Below, piece by piece: positions 1 through 64,000 of a DNA stretch of 64,000 nucleotides. The stretch lies in assembly GCA_035705495.1 (NCBI GenBank), contig DASSWB010000026.1, positions 13,206 through 77,205 on the forward strand. Direction: 5' to 3'. The position numbers and the translations under genes are program-made. Origin of the DNA: Salinimicrobium sp. (GTDB taxonomy: Bacteria; Bacteroidota; Bacteroidia; Flavobacteriales; Flavobacteriaceae). Positions within the stretch are counted from its first letter, which is position 1. Every line of letters begins with the position of its first letter. The notes below the pieces were generated by a model that was not told the DNA's origin, ran no database searches, and was given only the letters and a program-made list of their open reading frames with translations.

Positions 1-1
1 T

Positions 2-550
2 TGTGAACTGAACAATTCAAGCTTCGGAATCCCCGCGTATTTAAACGGTTCAATGGAATTTGGTACGGAAATGAAAATTATAAAAGTTGCAAAAATCTAT
101 GAAAGTGGTGCGGCCGATGTGATTTGTGAAGCTTCCAAGGTTTTTGAAATAAAAGAGTTTTATCTTCAGCAGACAGGAAAACCGTATGCCGGGGGAATTG
201 TTGAATACCTCGAAAATATCAATGATGGAAAATTTATTCAGCAAGAAAAATTACGTTCGCTCGTTCAGCAATTATATATCTTGCTTGGTGTACCACCCAT
301 AAATATACCTTCGGAAAAAATTTCGAGTTTTACTTTTCCACATAAAATCGGACTCTCGGTACAGCAAGAATATAACTTGTTGCGAATGACTTCTGAATCG
401 GAGCGATTGGATTATTTGATTTTACATTTGGAATTTGCCATTCCGCTGGTCAAGGAAATCAATAGAACTCAAGAAGTCATCGAGATGAACGGACATTTCA
501 AGAATTTTGATCCATTGGATTTTGGGGATTTTGTATGGGAGAAGAAATAG
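2..550 (+). CDS. Lon N-terminal (substrate-binding) domain-like protein, 5'-truncated by window edge
   Basis: The frame of tracked ORF 53..550 stays open back to nt 2 (CELNNSSFGIPAYLNGS-MEFGTEMKII...), so the gene starts upstream of the window. Size and sequence pattern recall stand-alone LON-N/PUA-like domain proteins. Family call is from memory only. Confidence 0.45.
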   Translation, partial: CELNNSSFGIPAYLNGSMEFGTEMKIIKVAKIYESGAADVICEASKVFEIKEFYLQQTGKPYAGGIVEYLENINDGKFIQQEKLRSLVQQLYILLGVPPINIPSEKISSFTFPHKIGLSVQQEYNLLRMTSESERLDYLILHLEFAIPLVKEINRTQEVIEMNGHFKNFDPLDFGDFVWEKK

Positions 551-601
551 AATAATGTTTCTTTTTTCCTTTGGACCCGATTCTTTTGAAGTGAAAAAAT
601 A

Positions 602-633
602 TTGGTAGAATCCTATTACATTTGTTACTTTTG
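602..633 (+). promoter_or_regulatory. candidate Bacteroidota-type promoter for sucC (-33 TTG at 602-604, -7 TACTTTTG at 626-633)
   Basis: The TAnnTTTG motif is seen directly, 21 nt after a TTG and about 34 nt upstream of the sucC ATG. A second TAnnTTTG (TACATTTG) lies at 617-624. Motif match only. Confidence 0.3.
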
Positions 634-666
634 TAATCCATAAAACTAATTTGAAGAATACCTGAT

Positions 667-1860
667 ATGAATTTACACGAATTTCAAGGAAAAGAAATAT
701 TAAACAGTTTTGGAGTGCGTATTCAGCGCGGTATTGTAGCTCAAAACCCTAAAGAGGCTGTAGAAGCTGCAAAAAAATTAACCGAGCAAACCGGAACTGG
801 ATGGCATGTTATTAAAGCCCAAGTTCATGCAGGTGGCCGCGGAAAAGGTGGTGGTGTGAAACTTGCCAAAAACCTTCAAGAAGTAGAAGATATTGCTGGA
901 CAAATCATCGGAATGAATTTAGTTACCCCGCAAACCAGTGCTGAAGGTAAAAAAGTTCATCAGGTGTTAATTGCTGAGGATGTATATTATCCCGGTGATA
1001 ACAAACCCGAAGAATATTACATGTCAGTTCTTTTAAACCGCGGTATTGGTAGAAATATGATCATGTATTCTACGGAAGGCGGAATGGATATTGAAACCGT
1101 GGCCGAAGAAACTCCACATTTAATTTTTACCGAAGAAATTGATCCTGCAGTAGGATTACTTCCTTTCCAAGCAAGAAGAATTGCTTTCAATCTTGGTTTA
1201 AGCGGAAACGCATTTAAGGAAATGACAAAATTCGTGACGGCACTTTATAAAGCTTACATGGCTTCTGATGCTTCTCTTTTTGAAATCAATCCGGTTTTGA
1301 AAACAAGTGATGACAAAATCATGGCGGTTGATGCGAAGGTTTCTTTAGATGACAATGCACTTTTTCGCCATAAGGATTATGCGGAAATGAGAGATATTCG
1401 TGAAGAAAGCCCAGTGGAAGTGGAAGCACGTGAAGTTGGTCTTAATTATGTGGATCTTGATGGAAATGTTGGTTGTATGGTGAACGGTGCCGGACTTGCG
1501 ATGGCAACGATGGATTTGATCAAACAAGCCGGTGGGGAACCTGCAAATTTCCTTGATGTTGGAGGAACGGCTGATGCAAAAAGAGTAGAAGAGGCTTTCC
1601 GTTTGATCTTGAAAGATGAAAATGTAAAAGCTATCTTGGTAAATATTTTCGGTGGAATTGTTCGTTGTGACCGAGTGGCCCAAGGAATTGTAGATGCATA
1701 CAAAAATATGGGAGATACTATTAAAGTTCCTATTATTGTACGTCTTCAAGGAACAAACGCCGATATTGCAAAAGAATTGATTGACAACAGCGGATTAGAT
1801 GTTCAGAGCGCTATTGAATTCCAAGAAGCAGCAGATAAAGTGCAAGCTGTACTTGCATAA
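667..1860 (+). CDS. sucC: succinate--CoA ligase (ADP-forming) beta subunit
   Basis: 397 aa. N-terminus MNLHEFQGKEIL, then HAGGRGKGGGVK and GCMVNGAGLAMATMD, the classic SucC ATP-grasp and CoA-ligase motifs. Confidence 0.95.
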   Translation: MNLHEFQGKEILNSFGVRIQRGIVAQNPKEAVEAAKKLTEQTGTGWHVIKAQVHAGGRGKGGGVKLAKNLQEVEDIAGQIIGMNLVTPQTSAEGKKVHQVLIAEDVYYPGDNKPEEYYMSVLLNRGIGRNMIMYSTEGGMDIETVAEETPHLIFTEEIDPAVGLLPFQARRIAFNLGLSGNAFKEMTKFVTALYKAYMASDASLFEINPVLKTSDDKIMAVDAKVSLDDNALFRHKDYAEMRDIREESPVEVEAREVGLNYVDLDGNVGCMVNGAGLAMATMDLIKQAGGEPANFLDVGGTADAKRVEEAFRLILKDENVKAILVNIFGGIVRCDRVAQGIVDAYKNMGDTIKVPIIVRLQGTNADIAKELIDNSGLDVQSAIEFQEAADKVQAVLA

Positions 1861-1881
1861 AAGTAGTAGCCCTCACCCCCG

Positions 1882-1900
1882 CCTCTCCCCAAGGGAGAGG
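1882..1900. terminator. GC-rich hairpin 1 (CCTCTCCC-CAA-GGGAGAGG) in the convergent sucC/cysH spacer
   Basis: Perfect 8-bp stem read directly, 22 nt after the sucC stop. No clean T-tail follows immediately (AGCTAACCAAAATTTTT). Confidence 0.4.
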
Positions 1901-1943
1901 AGCTAACCAAAATTTTTAGTAAATAAAACTATCCTTTAGAGTT

Positions 1944-1962
1944 CCCTTCCCTTCGGGAAGGG
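1944..1962. terminator. GC-rich hairpin 2 (CCCTTCCC-TTC-GGGAAGGG) in the convergent sucC/cysH spacer
   Basis: Perfect 8-bp stem read directly, about 20 nt beyond the cysH stop on the minus strand. Same pyrimidine-arm/purine-arm design as hairpin 1. Confidence 0.4.
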
Positions 1963-1980
1963 TTAGGGATGGGCTCCTTT

Positions 1981-2670
1981 TCACAAATGCAGTCCACATT
2001 CAGTTTTTGGGTTGTTGTTCCATCTGCCATTTCTGTCTTCTCCTGGAACAGTACAATGCGTGCAGCCTATTGAATTATAGCCTTTGGCAACTAACGGATG
2101 AAAGGGAAGATTGTGTTTGGCAATATACGTGTCCCGTTCTTCTTTGCTAACATCCAGCAATGGATAAAACTTTAAAATATTTCCTCTTTTTTCAAAAATA
2201 TCCAGACTGGATCTGTGATCGCTTTGCCAGCTCATTAATCCAGAAACCCAAAGCGTATAATTTTTTTTCAGTAAGTCCAAAGGCTTTACTTTGTTTATGC
2301 TGCAACAGAAATCCGGATTTTTTCTCCAAGTTTCATCTTGGGTCGTAAAATCGTGTTCTTCTTTTATCGCACTCACCGAAATCACCTCCAAATTATATAA
2401 ATCGGTTAATTTTTCCTTGTATTTCAGGGTTTCATCAAAGTGATAACCCGTGTCAATAAAAAAGACTTTCTGGGATTTGTTATGATCTGAAATTAATTTG
2501 AGTAAAAAAGCTGAAGTTGCCGCAAACGAACTTGTCAGCATGATTTCTTCAACATCAAAATCTTTGTAAATTTCTTTTATGCGCTGCGTTACAGTTAACG
2601 AGCGATACTTTTTATTCAATTCAGATATTTCTTCTTCAGAAATAATCCTTTTTTCAAACGCTAAATTCAT
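1981..2670 (-). CDS. cysH: phosphoadenylyl-sulfate / adenylyl-sulfate reductase (thioredoxin-dependent, PAPS-reductase family)
   Basis: 229 aa ending in the family-typical ECGLH(L). A CC pair (FCCSINKVKPL) plus CTHC suggests the Fe-S (APS-reductase-like) subtype. Confidence 0.85.
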   Translation of the reverse strand: MNLAFEKRIISEEEISELNKKYRSLTVTQRIKEIYKDFDVEEIMLTSSFAATSAFLLKLISDHNKSQKVFFIDTGYHFDETLKYKEKLTDLYNLEVISVSAIKEEHDFTTQDETWRKNPDFCCSINKVKPLDLLKKNYTLWVSGLMSWQSDHRSSLDIFEKRGNILKFYPLLDVSKEERDTYIAKHNLPFHPLVAKGYNSIGCTHCTVPGEDRNGRWNNNPKTECGLHL

Positions 2671-2933
2671 TGTTTTTTAGGAAGGGGAGGTTTGTTTTCT
2701 TTTTTGGGCGGCATGGGTCCGCGTAAATGAATAATAAGGCCATTGAGGAAATTCCGCAGTATTTGGTCTCCGCATTCCATATATTTGGGATGATCTTCAC
2801 TTCTAAAAAATGCGCCCAACTCGGCCTTGGTCACTTTAAAATCGACTAAAGCACAAATTTTCACAATATCGTCATCACGTAATTTATGTGCGACCCTTAA
2901 TTTTTTAAAAATATCATTGTTTGATAATGCCAT
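2667..2933 (-). CDS. DUF1456 (YehS-like) single-repeat protein
   Basis: 88 aa. The pattern NDIFKKLRVAHKLRDDDIVKI...ECGDQILRNFLNGLIIHLRG matches my memory of the YehS/DUF1456 repeat. Its stop overlaps the cysH start by 4 nt, suggesting translational coupling. Confidence 0.5.
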   Translation of the reverse strand: MALSNNDIFKKLRVAHKLRDDDIVKICALVDFKVTKAELGAFFRSEDHPKYMECGDQILRNFLNGLIIHLRGPMPPKKENKPPLPKKQ

Positions 2934-2952
2934 GGATTCAATTTTACCTGGA

Positions 2953-5052
2953 TTAATAGAGATCTTTTATTTTTTGTAATTTCTCTTTCCACATTTCGAG
3001 TTGTTCTTTTTGTTTCTCAATATTCTTGTGAACTTCCCGTACCAATGGATTATCAGAATTGGCATTACTGAAAAATTGAAGGTTGTTTTCCAGTTGTCTG
3101 ATTTCTGCCTGGGTTTCTTCTACTTTCTTAGATAAGAAATAATGTTCGTTTTTTAATTTTGAAACATCGTCAGCATCATTTAATATTTGGATTTTGTTGT
3201 CAAATTTCAACATCTCCGCTTCAGATTTTTTCAAATCCAGTTGACCAAATAAATGATCTATCGCTTTGTTGAATTTTCCTTCAATAAATCGCACTTTGTG
3301 ATTCACGTTTCCAATTTCTTTCCAACGTGCAATAAACGATTTTATGATTGCAAGTTTGGCTTCGTGATCTCCAGATAATTCGGTGTTTTTCACCTCATCC
3401 AGAAGTGCTTTTTTCTGTTCAAAAGCTTGTCCTTCTTCTTTGTTTTCTTCATTTCTTTCAGCATGTAATCTGTCAAAGAAATGATTACAAGCTGCTTTGA
3501 ACCTTTTCCAAATTTTGTCGCTGTCTTTTCTGGGAACATGGCCAATTTTCTTCCAATCGTCCTGAATTTTTTTCATGACCGCAACGGTGGCCTTCATGTC
3601 TTCATTGTCCTTGTTCTCTTCAGCAATTTTCACCAGTTCCAACTTCTTCTCTAAATTGTCGAACTGCTCTTTCTTGAGATTTTTGTAATAAGCATTTTTA
3701 TTTCTGTTGAATTGCCTCACCGTTTTTTTGAAGTCGGTCCAGATTTCATCTGTGGCTTCTCTTGGTACTTTTCCCGCGTTAAAAAACTCGGTTCTTAAAG
3801 CTTCTACATTTTTTATTTGTTGCTGTAACTGCTGATGTGATTGTCCTTGAATGTCAACAACTTCATTGAGTTTCTGAATAATTTCTTTCTTTTTCTCTAG
3901 GTTTTTTTCACGTTCCTGATCGAGTTGTTTGAAATATTCTTGGCGTTTATCGTGGATTTTTTTTGTCGCTTCACTGAAACGCTCCCAAAGTTCATCCCGA
4001 TACTCTTTCGCAACTGGACCCAAATCTTCCTTCCACATTTTGTGCAGCATTTGAAGCTCCCGGAACGCTCTATTGGTATCTTCCTCTTGCGCCAATTCGT
4101 CAGCGCGGTCTATTATTTTTAATTTTTGCTCAAGATTATGTTTGAAGTCCAAATCCCTGAACTCTCTGTTCAAGTGAAGAAAATCATAAAAATTCTCAAC
4201 ATGATGGTGGTAATTGTTCCAAACATTATTGTATTTATCACGCGGAATTGCTCCTGCTGCCTTCCAGCGCTCCTGAAGTTCTTTAAAGTGTTTGTAGGTT
4301 GTATTGATGTTTTCCTCAACATCTATCAAACCTTTCAATTCCTCAATGATCTGCAATCGTTTTTTTAGATTTTCTTCAAGGTTCTGTTTGAGGTTTTGAT
4401 AGTATTTATTCCTTTTCTCCTTGTAATCAAAATATACATCGCTGTATCTTTTTTTCAGGGGAGTGGAATAATGGAAATCGATAATGTTTCCTCCTTCAGC
4501 AAGAAATTCTTCTTTTTTCTCTTCAAAATCTTCCTCAAACTTGTTGTTGAATTCCGTTTTTATTTCTTCAACATGATCGCGAATTGCCTGAATTTTATAA
4601 TTTTTCACCAGATGCTCCAATTCATTTACAAGTTGTTCCTGAGTCATTTTTTCATACTCTTTCACAGGAATTCCGTGTTTTTCATTGGTGGTTTCATCTT
4701 CACTTTCTTCCGCAACCGCATCGTCCATTTCACCTTGTGCATCTTTTTTCTTGGTAGATGCATCCTCTTTCCCTTCAGTGTTGGCAGCGACAAGAGTCTC
4801 TTCGGTTCGGATTTCTGATTTTTCAGCTGATGCTTCAGATTCTTCAACCATGGCATCTTCTATACTGTTCTGTTTTTTTTCGTCCGAATTTTCTGTGGCT
4901 TGTTCCTGAAGTTGATCGTTCGTGGTTTCCTCTTCCAAAGGTTTCTCCACAATATTTTCTGCAGGTTGGTTCCCTGCATTTATTTTTTCTTCGGAATTGA
5001 TTTGATCAGGAGAAAGTTGCTTTGGTTGCTCTTTTTCGGACATTTTTTTCAA
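2953..5052 (-). CDS. DUF349 repeat protein with acidic N-terminal region
   Basis: 699 aa with at least 5 repeats of the W-x-x-x-G-x-(V/I)P-x(5-6)-(I/L)W-x-(R/D/N)F pattern (ERWKAAGAIPRDKYNNVWNNY, DDWKKIGHVPRKDSDKIWKRF, etc.). Confidence 0.8.
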   Translation of the reverse strand: MKKMSEKEQPKQLSPDQINSEEKINAGNQPAENIVEKPLEEETTNDQLQEQATENSDEKKQNSIEDAMVEESEASAEKSEIRTEETLVAANTEGKEDASTKKKDAQGEMDDAVAEESEDETTNEKHGIPVKEYEKMTQEQLVNELEHLVKNYKIQAIRDHVEEIKTEFNNKFEEDFEEKKEEFLAEGGNIIDFHYSTPLKKRYSDVYFDYKEKRNKYYQNLKQNLEENLKKRLQIIEELKGLIDVEENINTTYKHFKELQERWKAAGAIPRDKYNNVWNNYHHHVENFYDFLHLNREFRDLDFKHNLEQKLKIIDRADELAQEEDTNRAFRELQMLHKMWKEDLGPVAKEYRDELWERFSEATKKIHDKRQEYFKQLDQEREKNLEKKKEIIQKLNEVVDIQGQSHQQLQQQIKNVEALRTEFFNAGKVPREATDEIWTDFKKTVRQFNRNKNAYYKNLKKEQFDNLEKKLELVKIAEENKDNEDMKATVAVMKKIQDDWKKIGHVPRKDSDKIWKRFKAACNHFFDRLHAERNEENKEEGQAFEQKKALLDEVKNTELSGDHEAKLAIIKSFIARWKEIGNVNHKVRFIEGKFNKAIDHLFGQLDLKKSEAEMLKFDNKIQILNDADDVSKLKNEHYFLSKKVEETQAEIRQLENNLQFFSNANSDNPLVREVHKNIEKQKEQLEMWKEKLQKIKDLY

Positions 5053-5144
5053 TGTTAGGTTCGTCTAGATTATAATCTCGAAAGATAGTAACTCCGTTAA
5101 AATCTGCCAAATGATTGCAATGCTTTAAAACGAAATAAATAGGT

Positions 5145-5897
5145 TTACAAGGTATTCCAAATCTTCCAAGCTTCTTCGGCCTGAATTTGAAGCATTTTAT
5201 AACCGTTTGAAGTGGTGGCACCATTTGCTTCTGCCAGTTTCATCAATTTGGTTTTTTCTGGATTGTAAATCAAATCGAAAACCAGATTTTTTGAAGTTAA
5301 AAAATCGGTTGGAAAGGGTGGTAATTGATCGATTTCAGGGAAAGTGCCTAAAGGAGTACAGTTGATTATGACGCTAAATTCCTGTACGATGGCTCGGGTT
5401 ATATTTTCATAATTCAAAAAACCGATTTCATTTTTTCTGGAAACAAATCGGTAAGTGATACCCAATTTTTCCAAGGCGTAAGCAATTGCTTTTGATGCGC
5501 CTCCAGTTCCTAAAATAAGTGCTTTTTTGTGGTGGGGAAGAAGTTGAGGTTTGATCGCTTCTAAAAAACCAATAAAATCGGTATTGAACCCAATATATTT
5601 GTCGTTTTTAAGTTTAATAGTGTTCACGGCACCTATGTTTTCGGCATCTGGAGTCAATTCATCCAAAAATTTTATAATTTTTTCTTTGTACGGAATCGTG
5701 ACATTCAGACCTGAAATTTCTTGTTTTTTTATTTCTGAAAAATCCGAAATATCAGTGAGGTCAAAGTTTTGATAAGTTGCAAAAATTCCTAACGCTTCAA
5801 ATTTTTTTTCGAAATAGGTTTTGGAAAAGGAATAGGATATATTTTTTCCAATCAAACCGAATTTACGCGGATTTTCCCTTTGAAATTCTTTTTTCAT
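5145..5897 (-). CDS. aroE: shikimate dehydrogenase
   Basis: 250 aa. FGLIGKNISYSFSK N-terminal substrate motif and GTGGASKAIAYAL Rossmann motif. Confidence 0.85.
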   Translation of the reverse strand: MKKEFQRENPRKFGLIGKNISYSFSKTYFEKKFEALGIFATYQNFDLTDISDFSEIKKQEISGLNVTIPYKEKIIKFLDELTPDAENIGAVNTIKLKNDKYIGFNTDFIGFLEAIKPQLLPHHKKALILGTGGASKAIAYALEKLGITYRFVSRKNEIGFLNYENITRAIVQEFSVIINCTPLGTFPEIDQLPPFPTDFLTSKNLVFDLIYNPEKTKLMKLAEANGATTSNGYKMLQIQAEEAWKIWNTL

Positions 5898-6888
5898 ATC
5901 GTTCCAAAGCTAAAACAATTAAAATCCCGACGAAAATAAAAAATACGGCGATCCAAGTTTCTTTACTGTGGACATCAGGCCAATAACGTACATAACTTTC
6001 AATAATTTTTTCACCGGACGAATTCAAGATTTCGTTTCCGGTTTCATCTCTTCGGAACAGTTTGTGCTTCCAAGGCCATACCACGCCAAGTGAACCGGTA
6101 ATAAAACCAATAATGCTTGCGTATGTAGCCGTTTTAAAATGTTTCAGCAAATATCCCAGAAGATGTGACAAGGTGACTAAACCGACTAATGATCCGAGGG
6201 TGAAAACAATCAAAACTTGTAAAAGACGAATTCGAGTTTCATCATAGATAAAAGAGAAATCCCCTTGAAAAATATCCACAATTGTCAGGTATAGGGAATT
6301 CACGGAATCTACCAGTAGCAGCACATAATTTCCCAACAACATAATAATGAATGATCCTGAAAGTCCAGGCAAAGTCTGACCTGAAACTCCTATAATTCCG
6401 CAGAGGAAAACAAACCACAAATTATCGTTTTCATTGGCGGGATCAAAAAAGCTGATGCTGATACCCGCGATAAAACCTAATAGAATCAATCCGATATTCC
6501 GCTTGGTCCAATCGTCAAAATCTTGGCCTACGTAGTATATAGAGCCGAGAATCATTCCGAAGAAAGCCGACCAAACATAGAGTTCATGTTGTTGTAAAAG
6601 GTAATCCAAAAGCAGAGAAACGCTGAAATAGCTGATTACCATACCCAGAATCAGCAGCGTCAAAAACCTTCCGTTTATATATAAATAAAATGATTTGAAC
6701 CTTCCGTTGATCAGGAACTTGAAAGCTTTGGAATTGACTCTTTGAAGCGAATAAATAAATTCTTCATAAAAACCGGCCACGAAAGCGACCATTCCGCCGG
6801 AAACACCTGGAACTTTATTGGCTGCACCCATTCCAATCCCTTTCAGGATCAAGAATATCTTATCGCTAAAAGTTCTGGAGGCTTGCAT
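5863..6888 (-). CDS. DUF368 family integral membrane protein (paralogue B)
   Basis: 341 aa, polytopic. GMGAANKVPGVSGGMVAFVAGFYEE and a second PGLSGSFIIMLLG motif. Its 3' end overlaps the aroE start by 35 nt. Confidence 0.8.
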   Translation of the reverse strand: MQASRTFSDKIFLILKGIGMGAANKVPGVSGGMVAFVAGFYEEFIYSLQRVNSKAFKFLINGRFKSFYLYINGRFLTLLILGMVISYFSVSLLLDYLLQQHELYVWSAFFGMILGSIYYVGQDFDDWTKRNIGLILLGFIAGISISFFDPANENDNLWFVFLCGIIGVSGQTLPGLSGSFIIMLLGNYVLLLVDSVNSLYLTIVDIFQGDFSFIYDETRIRLLQVLIVFTLGSLVGLVTLSHLLGYLLKHFKTATYASIIGFITGSLGVVWPWKHKLFRRDETGNEILNSSGEKIIESYVRYWPDVHSKETWIAVFFIFVGILIVLALERYEKRISKGKSA

Positions 6889-7860
6889 TTATATTTTTCC
6901 TTTCTTTCTTACAGCGTATTTTTCTAAAAGGAAAATAGTCAAGAAACCAACAACACCAAATATAATAGCCGTTATGATCTGCGGATCTCCGGAAAAATTG
7001 TTTGGTAGAACACTTTTCTCCAATATTGGTACAATTTCGTTATGCGAGTTTGTGTATGTTGAAACCACTTCTTTCCAAGGCCAAATTTTATTCAAGGAAC
7101 CAATCATAAATCCTGTGAGAAGAGCAAGTGTCAAATTCTTGTAATTGTCAAACATCCAGGTTAAGACCTTGGAAAATAATTTAATACCTAAAATAGCACC
7201 AACAGCGAAAACTGCTAACTTGGAAACGGCCGATACGACCAAATCCCAATTTAAAGAAAAAACACCGGAACTTAAATCATTGATGCTTCCAATAACCGAA
7301 TGGTAAGATCCCATTAGAAGGAGGATAAACGAACCTGAAATCCCCGGTAATATCATAGCGATAATAGCAATGAAACCTGAAAAAAACAAAAACCAATAAC
7401 TATCTGGCGAAGCTATGGCCTCGGCAATGGTAATATAATAAGAAACCGCCACGCTCAATAATGTGCAAATGATGCTAACGAGGTTCCATTTTTCGATTTG
7501 ATTAAAAATATAAACGATACTCGCAATGACAAGTCCGAAGAAGAAAGACCAAATCGCAATGGGTTCATTGGTCAATAAATAGGTAATTACCTTTGCAAAG
7601 GACAAAATACTTATTCCAATACCAAGCAATAATGAGAACAAAAAATTGAGGTTGTATTCTTTCCAAGCTTTCTTTAATCCCTCACGTTTTGCGACCACAA
7701 AAAATTTGAAATCGAGTTTGTCAATTGTATTGATCAGTTCCTCATAAATACCGGAAATAAAGGCTATTGTTCCGCCCGAAACTCCTGGAACCACATCAGC
7801 GGCTCCCATGGCCATTCCTTTTAATGTTGTTTTAGCATAATCTGCAAAAGAGCGTTGCAT
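6889..7860 (-). CDS. DUF368 family integral membrane protein (paralogue A)
   Basis: 323 aa. GMAMGAADVVPGVSGGTIAFISGIYEE and PGISGSFILLLMG. Abuts paralogue B with zero spacer. Confidence 0.8.
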   Translation of the reverse strand: MQRSFADYAKTTLKGMAMGAADVVPGVSGGTIAFISGIYEELINTIDKLDFKFFVVAKREGLKKAWKEYNLNFLFSLLLGIGISILSFAKVITYLLTNEPIAIWSFFFGLVIASIVYIFNQIEKWNLVSIICTLLSVAVSYYITIAEAIASPDSYWFLFFSGFIAIIAMILPGISGSFILLLMGSYHSVIGSINDLSSGVFSLNWDLVVSAVSKLAVFAVGAILGIKLFSKVLTWMFDNYKNLTLALLTGFMIGSLNKIWPWKEVVSTYTNSHNEIVPILEKSVLPNNFSGDPQIITAIIFGVVGFLTIFLLEKYAVRKKGKI

Positions 7861-7896
7861 TTTTCTCGATTTTAGAAAGCTAAAGTAATTAAAATG

Positions 7897-9294
7897 CTAT
7901 GATTGCTGCTTATATGCGGAGATAATTTTTTGGATAGGTTCTTGGTCAAATACGCTGGGGAAAAGTTCTTCGATAATGATATAGTATTCAACATCAATTT
8001 TCAATGCATTTTTCAAATGGAAAAAACCTTTCTCGTTTTGCTCCAAATAAAAGAAAAGCCCTGCCAATCGATATTCTATTTCTGCGGTTTCAGGATAAAA
8101 TTCATAGGCATGAAACAGGTTTTGAATTGCTGTTTCAAATTCCCCTAGGTTGATGAGGATATCGCAACGTTTAATCCATGTTTCGAGTTCGTAGTTACCC
8201 AGATCCAAGCTTTTTTTGTAGCCTTTTTCAGCCTCTTTTAGGAAATACAGTTTATTGTTGATTTTCGCATAACGCTTCCAATACAAAACATTGTCTTCAT
8301 CAATACTAATTGCTTTATTGATGTAAAAAAGTGCCTTTTGATAATCCATTTTTTTGTAATAAAAATCGGTTATCGCAATCCATCCTTTATCCAGTAAGGG
8401 ATCTTCATGCACGGTTTTGCTGTAATTTTCCAAAGCGAGATCGTGCAAACCCAATTTTTCATAACATTTACCTATTCGGAGGTAAGCGAAAGAAGTGGGG
8501 TCATCCAATTCCAAAGTGATGTTGTAATTTTCAATCGCTTCATTATAACGCTTCAGTTTTTCGAGAACTTTCCCTTTTTCAAGGTAGGCTCCAAGAAAGT
8601 ACTCGTCGCTTATAATGGCAAAATCAAAAGATCTTAAAGCTTTTTCATATTGTTTTAAATCGAAATATTGTTTGCCTAGTTGATGCCAAGCTACTTCACA
8701 ATATGGGTTTTTGTCCAGAAATTCGTTTAGGAAATCGATTGCTTCGCCAGATTGTTCTAAAAAATCAAAACAATACATGATGTTGTAAAGCGCAGAATAA
8801 TCTTCTTCATCTGCTTCCAAACATTTTATAAAGTTGTTTTTGGCATTTTCATAATCTTCCAGAAACAAAAATTCCATGCCCATCAATGAGTAAACATCGG
8901 CCTCATCTACAGTCATTTCCAAAGCCAACTTAAGCATTTTTATTGCTTCTTTGTGCTTGTCTTTTTTAGAGAGAATGTTCGCTTTTTGTATATAAATTTC
9001 TTCGTTTGAGGATTCTAACTGATATAATTCGCCCAAAATTCCATCCGCCAAATCCAGTTTGTTTTCAAAAACAAGGATTTCGACCTTAAGTAATTTTAGA
9101 TTTGTTGAGGAGGGATGCTGTGCCAAACCCAATTTGACAGCTTTTTTTGCAAGTGCTATTTTTCCATTTTCCAAATAATGATGTACAATATTTTCAAATT
9201 CTTCAGAATCGAAAAATAATACATCATTTGTTTTTAGCATGGATTCGAAACGGACAAGGGAGAAATTATTTTCTTCGTTATGGCTTAATTGCAT
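7897..9294 (-). CDS. tetratricopeptide-repeat protein
   Basis: 465 aa, all-helical, with a recurring 34-aa A/Y/L TPR-like periodicity (e.g. AWHQLGKQYFDLKQYEKALRSFDFAI). Confidence 0.75.
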   Translation of the reverse strand: MQLSHNEENNFSLVRFESMLKTNDVLFFDSEEFENIVHHYLENGKIALAKKAVKLGLAQHPSSTNLKLLKVEILVFENKLDLADGILGELYQLESSNEEIYIQKANILSKKDKHKEAIKMLKLALEMTVDEADVYSLMGMEFLFLEDYENAKNNFIKCLEADEEDYSALYNIMYCFDFLEQSGEAIDFLNEFLDKNPYCEVAWHQLGKQYFDLKQYEKALRSFDFAIISDEYFLGAYLEKGKVLEKLKRYNEAIENYNITLELDDPTSFAYLRIGKCYEKLGLHDLALENYSKTVHEDPLLDKGWIAITDFYYKKMDYQKALFYINKAISIDEDNVLYWKRYAKINNKLYFLKEAEKGYKKSLDLGNYELETWIKRCDILINLGEFETAIQNLFHAYEFYPETAEIEYRLAGLFFYLEQNEKGFFHLKNALKIDVEYYIIIEELFPSVFDQEPIQKIISAYKQQS

Positions 9295-9395
9295 ACGTAA
9301 GGAGTTGCTGATTTCTACAGTATTAAATTTATAAATGATAACGCATGCGTCGGGTGAATATTTGAATTGTTGTTAACAAAGTAATCAACAAATTT

Positions 9396-10586
9396 TCATT
9401 TTGAATGCATGAGCTCATCCAGAACATCAATAATAATACCACATCCCTCCAAAATCTCTTCTTCGGAAATTGTTAGCGGTGGCGTTATTCGAATGGCACG
9501 TTGTTCAAAAAGTAACCAAAAGAGAATCAAGCCTTTATCTTTACATTTTAAAATCACTTCGTTTGTAATTTCTGCGGATGGTAAAATGGCAGCCAACATT
9601 AATCCGCTTCCCCTGATTTCTGAAATGAGCGGATGTTTCAAATTTTCCCGAAACAGTTTTTCCTTCCTTAATGTTTCGGGAATTAAATCCGTGGAAATAA
9701 GCTCCTTCAAAGTAGCAAGAGCAGCTGCGGCAATCACCGGATTTCCGCCAAAAGTAGTAATATGCCCCATTTTCGGATTATAAGACAAAGTATCCATCAC
9801 GGCGGAAGAAGCTGTAAAAGCTCCAATTGGAAGTCCGCCGCCCATTCCTTTTCCCATGACAACAATATCTGGCACGACACCAAAATTTTCAAAACCAAAA
9901 AGTTTGCCTGTCCGTCCAAACCCTGGCTGTATTTCGTCTAAAATCAGCAGTGCGCCGACTTCCTCACAACATTTTTTTACTTTTTGCAAATAATTATTTT
10001 TCGGCAAAATAAATCCCGCGCCTCCTTGGATTGTTTCCAGTATGACAGCCGCAGTTTTTTCGGTGATTTTTGAAATTTCGGCGACATTATTAAATTCCAG
10101 GAAATCGATATCACCAATTAGAGGTCTGAACGGTTTTTGGCGTTCTTCAAAATTCATCAAACTCAACGATCCCATCGTATTTCCGTGGTAGGCATTTTTT
10201 GCAGCAAATATTTCGGTTCTCCCCGTAAATCTTCGAGCTAATTTCAACGCACCTTCTATTGCTTCGGTTCCCGAATTCGTCAAATAAGTTTTCTCCAACG
10301 GGTCTGGAAGGTTTTCGGACAATAATTTACTGAGATCAACGGCAGGTTGTTGCGCGTACTCTCCGTAAACCATTACATGCATATATTTGTCAAGCTGATT
10401 TTTTACCGCGTTTAAAACATTGGGATTTCCATGACCCACACTAACGGCCGAAACTCCGGCAACAAAATCCAAATGTTTTTTTCCGTCTGAAGTATAAATA
10501 TAAGATCCACGTGCATGAGAAACTTCCAACCCGAGCGGAAATAGGGAAGTCTGTGCTTGGTATTTTAAAAAGTCCTTGCCTAACAT
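9396..10586 (-). CDS. class-III (aspartate aminotransferase family) PLP-dependent aminotransferase
   Basis: 396 aa. LTNSGTEAIEGALKLAR, ILDEIQPGFGRTGK and MGKGMGGG (PLP lysine region) motifs. Confidence 0.85.
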   Translation of the reverse strand: MLGKDFLKYQAQTSLFPLGLEVSHARGSYIYTSDGKKHLDFVAGVSAVSVGHGNPNVLNAVKNQLDKYMHVMVYGEYAQQPAVDLSKLLSENLPDPLEKTYLTNSGTEAIEGALKLARRFTGRTEIFAAKNAYHGNTMGSLSLMNFEERQKPFRPLIGDIDFLEFNNVAEISKITEKTAAVILETIQGGAGFILPKNNYLQKVKKCCEEVGALLILDEIQPGFGRTGKLFGFENFGVVPDIVVMGKGMGGGLPIGAFTASSAVMDTLSYNPKMGHITTFGGNPVIAAAALATLKELISTDLIPETLRKEKLFRENLKHPLISEIRGSGLMLAAILPSAEITNEVILKCKDKGLILFWLLFEQRAIRITPPLTISEEEILEGCGIIIDVLDELMHSK

Positions 10587-12317
10587 TTATTCTTCTTTTA
10601 AAGGAGCTAAATTCATAGATTCAATTTCCGCCGGCGGATTCTGATCTTCTCCCTCTTCTTGAAGATCATTGCTTTCCAGACGTGAATTCTTATTTAACAA
10701 AGACCTGCCTTTTTCATTTTCAAAAAAATCTTTTTCTTCCTTCGGAACTTCCAAACCTCTTATTTCAGGCAATTCCAATGGTGGTTCACCTTTGAATAAA
10801 TCTTCTTTGGTTTCCAACCTTTCATCGCCTCGCCAGTTGAAACCACGCAATTGTCTTACGTTTTCGGGAAAATCTGCTTCGGGGAATAAATTACCATCAA
10901 TTTGTTTGAAATAGTAAATATCTTCAATTTGCCGATTGTTGATCAATAACCTGATTGATGAAGAAAGTGTTTTGTTGATGCCAACCAATTCGCCATCATC
11001 ATTTCGGGAATAAAAAATAGTTTCGGTATTTTTCAGGATATCGACTTGATACAGTTCGTTTTCCGAAAAAAGACCGACAAGTTCTTTTCCCTTCACCTGA
11101 TTAAATCCGCCAAGGCTATCCTGCTGGATCATAAACGCATTGTAAAACACCTTGAGTGAATCCAATTCCTCACTTTTGGGTTTATTTTTTAAATGGATTG
11201 TATCTCCGGTCATTTGTCCGTTGGACGACCAAACAACGGGATTTCCCAACATTTGGGTCAATCCTGTTTTTTCATTGACGTGAATGGAATCACTTTTACC
11301 ACTCATGTCACTTTTAAAAATCCGCACATCTCGAAAACCTCTAATAATTCGATTATCCGGTTTTCCGGTGACCATTAAAGTATCTCCGTGAATGTAAATG
11401 GAATCCTTTTCTTGAATACTAATCGCGACTGCTCTTTTTGTGATAAAAACTGAATCTTTTTCCCGAAAAACTTCGGCATAATGCCCTCGAATAACGCTGT
11501 TATTAATTGTATCGGTCACTACAATATTATTAGTGGCAGAAGCGAAATTAGTGTTACGATTAAAGTAAAGACTATCGCCTTCAAGTTTTCTATTTTCGTA
11601 ATTAATCGTCGAATTTTTTACAAAATAGCCTGTATCACCTCTCGTATCATAAAACCCTCTTTCACAGTAAACCGTACTCGTGGGACTCGTAATTGTTGTG
11701 GGGCCGTAGAAAAAGGCATGGCCATTATCAGAATAAAAGTCGAGTTGGGCTGAATTAATTTCGTATTTCGGGTTAACTAGTTTTACATTGGATGCAAACG
11801 AATACTTTTTTGATTTCAGAAAATACCTTCCAATTTTACTTGTCAGGACACTGGCCGTGTCCCGAATGGTTCCGCCGCTTTTATAATACGCTTCCTGTTT
11901 GAGTCGGTCAAAAAATAGCGAATCGGTGGCCAAAGAAGAATTAGGATCCCGAAGCATTACATCTCCACTCGCAAAGGCAAATTGAGTAGTTCCATTGTAT
12001 TCAGCGTAATTACTGCTCATTTTAATCGTATCACCTTGATTCATCCTCACGTTTCCGTAGGCCCTAAAAAAGTTTTCCGCTTCGTAATGAATTGCTTGAT
12101 CACACCATATTTCTATTCCTTTGTGCTTAAAATAGACTTGGTTTACAACTTTACTTAAGATGATGGCACCTGGATATTTTTCTTCATCTTTTAAGGTCCT
12201 GTCGCTGGTATAATCAATCTGCCGTTCTTGCGCGGAAAGTATATTTCCGAAGCAAAAGAAACAAATAATCAAAATCAAGTACCGTAGTCGTTTCAAGATG
12301 TGAATTTTAGTCTGCAA
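10587..12317 (-). CDS. OstA/LptA-like repeat protein with signal peptide and acidic C-terminal tail
   Basis: 576 aa. Signal-like LILIICFFCFGNILSAQ. Repeated beta-rich segments typical of Bacteroidota OstA-like proteins. The tracked start is TTG; an in-frame TTG giving MKRLRYLIL is an alternative. Abuts the aminotransferase gene with zero spacer. Confidence 0.45.
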   Translation of the reverse strand: MQTKIHILKRLRYLILIICFFCFGNILSAQERQIDYTSDRTLKDEEKYPGAIILSKVVNQVYFKHKGIEIWCDQAIHYEAENFFRAYGNVRMNQGDTIKMSSNYAEYNGTTQFAFASGDVMLRDPNSSLATDSLFFDRLKQEAYYKSGGTIRDTASVLTSKIGRYFLKSKKYSFASNVKLVNPKYEINSAQLDFYSDNGHAFFYGPTTITSPTSTVYCERGFYDTRGDTGYFVKNSTINYENRKLEGDSLYFNRNTNFASATNNIVVTDTINNSVIRGHYAEVFREKDSVFITKRAVAISIQEKDSIYIHGDTLMVTGKPDNRIIRGFRDVRIFKSDMSGKSDSIHVNEKTGLTQMLGNPVVWSSNGQMTGDTIHLKNKPKSEELDSLKVFYNAFMIQQDSLGGFNQVKGKELVGLFSENELYQVDILKNTETIFYSRNDDGELVGINKTLSSSIRLLINNRQIEDIYYFKQIDGNLFPEADFPENVRQLRGFNWRGDERLETKEDLFKGEPPLELPEIRGLEVPKEEKDFFENEKGRSLLNKNSRLESNDLQEEGEDQNPPAEIESMNLAPLKEE

Positions 12318-12382
12318 AAATAACGAAATCCAAGGGATTTCATTGTGATTGGAAAACGAGGTTGTGTAAAAGAAGTTTATTT

Positions 12383-12413
12383 AATGAGAACCTGAGCTTA
12401 TCAGGTTCTCATT
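12383..12413. terminator. perfect 13-bp inverted repeat (AATGAGAACCTGA-GCTTA-TCAGGTTCTCATT) downstream of purA
   Basis: Read directly. It lies about 90 nt after the purA stop and about 65 nt upstream of the OstA-like start. There is no T-tail on either strand, so it may be a protein-binding palindrome rather than a terminator. Confidence 0.3.
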
Positions 12414-12502
12414 TATACTGGAATCATGTCTTGTTTGATTCCGAATTCAATTCAAAATCAAGAATTTTTTATTTGAAGAAAACTTTTCGATTTAAAAAAA
12501 TC

Positions 12503-13774
12503 TTAGCGCAATATCGTTTGCTCCCTATCTGGTCCAACAGATACTAGTTTGATCGGCACACCAACTTCTTCTTCAATAAAACTGATGTAATCATTTAATT
12601 CTTTCGGGAATTCTGAAACATCTGTTATTTTGGTCAGATCTTCTTTCCAACCTTTCATTTTTGTATATACGCAAGTAACGTTTTCTGCCTCAATATTGTA
12701 TGGCAAATGCTTGATTTCAGAGCCTTTATGATTATATGCGGTACAGATTTTTAAATTTGAAAAACCACTTAGAACGTCGGCCTTCATCATCATTAATTGT
12801 GTAACACCATTTATTTCAACTGCATATTTTAAAGCGACAAGATCTAACCAGCCACAACGACGTGGTCTTCCGGTTGTGGCGCCAAATTCGTTTCCTACAC
12901 GGCCCATTCTTTTCCCGTCTTCATCATTCAATTCTGACGGAAACGGACCACTTCCAACGCGCGTTGCATAAGCCTTAAAAATACCATAGACTTCCCCGAT
13001 TTTATTTGGGGCAATTCCCAAACCGGTACACGCTCCTGCAGCCGTGGTATTGGATGAAGTTACAAAAGGATAAGTCCCAAAATCAATGTCCAAAAGAGAA
13101 CCTTGCGCTCCTTCTGCCAGAATTGTTTTCTCTTCTCTTTGCGCCTGAAACAAATATTCTTCGCTATCAATAAACTGCAAAGTTTTGAGCATTTCCACAG
13201 CGCTGAAAAAATCCTTTTCCAATTCTTCCAAACTGTATTGCACGTCCACATTGTAAAAAGCAATCATCGCTTCATGCTTGTTTGCCAAGTGGCGGTATTT
13301 TTCTTTCCAATCCGGAAGTTCGAGGTCACCGACCCTAATTCCGTTTCTTCCGGTTTTATCCATGTAAGTCGGGCCAATTCCTTTAAGGGTGGAGCCGATT
13401 TTTGCTTTGCCTTTGGAAGTTTCGGAAGCAGCATCCAATAAACGATGTGTTGGTAAAATAAGATGCGCTTTTCTGGAAATCAGAAGTTTATTCTGAAAAT
13501 CGACATCGTATTTTTTTAGATCTTCCAGCTCTTTTTTGAAAATCACAGGGTCAATAACCACTCCGTTCCCAACGATATTTATCGCGTTTTTGTGAAAAAT
13601 TCCAGAGGGTATTGTGTGAAGAACATGTTTTATTCCGTTGAATTCCAAAGTATGTCCGGCATTGGGACCGCCTTGAAATCGCGCAATAATATCATAGTTT
13701 TTTGTGAGGACATCAACAATTTTCCCTTTTCCTTCATCACCCCATTGTAATCCGAGTAGTAAATCTACCGCCAT
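12503..13774 (-). CDS. purA: adenylosuccinate synthase
   Basis: 423 aa. QWGDEGKGKIVD P-loop, GIGPTY, TTGRPRRCGWLD. Confidence 0.95.
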   Translation of the reverse strand: MAVDLLLGLQWGDEGKGKIVDVLTKNYDIIARFQGGPNAGHTLEFNGIKHVLHTIPSGIFHKNAINIVGNGVVIDPVIFKKELEDLKKYDVDFQNKLLISRKAHLILPTHRLLDAASETSKGKAKIGSTLKGIGPTYMDKTGRNGIRVGDLELPDWKEKYRHLANKHEAMIAFYNVDVQYSLEELEKDFFSAVEMLKTLQFIDSEEYLFQAQREEKTILAEGAQGSLLDIDFGTYPFVTSSNTTAAGACTGLGIAPNKIGEVYGIFKAYATRVGSGPFPSELNDEDGKRMGRVGNEFGATTGRPRRCGWLDLVALKYAVEINGVTQLMMMKADVLSGFSNLKICTAYNHKGSEIKHLPYNIEAENVTCVYTKMKGWKEDLTKITDVSEFPKELNDYISFIEEEVGVPIKLVSVGPDREQTILR

Positions 13775-13790
13775 GCTAAATTTTTTATAG

Positions 13791-14261
13791 TTATTCTGTT
13801 GCTTTTTTGTTTCCGTAAAAATATAGGGAATGATTCGAAATTTCTATATCAAAAACTTCTTCAATGGTTTTCTTGATACTGTAAATCCTAGGATCGCAAA
13901 ATTCAATCACCTCACCAGTGTCTGTCAAAATAATGTGATCGTGGTTTCTGTCGAAAAATGATTTTTCATACTGCGCCTGATTTTTACCAAACTGATGTTT
14001 TCTAACCAGTGCGCATTCAAGAAGTAATTCAATAGTGTTGTATAAAGTAGCCCGGCTCACCCGATACTTTTTATTTTTCATTTTAATATAAAGCGATTCA
14101 ATATCAAAATGTTCTTCACTTTCATATATCTCTTGTAAAATCGCAAAACGTTCAGGAGTTTTTCTATGGCCGTTTTCTTCTAAAAACTTGGTAAACACGT
14201 TTTTAACGATTGACTGATGACTATTATCCAAAGTTTGATCGTTCATAAGTTGTAGGAACAA
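13791..14261 (-). CDS. Fur-family metalloregulator
   Basis: 156 aa. Winged-helix segment ([14 protein letters not shown]), an HDH motif and Fur-like length. Confidence 0.7.
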
Positions 14262-14270
14262 AGGTACATA

Positions 14271-16478
14271 TTATTCACGGGTTACCTTATCTATACCGTT
14301 GATTTTTTTAAGGTGTTCCATAAGGGTTTTTAATATGGAATTGTTTTTGACAATGACCGTTATTTTCCCTGTAAAAATGCCGTCGGAACTTTCAAAATTT
14401 ATTTTTCGGATATTCACGTTCATGTTGTTCGAAATTTCCCGAGTCACTTCATTCACCAAACCAATGTTGTCAATACCGGTCAAACTGATCACCGATTTAA
14501 ATTCTTCTTGAGACGAATCGATCCATTTTGCGGAAATGATCCGGTACGCAAAATTACTCTGGAGTTGAATCGCGTTTGGGCAATCCTTTTTATGAACTTT
14601 AATGCCTTCGCTAACGGTCAAAAATCCGAAGACACTGTCGCCAGGAATTGGATTGCAACAATTGGCAAGTTTGTAATCAAATTTTTCTTCTTCTTTTCCA
14701 AAAACAAGCTGATCATAATTTGCCGTTACCTCATCCTTATCAATATCCTCAGCAACATGAGGTTTTCTGATCTTGTTTTTGATGAAACTCATTAAAGCGT
14801 TGCTTCGGGAAGCAGCAAATTCTTTTAATTTGGTATTTTCAATACGACCTATCCCGACTCGATAGAATAAATCCAGACTTGTTTTCAGTTTGAAAAAAAT
14901 GACAAGATCGTTCACCGTCTTTTCATTGAACGGAATTTTCTGTGCCTTCAGTTTTCGCCGAAGAATTGCTTTTCCTTCTTCCGCAATTTCCTTTTTCTCG
15001 TCTTTAAGAGACGATTTAATTTTGGCCCTCGCCCTTGCTGTTGTAGCGTAATCCAACCAGTTGGCCGTAGGTTTGCTTTTTTCCGAAGTAATAATATCGA
15101 CTTGGTCACCGCTCTTTAGCTCGTGACTTAAAGGAACCAGTTTTCCGTTAACGCGGGCACCTCTTGTGTGTAAACCGATTTCTGTATGAATGCTGAAAGC
15201 AAAATCCAGTGGTGTAGCACCTTTGGGCAAGGATTTTAAATCCCCTTGCGGTGTGAAAACGAAGATTTCCTTGGAATATAAATTCAGTTTAAACTGCTCT
15301 ACAAAATCGACCGCATTGATTTCTGATCCTTCCAATACTTCTTGAAGTTTGTTGAGCCATTCTTCAAGTCCTTTTTCCTCTTGAACCGAGCCTTGTTTGT
15401 ATTTATAATGTGCAGCGTAACCTTTCTCCGCTATTTCGTTCATTCTATCACTCCGGATTTGCACTTCCACCCATCTTCCTTTTGGTCCCATTACGGTAAT
15501 ATGAAGCGCTTCGTAGCCTGTGGATTTAGGGGAAGAAATCCAGTCTCTTAATCGCGTTGGATTGGGTCGAAAATGATCCGTTACGATTGAATATATTTTC
15601 CAAGCGATAAATTTTTCATTCGATGCATCCGTATTGTAAATGATTCTTACGGCAAATTTATCATAGACTTCATCAAAACTTACATTCTGATTTTTCATTT
15701 TCCGCCGTATCGAATAAATAGATTTTGGTCTTCCTTTTATATCGTAAGTTAAATCCTCTTTATCCAAAGAATCTTTGATCACCTTGGTAAATTCCTTTAT
15801 ATAAAGATCTTGTTCCTCTTTACTTTCTTTGATTTTCGTGAAAATTTCGTTGTAAACTTCGGGCTCGGTATATTTTAACCCAAGATCTTCAAGGTCTGTT
15901 TTTATATTGTACAACCCGATACGGTGTGCCAAAGGAGCATAAATATATAAGGTTTCAGAGGCAATTTTTTCCTGTTTGTCCGGTTGCATGGAATCCATTG
16001 TTTGCATGTTGTGCAACCGATCTGCGATTTTTATGATAATTACACGAACGTCATCATTCAACGTAAGTAACATTTTACGGAAGTTTTCGGCTTGAAGTGA
16101 AACGTCTTTATCGTGCTTGAGATGCGAAATTTTTGTGAGTCCGTCAACAATATGGGCGATGGTTTCGCCGAATAATTCCCGAAGATTTTCAAGCGTGTAA
16201 GAAGTATCTTCAACAACATCATGTAACAGGGCAGCAGCGATACAAGTTGCATCCAGACCAATTTCCGATGCGACAATTTTCGCAACGGCGATTGGATGGA
16301 AAATATAAGCTTCGCCCGATTTACGCCGCTGGCCGTTATGTGCATCAACGGCGGTATCAAAAGCCAAACGAATCAATTTTTTATCTTCTGCGGAAAGCGT
16401 TTGATAACTAATTCGAAGCAATTCTTTGTACTGCCTTGCGATCTCTTTATTTTCTTGCTCTAATGCTGCTTCTGTCAT
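14271..16478 (-). CDS. bifunctional (p)ppGpp synthetase/hydrolase, RelA/SpoT homologue
   Basis: 735 aa. HD hydrolase motif (LLHDVVEDT), synthetase domain (YEALHITV), TGS and ACT-like C-terminus. Confidence 0.95.
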   Translation of the reverse strand: MTEAALEQENKEIARQYKELLRISYQTLSAEDKKLIRLAFDTAVDAHNGQRRKSGEAYIFHPIAVAKIVASEIGLDATCIAAALLHDVVEDTSYTLENLRELFGETIAHIVDGLTKISHLKHDKDVSLQAENFRKMLLTLNDDVRVIIIKIADRLHNMQTMDSMQPDKQEKIASETLYIYAPLAHRIGLYNIKTDLEDLGLKYTEPEVYNEIFTKIKESKEEQDLYIKEFTKVIKDSLDKEDLTYDIKGRPKSIYSIRRKMKNQNVSFDEVYDKFAVRIIYNTDASNEKFIAWKIYSIVTDHFRPNPTRLRDWISSPKSTGYEALHITVMGPKGRWVEVQIRSDRMNEIAEKGYAAHYKYKQGSVQEEKGLEEWLNKLQEVLEGSEINAVDFVEQFKLNLYSKEIFVFTPQGDLKSLPKGATPLDFAFSIHTEIGLHTRGARVNGKLVPLSHELKSGDQVDIITSEKSKPTANWLDYATTARARAKIKSSLKDEKKEIAEEGKAILRRKLKAQKIPFNEKTVNDLVIFFKLKTSLDLFYRVGIGRIENTKLKEFAASRSNALMSFIKNKIRKPHVAEDIDKDEVTANYDQLVFGKEEEKFDYKLANCCNPIPGDSVFGFLTVSEGIKVHKKDCPNAIQLQSNFAYRIISAKWIDSSQEEFKSVISLTGIDNIGLVNEVTREISNNMNVNIRKINFESSDGIFTGKITVIVKNNSILKTLMEHLKKINGIDKVTRE

Positions 16479-16526
16479 GAAATAAAAATAGTATTTCCAA
16501 TCTTATAAAGCAACAAGAATTATACT

Positions 16527-16592
16527 TCAAGATTTTTTTATTCTTTGAAAAAGTGTTGAGGTTAATATTTCAAAATAAAAAAAGTTACGGTG
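16527..16592 (-). repeat. left island boundary: degenerate duplicate of the last ~21 codons of the M48 protease gene
   Basis: The minus-strand reading gives HRNFFYFEILTSTLFQRIKKS*. This aligns without gaps to the M48 C-terminus HPAYVFIHYSHPTLFQRIKNL. The 20-nt core TTTTTTATTCTTTGAAAAAG (16534-16553) is identical to 21622-21641. Confidence 0.6.
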
Positions 16593-16675
16593 TTAAAAAT
16601 GCTAAAGTTTTATTAAACTGAGCTTCCGCTGAAGTTAAATTTTTAACTTTTTTTTGGAATTTTTAAAATAGACCC

Positions 16676-18422
16676 ATGAAACCCATTAAATTTCTGATTG
16701 CGCTTACCACAATTTCGCTCCTGATTAGTTGCGAATATGAAGAGGATGTTGAAACAAATATGAGTGGAGTATCTTTGGAAGAATACAGCGTTACCAATAT
16801 GAATGGAAAACAGATCCAGATGAATGCTGCACTTGTAGAAAAGTTGAGGTTGTTTAGGAATACACCTATGTTAACTGGAAAAATTGGTGATACAATCTCG
16901 GTTTCCATTGATACTACATTTGCAAAATATGTTGAAAGTAAAGATGGATTATATCATTCCTATACTTTTTCGTCATTAAATGATAGATATAAGAATATTT
17001 TGTTTTCCCAAAAAAGAGATGGTACGTATGGAACTTTTTTAGTAGAATATAATTTAACTCCAGAACAGAAAAAGTCGCTCTTGTTAGGTGAGGAAATTTT
17101 TTTTACTAATGAAGTAAAAACCACTGCTATAGAATTTACCGGTGGAAATCTCGAGATGGCAGTGAAAATGAGCGCCTGTATCGACGTTGCTTGGACATTC
17201 ACACCAGGAGAACCTTGCGTTGCCGGATTTTATTTTGGTGATCCCCGTTGTACACATACTTCAGGACCTGATGCGCCAACACCTGGGCAAATGGTAATGA
17301 CAGTTACAAACAACTGGTGGCGGTGGAAGCGTCAATTTTGGCTCATTACCTAACTCAAATCCTCCAAGCGGAGGGGGTATTTATACAGACATTAATTCCA
17401 CCTTTAATCCAGTTACCACCTACACCATGCCACCCGCCGTAAGCAGAAGGAAAATTTTCTTCATGAATTTAAATCCAGATCAGTTGGCATGTTTCAATAA
17501 TACCACAACCACAGGTTCTGGGTTGACTCCTCAAGATTCACTTCAAGTGATGAATTTTTTGGAGAACAGTTTGTTGGAAAATGGTTTGATTGCAGATTCT
17601 TCTATTTATCCTGGTGATGCCTCGGGTTTTGCTGCGGAAGCTATTACGACTATTTGTGAGGATGGTGAAGTGGATTGGGAGGAGCAGGTGATTCTAGATG
17701 ATTCTTTTACTCAAAACGACTGCCTGTATGGAATTTACCAGCAAATGGGTGAGGCGCCAATATTCAACGGCTACTTACAAAGTTTTGATAGTGATGGTTC
17801 TGTGGCAGATTTGAAGTTTAAAGCTGATAGCAACTTTGCGACAAATAGGGAAACAAAATATCATAATGCTATGGCAATAACGGATCCTCCATTGAATTCC
17901 GTTTTAATTAATATTACTTTTAACACTGATGTAACCACTACAGGAAATATTCTAGATAAACCTGATGTTTTCAAAGCTGTATCGCTTATACACGAGATTT
18001 TACATGCTGAAATGTATAGAAAAATGTTGGATGCAGTGAGAGCCGCTGAAATAAGCGGAAATAGTTTAGATTGGGCCAATTGGACCAGCGAGGAGTTTTA
18101 TAACGATTTTTTGGATAGTTTAGAAAATAAATATTTTGGAATATTTGATTACTTTACAAGGTATAAATATGGCATACCTGTTGGGAGTAACCCTAACGAT
18201 TACCAACACCAACAGCTGGCAGAACATTATCGGGACATAGTAAAGCAAGCATTAACAGAATATGATCCTAATCTCACAGAGGCACAAAAAGAAGCACTTT
18301 CGTGGATTGGTTTAAATAGCGCAGATATTGTGGCTTGGCAAAATTTAACACCAATAGACCAACAAATAATAAACAACAACATAGAAAACATGAAAAACAA
18401 CTTAGAAAATGGATGCAATTAA
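16676..18422 (+). pseudogene. lipoprotein with C-terminal HExxH (zincin-like) module, split by a frameshift within 17301-17353
   Basis: ORF 16676..17353 has a lipobox (LLISC). Its frame ends in junk-like NNWWRWKRQFWLIT*. The frame of ORF 17427..18422 is open from 17301 and reads as a G/S/P/N linker (TTGGGGSVNFGSLPNSNPPSGGGIYTD...) before the tracked Met. LIHEILHAEMY contains the HExxH. Confidence 0.55.
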
Positions 18423-18855
18423 AAAAACTGCTTTTGTCGCTTTGTTTATCCCTTGGCTGATCTTTTCACAGAAAGAAAACGGAACATTGTATCCAAAAGA
18501 TACGATTTATATCCAATATGTACACACACAACAAAATAATGATTGGAATGCAAAATTTAAAAGAAACTATCGAGGAGAATTTGGGATTTTCTTCAATATC
18601 GAAAGTAGTAGTGGAGACATAGCACTATTTTATTCTTTTAAGAAAAAAGCAGATACTTTATGTATAGAGTACTTGAACAATTTTCATTTATCCAGCTTGG
18701 AAGAGATTAATGAAAAGAGGAACGAATGGATTTTTAACAACAAACGGCCTCCTGCAGATAGAAACGGAGTCTTTCAAACTTATGTTGTCGAAATAATCTC
18801 GAACAATAAATTTGTAAAATATCCTGTGATATGGCGAAATGAGGGAAAGTATTGA
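18409..18855 (+). CDS. small exported protein P1 (immunity/inhibitor-like, uncharacterised)
   Basis: 148 aa. Signal peptide MDAIKKTAFVALFIPWLIFSQ. The start overlaps the HExxH gene stop by 14 nt. Shares the beta-rich pattern of P2-P5 (DTIYIQY ... TYVVEII ... YPVIWRNEG). Confidence 0.6.
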   Translation: MDAIKKTAFVALFIPWLIFSQKENGTLYPKDTIYIQYVHTQQNNDWNAKFKRNYRGEFGIFFNIESSSGDIALFYSFKKKADTLCIEYLNNFHLSSLEEINEKRNEWIFNNKRPPADRNGVFQTYVVEIISNNKFVKYPVIWRNEGKY

Positions 18856-18903
18856 TTACTGATTGGTCTCATTCTTTTTGCTGTCAATAGCTTCTCCTTA
18901 ACT

Positions 18904-19167
18904 ACCTATCAACAACAATTGGCAGATTTTATTTATAATAACCATGAATGGAATAGTGAAAATTCAAATTTCGTCAGTCAAATGCAATTATATTTTGGTG
19001 TAAATTGGAAAGAAAAAACTGCGGAGGCTTGTAGTTGGATAGGTCTTACAGAAACAGATCAATATTACGATTTTGTAAATGGATTATCTGCGGCTGAAGC
19101 ATTAGGTTTCGATCAAATATCCAGACAAAAAATGTTCATTAATGATGCCAATTCAAATTGTAATTAG
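18904..19167 (+). pseudogene. orphan 3' fragment paralogous to the last ~85 codons of the HExxH lipoprotein gene
   Basis: TYQQQLADF...CSWIGLTETD...NDANSNCN* parallels DYQHQQLAEHY...LSWIGLNSAD...NLENGCN* of the full-length gene. It has no HExxH and no ATG (the tracked start is TTG at 18919). Confidence 0.6.
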
Positions 19168-19168
19168 T

Positions 19169-19678
19169 ATGAAAAATCTTTATATATTTTTCTTAATAAG
19201 TTTTGGTCTCAATTTTTCTCAAAATAATATTGGTCCAGTAGATAAGAAAGGATATGATTTGTATATCGTTTATGAAGAATTAGATAAAATTTTCACAAAA
19301 CCTATAGACACTACAGATGAAAATTTACACTATAGTGTTTATACCTTAAGAATCCCTAACCAAAATAATCCAAGGTTTGTATTTAATTTTAAAGATAAGG
19401 ATAGTCTAGAGTTGGGCTATACCCTAAAGGGAGGCAATGGTACGGACTTTGATTTTAATTTTTCTCACAATAGTAAAGAACATGAAAAGTTTTATATTGA
19501 AAAAAATAAACACTTAGAGAATCAAATATCTATAAATCATATTTTGGCTTCTAATCTTAAAGTATTCGAGAGAGTATTAGAAAAGGCTAATATAATATAT
19601 ATATTGGAGGTAGTTGATGAAGAAAGTTTCGAATACATAGCAAGAGAAGTGAGTTATTCAAAGGATATTAAGCTATGA
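19169..19678 (+). CDS. small exported protein P2 (uncharacterised)
   Basis: 169 aa from ATG 19169 (MKNLYIFFLISFGLNFSQ signal peptide). It starts 1 nt after the orphan fragment's stop, mirroring the toxin/P1 junction. The tracked ORF 19142 start is probably spurious. Confidence 0.6.
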   Translation: MKNLYIFFLISFGLNFSQNNIGPVDKKGYDLYIVYEELDKIFTKPIDTTDENLHYSVYTLRIPNQNNPRFVFNFKDKDSLELGYTLKGGNGTDFDFNFSHNSKEHEKFYIEKNKHLENQISINHILASNLKVFERVLEKANIIYILEVVDEESFEYIAREVSYSKDIKL

Positions 19679-19741
19679 TTTATTAAGGGCACAAGAAAGA
19701 ATATTATACCAACTGATTTATCATTTGATAATAGGTGATAG
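19679..19741 (+). repeat. remnant of a P5-type gene 3' end (FIKGTRKNIIPTDLSFDNR*)
   Basis: Near-identical at the DNA level to 21350-21410, which encodes the P5 C-terminus (YEGTRKNIIPTDLSFDNKG*). Confidence 0.6.
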
Positions 19742-20267
19742 CCGCTCAATTCTAATTGATTCACGTATAAAAAATCTGATATTTATTATTGCGTTCTTGT
19801 TTTCTATAAATGTTTTTTCTCAAGAAAAGCAGAATGTGTATCAGGATATTTATATCATGACAAATTACTTTACTCAGGATTTTTTGGGATATAAAGCCTA
19901 TTTTGATATTAAAAGTACAGATTTAAGATTCACGCATGACACTTATTTTTTCAGGATAGACTTTCCGGATATTGATTATAGTAGCCTCTATAGTTTGGGA
20001 AAACCTGTGAATATAGATTCGATAGAGGTGATGGAGCCTAAGCAGTTTTTTTACAATAAATCAAATAATTTTATTCACACAGAACTAAGTCTTTGGGAAA
20101 AAGAAAACAACACACGAATTTTTATCGTTGCTGAAATTCCTTCAAGTCGATTAAGAAGACAGGCGGATAAATCAAAAAAGCACATGATTTGGGACGTGGA
20201 CTATGTTGGGACGATGAAAGAATTCTATCAAATGCTGATGACAAAAGGTTTGTTATCGGGAGATTGA
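19725..20267 (+). CDS. small exported protein P3 (uncharacterised); start codon uncertain
   Basis: Signal peptide IKNLIFIIAFLFSINVFSQ. The position homologous to the P2 ATG is ATA here. The only tracked start is TTG 19725, inside the remnant above. Resembles P5 (IHTELSLWEK/IHNELSLIKE; VDYVGT/LIYEGT). Confidence 0.5.
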   Translation: MIIGDSRSILIDSRIKNLIFIIAFLFSINVFSQEKQNVYQDIYIMTNYFTQDFLGYKAYFDIKSTDLRFTHDTYFFRIDFPDIDYSSLYSLGKPVNIDSIEVMEPKQFFYNKSNNFIHTELSLWEKENNTRIFIVAEIPSSRLRRQADKSKKHMIWDVDYVGTMKEFYQMLMTKGLLSGD

Positions 20268-20295
20268 AAAATATCCCCAGAAGATTTGAATAAAA

Positions 20296-20418
20296 ATGAA
20301 AAACGTATATTTTCTGTTAATCGTAATATTGCTGTCTTGTGAAGTTGTTTCACAACAAACCAGATTAAGTATTTTGGATATTATAGAAGCTTTTCACGAT
20401 AATAACCCAGACTGTTAA
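20296..20418 (+). CDS. 40-aa mini-ORF with a lipoprotein-type signal (MKNVYFLLIVILLSCEVVSQQ...), possibly a truncated cassette
   Basis: Read by hand; it falls below the ORF-track length cut-off. The stop lies 2 nt before the P4 ATG. Confidence 0.3.
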   Translation: MKNVYFLLIVILLSCEVVSQQTRLSILDIIEAFHDNNPDC

Positions 20419-20420
20419 TT

Positions 20421-20876
20421 ATGAAATACAAATTGTACATATTATTTTTCATGTTTTGTTTACAAAAAGGCTTAGCTCAAAAAAAACCGCAGCTTTGTAT
20501 ATGCTTTACTGAAAAAACAAAATATATTGAAGTCAATACCAGTGAAGATTCCACAAAAACCAGTTTTACAATTGTTAGAGGAGGATTTGAAACGAAAGAA
20601 AAAAGAAAAAAAAATTTAGAAAATTATCAAGCGGGGCCTCCTTCGGCATCGGGGCAACCCAGTTTTACTATTAATTACTATACGTCAAAAAGACCAGAAA
20701 GAATTGATTTGATAAACTCCAATGATGAGTGCGAATTCTTCATTACATTAGATCAGTTCCGTCAAAAAGAATTTGGCTTTCCAAAGGGAATAGGAGGCTC
20801 TCAAGTAATTTTTTTGAAAAAACTCCCTGATGGCTCATTTTTAAAATGGAATCCTATACTAATGGCACGCGAATAA
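20421..20876 (+). CDS. small exported protein P4 (uncharacterised)
   Basis: 151 aa. Signal peptide MKYKLYILFFMFCLQKGLAQ. Late motif SQVIFLKKLPDGSFLKWNPILMARE, as in the other P proteins. Confidence 0.55.
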   Translation: MKYKLYILFFMFCLQKGLAQKKPQLCICFTEKTKYIEVNTSEDSTKTSFTIVRGGFETKEKRKKNLENYQAGPPSASGQPSFTINYYTSKRPERIDLINSNDECEFFITLDQFRQKEFGFPKGIGGSQVIFLKKLPDGSFLKWNPILMARE

Positions 20877-20945
20877 AACTGATTAATCTTTTGAATGTAA
20901 GGATAAATTCAACATTAGTTTTAATGATAAAGAAAGTAGGTTATT

Positions 20946-21410
20946 ATGAAACGGTTAATTCTTATTGCTTTATTAATTTTCAGCTTTCAATATGCTGTTT
21001 CCCAGAATGATACTATTTATCTAATGGTAGAAGATGTTTCCATTCAATCAAGAATAGGACAAGAATTATCTTGGGGGTTTTTGGTTAAAAGCCATGATGA
21101 TCGTTTCATTTGTGATTATTACAAATTTCAAATTCCAAATTGGATGGGCATTGATGAGAAAGGAGAAGATATTTTTTTTAACGCTGATCAGTTAAAAAAA
21201 GGAATTGATTTGGATTCCATTCATTTCGAAACCATTTCGTCTTTTATTCTTAATAAAAAACCTTGGGAGATACATAATGAATTAAGTTTGATAAAGGAAA
21301 TATTTATTATTGGACGACAAAATGGCAATTATTATTTCTTGCCATTAATTTATGAGGGCACACGAAAAAATATTATACCAACTGATTTATCCTTTGATAA
21401 TAAAGGATAG
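20946..21410 (+). CDS. small exported protein P5 (uncharacterised)
   Basis: 154 aa. Signal peptide MKRLILIALLIFSFQYAVSQ. Then DTIYLMVE ... KEIFIIGRQNGNYYFLPLIYEGT. Confidence 0.6.
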   Translation: MKRLILIALLIFSFQYAVSQNDTIYLMVEDVSIQSRIGQELSWGFLVKSHDDRFICDYYKFQIPNWMGIDEKGEDIFFNADQLKKGIDLDSIHFETISSFILNKKPWEIHNELSLIKEIFIIGRQNGNYYFLPLIYEGTRKNIIPTDLSFDNKG

Positions 21411-21439
21411 TGCCAGTTGTAATTGATTCACGTCTTAAA

Positions 21440-21527
21440 AAGAATCTTTATATATTCATTTTTAACACATTTTGGTATCAATTTTTCTCAGAATAACAAT
21501 GATCCCATAGATAAGAAGGGATATGAT
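21440..21527 (+). pseudogene. decayed 5' fragment of a P2-type gene (no ATG, indel, stops)
   Basis: By-eye alignment shows roughly 85% identity to 19172-19258 (AATCTTTATATATT...TTTTGGT.TCAATTTTTCTCA.AATAA...TAGATAAGAA.GGATATGAT). Confidence 0.6.
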
Positions 21528-21540
21528 GATTATAATGAAT

Positions 21541-21571
21541 AAAAAAGCCGCAGAATTGCGGCATTTTTTTT
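21541..21571. terminator. bidirectional intrinsic terminator (GCCGCA-GAAT-TGCGGC, A6 before, T8 after)
   Basis: Read directly. It closes the plus-strand island array and sits about 40 nt beyond the minus-strand M48 stop. Confidence 0.7.
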
Positions 21572-21608
21572 GAATTTGAAAATCCACAACTTCCTCGAAA
21601 CCCTAAAC

Positions 21609-22841
21609 TTAATTTTCCAAATTTTTTATTCTTTGAAAAAGAGTGGGATGTGAATAATGTATAAAAACATAAGCGGGATGCGGCGTTAAATTACTTAAAC
21701 TGTTCTTGGATAATTTTTTAAGACCAGAAATCAATGCTTCAGATTCAAAAGTATTTTTAGCATATTCGTCTGCTTGATATTCGAATTTTCTAGAGATTAA
21801 ATTCATTATTATTCCTGTTACCTCGGAAATCGGTCCGTATAAAATACCGAAAGCAATCAAGCCGACATGAAAACTTGGTTGTTCAACTCCCAAAGCATTT
21901 GAAAGCAACGGATTGTTTATGAAAAGCGAAAGCAACCACAACGTAAATCCGGTGATCAAGATGGAAATAATCAAATTGAAAATAATGTGCTTCTTTTTAT
22001 AATGACCGACTTCATGCGCCAAAACGGCAACGATTTCGGGTTCATCCAAGTCATTGATCAAGGTGTCGTACAGTGTGATTCGCTTTTCTTTTCCAAAACC
22101 AGAAAAATAGGCGTTCGCTTTTGTGCTTCTTTTTGAACCATCAATTACGAAAATATTGTCCAGTGTAAAACCGACTTTTTGCGCATAAGTTTCGATTTGA
22201 TCTCTTAAAGAACCTTCACCTAAAGGTGTTTGTTTGTTGAAAATCGGCACAATCAATTTTGCATAAAACATATTGACGAAAACCGAAAAAATCGCCACCA
22301 ATCCCCAAGTGTAAAGCCAGAAATTATCGTCGGTGATTTGGTAGAACCAAATGATAAGTGACAAGATCCCGCCGCCCACGATAATCATCATTGCCCAAGA
22401 TTTGAGCTTGTCTAAAAAGAAAGTCTTTTTTGTGGTTTTATTGAAACCGTATTTTTCTTCAATCACAAAAGTGTTGTAGTAAGAAAACGGAAGACTTATG
22501 ATGTCACTTGCGAGCATTATAATTCCGAAGAAAATCAAACCAATTACAATTTCATTATCTGAAATGGAACGTGCAATTTCATCCACAAAATCAAATCCGT
22601 CGAGGAAGAGAAAAAGCAATGTTACAATGATTGAAAATGTAGAAGAAATAATTCCGAAGCTGTATTTTTCCTTTTTATAACGCATTGATTTCTCGTATTC
22701 TTCAGCGTTGTAAATATCTTGCAACGGTTCAGGAATCGGATCGTTAAAATGTTTGGCGTTCAGGAAATCGAGAATTTTTTCAATTAAAAAATCCAATAAT
22801 ATAATTCCGATGATAATGTAGAAAAGTGTGATTGAAGACAT
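21609..22841 (-). CDS. M48 family (Ste24/HtpX-like) integral-membrane zinc metalloprotease
   Basis: 410 aa. Multi-TM N-terminus and VLAHEVGHYKKKH (HExxH). The last 21 codons are duplicated at 16527-16592. Confidence 0.85.
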   Translation of the reverse strand: MSSITLFYIIIGIILLDFLIEKILDFLNAKHFNDPIPEPLQDIYNAEEYEKSMRYKKEKYSFGIISSTFSIIVTLLFLFLDGFDFVDEIARSISDNEIVIGLIFFGIIMLASDIISLPFSYYNTFVIEEKYGFNKTTKKTFFLDKLKSWAMMIIVGGGILSLIIWFYQITDDNFWLYTWGLVAIFSVFVNMFYAKLIVPIFNKQTPLGEGSLRDQIETYAQKVGFTLDNIFVIDGSKRSTKANAYFSGFGKEKRITLYDTLINDLDEPEIVAVLAHEVGHYKKKHIIFNLIISILITGFTLWLLSLFINNPLLSNALGVEQPSFHVGLIAFGILYGPISEVTGIIMNLISRKFEYQADEYAKNTFESEALISGLKKLSKNSLSNLTPHPAYVFIHYSHPTLFQRIKNLEN

Positions 22842-22851
22842 TCAAATTTTT

Positions 22852-23436
22852 TTACAAAGTTGTCATTTTTTCGGAAACAAAAGTTTGTAATTCTTCAAAA
22901 AATAAAAGGAATTCCGATTCAAATTCGGTGTAGAAAAGTTCGAGTTCTTCCACAGCAAAATTCATTTTCGAAACATCTTTTGTCCGCAGGTTCATCTGGT
23001 ACAATATTTTTCCAATACCTTCAATGGTGGCATAACTTAAAAGCCAATTATCTTCAACCATATAAGGCATAAACTGCTGAATCCGCTTGGGCAAAATTTC
23101 AAAATTTTCCTGAAGCAGCTCGTAAAATTCATCTACATAAACATCCAGCTCTTTTTCAGAATATCTTCGCCAATGTAGCGCAAGAAAATGATCGTATAAA
23201 ATGTCGACGATAATCCCGTTGAAATGCCCGTAACGTTCAAAAAGCCGGGCGGAACTTTTCCTTGCAATCGGATGCGTATCGGTGTAAAAATCGATCGCTC
23301 GGTGCAAAATGATTCCCTTTTGTACCTCCGTTGGATATTTTTTATAGGAATTGCCTTTCACGGCATCGGCGATAAAATTACCAATTTTCAACTGATCATT
23401 ATTTCCGGAAAGATAGATGTGGGCCAAAAAGTTCAT
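22852..23436 (-). CDS. acpH: acyl carrier protein phosphodiesterase
   Basis: 194 aa with the hallmark N-terminus MNFLAHIYLSG...GNFIADAVKG. Confidence 0.8.
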   Translation of the reverse strand: MNFLAHIYLSGNNDQLKIGNFIADAVKGNSYKKYPTEVQKGIILHRAIDFYTDTHPIARKSSARLFERYGHFNGIIVDILYDHFLALHWRRYSEKELDVYVDEFYELLQENFEILPKRIQQFMPYMVEDNWLLSYATIEGIGKILYQMNLRTKDVSKMNFAVEELELFYTEFESEFLLFFEELQTFVSEKMTTL

Positions 23437-23591
23437 TATGCAAATTAACCATTTTTTAATTGTTTAAATATTCATAACTTTTATGGCTTTTTTAAATGGA
23501 CTTGTATCTTTGTTTGAAAGCAGAATTGACTTAAAAATCTTGTTTTTTAAATATAAAAAAACAGCATCAGCTCATAAACCAATCACAAAAA

Positions 23592-24980
23592 ATGACATTA
23601 ATAAAATCTATTTCCGGAATCCGCGGAACCATTGGAGGAAAAACCCAAAACAATCTTACACCTATTGATACCGTTAAATTTGCTGCAGCTTATGGAAGCT
23701 GGTTGCAAAAGCAGTTTCCCGATAAAAAACTGAAAGTTGTAGTTGGAAGGGACGCTCGAATTTCCGGCGCGATGATTCAGAATTTAGTAATGAATACTTT
23801 GGTGGGATTGGGAATAGAAGTAATTGATATTGATCTTTCCACAACGCCAACTGTTGAGGTTGCGGTTCCGATAGAAGATGCAGACGGCGGAATTATCCTT
23901 ACCGCAAGTCATAATCCGAAGCAATGGAACGCTTTGAAATTATTGAACAACAAAGGAGAATTTTTGGACGGAGAAAATGGCGCTGAAATTCTTGAAATCG
24001 CCGAAAGTGAAGATTTCCATTTTGCTGAAGTCGACGATCTGGGAAGCATTCAGCAGAAATCAGAATACATCGATATCCACATTAGAGAAGTTTTGAACCT
24101 GAAACTTGTAGATGCTGAAAAGGTTGCAAATGCGAAATTTAAAGTTGTGGTGGACGCGGTAAATTCGACCGGAGGGATTGTCATTCCGAAGTTATTGAAA
24201 AAAATGGGGGTTGAGGTGGTGGAACTGTATTGTACTCCAAATGGAGATTTTCCTCACAATCCAGAGCCGCTGAAAGAGCATCTCGAAGATATTTGTAAAC
24301 TGGTTGTGAAGGAAAAAGCCGATTTAGGTATTGTTGTCGATCCCGATGTTGACCGACTCGCATTTATATCTGAAGATGGGGAAATGTTTGGTGAAGAATA
24401 TACTTTGGTCGCTTGTGCCGATTATGTTTTGAGCAAAACTCCGGGCAGTACGGTCAGTAATCTTTCCTCTTCACGAGCTTTGAAAGACGTAACAGAAAAA
24501 CACGGTGGAACCTACAAAGCAAGTGCGGTAGGCGAGGTGAATGTTGTGCAGTTAATGAAAGATTCCGAAGCCATAATAGGAGGAGAGGGCAATGGAGGAA
24601 TTATTTATCCTGAACTTCATTATGGAAGGGATAGTTTGGTGGGTGTTGCCTTATTTCTGACACATTTGGCGGAAAAGAAAATTTCGGTTTCGGAATTAAG
24701 AAAGGAATATCCATCCTATTTTATGAGCAAGAAAAAAATTGAACTGACTCCAGAATTGGATGTGGACAAGCTGTTGGAAGCAATGAAAAATAAATATTCC
24801 AACGAACAAGTTAGTACGGTGGACGGCGTGAAAATCGACTTTCCTGAAAATTGGGTGCATTTAAGAAAATCGAATACAGAGCCTATTATTAGGATTTATA
24901 CCGAAGCTAAAAGTCAACAGGAAGCAAGTGATCTTGCCGATAAAATAATCAGTGAAATAAAAGAAATCGCTGGGATTTAA
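23592..24980 (+). CDS. glmM: phosphoglucosamine mutase / phosphohexomutase
   Basis: 462 aa. GIRGT, active-site TASHNP, DPDVDR metal loop. Confidence 0.85.
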   Translation: MTLIKSISGIRGTIGGKTQNNLTPIDTVKFAAAYGSWLQKQFPDKKLKVVVGRDARISGAMIQNLVMNTLVGLGIEVIDIDLSTTPTVEVAVPIEDADGGIILTASHNPKQWNALKLLNNKGEFLDGENGAEILEIAESEDFHFAEVDDLGSIQQKSEYIDIHIREVLNLKLVDAEKVANAKFKVVVDAVNSTGGIVIPKLLKKMGVEVVELYCTPNGDFPHNPEPLKEHLEDICKLVVKEKADLGIVVDPDVDRLAFISEDGEMFGEEYTLVACADYVLSKTPGSTVSNLSSSRALKDVTEKHGGTYKASAVGEVNVVQLMKDSEAIIGGEGNGGIIYPELHYGRDSLVGVALFLTHLAEKKISVSELRKEYPSYFMSKKKIELTPELDVDKLLEAMKNKYSNEQVSTVDGVKIDFPENWVHLRKSNTEPIIRIYTEAKSQQEASDLADKIISEIKEIAGI

Positions 24981-25882
24981 TCAATTACGGTCGCTTCTTT
25001 AGGAATTGGATAATTTCGAAATTTCCATCGTTTGTGCGTCCACAAATAATATTGAGGTGCGGCGTGAATTTGTTTTTCCAGTTTTCGTAAATACGCGTCT
25101 GTAATCGCAAACTCTTTTTCTGTTTCGGGATTGTAAGTGATAGTTTCAAAAGTTGCTTGATAGTAACCTCTTTTTACCTTTTCCACGTGGAGATAGGTAA
25201 CCACCATATCCAAGTTTTTCGCCAATTTTTCCGTACCGGTAAAAACGGGAACCGTAATCCCCATAAATTTCGCCCAATATTTCGCTCTTTGCACGCGCGG
25301 CGTTTGATCGGCAATCATTCCATAAATTCCAAGAACTCCATTTTTTTGGTTTTTTGTAATGGTCTGGGTCGCATCTACGGTCCGAATTAATTCTCCGTCA
25401 TATCTACCGCGGATGTCTTTGGCCAATTTATCAAAATACGGATTAGCGACTTTTTTATAAATCCCAAAACCTCTGTAATCATAACCATAAAGCTGTAATG
25501 CATTCATCCATTCATAGCTGGCATAATGACCACATATAAGAACGATGCTTTTGTTCATCGCGCGTATTTTGTCGATTTCCTCAAGATTAGTGAAAACAAA
25601 TCTCTTTTTGAGTTCTTCTTCGGAAATAGAAATGCTCTTGATCATCTCAAGAAACATATCAACCATGTGGTGGAAAAATTGTTTTCTGATTTTTTTGATT
25701 TCGTTATCGTCTTTTTCAGGAAATACCAATTTGAGATTGTCGAAAACGGTTTTTTTTCGATATGAAAAAACATAAAAAACGAAGAAGAAAACAAAATCTG
25801 AAAAAAGATAGAATAGCGGAAAAGGCAACTTAGAAATAAGCAGTAAAATTGGGTATGTTATCCAAAAAACTAATTTTTGCAT
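24977..25882 (-). CDS. lipid A / lysophospholipid acyltransferase family protein (LpxL/HtrB-like)
   Basis: 301 aa. N-terminal TM segment and CGHYASYEW (HX4-type acyltransferase motif). The 3' end overlaps the glmM stop by 4 nt (convergent). Confidence 0.7.
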   Translation of the reverse strand: MQKLVFWITYPILLLISKLPFPLFYLFSDFVFFFVFYVFSYRKKTVFDNLKLVFPEKDDNEIKKIRKQFFHHMVDMFLEMIKSISISEEELKKRFVFTNLEEIDKIRAMNKSIVLICGHYASYEWMNALQLYGYDYRGFGIYKKVANPYFDKLAKDIRGRYDGELIRTVDATQTITKNQKNGVLGIYGMIADQTPRVQRAKYWAKFMGITVPVFTGTEKLAKNLDMVVTYLHVEKVKRGYYQATFETITYNPETEKEFAITDAYLRKLEKQIHAAPQYYLWTHKRWKFRNYPIPKEATVID

Positions 25883-25935
25883 GGATTAAATTTCCAGCAA
25901 ATATATGGTATATTTGAGATTTAACTGAAGTATCA

Positions 25936-26586
25936 ATGGGAGATTTAAGTTTGGTGAGTATTATAATAATCGGGATTAATATTCTGGTTTCGATAAAAGG
26001 ATTCAATGATTATTCATTTTTTGATAAATATAAATTCAATACGGCAGCAATAAAAAGAGGAGAGAAAATCAGGATTTTCAGTTCGGGATTCTTACATGCT
26101 GATGTTTCCCATTTGTTGTTCAATATGCTCACCTTGTATTTTTTTGCCGAAGTTGTTATTCATTCGTTGGGGAGTATCGGTTTTTTGGCGGTTTATATCG
26201 CAAGTTTGCTGCTGGGCAATTTTCTTTCATTCTTTTTTCATAAAGACGATCCGTCTTATAATGCAGTAGGAGCAAGTGGGGCTGTATCGGGAATAATTTA
26301 TGCGGCAATTCTTTTGTATCCTGAAATGGATTTGTTTCTTTTCTTTATTCCAATTCCAATTCCAGCGTATGTTTTCGGGATTGGTTATATGTTGTATTCC
26401 ATCTACGGAATGAAACGCCAATTGGGAAATATTGGTCATGACGCACATTTTGGCGGTGCGGTTGGAGGTTATGTTTTAACCATTCTTCTGGTGCCATGGA
26501 TTTTAATCGAAAATTTATTAATGGTGATTTTATTGGCAATTCCTATTGTCATTCTTTTTGTGCTTCAAAAAATGGGAAAAATATAA
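25936..26586 (+). CDS. rhomboid family intramembrane serine protease
   Basis: 216 aa. HLLFNM, catalytic GASGAVSG and a downstream AHFGG histidine motif. A TATATTTG box lies at 25909-25916. Confidence 0.85.
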   Translation: MGDLSLVSIIIIGINILVSIKGFNDYSFFDKYKFNTAAIKRGEKIRIFSSGFLHADVSHLLFNMLTLYFFAEVVIHSLGSIGFLAVYIASLLLGNFLSFFFHKDDPSYNAVGASGAVSGIIYAAILLYPEMDLFLFFIPIPIPAYVFGIGYMLYSIYGMKRQLGNIGHDAHFGGAVGGYVLTILLVPWILIENLLMVILLAIPIVILFVLQKMGKI

Positions 26587-26632
26587 TCATGGTATTCTTA
26601 TTGTATAAGTGTAACTTCAAAAGATAAAAATT

Positions 26633-27310
26633 ATGAAAACATTCTTCACATTATTAATGTTTATTGTTGGTTTAAACATGAATGCACAACAACAACATCC
26701 ACCTTTGGTTTCTGTCGTGGGCGAGGGAATTGTTGAGGTTGTCCCAGATCAAGTGATTCTTCAAGCGCGTGTAGAACACGAAGGATTGAACCCATCTGAA
26801 GTGAAAAGGAAAAATGACGAGGTATTAGATGCTATTTTTAAATTTTTAAAAAAAGAAGGAATTGATTCCAAAGACGTTCAAACCACCTATTTAAATCTGA
26901 ACAAAAACTACGATTACCAAACAAAAACATATTCATATTCCGCAAATCAGTCTATTTCAATTACAATTAGGGATATCAGTAAGTATGAAGCGATTGTAAC
27001 CGGACTTTTACAAAAAGGATTAAATCGAATTGATGGGATTACTTTTGATTCTTCTGAAATTGAAAAACACCAGCAAGAGGCTCGTAGGCTTGCTATTTTG
27101 GAAGCCAAGAAGAAAGCCGAACTCTATGCAAGCACTTTAAATCAAGAAATTGGTAAAGCCTATAGTATTAGCGAAACTCAAGATAATAATTTCCGACCTT
27201 ACGGACCTGAAATAATGAAAATGAGTGCAGATAGTAGCTCACAGCAAACAATTGCACCTGGAGAAATGAAAATTTCAATAAAGGTTCATGTATCTTTTTA
27301 TTTATATTGA
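26633..27310 (+). CDS. SIMPL (DUF541) domain periplasmic protein
   Basis: 225 aa. Signal peptide, and length and pattern typical of SIMPL/BP26-like proteins (...VVPDQVILQARVE... GEMKISIKV). Confidence 0.7.
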   Translation: MKTFFTLLMFIVGLNMNAQQQHPPLVSVVGEGIVEVVPDQVILQARVEHEGLNPSEVKRKNDEVLDAIFKFLKKEGIDSKDVQTTYLNLNKNYDYQTKTYSYSANQSISITIRDISKYEAIVTGLLQKGLNRIDGITFDSSEIEKHQQEARRLAILEAKKKAELYASTLNQEIGKAYSISETQDNNFRPYGPEIMKMSADSSSQQTIAPGEMKISIKVHVSFYLY

Positions 27311-27337
27311 TCCGAGCTTTGAATTTTATGAAATAAA

Positions 27338-27375
27338 AAAATGCCTTTCCGAAAAGAAAGGCATTTTCATTTTTA
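27338..27375. terminator. bidirectional intrinsic terminator (AAAATGCCTTTC-CGAAAA-GAAAGGCATTTT)
   Basis: 12-bp stem read directly, flanked by an A-run and a T-run, between the convergent SIMPL and TlpA-like genes. Confidence 0.75.
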
Positions 27376-27385
27376 AAGGATTTTC

Positions 27386-28522
27386 TTACTCCGCAGCTGG
27401 AACATCACCTAAAAGCTGTGCGATTTTTGCCTCTAAAGCATCTCCTCGTAAATCTTTCGCGACAATAATTCCATCTTCATTCAAAATAAAGGTAGCAGGG
27501 ATAGATCTCACTCCGTAAGTTTGAGCAATTGGTTCCTGCCAAAACTGTAAGTTGGAAACGTGGTGCCAAGTCAGTTTGTCTTCTTCAATTGCCCCAAGCC
27601 ATTTATCTTTTTGTGATGCTTTATCCAGTGAAACACCTATAATGTTCAATCCTTTATCATGGTATTTATTGTAGATTCTTACCACATTCGGATTTTCAAT
27701 TCTACAAGGTTTGCACCAAGAAGCCCAAAAATCGATGATGGTTACTTTTCCCATCGCTTCCTCCAAAGAAAATTGTTCGCCCGTTGGCGTAGGAGCGCTA
27801 AAATTTGGTGCTTTTCCTCCAATGTCCACAGCGCTCAAGCTTTCCAAATGTTTCCCCATCGCTTGACCTAAATGTGAACTTTTTACATTTTCAGAAAGTG
27901 AAGCGTAGATTTTTTTGAGTTCATCGGTAGAATATGCCTTTACATTCATTAAATCCCGTAACGCAATAATGGAAGCCAATTTGTCGGGATTAGCCTCTAT
28001 TAGTTTTCTTTTGTACAATTTGTCATTTTCGTTCACCTTTTCATTTGCTTTGAAAAGTATGTTTAACTGCGTTGAATCTTTCGTCATCGCCGCTTGTTGC
28101 ATTGCCATTTGGGCTTCCCGTGATCTTTTTTCCGATTCAGTCAAATGATTTATGTATTCAGAAAAAAGTTCATTTTCAGGACCCCCGGTTATTTTTGATG
28201 CTCGCAAACTGTCTTTGTAAATCTCGAAATTGATTTTTTCGTTTTCTGAAACAAACACTACATTTCCTTTAAGGTTTTGGAAAGTAAGAAAAGTTATTTC
28301 TGGATGTTCTACTTCGGGAAGATCAAGTTCAAATTTTCCGTTTTCAATTACAGCAGTATCAATGGTTTTTGGTTGATTGTTTTCATCAAGAACTTGTACG
28401 TAAATCTCTGAACCATCTTGAATTTCTTCAGAAGTACCGGAAATTACAAATCCTTCGTTCTCTTCTTTTTCACAAGATACGAGTAGAAAAGCACAACATA
28501 ATAGAGCAAATAAATGTTTCAT
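27386..28522 (-). CDS. TlpA/ResA-like thiol:disulfide oxidoreductase lipoprotein (DUF4369-like N-domain + thioredoxin fold)
   Basis: WASWCKPC active site. Lipobox LLVSC. I prefer ATG 28522 (MKHLFALLCCAF...) over the tracked start at 28543. Confidence 0.8.
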   Translation of the reverse strand: MKHLFALLCCAFLLVSCEKEENEGFVISGTSEEIQDGSEIYVQVLDENNQPKTIDTAVIENGKFELDLPEVEHPEITFLTFQNLKGNVVFVSENEKINFEIYKDSLRASKITGGPENELFSEYINHLTESEKRSREAQMAMQQAAMTKDSTQLNILFKANEKVNENDKLYKRKLIEANPDKLASIIALRDLMNVKAYSTDELKKIYASLSENVKSSHLGQAMGKHLESLSAVDIGGKAPNFSAPTPTGEQFSLEEAMGKVTIIDFWASWCKPCRIENPNVVRIYNKYHDKGLNIIGVSLDKASQKDKWLGAIEEDKLTWHHVSNLQFWQEPIAQTYGVRSIPATFILNEDGIIVAKDLRGDALEAKIAQLLGDVPAAE

Positions 28523-28655
28523 ATTGATATAATTTGGATACAAAAATACAGAACTGCTGTTATATAATAGTAGTAATGACCTAAATTATTGTTAATTCGA
28601 TTGGCTAATGGGTGTTCATTTTTTATAAATCTTAATTTTAGAGGAAATTTTATAT

Positions 28656-31019
28656 ATGAACCCTGAATTTTTACATTCTCCCTTGAAAATACTCATTAGT
28701 TTTCACAAAATTATTGAACAGTATGAGAAGGAGTTGGAACGTGAAAAAAATCCGATAGTTCAGGACTATATTGTCAGGGTGCTTCAGTATTTGAATGATT
28801 ATCCGCAGTTGGTCGATGGAATTACCAATTTTTCAGAATTAAAAAATTACAGAGATCCTATAAAATTACTTCTCAGTGATCTTTTTCCGCACGTTTTGAC
28901 AAACAATGAAATAAAAGCGGTTACTATTCCTTTTCAAGACAAGGTGTTTAACCTTTCCAATAAATTTAAAAATATTCTGGAAAACGCCGGAGAGGATTTT
29001 CATATGGAAATAAGAAATCTGGACGAAGATTCACGGTATATTTTTACCTGCATTCTTATCCTTAATGTCCATTATCAATACAACATTGATTTTTCACATC
29101 CGCTCTATTATGACATTCCCGATCAAAATGGGATCATGAAAAATTACAAAATCGATATCAATACTGATTTTATTGAAATTTTCCCTGCTGAAAACACCGA
29201 AAGCATACAAGATGCAGATGTCGATATTTTACTTCAAAATATTGATGATGTCACCTTATGGAAGGAGAAATTTCCATTGAATAGCTATGTTTTTAAAGGA
29301 ATTGCGATATTAAATTTAACCGATGTTACGGTGGGAGATGCGATTTCGGATTTGAAAACGGCATTACTTTCCCAACCAGTTTCAGAGGAAGATCAACTTT
29401 TTCATTTTCAGGAAATTTTCAGGTCCATTTATAAAATCTCAGATTTGGAAGTCGGTTTTACGCTTTATAATGAAGAAACGGCTTCATTTGAAAAATTGAG
29501 GAAGAAATCAAACAGTTTTATTTTAAACAAAAAAAATAAAGAAGAAGCAGTTGAGGCCATTTGCGATGATTCGTATAAATCCATTCTAGAAGATAAATTA
29601 ATTTTTTCCATTTCCAATGTAGATCGGTACGTGAGATCTACAGGTACTAATAAGTTGGCACAGAATCTTAAAGAAAGGGGAATTCAAAGCTGTTTACTCG
29701 CGCCAATCGCAAACCGGGACAATCTTTTGGGGATACTTGAATTGGTTTCCAAAAGAAAAAATGAACTGAACAGCATCAATGCAATAAAATTGGAGGGAAT
29801 TATTCCATATATGGTTACTGCGATCCAAAGAAATAAAACCGAATTTGAAAATAGGGTGAAAGCTGTCATCCAAAGTGAATGTACTTCAATACATCCAAGT
29901 GTTCTTTGGATTTTTGAAAAGGAGGCGAAAAAATTCATTCGGAATTTGGAAGAAGACGGACTCGCGTCTTTTAGGGACATTGCTTTTGAAGATGTATATC
30001 CACTTTACGGCCAGATTGATATCGTGGCTTCTTCCGAAGCAAGAAATGAAGCAATTCAGAAGGATCTACTCCATCAATTGCATCTTTTGAAAAATATTTT
30101 TGAGGAAGCATACCAACTGGAAGAACTTCCGGTTTACGAGCAAGTTCTTTTCAGGATCAAGGAATTTGAAGATGATTTGACGACCAGTCTAAATGCATCC
30201 AGTGAACAACAAGTTTATAAACTTCTGGAACAAGAAGTGCATCCCATCATGAAGCATATCAAAAAACACAATAAAGAATTGAAAGCTTCAATAAAGGAAT
30301 ATTATAAGTTAATCACGCCAAACTCAGGAATTATATATAACCATAGGAAGAATTATGATGAAAGTGTTCAAAAAGTAAATCGGGTTTTGGCGAGATACAT
30401 TGATGCCAAACAACTTGAAGCACAAGAAATATATCCGCATTACTTCGAAAGATATAAAACCGATGGTGTTGAACATAATATATACATGGGAGGTGCCCTT
30501 TCCAAGAAAGCCTTTAGCATGGTGTATTTGTTCAATCTTAGGATATGGCAATTGAAGACCATGTGCGAAATGGAGAACAGGTTTTATCAAATTCAGCAAA
30601 ACATGCCTTTGGTTCTGCCTGCTGCCTCCCTCATTTTGGTTTACGGCGGAACAGTTTCGATTCGATACAGAATGGATGAGAAAAAATTTGATGTTGACGG
30701 TACCTATAACGCACGTTATGAGATTATAAAAAAGAGAATTGACAAAGCTTATGTGAAAGGAACGGAAGAACGGGTGACCCAAAAAGGAAAAATATCCATT
30801 ATTTATTCCCAAAGCAATGATGAAAAGGAATATTTGAGATATGTAAAATACCTGCAAGCCAAAAATTATTTAGGAGAAAACGTTGAAATTGTAGAATTGG
30901 AAGATGTTCAAGGTGTAGTGGGCCTTAAAGCGATAAGGGCAGAGATTTTATATCATATAGACGAAACAAACCCGAATAAAGTGGTCCGTTTTGATGAGTT
31001 CATAAAAGATTTACATTAG
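28656..31019 (+). CDS. 787-aa GAF-domain protein with a large uncharacterised C-terminal region
   Basis: The central segment ...SCLLAPIANRDNLLGILELVSKRKNELNSINAIKLEGIIPYMVTAIQRN matches the C-terminal half of a GAF fold. The rest is unrecognised. Confidence 0.55.
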   Translation: MNPEFLHSPLKILISFHKIIEQYEKELEREKNPIVQDYIVRVLQYLNDYPQLVDGITNFSELKNYRDPIKLLLSDLFPHVLTNNEIKAVTIPFQDKVFNLSNKFKNILENAGEDFHMEIRNLDEDSRYIFTCILILNVHYQYNIDFSHPLYYDIPDQNGIMKNYKIDINTDFIEIFPAENTESIQDADVDILLQNIDDVTLWKEKFPLNSYVFKGIAILNLTDVTVGDAISDLKTALLSQPVSEEDQLFHFQEIFRSIYKISDLEVGFTLYNEETASFEKLRKKSNSFILNKKNKEEAVEAICDDSYKSILEDKLIFSISNVDRYVRSTGTNKLAQNLKERGIQSCLLAPIANRDNLLGILELVSKRKNELNSINAIKLEGIIPYMVTAIQRNKTEFENRVKAVIQSECTSIHPSVLWIFEKEAKKFIRNLEEDGLASFRDIAFEDVYPLYGQIDIVASSEARNEAIQKDLLHQLHLLKNIFEEAYQLEELPVYEQVLFRIKEFEDDLTTSLNASSEQQVYKLLEQEVHPIMKHIKKHNKELKASIKEYYKLITPNSGIIYNHRKNYDESVQKVNRVLARYIDAKQLEAQEIYPHYFERYKTDGVEHNIYMGGALSKKAFSMVYLFNLRIWQLKTMCEMENRFYQIQQNMPLVLPAASLILVYGGTVSIRYRMDEKKFDVDGTYNARYEIIKKRIDKAYVKGTEERVTQKGKISIIYSQSNDEKEYLRYVKYLQAKNYLGENVEIVELEDVQGVVGLKAIRAEILYHIDETNPNKVVRFDEFIKDLH

Positions 31020-32195
31020 GAAATAGGCAATCCCAAAACTGGTAACGCTTAATATTATTCCTATCATGAAAGTTGTGTAGGTAATTCTAAGTAGTTTGTA
31101 TTTTCTGTTAAGAACGACGCCCAAATAATACAAATCTTTTGTAAGGGAATTATACACATATTGTTTGTCATTTATAATTTCATTCATCGCCCATTCGTAT
31201 TGTTCATAAGGCATTTTGTGAAAGTTTCCGAAGAAAAGAATATTCACATCCCTATTTTTGACCTGTTCTTTTGTGAATTCACCTGAGGTCACATTGGGTC
31301 GGGTGGACATAATGGAGAGAATAATGGAAGCCACACTAAACAGAATCAAAATAATTGACGGCACCAAGATATATTTGTTTGTCATCGTCTCTAGTTGCGG
31401 GATAATATTTGCCATTGCCAGAGAAATAATAATCGCGTTTACGGATAGTAAAATATTGGCTTTGGTATCAGCAATATCACTGAGTTTTAAATGATTCCGC
31501 ATGGTCACCCTATACATGGTTTGGATGCTTCTCTCGGGATTGTCGTTTTTATATTTCGCTTTTAATTTCGCTTTAATTTTTTCTTCCGTGTACTTCTTTT
31601 TCTTTTTGTTTTTCTTTTCGAGCAAACTAAAAAGATTTTCTTCCTTGGTTGCCCTCCAATTTTGTATTGCGTAATGCGTATAGAACTTATGCTCGTGTGT
31701 CAGGAATTTAATGTTTTCTTCAACCCATTCAATAGGGTCATAACTTTTAATATGGTTCAACTTGAGTTCTTGCCGCAGCAATTCACTTGTTTTTTCAAAG
31801 TGTTCTTTGGCAAAATGGGAGGAATCGGCATCTTTTAATATTTTCTGAAGCTCTGTTTTGGGCTCAACACCCATTTTGGTGGCTTTAATACATGAAATTA
31901 CTTCATCTATTATTTCTTGTGCTACATTTTCTTCTTTTAAAAAAGTGGTGGCAATTTTTATACTTTCTTCTTCGTGTCCTTTGTAAGTGTGGATATATCC
32001 AACGTCGTGAAACCAAGCAGCCAGTAAGACGGTCTCTTCTTGTTTAACATTAATTTGAGATTTTTCAATTATTTCTTTAGTACTTTTAATTACACGTTTA
32101 GTGTGTTTATGGTTGTGATAAAGAAAGGTTGAAGGCAATTTCTCATTAAATAATTGCTCAACAAATTGTTCGACTTTTTCTAATAATACAGACAT
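31011..32195 (-). CDS. HD-domain phosphohydrolase fused to a DUF5706/PycTM-like (Pycsar-effector-like) membrane module
   Basis: N-terminus has HNHKHTKRV...AAWFHDVGY (the H...HD motif), then a K-rich linker. The C-terminal half has LSDIADTKANILLSVNAIIISL plus two or more additional TM segments. ATG 32195 is preferred over the tracked TTG 32216. The 3' end overlaps the GAF gene by 9 nt. Confidence 0.55.
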   Translation of the reverse strand: MSVLLEKVEQFVEQLFNEKLPSTFLYHNHKHTKRVIKSTKEIIEKSQINVKQEETVLLAAWFHDVGYIHTYKGHEEESIKIATTFLKEENVAQEIIDEVISCIKATKMGVEPKTELQKILKDADSSHFAKEHFEKTSELLRQELKLNHIKSYDPIEWVEENIKFLTHEHKFYTHYAIQNWRATKEENLFSLLEKKNKKKKKYTEEKIKAKLKAKYKNDNPERSIQTMYRVTMRNHLKLSDIADTKANILLSVNAIIISLAMANIIPQLETMTNKYILVPSIILILFSVASIILSIMSTRPNVTSGEFTKEQVKNRDVNILFFGNFHKMPYEQYEWAMNEIINDKQYVYNSLTKDLYYLGVVLNRKYKLLRITYTTFMIGIILSVTSFGIAYFLM

Positions 32196-32246
32196 TAAAA
32201 TTGAAGTTTCTGCCAAATTACGAAAATTTCATTCCAAATATTTTTT

Positions 32247-35200
32247 ATGAAAAAAAATAACATATTTCTAACAGTCCTGGTTTTATTGCTGTCTGTTGGA
32301 TGTGCTGTAAAAGGACCAAAATATGCCAAAGACGAAAAGACTGCGGATTTTGGCTATCCAAAAAATAAAGAAATTGAAAAGACATTTTACCTTCTAGGTG
32401 ATGGAGGAAATTCGTCACCAGAGAATCTTTCCCCGGGAATGCGAGCTTTTAAAACCGTCTTGGATACCGCTGAAACCGAAGGAGACGTTGTAATGTTTTT
32501 GGGCGACAATATTTACCCGGCTGGAATGCCACCCCCAGAACATCCAAACAGAAAACACGCAGAGATTAAAATGAAAGGTCAGTTGTCATCGCTGTCAGGA
32601 TTCGATGGTAAAGTGATGTTTATTCCCGGAAACCATGATTGGTACATTAATGGGATAAAAGGTTTGGAAGACCAAAAGGAATTTATTGAGGAGAATTACG
32701 ACGGAGATTTCTATTGGGCCCCACCCATCGGAACTGGTTTGGAGGTTTTGGATATTTCCGATGATATCCAAATGATCGTCATCGATTCCCAATGGTACTT
32801 GGAAGATTGGAACGAACATCCTTTAGTAAACGAAAATGCTGAAGAAATTAAGACAAGGGCCGACTTTTTTTTGGAAATCGAATCCGAATTAAAAAAAGGA
32901 CAAAATAAAACCGTGATTTTTGCATTGCACCATCCGTTGCTCACAAATGGACTCCACGGAGGGGAATATAGCTTTCACAACCATATTTATCCCACACAAA
33001 GTGTCATCCCGCTTCCCATTCTTGGTTCTTTGGCAATGTTGATTAGAACGAGTGGCGGTGTATCCATTCAAGATGCGCAAAATGAGCAGTACAAATCTTT
33101 GGTCAACAGATTAATTACTTTGGCAGAAGGTTCCGAGCGTGTGATATTTGTTTCAGGACATGAACACAATCTTCAATATTTAATCAATGATGTAGGTATT
33201 AAACAAATTGTTTCGGGTTCGGGTTCAAAATCTTCTTATGTAAGTGTTGGTATGAATGGCTTGTTTGCTTATGAAGGTGAAGGTTTTGCTGTTTATGATG
33301 TTTTTAAAGACGGATCTTCTTGGGTCAGTTTTTATGGAAATGAAAATGGCGTTCCCAAATTGTATTATCAGAAAGAAGTTTTTAAAGCTCCAGAAGAATT
33401 CGACGTTTCCATTCTTCCGGATGAATTCCCTACGACCATAGAAGCTTCTGTGTACGAGCCTGATAAAACTGAAAAAAGTGATGTTTACGAAAGTATTTGG
33501 GGAGACCGGTATCGGGCATTATACGGAACACCTGTAGAAGTGAAAGTGGCAGAGCTCGATACGCTATATGGAGGTTTGGAAGTAATAAGAAAAGGAGGCG
33601 GCCACCAAACTCGAACACTTCGATTAAAGGATAGCTTGGACCGGGAATATAATATGCGGGCCATTGAGAAAAGTGCTGTTCAGTTTTTACAAACCGTGGC
33701 CTATAAAAATGAACCGATTGCTGAAAGGTTTAAAAACACGCTGGCAGAAGATATTATTTTCGATTTTTATACCTCCGCGCATCCTTATGGTTTTATGACA
33801 ATTCCTACCTTGTCTGAAGCCGCAGGGATTTTTCACACAAATCCAGATCTTTTTTACATTCCGAAGCAAAAAGCATTGGGAAAATACAATGAAGAATATG
33901 GTGGTGAACTTTACATGATTGAAGAACGTCCCGAAGAAAATTGGGTCGGAACTGAAGGCATTTTTGGTAATCCAAATCACGATATTGAAAGTACCGCAGG
34001 TTTATACGCTCGATTAAGAAGGGACGAAAAATATAAATTGGATGAAGATGCTTACATAAGAGCGAGATTATTTGATATGTTGGTAGGTGACTGGGACCGA
34101 CACGAAGATCAATGGAGATGGCACGAAAGTGAGGACGAAGAAGGAAATCGAAGAATGTTGCCCATCCCAAGGGATCGGGATCAGGTTTATTCCAATTTCG
34201 ATGGTGCATTTTTGGGAACTTTACGAGGTTTGTTTGGTATGGCGAAGCAATTCGTGACTTATTCCGAAGACATTGAAAATATAAAATGGTTCAATAGAGC
34301 TGCCTTGGGAATGGACAGATCGCTCATCCAGAACAAAGGAAGGGAATCTTGGATCAGGGAAGCAAAATATCTTCAAGAGCATATTACCGACGAAGTTATA
34401 GAAGAAGCATTTTCACATCTACCTAAAGAAACACAAGGTAAATCTGCCAAAGAAATCATTCGAAAATTAAAAGGAAGAAGGGGAAATCTCGTTTCCATTG
34501 CAGAAAGATATTACGATTACTTGGCCGAACTTTCCATTATTACCGGAACAGATAAAGATGATTACATTGAGGTAAAACGTTTGGATGATGGGAAAACGGA
34601 AGTAATTGTAAGAAGATTAAAAGGTGGAAATAAAGCTGATTTGATCAGTCAAAAAATTTATAATGCAGATGAAACCAAGGAATTATGGATTTATGGTTTA
34701 GCAGATGATGACATATTCGAAGTGAACGGCACTGGTTCAGATCCGATTAAGGTAAGAATTATTGGTGGGCAGAATAATGACGTTTACAGAATAAAAACAG
34801 GTCACAACGTAAAAGTTTATGATCATGCAACAAAACCCAATACAATTGAACAATGGGGAGAAGCAAAATTCAGGTTTGCCGATGATTATGAAGTCAATGT
34901 TTATAACAAGGACAAAAATATCCTTTCAAACTCCGCATTGATACCGGCATTTGGATATAATCCTGACGACGGATTTAAACTGGGCATAAGAAGTATTCGT
35001 ACGCTCAATGGGTTTAAACGTAACCCTTTTACTGCGCAACATCGGTTTGGTTTGGGGTATTTTTTTGGTACCAAAGGATTTTATCTTAATTATGAATCTG
35101 AATTCGCACACATTGTCGGAAATTATAATTTATTGGTGGGAGCAAATTATACGGATCCAAATTACGGTAGCAACTTTTTTGGAATTGGAAATGAAACCTA

Positions 35201-35963
35201 CAATCCTGAAGATGAATTGGGAAAAGATTACAATCGAACAAGAATTTCTACGATCGGTGTGCAGGCAGGATTACAGCGTCAGAGCGTTTATGGTAGTTTC
35301 TTTAGGTATTTGGCAACATTTGAAGGGATTAAAGTTGAAGAAACCCCAGGCCGATTTATAGATCAATTCGCCAACGATGCTCTTTTTGAAAGAAAATATT
35401 TTGCAGGTTTGGAAGGAACTTTTAGGTATGAGAGTTATGACGATATCTTGAACCCAACCAACGGATTGTATTTTGATGCAACGGCAGGAACAAAATTAAA
35501 TACTTCAAACACTGATAATGCGTATGGGTACATTAATTCTGCTTTCGAAATTTATAATGCCCTAATCCGAAATCGAAAATTGGTTTTGAAAACACATCTC
35601 AACGGACAATTTTTAATTGGAAAAGGTTATGAATTCTACCAAGCCGCAGTTTTGGGCGGGGAAACAGGATTGAGAGGATATAGATCAGAAAGATTTGCGG
35701 GTCAATCTGCATTTGCGGCTGGAGGTGATTTAAGATATAGTTTCGATAAATTCAGAACTAAATTTTTGCCTTTTCAAATCGGAGTATTTGCCGGATATGA
35801 TATTGGACGTGTTTGGATTGATGATGGAGATAGTGAGAAATGGCACGACAGTTATGGTGGAGGTTTTTGGGTAAACGGGGCAAGCGCGATCAACGGCACC
35901 TTCAGCTTGTTTCGTGGAAGTGAAGGTTGGCGATTTTCTTTCGGATTCGGGTTTAAATTCTAA
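32247..35963 (+). CDS. calcineurin-like metallophosphoesterase fused to an Omp85/surface-antigen-type C-terminal beta-barrel
   Basis: 1238 aa. Lipobox LLSVGC. GDGGN...GDNIY...GNHDW...HHP...GHEH phosphoesterase motifs. C-terminus has GLRGY..., alternating beta pattern and a terminal F. Confidence 0.7.
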   Translation: MKKNNIFLTVLVLLLSVGCAVKGPKYAKDEKTADFGYPKNKEIEKTFYLLGDGGNSSPENLSPGMRAFKTVLDTAETEGDVVMFLGDNIYPAGMPPPEHPNRKHAEIKMKGQLSSLSGFDGKVMFIPGNHDWYINGIKGLEDQKEFIEENYDGDFYWAPPIGTGLEVLDISDDIQMIVIDSQWYLEDWNEHPLVNENAEEIKTRADFFLEIESELKKGQNKTVIFALHHPLLTNGLHGGEYSFHNHIYPTQSVIPLPILGSLAMLIRTSGGVSIQDAQNEQYKSLVNRLITLAEGSERVIFVSGHEHNLQYLINDVGIKQIVSGSGSKSSYVSVGMNGLFAYEGEGFAVYDVFKDGSSWVSFYGNENGVPKLYYQKEVFKAPEEFDVSILPDEFPTTIEASVYEPDKTEKSDVYESIWGDRYRALYGTPVEVKVAELDTLYGGLEVIRKGGGHQTRTLRLKDSLDREYNMRAIEKSAVQFLQTVAYKNEPIAERFKNTLAEDIIFDFYTSAHPYGFMTIPTLSEAAGIFHTNPDLFYIPKQKALGKYNEEYGGELYMIEERPEENWVGTEGIFGNPNHDIESTAGLYARLRRDEKYKLDEDAYIRARLFDMLVGDWDRHEDQWRWHESEDEEGNRRMLPIPRDRDQVYSNFDGAFLGTLRGLFGMAKQFVTYSEDIENIKWFNRAALGMDRSLIQNKGRESWIREAKYLQEHITDEVIEEAFSHLPKETQGKSAKEIIRKLKGRRGNLVSIAERYYDYLAELSIITGTDKDDYIEVKRLDDGKTEVIVRRLKGGNKADLISQKIYNADETKELWIYGLADDDIFEVNGTGSDPIKVRIIGGQNNDVYRIKTGHNVKVYDHATKPNTIEQWGEAKFRFADDYEVNVYNKDKNILSNSALIPAFGYNPDDGFKLGIRSIRTLNGFKRNPFTAQHRFGLGYFFGTKGFYLNYESEFAHIVGNYNLLVGANYTDPNYGSNFFGIGNETYNPEDELGKDYNRTRISTIGVQAGLQRQSVYGSFFRYLATFEGIKVEETPGRFIDQFANDALFERKYFAGLEGTFRYESYDDILNPTNGLYFDATAGTKLNTSNTDNAYGYINSAFEIYNALIRNRKLVLKTHLNGQFLIGKGYEFYQAAVLGGETGLRGYRSERFAGQSAFAAGGDLRYSFDKFRTKFLPFQIGVFAGYDIGRVWIDDGDSEKWHDSYGGGFWVNGASAINGTFSLFRGSEGWRFSFGFGFKF

Positions 35964-36047
35964 AGTTTATTTCTTCGAAAAAGAGGGTTTAACTTAAGAT
36001 TTTTCAATTTGAAAAATTCGAATTTTTGTGCAAATTCAACTATTGGA

Positions 36048-38051
36048 TTATTTATTTGCTTGAACCTTGTCTTGCAAAAGCTTAATTTCATCACGCAGTT
36101 TTGCTGCCGTCATAAAATCAAGTTCTTTCGCTGCGGACTCCATTGCTTTTCGTTTTTCTTTGATTTTCTTTTCCAGTTGAGGTATGTTGTAAAGTGCGGC
36201 TTCTTCCTCGGCCGCTTTTAAAATTGGGGCCATTTCTATCTCATAAGCTGTTTCTTGCTTTTTGTCGAAAGCACTTCCAATAGATTTTATTAAAGCTTGT
36301 GGTGAAATATTGTTTTTGGTATTGTACGCAATTTGTTTTTGACGTCGGTATTCCGTTTCATCAATGGTCATTTGCATACTATTGGTGATTTTATCGGCGT
36401 ACATAATTGCTTTTCCTTCCAAATGTCGCGCCGCCCTTCCAATCGTTTGGGTCAAAGATCTGTTACTTCTTAAAAAACCTTCTTTGTCGGCATCCAAAAT
36501 GGCAACCAAGGAAACTTCGGGCAAATCCAAACCTTCCCTTAGTAAATTTACACCGATCAACACATCAAAAATTCCCTTCCGCAGGTCCTGCATAATTTCC
36601 ACACGTTCCAAAGTATCTACGTCGCTGTGAATATATCGGCAGCGAATATTGATCCTTGCCAAATACTTTGTCAATTCTTCCGCCATTCGTTTTGTCAATG
36701 TGGTGACTAAAATCCGCTGATCTTTTTCAATTCTTAAATGGATTTCTTCTATTAGATCGTCGATTTGATTCTGACTTGGCCTGACTTCAATAATCGGATC
36801 CAATAACCCAGTAGGGCGAATGACTTGCTCCACATATAATCCTTCCGATTTTTGTAATTCATAATCGGCAGGAGTGGCGCTCACATAAATCACTTGATTT
36901 TGCAGCGCTTCAAATTCCTCAAATTTCAGCGGACGGTTATCCATAGCAGCTGGCAGTCTAAAACCGTATTCCACTAAAGTTTCCTTTCTTGATCTGTCGC
37001 CGCCGTACATTGCGTGAACCTGCGGAATTGTTACGTGACTTTCATCCACAACCATTAAAAAATCCCGCGGAAAATAATCCAATAAACAGAAAGGCCTGGT
37101 TCCTGGCAACCTTCCATCGAGATAACGCGAATAATTTTCTATCCCGGAACAATAACCCAATTCCCGAATCATTTCAAGATCGAAATTTGTGCGTTCTTCC
37201 AAACGTTTTGCTTCCAAATGTTTTCCGATTTCCTGAAAATAATCGACTTGTTTTACCAAATCATCTTGAATTTGATGAATGGCGCCCTGTAACACATCGG
37301 GAGAAGTCACGAACATATTCGCAGGATAAATATTCAGCTTTTCATATTTCTCAATAACTTGGTTGGTCTTGATGTCAAAGGCTTCAATTTCTTCGATTTC
37401 ATCACCAAAAAAATGAATTCGGAATGCGTCATCTGCATAACTTGGAAAAACATCCACGGTATCTCCTTTTATTCTGAAGTTTCCGTGGGAAAAATCCGCT
37501 TCAGTTCTGGAGTACAAACTCTGAACCAATCGGTGCAAGAATTTCGTACGTGAAATCACCATATCTTTTTCAATGGAAATCACGTTTTTCTGAAATTCCA
37601 CCGGATTACCGATGCCATAAAGGCAAGAAACCGAAGCGACCACAATAACATCCCTTCGACCCGAAAGCAGGGAAGAGGTGGTGCTCAATCTCAGTTTCTC
37701 GATTTCTTCATTAATTGATAAATCTTTTTCTATATAAGTTCCCGAAGTTGGAATAAATGCTTCCGGTTGGTAATAATCATAATAAGAAACAAAATACTCG
37801 ACTGCATTATCAGGAAAAAATTGTTTGAATTCTGAATATAATTGCGCAGCCAAGGTTTTGTTGTGCGCCAAAACCAGCGTTGGGCGTTGTACTTCTTGAA
37901 CAACATTGGCAATCGTAAACGTTTTTCCCGAACCTGTAACCCCTAAAAGTGTCTGGTATTTCTCATCACTGATGATGCCTTTAGACAGTTGTTCAATAGC
38001 TGCTGGCTGATCACCCGTGGGCGTGTAATCGGATTTAATTCGGAATTTCAT
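36048..38051 (-). CDS. uvrB: excinuclease ABC subunit B
   Basis: 667 aa. GVTGSGKT Walker A, DESH box and a C-terminal UVR motif (AAKLRDEIKLLQ). Confidence 0.95.
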   Translation of the reverse strand: MKFRIKSDYTPTGDQPAAIEQLSKGIISDEKYQTLLGVTGSGKTFTIANVVQEVQRPTLVLAHNKTLAAQLYSEFKQFFPDNAVEYFVSYYDYYQPEAFIPTSGTYIEKDLSINEEIEKLRLSTTSSLLSGRRDVIVVASVSCLYGIGNPVEFQKNVISIEKDMVISRTKFLHRLVQSLYSRTEADFSHGNFRIKGDTVDVFPSYADDAFRIHFFGDEIEEIEAFDIKTNQVIEKYEKLNIYPANMFVTSPDVLQGAIHQIQDDLVKQVDYFQEIGKHLEAKRLEERTNFDLEMIRELGYCSGIENYSRYLDGRLPGTRPFCLLDYFPRDFLMVVDESHVTIPQVHAMYGGDRSRKETLVEYGFRLPAAMDNRPLKFEEFEALQNQVIYVSATPADYELQKSEGLYVEQVIRPTGLLDPIIEVRPSQNQIDDLIEEIHLRIEKDQRILVTTLTKRMAEELTKYLARINIRCRYIHSDVDTLERVEIMQDLRKGIFDVLIGVNLLREGLDLPEVSLVAILDADKEGFLRSNRSLTQTIGRAARHLEGKAIMYADKITNSMQMTIDETEYRRQKQIAYNTKNNISPQALIKSIGSAFDKKQETAYEIEMAPILKAAEEEAALYNIPQLEKKIKEKRKAMESAAKELDFMTAAKLRDEIKLLQDKVQANK

Positions 38052-38089
38052 TGGGGTCTTTTTCTTTGGATTACAAAAATAAAGAAATA

Positions 38090-40462
38090 TTACCTGTTGA
38101 GGTAAACCCAGCCTGTAATTATATCATATCCAGGATCATTAAGATTCAGAACATAATAATAGGTTCCAGTTGGCAAATCGCCTGAAGACGAAAGTCCGGT
38201 GTTACAGGTTCCGTTCCATTCTTCGATTTTATTGTTTCCTTCATATATCTTATTTCCCAATCTCGTGAAAATGCTGATCTCAAAATTTTCGAAAATATCA
38301 TACAGGCCGCTGATTTCAAAAGTATCGTTCACGCCATCGGCATTTGGTGAAAATCCCTGCGGAACAAAAGGCGGACAGTTTTCCGTTTCTAAAAAAAAGC
38401 TGCCAATGTTGTAACATTCACCAAGTTCCTCATAACGGACAAAAATAGGCTGTGGCGTGGGCTGACTTAAATATGCTGAAGTTTCCAGAATTTCATTGAA
38501 ATCGGCAATAGCATCTTCATAAGAAGCAAAAAATGAAATTTCGGTTGAATTTGACTGATTTTGAACAAATTCTTGTGCTGTCAAATTGAAAGTGCCTATT
38601 TTTTCACCTTCGTTGCAAGTCAGCAGAGGCTCCAATTCAACCAACGGACCTAAATTTTTCATTTCATAAAAAACAAACGCCTCGTTATTATCCTCAAAAA
38701 TTTCATTTACGAGATTATCAGGATCCACGATCATATAAATTTCAATATCCCCGACCAGATTTTCAGGTAAACTGAAACTGGAACTGCTTTCCCAGCTTTC
38801 ATTCATTGGAATTTCCGTCGGTGTAAAAACAGATCCGATAATGATTCCATCTGCGAAAAAGAGTATTTCCGTTCCAGAAGCCAATGCCGCTGTACTTTCA
38901 TTGTTCGAAACCATAAAATCGATTTGTATTTCACGGTCGTAACATTCGCCTTGTATGTTACTGATTTCTGGACTTGCATCTGGAAAAGTACAAGAAATAC
39001 GCTCTAGATTAAAATCTCCAATCTTGTAACAAAATTCGTTTCCGTACCGAAGCCAAATCGTTTGTGGAGAAGACGGACTCGTATAATTTTCTGGATACGG
39101 AATTGGGTTCGTATTATTTTCGGCATCTTCTTGAGAAGTAAAAAACTGAACATTTGTTGCATCCGCTCCAGGAATCAATGCAATCTGCTGAGTTAGATTG
39201 AAAAGATCGTTATCAGTTTCCTCAAGGCAATTCTCCAAATCTGGAAAAATTGGGAGGTCCGGGAAATTTTCAAATTCCAAAAAAATGCTTGCGGCATTAT
39301 TGTCTTCGACGAATTCCGGAATTAAGTTTCCGGGATCGACTAAAATTTCAATATCATAATTGATTATCGAGGGATCTAAATTAAGCGTCATAGTGCCTTG
39401 CCAGCTTTCGTTAATATCAAGATCCTGCGGAATGCTGCCTGTTTCCACGAGTACAGAATTGGCAAGAATTTGAAATTCCGTTCCCGCAGGTAAAATTTCC
39501 GTGCTGTTGTTATTGCTAATTGTAAAATCGATTGTTACTTCCCCATTTCCGCAGTTTGCAATAACTTCATCCATAAGCACGCTTGCATCTGGCAACTGAC
39601 TGTTCAGTACGGTGATAATATTGTTTATGAGCACAACATCTTGTCCGCTGGTCAGTTGGATTTCTGCGGAAGTGTCTCCAATAGAAATGTTATTTTGAAT
39701 ATTATAGAAATCAATATCCATATTGAACAAGGTTCCACCGTTAAAACTGTTGGTCCCGTTGAAGGCATTATTTGACGGATTTAGCGGGGGATTCCCAATT
39801 AAATTCCCATTGATTCTCAGCGATTCATTCACCGCAATGGAAGCATCTCCTTCCCAAGCGATAAAACCTATTTTTGCGCCTTCATTATCCAGAACATTCA
39901 AATTATTCAGCTGAATATTCAATGAAGTGGGTACCGATTGTAATCCATCATAAACATTTAACTGATTGAGCGGAAGGTTTGGATCTTCAAATATTATCGC
40001 AATTGCCCATCCTGCGAAATTAGAACCGGTGGGACAGTAAGGAGCAATATCTTCAGAAATATCCAGTTCGGAAACTTCATAAATACCAGTTCCGGTTGCG
40101 GTAACTTGAGCGGTTACATCTGCGAAAGCCGCAAAATCCGTTAACCCGGAATTTATCACAACGCTAAAAGTTCTTTCTGCAGAAATTGGCGTACCATTAA
40201 GTTCAATATCGAAATCACCGGTGCCAGATCCAGCCCAATATAAATAAGCTGCAACCACGGTTTGGGTATCTTCAAGCACCAACGTAGCAGAAGAGGATGT
40301 GTTGATAACACACGGTGCGGTGGTGCCATTTTCCACTGTATTCATGCTATTCCCAATAGCGGTATAATCGTAACGCCCATTGAATTGCGTATACAATTCA
40401 ATATTCTGGGCAAAAGTTGAGCTGAAACCAAAAAATAAAAAAACCAGAAAGTATTTCCACAT
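38090..40462 (-). CDS. T9SS type-B sorting-domain (gliding-motility-associated C-terminal domain) secreted protein with an internal ~200-aa tandem duplication
   Basis: Signal peptide MWKYFLVFLFFGFSSTFAQ. C-terminus FSPNADGVNDTFEI...GTYYYVL...GWVYLNR. Residues ~290-490 and ~491-693 are clear repeats (PDAS...DF.VSNN.ST...VDP.NL..E..EDNN). Confidence 0.8.
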   Translation of the reverse strand: MWKYFLVFLFFGFSSTFAQNIELYTQFNGRYDYTAIGNSMNTVENGTTAPCVINTSSSATLVLEDTQTVVAAYLYWAGSGTGDFDIELNGTPISAERTFSVVINSGLTDFAAFADVTAQVTATGTGIYEVSELDISEDIAPYCPTGSNFAGWAIAIIFEDPNLPLNQLNVYDGLQSVPTSLNIQLNNLNVLDNEGAKIGFIAWEGDASIAVNESLRINGNLIGNPPLNPSNNAFNGTNSFNGGTLFNMDIDFYNIQNNISIGDTSAEIQLTSGQDVVLINNIITVLNSQLPDASVLMDEVIANCGNGEVTIDFTISNNNSTEILPAGTEFQILANSVLVETGSIPQDLDINESWQGTMTLNLDPSIINYDIEILVDPGNLIPEFVEDNNAASIFLEFENFPDLPIFPDLENCLEETDNDLFNLTQQIALIPGADATNVQFFTSQEDAENNTNPIPYPENYTSPSSPQTIWLRYGNEFCYKIGDFNLERISCTFPDASPEISNIQGECYDREIQIDFMVSNNESTAALASGTEILFFADGIIIGSVFTPTEIPMNESWESSSSFSLPENLVGDIEIYMIVDPDNLVNEIFEDNNEAFVFYEMKNLGPLVELEPLLTCNEGEKIGTFNLTAQEFVQNQSNSTEISFFASYEDAIADFNEILETSAYLSQPTPQPIFVRYEELGECYNIGSFFLETENCPPFVPQGFSPNADGVNDTFEISGLYDIFENFEISIFTRLGNKIYEGNNKIEEWNGTCNTGLSSSGDLPTGTYYYVLNLNDPGYDIITGWVYLNR

Positions 40463-40502
40463 TTTTTGAAAGATAGAAAACTAAAGATAGGAAAATTTTC
40501 CT

Positions 40503-43500
40503 TTAGCGTTTCAAAGAAAAATGCCCGCGATATTCCCTTCCATCTTCCAAAATCACACGATACCAATAATCGGTTACCGGCATTGGATGCCCGTTATAGC
40601 TTCCGTTCCATCCTTCGGAATTCGGGTTCAGTTGCTGCATTAGCTTACCATACCGATCAAAAATAAAAATTTGTGCATCTGCTTCGTGGGTTTCGTCCAC
40701 ACCTGTCACTTGCCAGTAATCGTTGTAGCCATCATTATTTGGCGTGAAAAATTTCGGGAAACCCACAACGCTGAAATTAGCAGGAGTGATTCCGCAGCCC
40801 AAAAGATCGCGAACGTAAACTGTATGTAAACCCGGACCAACATTTTCAAAATAATTTTCAGCTTGATAAGGTCCGTATATGTTGTCGAGCGAAAATTCGT
40901 AGTTGCCATTATTTTCCGAAGAAAGCAAAACCGAAACTGAATTATTGAATTCTATTCCTTCAATAATTATATCTTCTATAACTGCGGAATTGGACGGAAC
41001 GACTAGAATATTTCGTGTGTTCTCACAGCCCGAAGAAATATTTGTCACCGTCACAGCATAATTTCCGGGTTCATTAATTTCGATTTCTGCTGAAGTTTCT
41101 CCGTTTGTCCAAGAAAATGAGTAGGTTTCGGAATTCTGATTGATTCCAGCACTCAAAGTAATTGTATTGGGAAATTGGTCAAGACAATAAATCAATTCTT
41201 CATCTTCAGGCAAATTGGGAATCGTATTTACAATCAATTCGACTTCACTGATACCGAAACATTCCAAATCACCGCTTTCTACCCTTGCATAAATCATTTG
41301 TTCAAAAGGAACCGTATTTGAAAAATTATTGGAAAGTGGAGAAATTTCAAGCAGTGCGTTTTCTTCAGTTTCAAAATACTGAATCGTCAAATCGGCGGGT
41401 TGATCCAATAAAATTTGTTCGTTTGCATCGTTTAAATTAAACTGAAAAAATCCATCGGTATCATTGTCGCACGCAATTAATTGTGCGTCATTGGCTTCGG
41501 TCATATTCAGCGTCAACAATAATTCTGCAATTCGAAAACAGCCCGTTTCTGGATTTTTTACTTTTGCAAAAATCGTCTGCGGATTTGTTACGTTAGGAAA
41601 CGCCTCTGGATTTTCAATACCATTAATCCCGTTTTCTGCATTTGAAAAAGTCGTGAAATACGCAACTTCCACATTTTCCGCGTCATCAGTGATGTTTTCT
41701 TCGGCCAACAACAAATTGAACAAGGAGTTTGGACCAGCTTGATCGAGAAAACACTGTGTGAGCTCGGAATCAAATGCTTCTGGTAAAGGATTGATTAGAA
41801 TAGGGATTTCAAATATGTCGTAACACAGCGGATTGTTCAAATTTTTGAATCTGAAAAAAATCGATGTTTCATCGGGATCCAATGCATATTCAAATGGTAA
41901 ACTAATTGCATCGGTTTCATTTTCAGCATCAGCAAAAGAATGGTAAAAACTCTTTTCAAAAACAAAAGGATCGTCATTTTCCAAAATTGAATGTGCATAT
42001 TCCGAAAGATCAAAAACCACGGGAACACTATTCGGGTTTTCACAAACCACAATTGCGGAATCAACAGCAATTACCGGAGCTTCCGAAGCAAAGAGTGTGA
42101 AGGTTTTTAAAACAAAACAATTAGAGTTTCCCGAGTTTTCATAACGGACGAAAATTTCCTGCTCATCTGTGGTGATTTCATACAAATCTGGTAAGGCATC
42201 AATTCGCTGTTCGGCCGATTCTTCGGTTCCAAAAAATAGAATATTCAAAAAATTTTCATCCTCGTTCTCGAGTAGTTCCGTCCTTTTTTCTGATAAATCA
42301 TAAACGGCATTGCCTTCAGGATCGTCGTTGCAAACGGTCTCGTCTTCAGGATCTGTATTTATTTCCGGATTTGAAAAATACGTGATATCCGCCAATCCCA
42401 ATAACGGACAAGTACCGTCGTTTTTGTCAATTTCCAATTTGTAATTTTCGGAATAAGGCAATTCCACATTTTCCGGCTGACTTATCTCAAGTTGGAATGA
42501 AGTTTCATCTTCCAGTAATTCGTCGTTTTTATACCAAGTATAGGTGGCGCCTTCATATACATCGCCTTGTAAAGTGAATGTTTCTCCATCGCACAAGAAC
42601 AATTCTGTTTCGACCGATTCAGAGATATTCACAATATCTATATAAGTGGAAAAAAGCGATTGGATAAAAGGCGGAAGACCAATGGTAGAACTTCGATTTC
42701 CATCTACATCAACCAACATTTCAGTCTCGGTGTATTGCAAATCCGCACCTAAAACTTCAGGATTTTTTATGACGCCCAAATAATCATTTTGTGTGGAATT
42801 AAAAGAAAATAACGCACGATAGATTCTGCCATCAGGCGCCAATTGCAAAGCACCGGCATTATAAATGGTGTACAAATCCCCATTTTCATTGGGAATGATA
42901 TATTCTGAAGCTGCAATTTGATTTTCGGGGACGGTTAAATCGTATTGTACGATAAATCCGTCACCACTTCCATCATCACCTAAATTAATTGAAGCATATA
43001 ATCTGTTTCCTGACGAAGAAAATTCTATTCCGTAGGGAGAATCTCCATTGTACAGTTCATTTTCATTTGAAACAACACCAGTAGCATTATCAAAATCATA
43101 CAACAGGACTTTCCCCGGTCCGTTTCCACCTGTAACCGTTCCCAATCCCAAATGTGCGACTGCAAGTTGATCGCCCTGTGGAGAAACTTTCATATAACCC
43201 AAAGAATTCCGTCTGTAACCAGAAAGCGGAACTGTAACGCCAACAGTTGAGATTACAGGGGTTTCATTAATGCCGCTTTCACTAACTTCAAAAGCATAAA
43301 AAGAATCAATGAAGTGTGTTACAATCCAAAAGGAGGAACAGTTGTCGCTAATTACAGCGGTGATTTTTTCTGAACATTTATAAGCACTTTCTTCACTGTT
43401 GCTCGGATTATAAGTGATTAACGGTAAATTTTTTTGAGTTTGAATAACAGCACCCTTACCGTTGTTTAACGTCATATCCACCAAAGAATACATGAGTCCG

Positions 43501-43907
43501 TTGTTCTCACCATCACCATTGTTATTATTCGGATCTGAATCGACGTTGGAATGATGCGGTTCATCTACGGTAAAAACGTAGTAAATATTGGTAACTCCGG
43601 GTTTGGGAACAATTAAAGCTGAAGAAGTACTTGATTCATCACCTTTTAAATCCGTCCCATTAAGCATTACCTGATGGGTTTTATCATAAACAATGGAACC
43701 ATCGGTATAAAACAGCAAGTTTCCATTTGAGTCGGAAATAGTTGTGCAGCCTTCCAAAGTAGAAAGTTGTCCGTCTGTGAGGGCTGTTGGGGGAGTGGTG
43801 CTAAAATCCAGACCCGCATGATTTCCGAAGTACCAGTAATTGGCTTCACCTTGAGCCAAAATAACAGTACAATTAAGAAAAAAAAAGATGATAAGAAACT
43901 TCTTCAT
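40503..43907 (-). CDS. T9SS type-B sorting-domain secreted protein (large adhesin-like)
   Basis: C-terminus FTPNNDGYNDYWQV...DYWYRV...GHFSLKR. At least 4 copies of the F.T...A....N.I....Y......Q.I(F/Y).R(V/Y)....C module. I start it at ATG 43907 (MKKFLIIFFFLNCTVILAQ) rather than at the tracked 44030. Confidence 0.8.
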   Translation of the reverse strand: MKKFLIIFFFLNCTVILAQGEANYWYFGNHAGLDFSTTPPTALTDGQLSTLEGCTTISDSNGNLLFYTDGSIVYDKTHQVMLNGTDLKGDESSTSSALIVPKPGVTNIYYVFTVDEPHHSNVDSDPNNNNGDGENNGLMYSLVDMTLNNGKGAVIQTQKNLPLITYNPSNSEESAYKCSEKITAVISDNCSSFWIVTHFIDSFYAFEVSESGINETPVISTVGVTVPLSGYRRNSLGYMKVSPQGDQLAVAHLGLGTVTGGNGPGKVLLYDFDNATGVVSNENELYNGDSPYGIEFSSSGNRLYASINLGDDGSGDGFIVQYDLTVPENQIAASEYIIPNENGDLYTIYNAGALQLAPDGRIYRALFSFNSTQNDYLGVIKNPEVLGADLQYTETEMLVDVDGNRSSTIGLPPFIQSLFSTYIDIVNISESVETELFLCDGETFTLQGDVYEGATYTWYKNDELLEDETSFQLEISQPENVELPYSENYKLEIDKNDGTCPLLGLADITYFSNPEINTDPEDETVCNDDPEGNAVYDLSEKRTELLENEDENFLNILFFGTEESAEQRIDALPDLYEITTDEQEIFVRYENSGNSNCFVLKTFTLFASEAPVIAVDSAIVVCENPNSVPVVFDLSEYAHSILENDDPFVFEKSFYHSFADAENETDAISLPFEYALDPDETSIFFRFKNLNNPLCYDIFEIPILINPLPEAFDSELTQCFLDQAGPNSLFNLLLAEENITDDAENVEVAYFTTFSNAENGINGIENPEAFPNVTNPQTIFAKVKNPETGCFRIAELLLTLNMTEANDAQLIACDNDTDGFFQFNLNDANEQILLDQPADLTIQYFETEENALLEISPLSNNFSNTVPFEQMIYARVESGDLECFGISEVELIVNTIPNLPEDEELIYCLDQFPNTITLSAGINQNSETYSFSWTNGETSAEIEINEPGNYAVTVTNISSGCENTRNILVVPSNSAVIEDIIIEGIEFNNSVSVLLSSENNGNYEFSLDNIYGPYQAENYFENVGPGLHTVYVRDLLGCGITPANFSVVGFPKFFTPNNDGYNDYWQVTGVDETHEADAQIFIFDRYGKLMQQLNPNSEGWNGSYNGHPMPVTDYWYRVILEDGREYRGHFSLKR

Positions 43908-43945
43908 TGGGAATCTGTAGAGCCCCCCAAATATAAGTATAAAAA

Positions 43946-44782
43946 TTACAAATCTCTTTTCTTCAATAGCGCGTAAGACAGGTAAATAAAAAGAACGGTC
44001 CAGATAAGTACAATCAAAATCTGGTACCAATGAATACCGTAATCTTTTTCGAATTCAGACCCCAAAGTACTTGCTGCAGATTGAACTGCATTAAAACGTG
44101 TAAACGGTTCTTTGATCAAATTGCTCATTGCCGTTAGCGGAAAGAATTGCATAATACTTTCGGCTATATCCTGACCTTTAAAAACCACCCATTCGAGCAC
44201 GCCAAAAATAACGGCTTCTACCACCCACCAGAGGAAAAGAAAACCCAAAGAAAATGCTGAACGTTTAACAAGCATACTCAGAAAAAGACAGAAGGCAAAG
44301 AAACCTGGAAGTTTGACGAAGTAAGCCAACAAGTATTCCATATCGGAAAAAATGATGGAAACTTCATTGTAATCAGAAAAAATCAAACCGAGAATAAGGG
44401 AAAGCAAAAAAATGAAAACCGTCGAAAGTGCGGAAAGCAAGACAACAATCAGGAACTTGGACATGATGAATTCCTTTTTGCTCAATCCGTCAATAAGGTT
44501 TTGCTTCAAGGTGCGCTCGCTGTATTCATTTGCGATCATGGAAACAATTACAATCGCCAAGAAGATCTTTAATAGCGCGGCAATATAGGTGTTGAAATGC
44601 CAAATGAAAGGAAAATTGAAAATCCCTTGATCCGCAACCCTAAAATTAATTTGTCCAAAATTAAATTCGATCGAAGCAATGAGCGCAATAAATGTCAGGA
44701 GGATAAAATAGGTAATCGTCAAGACTTTTGTTGAACGACTGTATTTTAATTTATGGAGTTCTATATCGAGTAAACGTAGCAT
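43946..44782 (-). CDS. ABC-2 type transporter permease
   Basis: 278 aa with about 6 TM segments. Overlaps the stop of the upstream ATPase gene by 1 nt. Confidence 0.6.
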   Translation of the reverse strand: MLRLLDIELHKLKYSRSTKVLTITYFILLTFIALIASIEFNFGQINFRVADQGIFNFPFIWHFNTYIAALLKIFLAIVIVSMIANEYSERTLKQNLIDGLSKKEFIMSKFLIVVLLSALSTVFIFLLSLILGLIFSDYNEVSIIFSDMEYLLAYFVKLPGFFAFCLFLSMLVKRSAFSLGFLFLWWVVEAVIFGVLEWVVFKGQDIAESIMQFFPLTAMSNLIKEPFTRFNAVQSAASTLGSEFEKDYGIHWYQILIVLIWTVLFIYLSYALLKKRDL

Positions 44783-45714
44783 TAAGAAGAAATTTGATTG
44801 GTTAATTGTAAAAACTGCTCTTCAAGACTCTCTTTTCTCTTGATTAAGTAAGAAAGCGTAATTCCTTGTTCAAAAAGAAAGGCATTTAAAAAATGTGGTT
44901 CCATCGGTTCTTTTAAAAAAGCGGTAATCATGTCGTTTTTGGTATCGATATGGGAGAAAGAAGGATGTTTGGAAAGAATTTGAGCCAGCTTTTCGTTGTT
45001 CAAACTTTTCAGTTCAAAAAAACCGTGACTCGCATTCATCGTATCGACCCGACCGGAATATAATTTCTCCCCTTTGCGCAAAATAATGACGTGGGAACAG
45101 ACTTTCTCCACTTCATCAAGTAAATGTGAAGCCAGAAGAATGGTGGTTCCCATTGCGGCGATTTTTTTTATGATTTCCCGGATTTGATGTATTCCTTGCG
45201 GATCCAATCCATTTGTGGGTTCGTCCAAAATTAATATTTCAGGATTGTTCAATAGGGCAGAGGCAATGGCCAATCTCTGCTTCATTCCCAGGGAAAAAGT
45301 GCTGAATTTACTGTTTCTCCTGTCCAATAAACCTACCAGTTCCAATTTTTCATCAATTGCCGATGCATCAATTCCTTTAATTTTACAAACTAGCGCTAAA
45401 TTTTGCCCGGCAGTCATGTACGGATAAAAATTAGGTCGTTCGATGATGGCACCGACTTTTTTCAGGGCGGCATGTGTATTTTCGCTTCCGTCAAACCAGT
45501 GAAAATCACCACTTGTTTTATTCACCACATTTAAAACCATTCCCAAAGTGGTGGATTTTCCGCTTCCGTTAGGACCTAAAATTCCATAAACATTACCTTT
45601 TTCTATGACAAAAGATAAATTCTTCACTGCGGTTATCGGACCAAATTTTTTTGTTAGATTGTTTATTGTAAGAATTGTCTGCAAAATGAATGATTTTTTC
45701 CATAAGACTGCCAA
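44782..45714 (-). CDS. ABC transporter ATP-binding protein
   Basis: GPNGSGKST Walker A, LSLGMKQRL signature, ILILDEP Walker B. The tracked start is TTG 45714; TTG 45684 (MQTILTINNLTKKFG) is equally plausible. Confidence 0.85.
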   Translation of the reverse strand: MAVLWKKSFILQTILTINNLTKKFGPITAVKNLSFVIEKGNVYGILGPNGSGKSTTLGMVLNVVNKTSGDFHWFDGSENTHAALKKVGAIIERPNFYPYMTAGQNLALVCKIKGIDASAIDEKLELVGLLDRRNSKFSTFSLGMKQRLAIASALLNNPEILILDEPTNGLDPQGIHQIREIIKKIAAMGTTILLASHLLDEVEKVCSHVIILRKGEKLYSGRVDTMNASHGFFELKSLNNEKLAQILSKHPSFSHIDTKNDMITAFLKEPMEPHFLNAFLFEQGITLSYLIKRKESLEEQFLQLTNQISS

Positions 45715-45773
45715 GTTAACTTTTTGTTACATATCTTATTGGATTGAGGAATTATTTTAGAAATGGAAAAAAC

Positions 45774-46841
45774 ATGACTCAGCAAAAATTAATGTCGAAG
45801 AAAAAGCCTTCTTTTCCGATCAATAAAAAACTCTATGAATATTTGGAAAGGCACAACAGAATCACTAAAATTCCTATTTTCTACGAAGATTTGTTGCGGT
45901 TTTCCGGTTCGATTGTGGTTTACGATCGGCATGAAGAAGATACACTTTGGGTCCGGTGTTATTACCAAGAGTTTGAGCGAAGGGAAATTGATCATAGCCT
46001 AAAACAGGTTTACAATATTTTGCATTCCGATGGAAGTGAAAGTTCAGTAGATCATTTGAATGTTGATGCCATCGATTTTTGCACTTTCGGAAATTCGAAA
46101 CCTTTTCGGGTGAAAATCAGGAATATCTTAAATGAAAACTCAACTTATTTTTATTTGAAAAAAGCCGACGCCTCCCGAATATATGGATTGGAATTTGAGC
46201 ATATTTTATCGCCGCACCGCATCAATTTTTTGGTTTCACAAGATACTTTGATTGAAGAACATATTGCGGGGATTCCCGGAGATGTTTTCATTGAAAAGGA
46301 CTTGCCAAAATGTGACGAACGTGCAAAAACGCAAATTGCCAAACAATTCGTCAAATTCAACGAACGTTGTACCGTCCGACTTTTGGGTGACATGAGATCT
46401 TATAATTATGTGGTGATTCCCACGCACGATTTTGACCATGTCGATTACCAAATTAGGGCCATAGATTTTGATCAACAGAGTTATGAGGGGAATTTTAAAG
46501 TTTATCGGCCACAATTCTTTAAAGAGAATTACAAAATGGTACAATTGGTTGAACAAAAATTAGAATCTGCATCAATTGATCAATATCAGAGAGAAGAACG
46601 TTCACTTTTGGCCAAAAGACTCATCACCTCTGGAAACAGACACAAAAACTTACTAAAATGTATGTCTTCGGATTATCTTTCAACTCAAAAAAATGTTTTG
46701 AAATTACGCCGACAGTTATATCATTATTCCAACGATATGAAATTTTTAAGGGCTCGAAATATGGGTCAGATTTTAAAAACAGCGCTCAATTTTGTCAAGC
46801 GAAATTATGAGGATACAAATTTGAAGATTTTCACGAGATGA
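45774..46841 (+). CDS. hypothetical protein with a possible protein-kinase-like/ATP-grasp-like core
   Basis: ATG 45774 (MTQQKLMSKKK...) is preferred to the tracked TTG 45744. LLGDMRSYNYVV and IRAIDFDQ loosely resemble catalytic-loop and DFG-like motifs. Family not recognised. Confidence 0.35.
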   Translation: MTQQKLMSKKKPSFPINKKLYEYLERHNRITKIPIFYEDLLRFSGSIVVYDRHEEDTLWVRCYYQEFERREIDHSLKQVYNILHSDGSESSVDHLNVDAIDFCTFGNSKPFRVKIRNILNENSTYFYLKKADASRIYGLEFEHILSPHRINFLVSQDTLIEEHIAGIPGDVFIEKDLPKCDERAKTQIAKQFVKFNERCTVRLLGDMRSYNYVVIPTHDFDHVDYQIRAIDFDQQSYEGNFKVYRPQFFKENYKMVQLVEQKLESASIDQYQREERSLLAKRLITSGNRHKNLLKCMSSDYLSTQKNVLKLRRQLYHYSNDMKFLRARNMGQILKTALNFVKRNYEDTNLKIFTR

Positions 46842-47063
46842 TTGTGATGAAAGAAAAGAGAATAGAGAAAAAGAAAAAAGAGAATAAAGAAAAAGGAGAT
46901 TGCATAAGACAACAATCGTTGAGATTTTTTCTAAGTAAAAAACACAGGGTTTTTGAAAATTTCCTTGAACAGTCTCTTTCTCTAAAAACGGGGGACTACA
47001 ATCGTTTTTACAGGACGCTATTAATTGGAATTTGTGATTTAAATTTTTGGAATTTGAAAAGAA

Positions 47064-48122
47064 TTAAGCCTTCTGCTCTTTATTGAAATAAATCAAATAA
47101 TAATACATTTGTTTTTCCTCATCCCAGCCTTTTTCCACAAATTTATCCGCAGATTCCGGATTGATGAAATCCATTTTAATTTGGATGTTCGTGTCCAAAC
47201 TTATTGTGTTTTTAATCGTTTTTCTTGCAGCGGTAACCGCTTTGTTGGCAATTGGAAATTCGGTTAAATCTTCAATTTTGTATTTTGGTGCTTTTTCAGT
47301 TTTATAATTTCTGAATTCAGGGATTAAATCAGGATTGTCAATAACCGAATTCATAAAGGCGGTTTCCTCAAAAGCGTCGTTTTTCGCAAAGTAATCAACA
47401 CTTCGGTTCATGAACATCACCTCTTGTTTTTTGTCTTCTGCCGGCAAGACTACATCTTTTGCGAAATTCTGACAGAACTTCAAATATTTTTTTGTGTAGA
47501 AAATATCATCAGCCAAAACATCAACTCCGAGGAAATTTTCCAACCAATATTTTGTATCGTATTTATTTGAATCCACCGAAAGGATTTTATAACCTTCTTC
47601 TTTTCCTTTATTAAAAATTAAAGCCCCTTTGTCCAGTTTATTCAGATTTATTCCCTGTTGAATAATCATTTCCAGAATACTTTCTTTTTCTTCAAACTGA
47701 AGGAAATCATGTTTTAACTCAGTTTTAAAAATACCAATGGCAGGCATTTTTTCATTGTCCAGCATCACATTGTCAAAATAAACCACGTACACTTCACCAC
47801 CTTTAATATGAGGATGAGTTGATTGATTAAAAAGTAATGTGGTGATTTTTTTGGAAGCTTCGTGAATGTCACTCGGTCTATCAAAAATATTTGAAACCAA
47901 GTTAAAAAGTTCATGAAATTCCAAATCGGTTTCATGTGCAAAATGGAAGTAATTTTCTTCTTTCTCCCGAAATGCCTTCAGAAAAAACTCTTTCATAAGT
48001 GGTGTAACTTCGTCGTTTAACTGAAACGGGGCCGCAGATAAAAACAAATTCTCACTCCGACTTTTATTACCTACTCTGTGAATAGATAAAGATTCAATTT
48101 GCGCATTAAATAAGTTGATCAT
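47064..48122 (-). CDS. nucleoid-associated protein, NdpA/YejK-like
   Basis: 352 aa. N-terminus IESLSIHRVGNK... and overall length fit the 37-kDa nucleoid-associated protein family. From memory. Confidence 0.55.
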   Translation of the reverse strand: MINLFNAQIESLSIHRVGNKSRSENLFLSAAPFQLNDEVTPLMKEFFLKAFREKEENYFHFAHETDLEFHELFNLVSNIFDRPSDIHEASKKITTLLFNQSTHPHIKGGEVYVVYFDNVMLDNEKMPAIGIFKTELKHDFLQFEEKESILEMIIQQGINLNKLDKGALIFNKGKEEGYKILSVDSNKYDTKYWLENFLGVDVLADDIFYTKKYLKFCQNFAKDVVLPAEDKKQEVMFMNRSVDYFAKNDAFEETAFMNSVIDNPDLIPEFRNYKTEKAPKYKIEDLTEFPIANKAVTAARKTIKNTISLDTNIQIKMDFINPESADKFVEKGWDEEKQMYYYLIYFNKEQKA

Positions 48123-48197
48123 TAATAGTTTCGGGTATTGAAAAGTTAAACCAAAAGACTGGGAAAGTGATTTTTTTAATTTCGAAAAAGTAGGGAA

Positions 48198-48710
48198 TTA
48201 ATTCCAGTTTTCGTCAAAAGATAAATCGTCATAATCTTCAATATCGAGATCGTCGTCAAATTCATCAAAATTATCTTCATCGTTTTCTTCGGCAACAAAT
48301 TCTTTTTCGGGCGCTTCATCGGGAATTTGTCCGTGGGCGAACATTAAATTTGGATAATCCCTCCCTTCTTCAATTTCAGAGATTTCAGCAAGTTCAACCA
48401 AAAATGTCCACATGCTGAAAAAATCATAGATATAAATCAGTTTCGTCTGGTCTTCAGAAACAACGCTGTCCAAAGTAGTTTCTTCCATTAATCGAACGCC
48501 GCTATCTCCATCCATGTCGAACTGCGGAATTTCTTCGCCCTGCGTCCATTCATCATCACTTATATAAAAAGCAGCCATTTCATTACCGCCAAAGCCAAAA
48601 GCTTGAGTGATTGTATTATGAAAATCCTCTAACGTACTTTCTTGTAATAATTCTATGTCCCTGAAAACATCTTCTTTTGCATCAAGAATTATTCTGAATT
48701 TGTAAACCAT
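48198..48710 (-). CDS. pRiA4b ORF-3-like domain protein with a strongly acidic C-terminal tail
   Basis: MVYKFRIILDAKEDVFRDIELLQESTLEDFHNTITQAFGF... matches the PRiA4_ORF3 family pattern as remembered. Tail is EENDEDNFDEFDDDLDIEDYDDLSFDENWN. Confidence 0.5.
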   Translation of the reverse strand: MVYKFRIILDAKEDVFRDIELLQESTLEDFHNTITQAFGFGGNEMAAFYISDDEWTQGEEIPQFDMDGDSGVRLMEETTLDSVVSEDQTKLIYIYDFFSMWTFLVELAEISEIEEGRDYPNLMFAHGQIPDEAPEKEFVAEENDEDNFDEFDDDLDIEDYDDLSFDENWN

Positions 48711-48759
48711 AATTTTAAAAAATTGGACTGCAAAGATACAGTTTTAGATGAAAAATATG

Positions 48760-49773
48760 CTATTTGCTAAATCTATGTAGCGTAAAAGTCATTGCTGTCA
48801 AAAGGAAAAACGCGCCAATTTGATGTGCAACACCCAACCATAATGGAACCGCATAAATTAACGTGAAAATCCCCAAAAGAAACTGAACAAAAACCAAAAT
48901 CAGGAGCCAGTCGATTCCTCGACTTTGAATTGCTGTCAAATCCATTTTACGTGATTTCCACCAAATCGTTAAAATAAAAGCTACCACAATATAAGCGACA
49001 TAGCGATGTACAAATTGAACGCCGCTTTTTCCTTCAACAAAATTTCTCCACAAGGGATTTTGCTCTATCCAAACCGATTCGTGAATAATTTTTCCATCAG
49101 TCATTAGGGGCCAGAAATTGTGTATGAACCCTGCATCGAGTCCGGCAATAAAAGCTCCCCAAATAATCTGGATAATTAAAGCTGCCATTCCCCAACGAAT
49201 CAAGTTTCTGAATTTTTTATCAATTTCTTTTTTCTTCGGATAAATCAGATCCAAAGCAACCCAAAAACAATAGGCAAAAGTGAGAAAAGCAGTTACTAAA
49301 TGCGCTGCCAAACGGTAATGACTCACCGCAGGAATATCAACCAAACCGCTTTTAACCATATACCAGCCCAAGAAACCTTGAAAAGCACCGAGCGCAAGTA
49401 GAATGACCGACTTTTTTATAGTGGGTTTGCTCAACTGTTTGGTGAAAAGAAAGTATAAAAATGGGATTATAAATACAATTCCAATTAAGCGGCCAATGAC
49501 ACGATGAAGCCATTCCCAGAAATAAATTTCCTTGAAATCTTCAAGCGAAAAATGATAGTGTAATTTCTGATATTCAGGATATTGCTTGTAAAGATCAAAT
49601 GCTTCCGTCCATTCTTGCTCGTTCAGAGGCGGAATTGTTCCGCTGATCAATTTATATTCAGAAATAGAAAGTCCGGAGACAGTGAGGCGCGTAATTCCGC
49701 CAACAATGACCATAATAAATATTAAAATACAGCCGGTGTACAGCCAGTAAATTACCTTCTTGTTGTCTTTCAT
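48760..49773 (-). CDS. ctaA: heme A synthase (COX15/CtaA family)
   Basis: 337 aa with 8 TM-like segments. WLHR and VHR histidine motifs in the two halves. Confidence 0.75.
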   Translation of the reverse strand: MKDNKKVIYWLYTGCILIFIMVIVGGITRLTVSGLSISEYKLISGTIPPLNEQEWTEAFDLYKQYPEYQKLHYHFSLEDFKEIYFWEWLHRVIGRLIGIVFIIPFLYFLFTKQLSKPTIKKSVILLALGAFQGFLGWYMVKSGLVDIPAVSHYRLAAHLVTAFLTFAYCFWVALDLIYPKKKEIDKKFRNLIRWGMAALIIQIIWGAFIAGLDAGFIHNFWPLMTDGKIIHESVWIEQNPLWRNFVEGKSGVQFVHRYVAYIVVAFILTIWWKSRKMDLTAIQSRGIDWLLILVFVQFLLGIFTLIYAVPLWLGVAHQIGAFFLLTAMTFTLHRFSK

Positions 49774-49808
49774 GGAATTAAAATTGATTTTTTCATTTTA
49801 AAAATTAC

Positions 49809-51248
49809 CTAAACAGGATTTAAACCGAGTTCTTTTCCTCTTTTCAGCATCAATTCACGCGCTGCCTCATATTCATTTGGAATTTCTCCTTCCAATATTG
49901 CTTCTTTAATGGTTTCTTTGATCATCCCAATTTCCTTGGAAGGTTTAATATTGAAGGTTTCCATAATTTCTTCACCAGTCACGGGAGGTTGGAAATTTCT
50001 TACATGATCCCTTTCCTCAACTTCCTTGATTTTTTTCCGAACTTCTTGAAAATTCTGATGATATTTTCTGAATCGTTTCGGATTTTTAGTCGTGATATCT
50101 GCTTCGCAAAGCGTCATTAAATCTTCAATATTTTCCCCAGCATCAAAAACCAATCTGCGAACTGCCGAATCAGTCACTTTTTCATCTGCAATAACGATAG
50201 GGCGGGAACTCATTAAAACCAATTTCTGAACAAATTTCATTTTTTCATTCAGTGGCATGCGCAATCTTTTAAAAAGTTTAAACACCATTTTTGAACCCAC
50301 AAATTCGTGTCCGTGAAAGGTCCAACCGATTTTCTTGTGAAATTTTTTCGTTGGCGCCTTTCCAATATCGTGCAAGAGCGCAGCCCATCGAAGCCATAAA
50401 TCGTCTGTATTCTCGGAAATATTATCCACTACTTCCAAAGTATGCCAAAAATTGTCTTTGTGTTTTTGACCTTCAATCTCGTCAATACCTTCAAGCGCGG
50501 TCAATTCAGGTAAAATAAGTTCCAATAAACCTGTTTTATGAAGCAATGAAAATCCTACGGAAGGTTTTTGCGAAAGCAGAATTTTATTCAGTTCATCCAC
50601 GATTCTTTCTTTGGAAATAATGCGGATTCGATCTTTGTTTTTACTGATTGCTTCAAGCGAATTTTTTTCAATTTTAAAATTGAGCTGTGAAGCAAAACGA
50701 ATCGCCCGAAGCATCCGCAACGGATCATCAGAATAAGTGATGTCCGGATCCAACGGAGTTTTGATCGTTTTATTTTTCAAATCTTCCAATCCGTTGAAAG
50801 GATCAAGAAGTTTCCCGAAATTATACTGATTCAAACTTATTGCCAGTGCATTGATCGTAAAGTCCCTGCGATTTTGATCATCTTCCAAAGTCCCATTTTG
50901 CACTACGGGATTTCTGCTTTCTTCACTGTAACTTTCTTTTCGGGCTCCCACAAATTCAATTTCCAAATTGTAAGCACGGAGCATTGCGGTTCCGTAATTT
51001 TTAAAAACTTGGACTTTGGGTTTGTGCGATAATTTTTCTGAAACTTTTTGGGCGAGTTCAATTCCGCTTCCAACTGCAACAACATCAATATCTTTGGCCT
51101 CACCACGGTCTAGAATCAAATCACGAACAAATCCTCCTATCACATAACATTCAATCTCAAGATCAAATGCGGCCGAGGAGATGGCGTCAAAAATTTTATG
51201 GTTCAGTTTATTTTGGAAATTGGAATTGGTCAAGACTTTATTTTTCAA
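49809..51248 (-). CDS. CCA tRNA nucleotidyltransferase / poly(A) polymerase-family protein with HD domain
   Basis: 479 aa. GGFVRDLIL...DIDV head-domain motif, RDFTINA, and a later HD segment (LLHDIGK). Confidence 0.8.
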
Positions 51249-51282
51249 TGGTGATTTCCAGGAACAATTCCTTAAAATGACC

Positions 51283-51855
51283 TTATTTTCGAATTATTTT
51301 CACCTTCCCATCTTTCCCCAATTTTATAATTGCCGAAGGTTTAGGTGTTTTTTTATTTAACTGCCGCAAATTTACTACATAGTCAACACCTTTTAAAATT
51401 TCCCGGCTTATTTCGGCAAAGGAATTTGGCGCTGGTTTTCCGCTGATATTTGCGGAAGTCGAAACCAATGGTTTTTTCAATTTTCTGATTAAATCGTTAC
51501 AAAAAAGATCTTTGGTAACTCGAATTCCCAACGTGTCATCTTCGCCGACCAAATTGTCAGCAATTCTTATGGGGTTGTCATAAATAATGGTTGTCGGTGA
51601 GTTTGCATATTTCAAAATGTCATAGGCAACTTCGGGAACTTCCTCGATATATTGGTTCAGCATTTTAAAATCGTTTACCAAACAAATGAGCGCTTTGGCT
51701 TCACTGCGTTTTTTGAGTGCATAAACCTTATCAACAGCATCTGCATTGGTGGCATCGCAACCTATTCCCCAAACGGTATCGGTCGGATATAGAATGATTC
51801 CGCCTTTTTTTAAAACTGCAAAAGCATTGTTGAGTTCGTCTTTAAAATTCTCCAT
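51283..51855 (-). CDS. tsaC: L-threonylcarbamoyladenylate synthase (YrdC/TsaC domain)
   Basis: 190 aa. [13 protein letters not shown] and STSANISG motifs. Confidence 0.8.
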
Positions 51856-52954
51856 TGAGTACTTTTTTATATGCTTCCAAGGTTTTTTGTGCCATTATTT
51901 TGGAAGTGAAATTATTTACTAGAAGTTCGTATGATGTTTCGGTAAACGCGAGTTGCTGCTCTTCATTTTCGCTCAAAGATACTATATGTTCCGCTAATTT
52001 TTTAAAATCAAAAGGATCTGTGAGCAAGCCATTTTTCCCATGCGAAATGATTTCAGGAATTCCGCCTACATTAGTGCTTATAACTGGAACTTTATGATAA
52101 AAAGCTTCATAAATAACCTGCGGTAGGCCTTCACTCTGGGAAGTCATTATTTTTAAATCGAATTGCGGGATCAAATTTTGTGCATTGGGAATAAAATCAA
52201 AAAAAGAGAAATAGGAGATCAAATTGTGTTTTTCAACTAATAATTTCAAAGCTTTTGTTCTTGCCGAAAATCTTCCAATCTGGACAAAATGAAAATTCTT
52301 TTTGTTCATTTCGTTCACCAAATAATTTGCGGTCAAAAGCAGTGTTTCTAAGTTCTTTGCACGTATATGGTTTCCAATATTTCCGATTAGAATCGTTTCT
52401 TCAGAAAGATTCAACTTTTTCCGAATTAAAAAACTGGGTCTACCATCTTTATTGTCAATTCTTGTTCCGTGGTAAATCGTTACCAATTTACTCGGTTCTT
52501 CGATACTTTCCGCAGTAATTTTTTTCGTGGCTTCCGAAACACAGAGTATTTTTTTTATGTTCGTATGATTGTATTTATAAAGTGTTTGCCACCGATTTTT
52601 AATTGGAAAAGAAGTTTTTTTACTCAGTATAAATGGTGGTAGTTTAAAGATTTTGTGTGCTATAACTGCCAGCGTCAAGGAAGTTGAACCATGAATGTGG
52701 ATCAGGTCATATTTTTCTCTTCTGCACAATTTTATCAATTTAAAAATGGCCCTAGGATCCATTTTAAATTTCATGTACAAGGTGTCGTAATTAAAATTTC
52801 CTTTCTTTAGCCTTTCATGAAATCGACCATTTTTAGCCACCACAATCGTATTTTCAATTTCCGGGTGTGACAAGGAAAGCTCATAGTACAAATTTTCAAT
52901 ATGATTTCCACCACCACCCCAACTCTTGACTGCAGAAAGATGGAGTATTTTCAT
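51842..52954 (-). CDS. glycosyltransferase family 4 (GT-B, GT1-type C-domain)
   Basis: 370 aa. C-terminal SEGLPQVIYEAFYHKVPVISTNVGGIPE (E-x7-E region). Confidence 0.75.
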   Translation of the reverse strand: MKILHLSAVKSWGGGGNHIENLYYELSLSHPEIENTIVVAKNGRFHERLKKGNFNYDTLYMKFKMDPRAIFKLIKLCRREKYDLIHIHGSTSLTLAVIAHKIFKLPPFILSKKTSFPIKNRWQTLYKYNHTNIKKILCVSEATKKITAESIEEPSKLVTIYHGTRIDNKDGRPSFLIRKKLNLSEETILIGNIGNHIRAKNLETLLLTANYLVNEMNKKNFHFVQIGRFSARTKALKLLVEKHNLISYFSFFDFIPNAQNLIPQFDLKIMTSQSEGLPQVIYEAFYHKVPVISTNVGGIPEIISHGKNGLLTDPFDFKKLAEHIVSLSENEEQQLAFTETSYELLVNNFTSKIMAQKTLEAYKKVLNGEF

Positions 52955-52978
52955 TAGTAAGTTTTTAAAAGGGTCGGA

Positions 52979-53881
52979 TCAAATTTCCAGATAATTGAAA
53001 ACCTTTTGCGCAAAATTCTTGTTAATTTCTCGACATTCCTCCAAAACTCCTGAATATACATTTGCTTTCGATAAATCCTCCAAACTGTTTTCAAAAGTGG
53101 AAATAACCGGTTTGTATTTGAAGTCATAAAATTTTGACGAGTTTGGAACCACTACTACTTTCTTTCCCAGTAACATTGACCAATACATAGCGTGATAACT
53201 ATCGGTAATGATATTCTCGGAACTTCCAATAAAATTGATCAATTCTTCAAGATTTGTAGTGTTTGATGTCGATGGAAAATCTTTAAACCGATTTAAAATT
53301 TTGGGTTTTTTCAGCGTGTCCTTGTGAAAAACAATTCCGGTTTCCTGGGTGATTTTATAATCCCGATCAAAAACCGAATTCATACAACTCACGCAAGGAA
53401 CATATTCGCCGGGCATTGAAAAATCCCTTGTCCCAACCAAGCCAAACTTCGAAACATCGATGTTGTAATGTTTTAGTTTTCCGTAGGTCTGCGGATTCTT
53501 GTCATTATGACCAACTCCCCACAATACAGTTTTTTTTCCTTTTGCGGTCAAATCCTGAAAAAGCTGCATTTGTTTATAAAATGCATTCCGGTTCAACAAT
53601 CCGCCGCCGCCCACAATCACTGCGTTATTGGAAATTTTTTCAATAAAATTCTTTAATTCAACAGGATCTGATTTTTTATAATCAAAAATATCGACGGAAG
53701 TGTTTTTGATTTTTTCAAAATAATGATGTGGAGCACTATAATAATCGCCAATATTCCGCGTGTCGATGCGGTGAATATTCACAACCGATTCATTCTTTTG
53801 AGGCGTTTCTAAAATGGTTTTTATAACCCGTCTCTTGCGCTGTGACCGCTGAAGCGAGGATATGATTTTTTTTATCGGCAT
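52979..53881 (-). CDS. polysaccharide pyruvyl transferase-like protein
   Basis: 300 aa. NIGDYY, VGGGGLL, GTRD and a DSYHAMYWSMLLGKKVV pattern, as in the WcaK/CsaB-type family. From memory. Confidence 0.45.
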   Translation of the reverse strand: MPIKKIISSLQRSQRKRRVIKTILETPQKNESVVNIHRIDTRNIGDYYSAPHHYFEKIKNTSVDIFDYKKSDPVELKNFIEKISNNAVIVGGGGLLNRNAFYKQMQLFQDLTAKGKKTVLWGVGHNDKNPQTYGKLKHYNIDVSKFGLVGTRDFSMPGEYVPCVSCMNSVFDRDYKITQETGIVFHKDTLKKPKILNRFKDFPSTSNTTNLEELINFIGSSENIITDSYHAMYWSMLLGKKVVVVPNSSKFYDFKYKPVISTFENSLEDLSKANVYSGVLEECREINKNFAQKVFNYLEI

Positions 53882-53890
53882 ATTATTATT

Positions 53891-54955
53891 TTAAAGGAGC
53901 GACTTATAAACTTCCAAATATTGTTTTGCTGCTTCATCCCAACTGAAACTTTGTGCACGGGCAATCATTTTTTCTCGATACAATTGCTTGTCGGCTTCAA
54001 ATTTATGCATTCCTTTGATAAAAACATCGGCCATATATTCTGGATCATAATCTTCCCAATAAAAAGCGAGTTCTCCACCAATTTCAGGAAGGGAAGTATT
54101 GTTTGAAGTGAAAACCGGTTTTCCAAATCGCATCGCTTCAATGATGGGCAACCCAAATCCTTCACGTAAAGAAGGAAATACGAAAGCGGCACAGTTCTGA
54201 TAGTAATATTGTTTATCGGCTTCGGAAATTTTTCCAACTAAAAAAATACGGTCTTTTAAATTTTTGTCCTCGATCAGTTTGGCAATTTCCTGACCGTTTT
54301 CAGTTGAATTTTTACCAGCCAAAATCAAATTGAAATCCGGCAATATTTCCATCATTTTGACGAGGGAAGCAAAATTTTTTCGAGCTGTAAATTCACCTAT
54401 GGAAAATAGAAAAGGAGCCGTGATTTTTTTTGATGGTTTATAATCAGATGAAATTGTTATTTCTTTAATCGGATTTCCATTGTAAATCACATACTCTGGA
54501 ACATCTGGTACATCAAAAAATTGATGTGTTGAGTTTTTGGCGTAATTGGAAATATAAGTAATGGCATTGCTACGGTTCAATTTCTCCTGAAAACGCTGGT
54601 GAACAGGATCATTTTTGTAATTTTCCAGATCTTTAATATGGGTAATATTATGAACCGTAAGTAAATAAGGGATTTTATGGAACGGTTCAATTTTCGTGTT
54701 TTGGTTCATTGAATGCCATAAATCGTATTTTTTTCTTATCCGCAAACTTTTATATCTGTAAAAAGAATGATATTTTTTAAAATTCACTGCTTCAAAATCC
54801 TTGATCAATGATTTGTTCTTGGCGGTTACCGTCAATGTGAATTCTGTATTCTGCTTAGCCAAACTTTTGATGAGCCAATAGTTGAATTGCCCAAACCCGA
54901 AATAAATATTGTTGAGGTTGTGGGATTCCAGAAATATTTGTTTTTTGTTCCCCAT
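53891..54955 (-). CDS. glycosyltransferase family 1/4
   Basis: 354 aa. PSLREGFGLPIIEAMRFGKPVFTSNNTSLPEIGG. Confidence 0.75.
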   Translation of the reverse strand: MGNKKQIFLESHNLNNIYFGFGQFNYWLIKSLAKQNTEFTLTVTAKNKSLIKDFEAVNFKKYHSFYRYKSLRIRKKYDLWHSMNQNTKIEPFHKIPYLLTVHNITHIKDLENYKNDPVHQRFQEKLNRSNAITYISNYAKNSTHQFFDVPDVPEYVIYNGNPIKEITISSDYKPSKKITAPFLFSIGEFTARKNFASLVKMMEILPDFNLILAGKNSTENGQEIAKLIEDKNLKDRIFLVGKISEADKQYYYQNCAAFVFPSLREGFGLPIIEAMRFGKPVFTSNNTSLPEIGGELAFYWEDYDPEYMADVFIKGMHKFEADKQLYREKMIARAQSFSWDEAAKQYLEVYKSLL

Positions 54956-54982
54956 CGAATCAGAAGGATCAATTTTTAAAAT

Positions 54983-56065
54983 TTAAAAACGCTTGTTATA
55001 GTTTAGGATTCTTTCTGTTGCTTCCCTTATGGCTCCGTTTCCGGAATTTTGAGAAAGAATGATATCAACAAAAGGTTTTACCGAATTCGTGGCATTTTGC
55101 GGACAAAAAGACCATCCGACGGAACATAAATTGGCCAAATCATTCACGTCATCCCCAATATAGGCGATTTCTCCACGGGAAATATTTTGTTGTTCTAAAA
55201 AATTCTGAAGCAATGAATGTTTGTCTTTTGCATAGAGAAAAACGTGTTCGATTTTCAATTTTTCCATTCGTTTTTTCACAAGTGCGGAATCTTCGGAAGT
55301 CATTACAGCTACTTGAACGCCATGTTCCCTTAGAATTTCGAGTCCCATTCCGTCACGAATGTCAAATCGTTTGCTCAGTTCGCCGTTTTCATCATAATAA
55401 ACACCGCCATCCGTAAAAACGCCATCCACATCCAAAACCAGGAATTTAATGGACTTGGTTTCTTTTTCCGAGATTAATTTGTTGGCAATTATAGTTTCGT
55501 TGGATTCCCAGTTTTTTTCCGAAATCGGAAAAATTGTTTCCACGGGCATTTTGATCAATTCAGAAGTTTTTAAATTTTCCCCACCTATTTTTTCGAATAA
55601 TAATGCCGAGTTTTCCAAAAACCGAGAATTTTGTACTCCCATAGTAATACTGCCATCCTCATTCCGTATTTTATTTTCAAGCTCAACAACGCTTATTGCA
55701 TGGGTGGTTTTTTGATCGGAAACTTTCGAAAGACCTCGATTAATATCCGCTTTTGAAACAAATGCCGAAAAAATATTCAGAAGGCAAACAATGTCACCAG
55801 TTTTACTTTTTTCAGTTTTAAAAGAATTGAAAGCTTCTACGGAATTGGTTTTTGAATCAAAAGAAATCACATTGATTTTTTTGGTCCAATTATAATTTTT
55901 GGAAATAAAATGCTGTATTTCATCATCATCGGTAGCAACAAAAATTTCTTCTAATTCCGAAAAAATTGCTTCCGCCAAAACCCAACAAAAAAGTGGTCTG
56001 CCCAAAAATTTTCTCTTTGAAAGCTTGTTCTTCTGTGAAATGGGTAAGAATCCTATTGTTCGCAT
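54983..56065 (-). CDS. fusion protein: sugar-acid cytidylyltransferase-like N-domain + KdsC-type HAD-IIIA phosphatase C-domain
   Basis: From ATG 56065: MRTIGFLPISQKNKLSKRKFLGRPLFCWVLAEA (NeuA/KdsB-like). C-terminal FLVLDVDGVFTDG...IAYIGDDVNDL (KdsC-like). The tracked ORF extends to 56203, but that extension looks non-coding. Confidence 0.6.
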   Translation of the reverse strand: MRTIGFLPISQKNKLSKRKFLGRPLFCWVLAEAIFSELEEIFVATDDDEIQHFISKNYNWTKKINVISFDSKTNSVEAFNSFKTEKSKTGDIVCLLNIFSAFVSKADINRGLSKVSDQKTTHAISVVELENKIRNEDGSITMGVQNSRFLENSALLFEKIGGENLKTSELIKMPVETIFPISEKNWESNETIIANKLISEKETKSIKFLVLDVDGVFTDGGVYYDENGELSKRFDIRDGMGLEILREHGVQVAVMTSEDSALVKKRMEKLKIEHVFLYAKDKHSLLQNFLEQQNISRGEIAYIGDDVNDLANLCSVGWSFCPQNATNSVKPFVDIILSQNSGNGAIREATERILNYNKRF

Positions 56066-56231
56066 AAAATGAAATTGGAATTGTAAAGGTAAATTTTTAA
56101 TGCATAAATCCGAATCCAATTTTTCCAAATTGAAAAACGAACTCTTGATGCAGATTTTTAAGCTTATATTTGCAGACATAATTAAGGAGTAGAAATTCTC
56201 CAACCGAAAATTTGAAAAAGAAAGTTTGTTG

Positions 56232-56981
56232 ATGAAAGCAGTTTTTTCAGAAAAATATAAGGATCAAAAAGACGAGATTCATTCCCTTGTAAGAAATTTC
56301 GAAAACGAAGGAGAATTATTTGGAGCAGGAGACAGGAACCAGATAAAAATTTTTGAGCTGAATGGGAATAAAATCAATGTAAAAGCTTTTAAAGTCCCGA
56401 ATTTATTCAACAAAATCGTTTATAAATTTTTCCGACAGTCAAAAGCGGAAAGATCTTTTGATTACGCAAATCGACTTATTTCGAAGAACATAGGAACCCC
56501 GCATCCCATTGCTTATATTGAGGAGAAACGCTTGCTCGGGTTTGGAAAAAGCTATTATGTCAGTGAGCATTTAACTTATGACCTCACTTATCGGGAATTG
56601 ACAAAAGATCCAAATTATCCGAGAAAAGAAGAGATTTTGCGTGCTTTTACAAAATTTACTTTTCATCTCCATGAACAAGAAATTGAGTTTTTGGATCACT
56701 CTCCAGGAAATACGCTGATTAAATTCCACGATGCCGGTTTCGAATTTTTTCTTGTTGATTTGAACCGAATGAACTTCAGGCAATTGAATCTTGACGAAAG
56801 AATGAAAAATTTCTCACGTTTAACTTCGAAAAGAGAAATCGTGGAAATTATGGCAAATGAGTATGCGATATTGACTGGAAAACCGGAAAAGGAGATTTTT
56901 GAAAAAATGTGGTTTTACGTGAGTCGGTTTCAGGATAAATTCCGAAGAAAAAAACGTCTGAAACGGACTTTTAAAGTTTAA
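56232..56981 (+). CDS. lipopolysaccharide (Kdo/WaaP-family) kinase-like protein
   Basis: About 249 aa. FLDHSPGNTLIKF...FLVDLNRMNF resembles the catalytic and Mg loops of Kdo kinases. It sits within the LPS cluster. Confidence 0.55.
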   Translation: MKAVFSEKYKDQKDEIHSLVRNFENEGELFGAGDRNQIKIFELNGNKINVKAFKVPNLFNKIVYKFFRQSKAERSFDYANRLISKNIGTPHPIAYIEEKRLLGFGKSYYVSEHLTYDLTYRELTKDPNYPRKEEILRAFTKFTFHLHEQEIEFLDHSPGNTLIKFHDAGFEFFLVDLNRMNFRQLNLDERMKNFSRLTSKREIVEIMANEYAILTGKPEKEIFEKMWFYVSRFQDKFRRKKRLKRTFKV

Positions 56982-56990
56982 AAAACAATA

Positions 56991-57746
56991 TTAACTTCTT
57001 CCACGTCTTAAGAGCCAAAGCTTGGCGTATCGCATAAAAATTGCGTAGGCCTGAATATAACTTATTGTAAAACCAACCATCCCGTCCCTAAATCCGCTTT
57101 GGATAAAATAATGTTTTATAAATCCGTAAAAAGGTTTTATAACGACGTGAAAAATGGAGATTTTCCCTGTTTTTTTCTCGTAATCTTTCGCCTGCCAAGC
57201 CGCATATCTGTTCTTTTTTTCAATGTATTTGTCAAGCGTGACGTATGTATTGTGGTATAATCTGTTTTTTAGTTTTCCAACTTTTCCATCGGCAATAATT
57301 TCCGCATGAACCATTTTCTTCTCGTACCGACATTTACTTTTCCTGAAAAGTCTGATAACCTTGTCATTTTTCCAACCACTGTAATGGACTTTTTGACCCA
57401 TAAAATGATTGTTTCGGTAAATCCAATACCCTACAAACTCTTGCGGCGGATTTTTTAAAATCTGAAGAATCTCCTCCCGCAACTCAGGCGTCACTCTTTC
57501 ATCGGCATCCACAAGTAAAATCCATTCGTGTTGAGCCTGCGGAATGGTCCAATTCTTTTGAGAGGCAGAATTTTTGTATTCTCTTTGAAGTATTTTCGGC
57601 GAATATTTTTCGGCCAAAGCTACAGTTTCATCCGTACTGAAGCTGTCAACAACGATAATTTCATCAGCAAAAGAAACGCTTTCAAGCACTTCTTCTATGT
57701 TGTGGGCTTCGTTCCCAGTAGGTATTATTGCTGTAAGTTTTTCCAT
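56991..57746 (-). CDS. glycosyltransferase family 2
   Basis: 251 aa. LTAIIPTGNEAHNIE...IIVVDSFSTDET...LLVDADE. Confidence 0.8.
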   Translation of the reverse strand: MEKLTAIIPTGNEAHNIEEVLESVSFADEIIVVDSFSTDETVALAEKYSPKILQREYKNSASQKNWTIPQAQHEWILLVDADERVTPELREEILQILKNPPQEFVGYWIYRNNHFMGQKVHYSGWKNDKVIRLFRKSKCRYEKKMVHAEIIADGKVGKLKNRLYHNTYVTLDKYIEKKNRYAAWQAKDYEKKTGKISIFHVVIKPFYGFIKHYFIQSGFRDGMVGFTISYIQAYAIFMRYAKLWLLRRGRS

Positions 57747-57818
57747 GGATAATTGAGAAGGTAAAACTATTACGATTTTTATAAAATAAAAAGTTTATTT
57801 TTGTTCAAAATTTTTAGC

Positions 57819-58658
57819 ATGGCTCCTAAACCAAAAATTTCCGTTATTATAAGTACTTATAATGCTGTGGAATGGCTAAAAAAAACTTTATGGGGTTACA
57901 GCATTCAAACATTTCAAGATTTTGAAATTGTAATAGCAGACGATGGATCCACGAAGGAAACGGCTGAATTGATACAAAAGTTTTCCCAGGATTTAACCAT
58001 TCCTATTGTACATGTGTGGCATGAAGATCAAGGTTTTCAAAAATCGGCTATCCTCAATAAAGCAATAAAGGCCTGCTCCAGTGATTATGTTTTGATGAGC
58101 GACGGAGATTGTATTCCCAAGGCGGATTTTGTGGCGCAGCATATGCAAAACAGGAAAGAGGGATTTTTTCTTTCCGGAGGCTATTTTAAACTTCCAATGG
58201 ATATTTCTACCGCCATTACAAAAGAAAATATTCTGAAACAGGATTGTTTTAATATACTTTGGCTGAAAAGTGAGGGTTTAAAATCATCTTTTAAAAATAA
58301 AAAACTAACCGCAAGAGGTTTCGAAGCGAAATTTTTAAATGCCATTACGCCGACAAATGCCAGTTGGAACGGTCATAATTCCAGCGGCTGGAAAGCTGAT
58401 ATTCTTGCAGTGAACGGTTTTGACGAGCGCATGCAATACGGCGGACAAGATAGGGAGTTGGGCGAGCGTTTGTTCAATTTGGGCATTAAATCGAAACAAA
58501 TTAGATATAGTGCACTTTGTGTTCATTTGGACCATCCCAGAGGTTATAAAACAAAAGAATCTATTCAGAAGAATAAAGGAATCAGGTCTGAAACCCGCTC
58601 TCAAAAAAAATACTGGACTGAATTTGGAATAGAGAAGAAGCAAAAGCAGGAGAATTAA
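57819..58658 (+). CDS. glycosyltransferase family 2
   Basis: ATG 57819 (MAPKPKISVIISTYNA...). VIADDGSTKET and MSDGDCIP motifs. Confidence 0.8.
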   Translation: MAPKPKISVIISTYNAVEWLKKTLWGYSIQTFQDFEIVIADDGSTKETAELIQKFSQDLTIPIVHVWHEDQGFQKSAILNKAIKACSSDYVLMSDGDCIPKADFVAQHMQNRKEGFFLSGGYFKLPMDISTAITKENILKQDCFNILWLKSEGLKSSFKNKKLTARGFEAKFLNAITPTNASWNGHNSSGWKADILAVNGFDERMQYGGQDRELGERLFNLGIKSKQIRYSALCVHLDHPRGYKTKESIQKNKGIRSETRSQKKYWTEFGIEKKQKQEN

Positions 58659-58659
58659 G

Positions 58660-59472
58660 ATGAAGCTGAAAGAAATTCCACTTTCCCTGTTTACCGCATT
58701 TTCCTTAAGGTCGATTCCTGTTGAAAGTCTCAAATCTCATTCCGAACCCGCATTTCCAATAATTGTATCCCTGACCACGATTGAAAGTCGGTTGGATAAA
58801 GTCCACATTACAATTCGAAGTATTTTAGCACAAAAACGGAAACCTAAAAAAATCCTGTTGTGGATTCCTACAGAACTGAAAAATAAAATTCCGCAGTCGC
58901 TAAAAAAACTAACTGGCGATATTGTTGAAATTCATTTTTCACATTTACATTGTTCGCACAAAAAACTGATTCACAGCTTGAAATTACATCCTTCGGAAGT
59001 CATTGTTACATGTGACGATGATGTGATGTATCGAGAAAACTGGTTAAAAACCTTGTACAATAGCCATTTGAAATTTCCCAATGATGTCATTGCGCATCGC
59101 GTTCGTTGTATTCGTTACGAAAATGGGGAACTTTTACCTTACAAAAAATGGAGTTGTCAGGCTGACGTGAAACCAGAGGCTTTATTGCCCATTGGCGCAG
59201 AAGGCGTTTTGTATCCGCCCGAAACTTTTTCCGATGTTGTTTTTGATGAAAAGCTTTTCCTGAAATTGGCACCAAAAGCTGACGATCTATGGTTCAAAGC
59301 AGTTGCTTTATCAAACGATAAACGTGCCAGAAAGGCTGAAGAAAGCCCCGAGTTGGCAATTCCGCTAGCTGGAACGCAGAAAATTTCATTGAAAAAAGAG
59401 AATGTGGACGAAGACCGAAATCGAAAACAATGGAATGATTTAGCGCAGTATTTTGGGATTGATTTGAGGTGA
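58660..59472 (+). CDS. putative glycosyltransferase (DxD-containing, family unassigned)
   Basis: 270 aa. PIIVSLTTIESR...VTCDDDVMY. Starts 1 nt after the preceding GT2 stop. Confidence 0.4.
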   Translation: MKLKEIPLSLFTAFSLRSIPVESLKSHSEPAFPIIVSLTTIESRLDKVHITIRSILAQKRKPKKILLWIPTELKNKIPQSLKKLTGDIVEIHFSHLHCSHKKLIHSLKLHPSEVIVTCDDDVMYRENWLKTLYNSHLKFPNDVIAHRVRCIRYENGELLPYKKWSCQADVKPEALLPIGAEGVLYPPETFSDVVFDEKLFLKLAPKADDLWFKAVALSNDKRARKAEESPELAIPLAGTQKISLKKENVDEDRNRKQWNDLAQYFGIDLR

Positions 59473-59488
59473 TTTCATATCTACTACT

Positions 59489-60550
59489 TCACAAAAACTT
59501 TTTCAAGCGATCCGCAAACAATTCAGGTTTGAAAGCTTCATAAAATGCCGCAACGTTGCGTTTGATTTCTTTTTTTGATTTTCCCTCAAATAATTCCGGT
59601 CTAAATTCTCTCAAGTGGACGTTCAAATATTTCTCGCTGTTTTGATGTCCCCAAGCTTCTGCGCTTACCCAAGGTGAAAAAATGGCGAAAGTTTTTAAAT
59701 CCAAGGCTTTTCCGATATTGATGGCGCCGCCTTCATTGCCAATTACTGCTTCGCAAAAAGAAGTCAGTACGATGAATTTTCTTAAGCTCGGCGCATAAAA
59801 TTTTAAAATGACCGATTTTGTTTTTGGATCACATAAATGAATTAATTCTTCGACTTCCTTTAATTGCATCGGAATGTAATTCAATAGTAATTTTTTGTTT
59901 GGGTAAAAGCTGATGAAAGTGTCCAAAAATTTCGCCATATATTTCAGCGGATAGGTTTTTGAAGCTTCACTTCCCAAACAATTGACCATGACAAGTTCAT
60001 CGTTTTCAGAAAAATCCTCCTTTTTCAGAAGTTCCTGCATCTGAAGTTTTTCATCTTCGGAAATAAAAATTTTTGGAGCCAAATTGAGATCAATGGGAAC
60101 GTTCAAAGGTTTCAGAAACTCCAATCGGTTGTAAAATGCCTTTGGAATTTCCACGGAGATATCAGAGGTTTCAATTGAATTTGTATAAGCCCACTTCAAA
60201 TACCATTTTTTGAGTCCGATACGAATTTTGGCGTTTGTTTTAAAAGTTAAAAACGCACTTGAATTCTTCGAATAAACATCAATAACAATATCGTATTTTT
60301 TAGATTTTAGAAAAGAACCCAATTTCCAAAGCATGTGCACATTTTTCTCGGTTTTGACGGAAATGGTAATTAATTCATCAATAAAGGGGTTATTTTCAAC
60401 CACCGGAACACAATTTTGGTTCACGAGGTAATGTAATTCCGAAGTGGGAAATTTTGTCTTCAGTGCTTCAAACAAAATGGACGTTGTGAGTACGTCGCCA
60501 ATCATTTTCTGCTGAATGATCAATATTTTTTTTGGATCCAAATTTTTCAA
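59489..60550 (-). CDS. glycosyltransferase family 9 (LPS heptosyltransferase-like)
   Basis: 353 aa. KILIIQQKMIGDVLTTS N-terminus and C-terminal GNEGGAINIGKAL. Confidence 0.75.
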   Translation of the reverse strand: MKNLDPKKILIIQQKMIGDVLTTSILFEALKTKFPTSELHYLVNQNCVPVVENNPFIDELITISVKTEKNVHMLWKLGSFLKSKKYDIVIDVYSKNSSAFLTFKTNAKIRIGLKKWYLKWAYTNSIETSDISVEIPKAFYNRLEFLKPLNVPIDLNLAPKIFISEDEKLQMQELLKKEDFSENDELVMVNCLGSEASKTYPLKYMAKFLDTFISFYPNKKLLLNYIPMQLKEVEELIHLCDPKTKSVILKFYAPSLRKFIVLTSFCEAVIGNEGGAINIGKALDLKTFAIFSPWVSAEAWGHQNSEKYLNVHLREFRPELFEGKSKKEIKRNVAAFYEAFKPELFADRLKKFL

Positions 60551-60579
60551 CTCCGAAAATTGTTAGATTATTTTTTTTT

Positions 60580-61395
60580 TTACACCGCAACATCATATTC
60601 CCTCAAAGCATCATTCAATGAGGTTTTTTTGTTCGTACTTTCTTTTCGTTTTCCTATAATCAAGGCACATGAAACTTGATATTCGCCAGCTGCAAATTTT
60701 TTGGTATAACTTCCAGGTATTACCACGGATTTTTCAGGAACATATCCTTTAAATTCCTTGGGTTCTGTGCCTGTAACGTCAATAATTTTTGTAGATCCGG
60801 TTAACACCACATTGGCGCCCAGAACGGCTTCTCTCCCAATTCTTACACCTTCAACCACAATACTTCTGGAACCAATAAAAGCATTGTCTTCAATAATTAC
60901 CGGTGCGGCCTGTAAAGGTTCCAAAACACCGCCAATGCCCACGCCGCCACTTAAATGCACATTTTTTCCGATTTGTGCACAACTGCCGACAGTTGCCCAT
61001 GTATCAACCATGGTTCCTTCATCTACGTAGGCGCCAATGTTGATGTAACTCGGCATCATAACCACGCCTTTTGAAATATAAGCTCCGTGGCGCGCAACTG
61101 CATGAGGTACAACTCGGATTCCTTTTTCAAAATATCCGGTTTTTAAAGGGATTTTATCGTGGTATTCAAAAATACCGACTTCCATTTTCTGCATTTTTTG
61201 AATTGGAAAATAAAGCACAACTGCTTTTTTCACCCATTCGTTTACTTGCCAATCTTCCGAAGTTGGTTCGGCAACGCGCAATTTTCCGTCGTCTAAAAGT
61301 GAAATTACTTCTCTTATGGCATTGATGGTTTCAGTTTCTTTAAGTAATTCCCTGTTTTCCCAGGCTTCGTTTATGATGTTTTCTAGATGCTTCAT
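60580..61395 (-). CDS. dapD: 2,3,4,5-tetrahydropyridine-2,6-dicarboxylate N-succinyltransferase
   Basis: Hexapeptide-repeat LbH core and the conserved tail ...KTSLNDALRE. ATG 61395 (MKHLENIINEAWENR) is preferred to the tracked 61446. Confidence 0.85.
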   Translation of the reverse strand: MKHLENIINEAWENRELLKETETINAIREVISLLDDGKLRVAEPTSEDWQVNEWVKKAVVLYFPIQKMQKMEVGIFEYHDKIPLKTGYFEKGIRVVPHAVARHGAYISKGVVMMPSYINIGAYVDEGTMVDTWATVGSCAQIGKNVHLSGGVGIGGVLEPLQAAPVIIEDNAFIGSRSIVVEGVRIGREAVLGANVVLTGSTKIIDVTGTEPKEFKGYVPEKSVVIPGSYTKKFAAGEYQVSCALIIGKRKESTNKKTSLNDALREYDVAV

Positions 61396-61462
61396 TTCAG
61401 AAAATTTTTGGGTAAAGATAATAGCTTCAAGCCAAACGGCAGACAATTCTATACAGAAAGCT

Positions 61463-61470
61463 TATCTTTG
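61463..61470 (+). promoter_or_regulatory. candidate -7 box TATCTTTG upstream of ruvX
   Basis: TAnnTTTG match seen directly, 14 nt upstream of ATG 61485. No convincing -33 element was identified. Confidence 0.25.
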
Positions 61471-61484
61471 CACAAAATTGTGTG

Positions 61485-61892
61485 ATGGCAAGAATTTTGG
61501 CTTTGGATTACGGAACGAAACGAACCGGAATAGCGGTTACGGATGAATCCCAGATCATTGCGTCGGGATTGACAACCGTACCCACAACAGAGCTTTTTTC
61601 ATTTTTGAAAAAGTATTTCTCCGAAGAGAAAGTCGAGTTGGTTTTGGTCGGAGAGCCGAAACAAAAAGATGGTTCCGCTTCGGAAAGTGAGGCTGCGATT
61701 CAGGTTTTTCTTGAACAATTCGAAAAAGAATTTTCAACAATGAAATTGCAACGTGTGGATGAAAGATTCACATCAAAAATGGCATTCCAAACCATGATTG
61801 ACAGCGGACTCAAAAAAAATCAGCGTAAAAACAAAGCGCTTGTCGACGAAATTAGTGCGACAATTATTTTGCAATCGTATCTTTACAAGTGA
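61485..61892 (+). CDS. ruvX: Holliday junction resolvase-like protein RuvX/YqgF
   Basis: MARILALDYGTKRTGIAV N-terminus and DERFTS motif. Confidence 0.85.
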   Translation: MARILALDYGTKRTGIAVTDESQIIASGLTTVPTTELFSFLKKYFSEEKVELVLVGEPKQKDGSASESEAAIQVFLEQFEKEFSTMKLQRVDERFTSKMAFQTMIDSGLKKNQRKNKALVDEISATIILQSYLYK

Positions 61893-61953
61893 TGTCATTC
61901 AACATTTGTAATTTTTTATTTTATTAAGCATACAAAACATCAATATTAAAAGA

Positions 61954-62544
61954 ATGATTTTACCAATAGTAGCATATGGCGATCCGGTTTTAAAGAAGAA
62001 AGCCAAAGATATTCCTGAAGATTTTCCGCATTTGAAAGAATTGCTTGAAAATATGTGGGAAACCATGTACAATGCGTACGGAGTCGGTTTGGCGGCGCCG
62101 CAAGTGGGATTGCCCATTCGTTTGTTCGTTATTGATACTTCGCCTTTTGCGGAGGATGAGGATTTGCCCGAAGAAGAGCGGGAAGAATTAAAAGACATGA
62201 AAAAAGTATTCATCAATGCGAAAATCACTGCGGAAGAAGGTGATGAATGGGCGTTTAATGAGGGTTGTTTGAGCATTCCGGATGTTCGGGAAGATGTTTT
62301 TCGAAAATCCGATATTACTATTGAATACTTGGACGAAAACTTCGAAAAGAAAACGGAAAATTTCAGCGGATTGGCAGCGCGCGTTATTCAGCATGAATAT
62401 GATCATATTGAAGGAATTTTGTTTACCGATAAACTTTCCAGCTTAAAAAAACGTTTGATTAAATCGAAACTGACCAATATTGCAAAAGGAAAAATCAATA
62501 TTGATTATAGGATGCGTTTTCCAGAAGTTAAAAAAGGACGCTAA
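61954..62544 (+). CDS. def: peptide deformylase
   Basis: GVGLAAPQ, EGCLS and QHEYDH motifs. Confidence 0.95.
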   Translation: MILPIVAYGDPVLKKKAKDIPEDFPHLKELLENMWETMYNAYGVGLAAPQVGLPIRLFVIDTSPFAEDEDLPEEEREELKDMKKVFINAKITAEEGDEWAFNEGCLSIPDVREDVFRKSDITIEYLDENFEKKTENFSGLAARVIQHEYDHIEGILFTDKLSSLKKRLIKSKLTNIAKGKINIDYRMRFPEVKKGR

Positions 62545-62602
62545 TTTTTTTTGAAATTCATTGTAGGTATTGCATATTTGTGCAGCAAAATTGAAAATAG
62601 AA

Positions 62603-63217
62603 ATGGGATTGGATAAAATATTATCGATTACGGGAAAACCCGGATTATACGAATTAAAAGCACAAACCAGAGGTGGTTTTATTGCGGAGTCTTTATTGGA
62701 CGGAAAGAAAATATCGGTGAATCTGCGAAACAATGTGAGTATGTTGAGCGAAATCGCTATTTACACCATCACCGAAGAAGTGCCGCTTAGAGAAATTTTT
62801 CAGAAAATAAAAGAAAAAGAAAATTCCGGTCCTGCGATAAATCATAAGGAATCAACTGATAAATTAACCGCTTATTTTGAGGAAATCCTACCTGATTATG
62901 ATACCGACCGGGTGTATATGAGTGATATCAAAAAGGTATTTCAATGGTATAATTTACTCCAAAAGAAAGATTTAATGGATTTTTCTGATCCTGAAAAAAA
63001 TGAAAAGGAAACCGAAACTGATACGGAAAAATCAGAAAAGGTAAAAACGGAAGGAAAAACCGAAAAGCCAAAGAAAACTACCAAGGCGACGAAAGCCAAG
63101 AAAGCGGAAAAAACCGTTGATGCGAAAGAAAAAAAATTGGTAGAAAAAATGCCTGCAAAAGGTAAAAAGGCCGAAACAGCGAAAAAAGCAGCAGATAAAA
63201 AGAAGAAATCGGAATAA
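62603..63217 (+). CDS. DUF5606-like protein with a lysine-rich (histone-H1-like) C-terminal tail
   Basis: ATG 62603 (MGLDKILSITGKPGLYELKAQTRGGFIAESL...). Tail is KPKKTTKATKAKKAEKT...KGKKAETAKKAADKKKKSE. Confidence 0.6.
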   Translation: MGLDKILSITGKPGLYELKAQTRGGFIAESLLDGKKISVNLRNNVSMLSEIAIYTITEEVPLREIFQKIKEKENSGPAINHKESTDKLTAYFEEILPDYDTDRVYMSDIKKVFQWYNLLQKKDLMDFSDPEKNEKETETDTEKSEKVKTEGKTEKPKKTTKATKAKKAEKTVDAKEKKLVEKMPAKGKKAETAKKAADKKKKSE

Positions 63218-63237
63218 AGATTTTTTAAACATAAAAA

Positions 63238-63300
63238 GACCTGAAAAACACTTTTAGGTCGGCGGAAAATGAAGGCTGTTTTTACAGCCTTTTTCGTTTT
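63238..63300 (+). terminator. tandem hairpins; the second is a canonical intrinsic terminator (AAGGCTGT-TTTT-ACAGCCTT + T-rich tail)
   Basis: Read directly: GACCTGAAA...TTTAGGTC at 63238-63260, then the 8-bp stem at 63272-63291 followed by TTTCGTTTT. Confidence 0.7.
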
Positions 63301-63337
63301 ATAAATTCACAAAGTGTAATTTTATCAAAAACAAAAT

Positions 63338-64000
63338 ATGATGAATTCCAGAAAAGATCAATTAATGGCATTTGACAAATTGTTGACAATCATGGATGAA
63401 CTTCGGGAGCAATGTCCATGGGATAAAAAGCAAACTATGCTCTCTTTGAGGCATCTTACCATTGAAGAAGTTTATGAGCTTGGTGATGCCATTTTGGACG
63501 GAGATCAGGATGAAATCAAAAAGGAATTGGGCGATATTTTATTGCATATTGTTTTCTATTCCAGGATAGGCAGTGAGACAAATGATTTTGATATTGCTGA
63601 TGTGGCAAACAGCATTTGTGAGAAATTAATCAATCGGCATCCGCATATTTATGGCGATGTAAAAGTCGAAAATGAAGAAGATGTAAAGCGCAATTGGGAA
63701 AAATTAAAATTGAAAGAAGGAAAGAAAAGCGTTTTGGAAGGCGTTCCCAATTCTTTACCAGCTTTGGTGAAAGCCAGTAGGATCCAAGAGAAAGTTGCTG
63801 GGGTAGGATTTGATTGGGAAGAGCCACAGCAAGTTTTTGAAAAAGTAAAAGAAGAACTGGATGAGCTGCAACAGGAAATAAATATTTCGAATAAAGATGC
63901 AATTGAGGCCGAATTTGGCGATGTGCTATTTTCCATGGTCAATTATGCCAGGTTTTTGGACATCAATCCTGAAAATGCGTTGGAACGGACGAATAAAAAG
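63338..64000 (+). CDS. mazG: nucleoside triphosphate pyrophosphohydrolase MazG, 3'-truncated by window edge
   Basis: Hand-translated; absent from the ORF track because no stop lies in the window. MMNSRKDQLMAFDKLLTIMDELREQCPWDKKQT...EELGDILLHIVFYS...RHPHIYGD...EFGDVLFSMVNYARF. Frame is open for 221 codons to nt 64000. Confidence 0.85.
   Translation, partial: MMNSRKDQLMAFDKLLTIMDELREQCPWDKKQTMLSLRHLTIEEVYELGDAILDGDQDEIKKELGDILLHIVFYSRIGSETNDFDIADVANSICEKLINRHPHIYGDVKVENEEDVKRNWEKLKLKEGKKSVLEGVPNSLPALVKASRIQEKVAGVGFDWEEPQQVFEKVKEELDELQQEINISNKDAIEAEFGDVLFSMVNYARFLDINPENALERTNKK

Follow-up and report, generated by a model that had tools for sequence, protein, structure and literature searches.

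Two small genes for predicted exported proteins, here called P1 and P2, lie in tandem behind a putative HExxH toxin gene in DNA of Salinimicrobium sp. (contig DASSWB010000026.1), and the 103 codons between them form a single open frame from position 18856 to a TAG at 19165–19167, in an AT-rich genome. The locus raises the question of where this frame came from and whether it is still of use. Coordinates are those of the window, the whole 64,000-nt stretch of DNA that was analysed, and all features are on its forward strand except for one bidirectional hairpin. The frame is likely the dead 3′ end of a displaced toxin gene of a second type (type B), with P2 kept as the functional part. The region from 16676 to 21534, in the interval between relA and an M48-peptidase gene, would then be a polymorphic-toxin locus in a marine member of the Flavobacteriaceae, in which a string of hypothetical genes becomes an interpretable toxin/immunity locus with the cognate pairs A–P1 and B–P2.

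The resident type-A toxin gene and P1

The first part of the resident toxin gene (16676–17353) encodes a lipoprotein signal (..LISC-EYEEDVE) and an N-terminal domain with a Gly-rich linker at its end. Its product shares homology with the N-terminal part of the family's full-length member P0008 (tblastn E=2e-11) and stops prematurely owing to a frameshift. Three-frame translation places the frameshift approximately at 17306–17315, outside a homopolymer and between the N-terminal and toxin-domain frames, where ...QMVMTVTNN in one frame resumes as GGGGSVNFGSL... in another; from 17313 onwards the second frame is the one matched by P0013. The gene that a first-pass annotation had taken as full-length is thus itself split, and the strain may therefore make no toxin. 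Programmed frameshifting was considered and rejected, as there is no slippery sequence and the frameshift in the related gene of Mesonia profundi MT50 sits elsewhere. The second part (17313–18422), delimited from homologues and an AlphaFold2 model, encodes the pre-toxin region and the type-A HExxH toxin domain, with HEILH at 17991–18005 and the end ...ENGCN before the stop codon. The resident toxin has 55 homologues, mostly lipoproteins of about 500–577 aa from Flavobacteriaceae.

The gene that follows (18409–18855) encodes P1, the predicted Sec-exported immunity protein cognate to type A. Its ATG at 18409 gives a 14-nt overlap with the end of the toxin gene at 18422. Orthologues of P1 (40–42% identity, E about 1e-27 to 1e-30) are found 3′ of the type-A toxins in loci L013 and L014, with the same 14-nt overlap.

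The AlphaFold2 model of the type-A domain (pLDDT 85, pTM 0.84) places HExxH in a long helix after a β-sheet, with strands at residues 52–58, 74–77 and 84–90 preceding the helix at 104–130 that carries H113, E114 and H117. This zincin-like arrangement of helix after sheet belongs to the resident gene, and the frame in front of P2 is without the motif. No relevant Pfam or NCBIfam match was obtained for the type-A toxin domain, and Foldseek comparison of its model with the PDB gave no significant match (best E=0.36, 4l7a, a putative Zn-peptidase). The type-B model (pLDDT 67, from only 7 sequences) also had no significant Foldseek match in the PDB (best E=2.4), and a profile search of PDB sequences returned nothing relevant. 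Domains of type B and of a third type, C, match the SprT-like family at 16–17.5 bits (E about 0.004), under the 25.6-bit cut-off; for these toxins and the neighbouring immunity genes, Pfam and NCBIfam scans gave sub-threshold SprT-like and M91 hints alone. The same scans found nothing meaningful for the toxin, the orphan frame and the array proteins P1–P5. A family score above threshold or a significant fold match was thus not obtained, and these searches assigned the HExxH toxins neither to a curated family nor to a solved structure. The type-A HExxH domain, which makes up the C-terminal ~250 residues, is nevertheless probably a zincin-like metallopeptidase, because the model sets HExxH in a helix and the sub-threshold matches are SprT-like.

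The surface-lipoprotein export signal of Bacteroidetes begins at the lipobox Cys and reads C-X-K-(D/E)2 or a comparable run of polar and then acidic residues (Lauber et al. 2016, PMC5080379). The family sequences after this Cys, namely SCEKDDS (MT50), SCQKDDD (L016) and NCEKE(E/D) (P0023, L014), match the signal, so that lipoproteins of this family may be exported to the surface. The corresponding sequence in the window, SCEYEEDVE, is acidic and does not contain the Lys of the optimal signal.

A probable type-B toxin remnant in front of P2

The open frame starts at 18856, directly after the TGA of P1 and in the same reading frame. Homology to type-B toxin tails begins at 18874, 19 nt past the P1 stop, and the remnant proper (18874–19167) corresponds to the last ~97 codons of a type-B toxin, as identified by tblastn to type-B toxins and alignment with P0057, P0060 and P0061. 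It is 63% identical over 97 aa to the type-B C-terminus of L011 from Psychroflexus halocasei (tblastn E=1.9e-34) and 55% identical to P0061 (tblastn E=1.5e-29). HE(V/L)IH precedes the same tail in P0061 and in two longer type-B fragments, P0057 with 181 aa and P0060 with 243 aa. Type B is a distinct domain that diverges from type A over its whole length and has a separate HExxH core (HELIHAYMFDTLSDAG), and the fragment comes from this domain rather than from the resident HExxH gene from which it had been supposed to derive. The remnant covers ~97 of the ~230 residues of the type-B domain and lacks the HExxH helix, the switch point with its pre-toxin motif and the signal peptide; it thus retains neither a demarcation motif nor a complete toxin domain that might be active or reloadable.

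The first-pass annotation had described the frame as open and without an ATG, with TTG at 18919 as the first start-like codon. The frame is open and the TTG is present as described, but there are two in-frame ATGs, at 18982 (M43, where gene callers begin the 61-aa ORF P0056) and at 19129. Neither is 5′ of the homology start at 18874, so that initiation signals of its own are absent from the fragment. No promoter-like signal above chance was detected in the remnant: scans gave fewer sigma-70-like sites than expected from shuffled sequence, and the Bacteroidetes −7 motif TAnnTTTG was found about as often as chance predicts and not at all within the remnant.

The resemblance between the remnant and the tail of the resident toxin is real and weak. 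The motif pairs on which it had been noticed (TYQQQLADF/DYQHQQLAEHY, CSWIGLTETD/LSWIGLNSAD and the ...N(G/S)(N)CN ends before the stop) are all present, and the two tails share 12 of 32 residues (38%) with E=3e-5 in a direct BLASTP run as a single comparison. Profile–profile comparison of the type-A and type-B domains gave E=1.6e-4 with a probability of 50% over 129 colinear columns. At the DNA level, the tails have little in common beyond TGGAT(T/A)GG, and ~8–11 contiguous nt are shared. The best-conserved segment between the types is the extreme C-terminus (SWIGL ... NxNCN), which runs against the suggestion that this is the variable or partner-specifying part. The change between types occurs much further upstream. 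The type-A protein P0004 and the type-B protein of MT50, both from Mesonia, are 93–100% identical over ~60 pre-toxin columns (241–300), and identity falls abruptly to 7–30% after KAKCENS... This break between a conserved N-terminal region and alternative C-terminal domains is the hallmark of polymorphic toxins in the sense of Zhang et al. 2012 (PMC3482391), and one pre-toxin motif, (E/D)(V/I)D(W/F)E.., precedes all three C-terminal types (A, B and C).

The stop codon of the remnant is followed by a single base and then by the ATG of P2 (19169–19678), the predicted Sec-exported immunity protein (MKNLYIFFLISFGLNFSQ...) cognate to type B. The linkage of a type-B tail to P2, which the first-pass annotation had predicted for related strains, is found in two genomes with longer toxin genes. 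In P. halocasei (L011), the contig edge truncates the type-B gene on its N-terminal side and leaves an open frame of at least 482 codons, behind which comes a P2 orthologue (50% identical to P2, E=1e-58) at the same junction of stop, 1 nt and ATG. In M. profundi MT50 (L009), a type-B gene with a 1-nt deletion and frameshift is also followed by a P2 orthologue. The same toxin–immunity pair that adjoins in the window as remnant and P2 is thus present on longer genes elsewhere, and the orphan arrangement of toxin C-terminus plus cognate immunity gene stands. P2 orthologues occur at the type-B stop plus 1 nt plus ATG in L001, L002, L008, L009, L010 (second module) and L011, and type A is paired with P1 in the window, L013 and L014, so that the adjacent downstream immunity gene co-varies with toxin type. 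Since type A is followed by P1 and type B elsewhere by P2, the proposal that P1 and P2 are partners of two alternative C-terminal variants is borne out. The junctions of P1 and P2 lie where they had been placed, but they do not share one geometry: it is constant within each toxin type (a 14-nt overlap for A and a 1-nt spacer for B) and not between types. In the genome analysed, P2 is a predicted immunity gene of the orphan kind.

Similar remnants occur elsewhere. An exhaustive HMM search found the type-B domain in 125 clusters, 64 of which are at least 480 aa long with the domain C-terminal; in another 23 the ORF begins within the domain and does not exceed 140 aa. The truncation points vary by locus (L010a, L001, L015, L002, the window, L010b, L020 and L008); the L002 remnant has an internal frameshift, and the L015 remnant is also cut at its 3′ end. 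L020/L019 has the same layout as the window: a full toxin gene and the immunity gene belonging to it come first, and a type-B remnant of 76 codons and a P2-like gene follow. Type A leaves remnants as well, with tails of ~12 and 25 codons in L014, one of them with an internal stop. A P2-profile scan detected 2 loci in genome contigs and none in metagenome contigs, and a tail-profile scan of metagenome contigs found 6. Remnant starts cluster near the YQ(H)QQ(L/M)A motif that the types have in common; recombination there was considered as the cause and rejected, because the sequence 5′ of the remnant is the 3′ end of P1 and not a type-A toxin.

The predicted immunity array and the proposed origin of the remnant

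P2 is followed closely by a recombination scar (19672–19774), which extends into the beginning of P3 and is composed of a copy of the last 17 codons of P5 (IKGTRKNIIPTDLSFDNR, then the stop) and junction sequence, identified by the direct repeats D2 (83%) and D4 with 21341–21441 and by tblastn to P5 (88% over 17 aa). P3 (19725–20267) is a signal-peptide protein and a paralogue of P5 (30% over 119 aa, E=1.6e-5), in which the conserved ATG position reads ATA (19767–19769) and the nearest start is the TTG at 19725. The next ORF (20296–20418) has 40 codons that encode only a signal peptide (MKNVYFLLIVILLSCEVVSQQ...) and is probably what is left of the 5′ end of a further immunity-type gene. P4 (20421–20876) and P5 (20946–21410) are also signal-peptide proteins and presumed products of orphan immunity genes; P4 has no detectable relatives among the other array proteins. 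A second P2-like gene remains as a truncated, frameshifted 5′ fragment (21435–21533; ..KKNLYIFIF / FGINFSQNNNDPIDKKGYDDY..), which forms repeat D1 with 19190–19265 (80% over 76 nt) and matches P2 by tblastn (61% over 33 aa). The duplicated P5 end with its junction sequence and the truncated P2-like copy indicate a dynamic array. The array has a GC content of 28–31%, compared with 35–40% in the flanks, and is closed by a bidirectional terminator-like hairpin (21547–21562). This is the only convincing terminator-like site called 3′ of the toxin gene, the other called sites being inside the toxin CDS (17318–17626). From the end of the toxin gene to 21547 the calls include no such site, and P2 is therefore probably transcribed together with the whole array.

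The history that best accounts for this arrangement begins with a resident lipoprotein carrying the type-A HExxH toxin domain, with Sec-exported P1 as its cognate immunity protein, and with 18874–19167 as the rest of a distantly homologous type-B toxin domain. The order of events would have followed one of two routes. Recombination may have put in the type-A domain together with P1 and displaced type B, or an already truncated module of remnant plus P2 may have been imported into the immunity array. By either route the last ~97 type-B codons would survive, still joined to P2 with the ancestral spacing of stop, 1 nt and ATG. The selected, functional element would be P2, which would protect the periplasm from the type-B toxins of neighbours, the export of the immunity proteins by Sec implying a periplasmic target. 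P3–P5 and the other gene fragments would be further products of the same cassette turnover.

That the remnant has a present function, as a short leader ORF or a carrier of expression signals whose translation from TTG 18919 or ATG 18982 to 19167 is coupled to P2, is unlikely. The stop-1 nt-ATG junction is kept in 8 loci, and the Met of M(x)SYFG is conserved; both are also found in intact toxins, however, and may simply have been inherited. At least the last 61 codons are open in the window, L008, L010b, L020 and L002, and short tail-only ORFs account for the 23 clusters mentioned above, but the 5′ boundaries vary widely, the start context is not conserved, and the very short remnants (about 5–25 codons) in front of other immunity copies show that a long leader is not required. 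The dN/dS of ~0.24 between the remnant and its closest counterpart (L015), calculated over 53 codons, cannot separate past from present constraint; together with the 103-codon open frame it could mean residual constraint rather than pure decay, yet much of it may date from the time spent in working toxin genes. The lack of an above-chance promoter-like signal in the remnant also weakens this reading. A leader function is compatible with an origin as a scar, to which it would add a present role.

It is far less probable that the fragment is a silent cassette for toxin switching that could be loaded onto the main gene by recombination. Rhs orphans have been shown to be loaded in this way, and the same has been proposed for those of CDI and MafB (PMC3150448, PMC3967940, PMC4287609); the arrangement in the window resembles theirs, and the toxin family here does exchange its C-terminal types at one defined position. 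The fragment, however, begins ~130 codons 3′ of that switch point and without HExxH, it has only those few contiguous nucleotides in common with the resident tail, fusion would yield an A/B chimera of domains that are ~25% identical, and the pre-toxin region is kept in none of the orphans examined. With no upstream homology, the remnant cannot recombine back onto the main gene, and since the HExxH helix, the switch point and an upstream start codon are all missing, it cannot yield a toxin and is a scar rather than a reloadable cassette. A chance or compositional resemblance in a non-coding P1–P2 spacer might be suspected from the similarity to the resident tail, which is short (32 aa) and poor at the DNA level, but this has a negligible probability and is refuted by the homology to type-B tails of other genera (E as low as 1.9e-34) and by synteny with P2 in more than 8 loci. 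The reading of the fragment as the dead end of a displaced type-B toxin gene is therefore retained.

Comparison with known polymorphic-toxin systems

CDI and Rhs systems offer a close parallel in arrangement with their orphan modules cdiA-CT/cdiI and rhs-CT/rhsI (Poole et al. 2011, PMC3150448; Koskiniemi et al. 2014, PMC3967940). There, as here, a toxin C-terminal fragment without initiation signals lies 3′ of a full-length pair and is directly followed by its cognate immunity gene, the same pair occurs on full-length genes elsewhere, and modules form arrays. The orphan phenomenon is thus already well established and would not surprise a specialist. There is no sequence relationship to CDI or Rhs proteins; the scaffold here is a lipoprotein of ~550–650 aa instead of a filamentous or YD-repeat protein, and the immunity proteins carry Sec signal peptides. 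The orphans seen here are all without a demarcation region (the equivalent of VENN or PxxxxDPxGL), and most are without a catalytic motif, so that they are 5′-eroded scars and not complete, potentially active or reloadable domains.

The MafB toxins of Neisseria (Jamet et al. 2015, PMC4287609) are also compact and non-filamentous, with a conserved N-terminus, a variable C-terminus and 3′ C-terminal cassettes, some without an initiation codon, that are each followed by an immunity gene. They differ in having an ordinary signal peptide, DUF1020 and a separate lipoprotein, MafA (PMC4287609), and their class-3 cassettes retain the DWVKN recombination motif (PMC4287609). In contrast to typical orphans of CDI, Rhs and class-3 MafB (PMC3150448, PMC4287609), the remnant here has neither the switch-point motif nor the catalytic helix. 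MafB is confined to Neisseria (PMC4287609) and has no homology to the proteins described here.

SitA of Myxococcus (Vassallo et al. 2017, PMC5562445) resembles the resident protein in being a lipoprotein toxin (type II signal, lipobox) with a polymorphic C-terminal domain and an adjacent immunity gene, and the SitA toxin is itself in the outer membrane (PMC5562445). SitA toxins are nucleases that act in the cytoplasm and are countered by cytoplasmic immunity proteins (PMC5562445), in contrast to the HExxH domain and Sec-exported immunity of the window. Their delivery by TraAB outer-membrane exchange is specific to Myxococcales, and no SitA homologues outside Myxococcales have been reported (PMC5562445); the likeness is one of analogy only. 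The Tox-MPTase1–5 and Wss1-/SprT-like zincin toxins (Zhang et al. 2012, PMC3482391) likewise have small C-terminal HExxH domains, and some are from Bacteroidetes. The Tox-MPTase families are typically carried on RHS repeats (PMC3482391) and the domains here on lipoproteins, and no Tox-MPTase model was among the Pfam matches at E≤1.

Taken with these differences, the locus may tentatively be assigned to an undescribed polymorphic-toxin system of marine Flavobacteriaceae, in which the toxin is a surface lipoprotein with a HExxH domain of one of several kinds (A, B, C and more), only distantly related to one another and without a Pfam family or PDB fold match, immunity is Sec-exported, and arrays systematically keep 5′-eroded tails, maybe as coupling leaders. 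The frameshifted toxins of the window and MT50, beside intact immunity genes, fit a pattern of immunity outlasting the weapon, which bears on the role of antagonism in particle-associated communities of the sea. The locus shows that the logic of orphan modules known from CDI, Rhs and MafB extends to a lipoprotein-borne HExxH family of marine Flavobacteriaceae.

Layout of the resident locus and its immunity array

The resident HExxH toxin gene (16676–18422, forward strand), whose C-terminal domain is of type A, lies in two ORFs that separate the lipoprotein part from the toxin-domain part. The N-terminal part is a lipoprotein-type ORF of 225 aa (16676–17353, forward), the frame changes near 17306–17315, outside a homopolymer, and the HExxH-containing frame (HEILH at 17991–18005) runs to 18422 and ends in ...ENGCN*. 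This split gene may represent a pseudogene or an assembly error. The gene for the predicted immunity protein P1 (18409–18855, forward) starts 14 nt ahead of the toxin stop. The orphan open frame (18856–19167, forward) begins immediately past P1 and shares its reading frame, so that only the P1 stop codon, TGA, divides the two (18853–18858). The gene for the second predicted immunity protein, P2 (forward), starts at 19169, one base beyond the orphan TAG. The open frame, both junctions and all of the motif pairs quoted in the first-pass annotation are borne out in the window sequence. The same annotation stated that the orphan frame has no ATG, which holds upstream of the homology start at 18874; however, in-frame ATGs are present downstream of it at 18982 and 19129, and gene callers call a 61-aa ORF (P0056) from ATG 18982.

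The immunity array exhibits a GC content of 28–31% (18.5–21.5 kb) compared with 35–40% in its flanks, which encode a relA/spoT-like gene (14271–16478, minus strand) and an M48-type peptidase (21609–22841, minus strand). Judged by eye, each of P1–P5 appears to carry an N-terminal Sec-type signal peptide whose last residues are (S/A)Q. A direct repeat of ~100 nt (19672–19774 and 21341–21441; core 83%) contains the last 17 codons of P5 and the downstream junction sequence, and its first copy lies directly after P2 and overlaps the P3 start. P3 has ATA at 19767–19769 where P2 and a P2-like fragment carry ATG, and its sole start-like codon (TTG 19725) adds a 14-residue extension ahead of the signal peptide. 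The 40-codon ORF at 20296–20418, which encodes hardly anything beyond a lipoprotein-like signal peptide (LLSCEVVSQQ), stops 2 nt short of P4 and is probably another gene fragment. The P2-like fragment, a truncated and frameshifted 5' end of a second such gene, follows P5 (21435–21533), and just past it is a bidirectional terminator-like hairpin (21547–21562). No terminator-like site is called from the toxin stop to 21547, suggesting that the array is on a single transcript.

Parentage of the orphan and toxin–immunity pairing

The orphan was originally thought to parallel the resident tail. BLASTP of the two does exhibit weak similarity (12/32 identities, E=3e-5 as a single comparison) and the nucleotide alignment has little in common except TGGAT(T/A)GG, but the parent appears to be a distinct domain type. 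A database search with the fragment returned the 181-aa ORF P0057 (60% identity across 94% of the fragment), which has its own HExxH (LVHEVIHAFMFDTLSDAG) 5' of an orphan-type tail, and a search with P0057 in turn led to P0060 (243 aa) and, from Mesonia profundi MT50, P0061 (257 aa). These matches place the fragment, on sequence similarity, in a second domain type, type B. By tblastn, type-B proteins match the window at 18874–19164 with 55–63% identity over 97–98 residues (E to 1.9e-34). When type A (37 sequences) and type B (7 sequences) were compared as profiles, the match had E=1.6e-4 and a probability of 50%, with 129 colinear columns from the strand preceding HExxH through SWIGL, which argues that the two types are distant homologues over the entire domain. 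The stretch first recognized is the most conserved segment between types A and B, and the proposal that the extreme C-terminus is the variable part is thus incorrect.

A gene with the orphan-type tail followed by a P2 orthologue was found in Psychroflexus halocasei DSM 23581 (L011) through a P2 profile search. Its frame is open for at least 482 codons from the contig edge, where the N-terminus is missing, and includes the pre-toxin motif and HELIHAYMFDTLSDAG before it ends in the tail ...NNANSNCD*; the P2 orthologue (50% identity, E=1e-58) is located one base past the stop. M. profundi MT50 (L009/L012) encodes the same type-B and P2 order on a lipoprotein gene (LSSCEKDD...), which has lost 1 nt compared with P. 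halocasei and is thereby frameshifted. Although M. profundi MT50 and P. halocasei belong to different genera, their type-B genes are ~90% identical in DNA over one stretch (L009 9960–10130 and L011 640–810), so the cassette may have been transferred horizontally in recent times. When the type-B alignment was used for an exhaustive HMM search, 125 clusters were identified; in 64 of these the protein is at least 480 aa long and the domain is C-terminal, those long clusters that were checked (P0064, P0065, P0077) being lipoproteins, and 23 are ORFs of 140 aa or less starting within the domain.

P1 orthologues follow type-A toxins in L013 and L014 (40–42% identity, E about 1e-27 to 1e-30) with the 14-nt overlap kept. 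P2-family genes follow type-B tails, intact or remnant, in L001, L002–L007, L008, L009, L010 (twice) and L011, and nearly all of these junctions consist of stop, 1 nt and ATG. In L016–L018, more distant type-B-like toxins are followed by longer signal-peptide proteins (239–259 aa). The junction described as conserved has two geometries, a 14-nt overlap for resident toxin/P1 and a 1-nt spacer for orphan/P2, each of them kept within its own toxin type. P1 and P2 partner two alternative domain types, as the first-pass annotation proposed, and its interpretation of an orphan toxin tail with cognate immunity is largely right.

Remnants as probable scars

The truncation points of type-B remnants vary between loci. 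L010a is truncated before HExxH, L001 at HExxH, and L015 just past it, with loss of the 3' end as well. The cut is near WSH.LF in L002, whose remnant is also frameshifted internally, at LF..FS.TTYQQ in the window, at DFIFEKHDW in L010b, at NKHDW in L020 and at MMSYFG in L008. Type-A remnants are found in L013 and L014, where a tail of about 12 to 25 codons precedes each tandem P1 copy. Of those in L014 (7679–9051), the one at 8217 contains an internal stop and the other is at 8616–8723; in L013 (7655–8424) an IS3-family transposase cuts the second P1 copy. Both kinds of remnant are read as recombination or deletion scars, which persist because the start of the immunity gene is embedded in or abuts the last codons of the toxin. 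The window fragment is unable to produce a toxin because the HExxH helix, switch point and signal peptide are absent. Its 103 codons are open and it exhibits a dN/dS of ~0.24 against the L015 remnant (dN 0.15, dS 0.63, 53 codons), so it might now serve P2 as a translated, coupled leader. The fragment is read as a scar and not as a usable cassette.

Domain organization and relation to known systems

In Mesonia, the type-A protein P0004 and the type-B protein of MT50 share 93–100% identity over ~60 pre-toxin alignment columns (...GNPSPGTEATSPIYLPMKSVIRKLAPYEDEAE...KEAIKAKCENS), past which windowed identity falls sharply to 7–30%, the kind of break that marks polymorphic toxins. A third type, C (HEILHAYLSYIY ... 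DNCN), is encoded in L010, where the (E/D)(V/I)D(W/F)E motif again precedes it. An immunity gene of its own comes next, and behind that are two type-B orphans, of 243 and 82 aa in this order, each paired with a P2-like gene. The gene order of the window recurs in L020/L019, where a full toxin and its immunity gene precede a type-B remnant of 76 codons, itself followed by a P2-like gene. L020 also contains an ORF (4030–4773) in which a lipoprotein signal (FLSCSRQEDKDK) is almost directly fused to a short HExxH domain (HEGIHARLW ... KECN), with an immunity-like gene next; this is possibly a 'mini' toxin lacking the long N-terminal region. In L001 (36–640), a 59-aa ORF and a 142-aa protein with no signal peptide, neither related to the HExxH family, are located 5' of the 181-aa type-B orphan and may be the tail and immunity of another toxin class within the same array.

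AlphaFold2 provided a confident model of the type-A domain (pLDDT 85, pTM 0.84), in which a long HExxH helix comes after a small beta-sheet and leads into a helical C-terminal half, the latter corresponding to the orphan. Foldseek analysis of this model against the PDB gave no significant neighbour, the top hit being 4l7a, a putative Bacteroides Zn-peptidase (E=0.36), and SprT-like Pfam matches of types B and C are below threshold (E about 0.004), so the HExxH domains are considered putative zincin-like metallopeptidases rather than demonstrated members. The type-A alignment contains an invariant Cys at the domain start (..CL..) and an invariant penultimate Cys, and in the sequences examined types B and C seem to share this pair; a putative disulphide between the two Cys would be in keeping with an extracytoplasmic protein. 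The Bacteroidetes lipoprotein export signal is C-X-K-(D/E)2 (PMC5080379), and family N-termini fit this with a lipobox and then acidic residues; the window's own CEYEED is acidic without the Lys.

The logic of orphan CT/immunity modules is the same as in CDI/Rhs (PMC3150448, PMC3967940) and MafB (PMC4287609), while the lipoprotein scaffold resembles that of SitA of Myxococcus (PMC5562445) and recalls the Amoebophilus effectors with a lipobox that Zhang et al. (PMC3482391) pointed out. The family appears to have no homology to any of these. Compared with the known systems, its orphans are 5'-eroded and without a demarcation region, and are therefore not reloadable by homologous recombination, and its immunity proteins are predicted to be exported.
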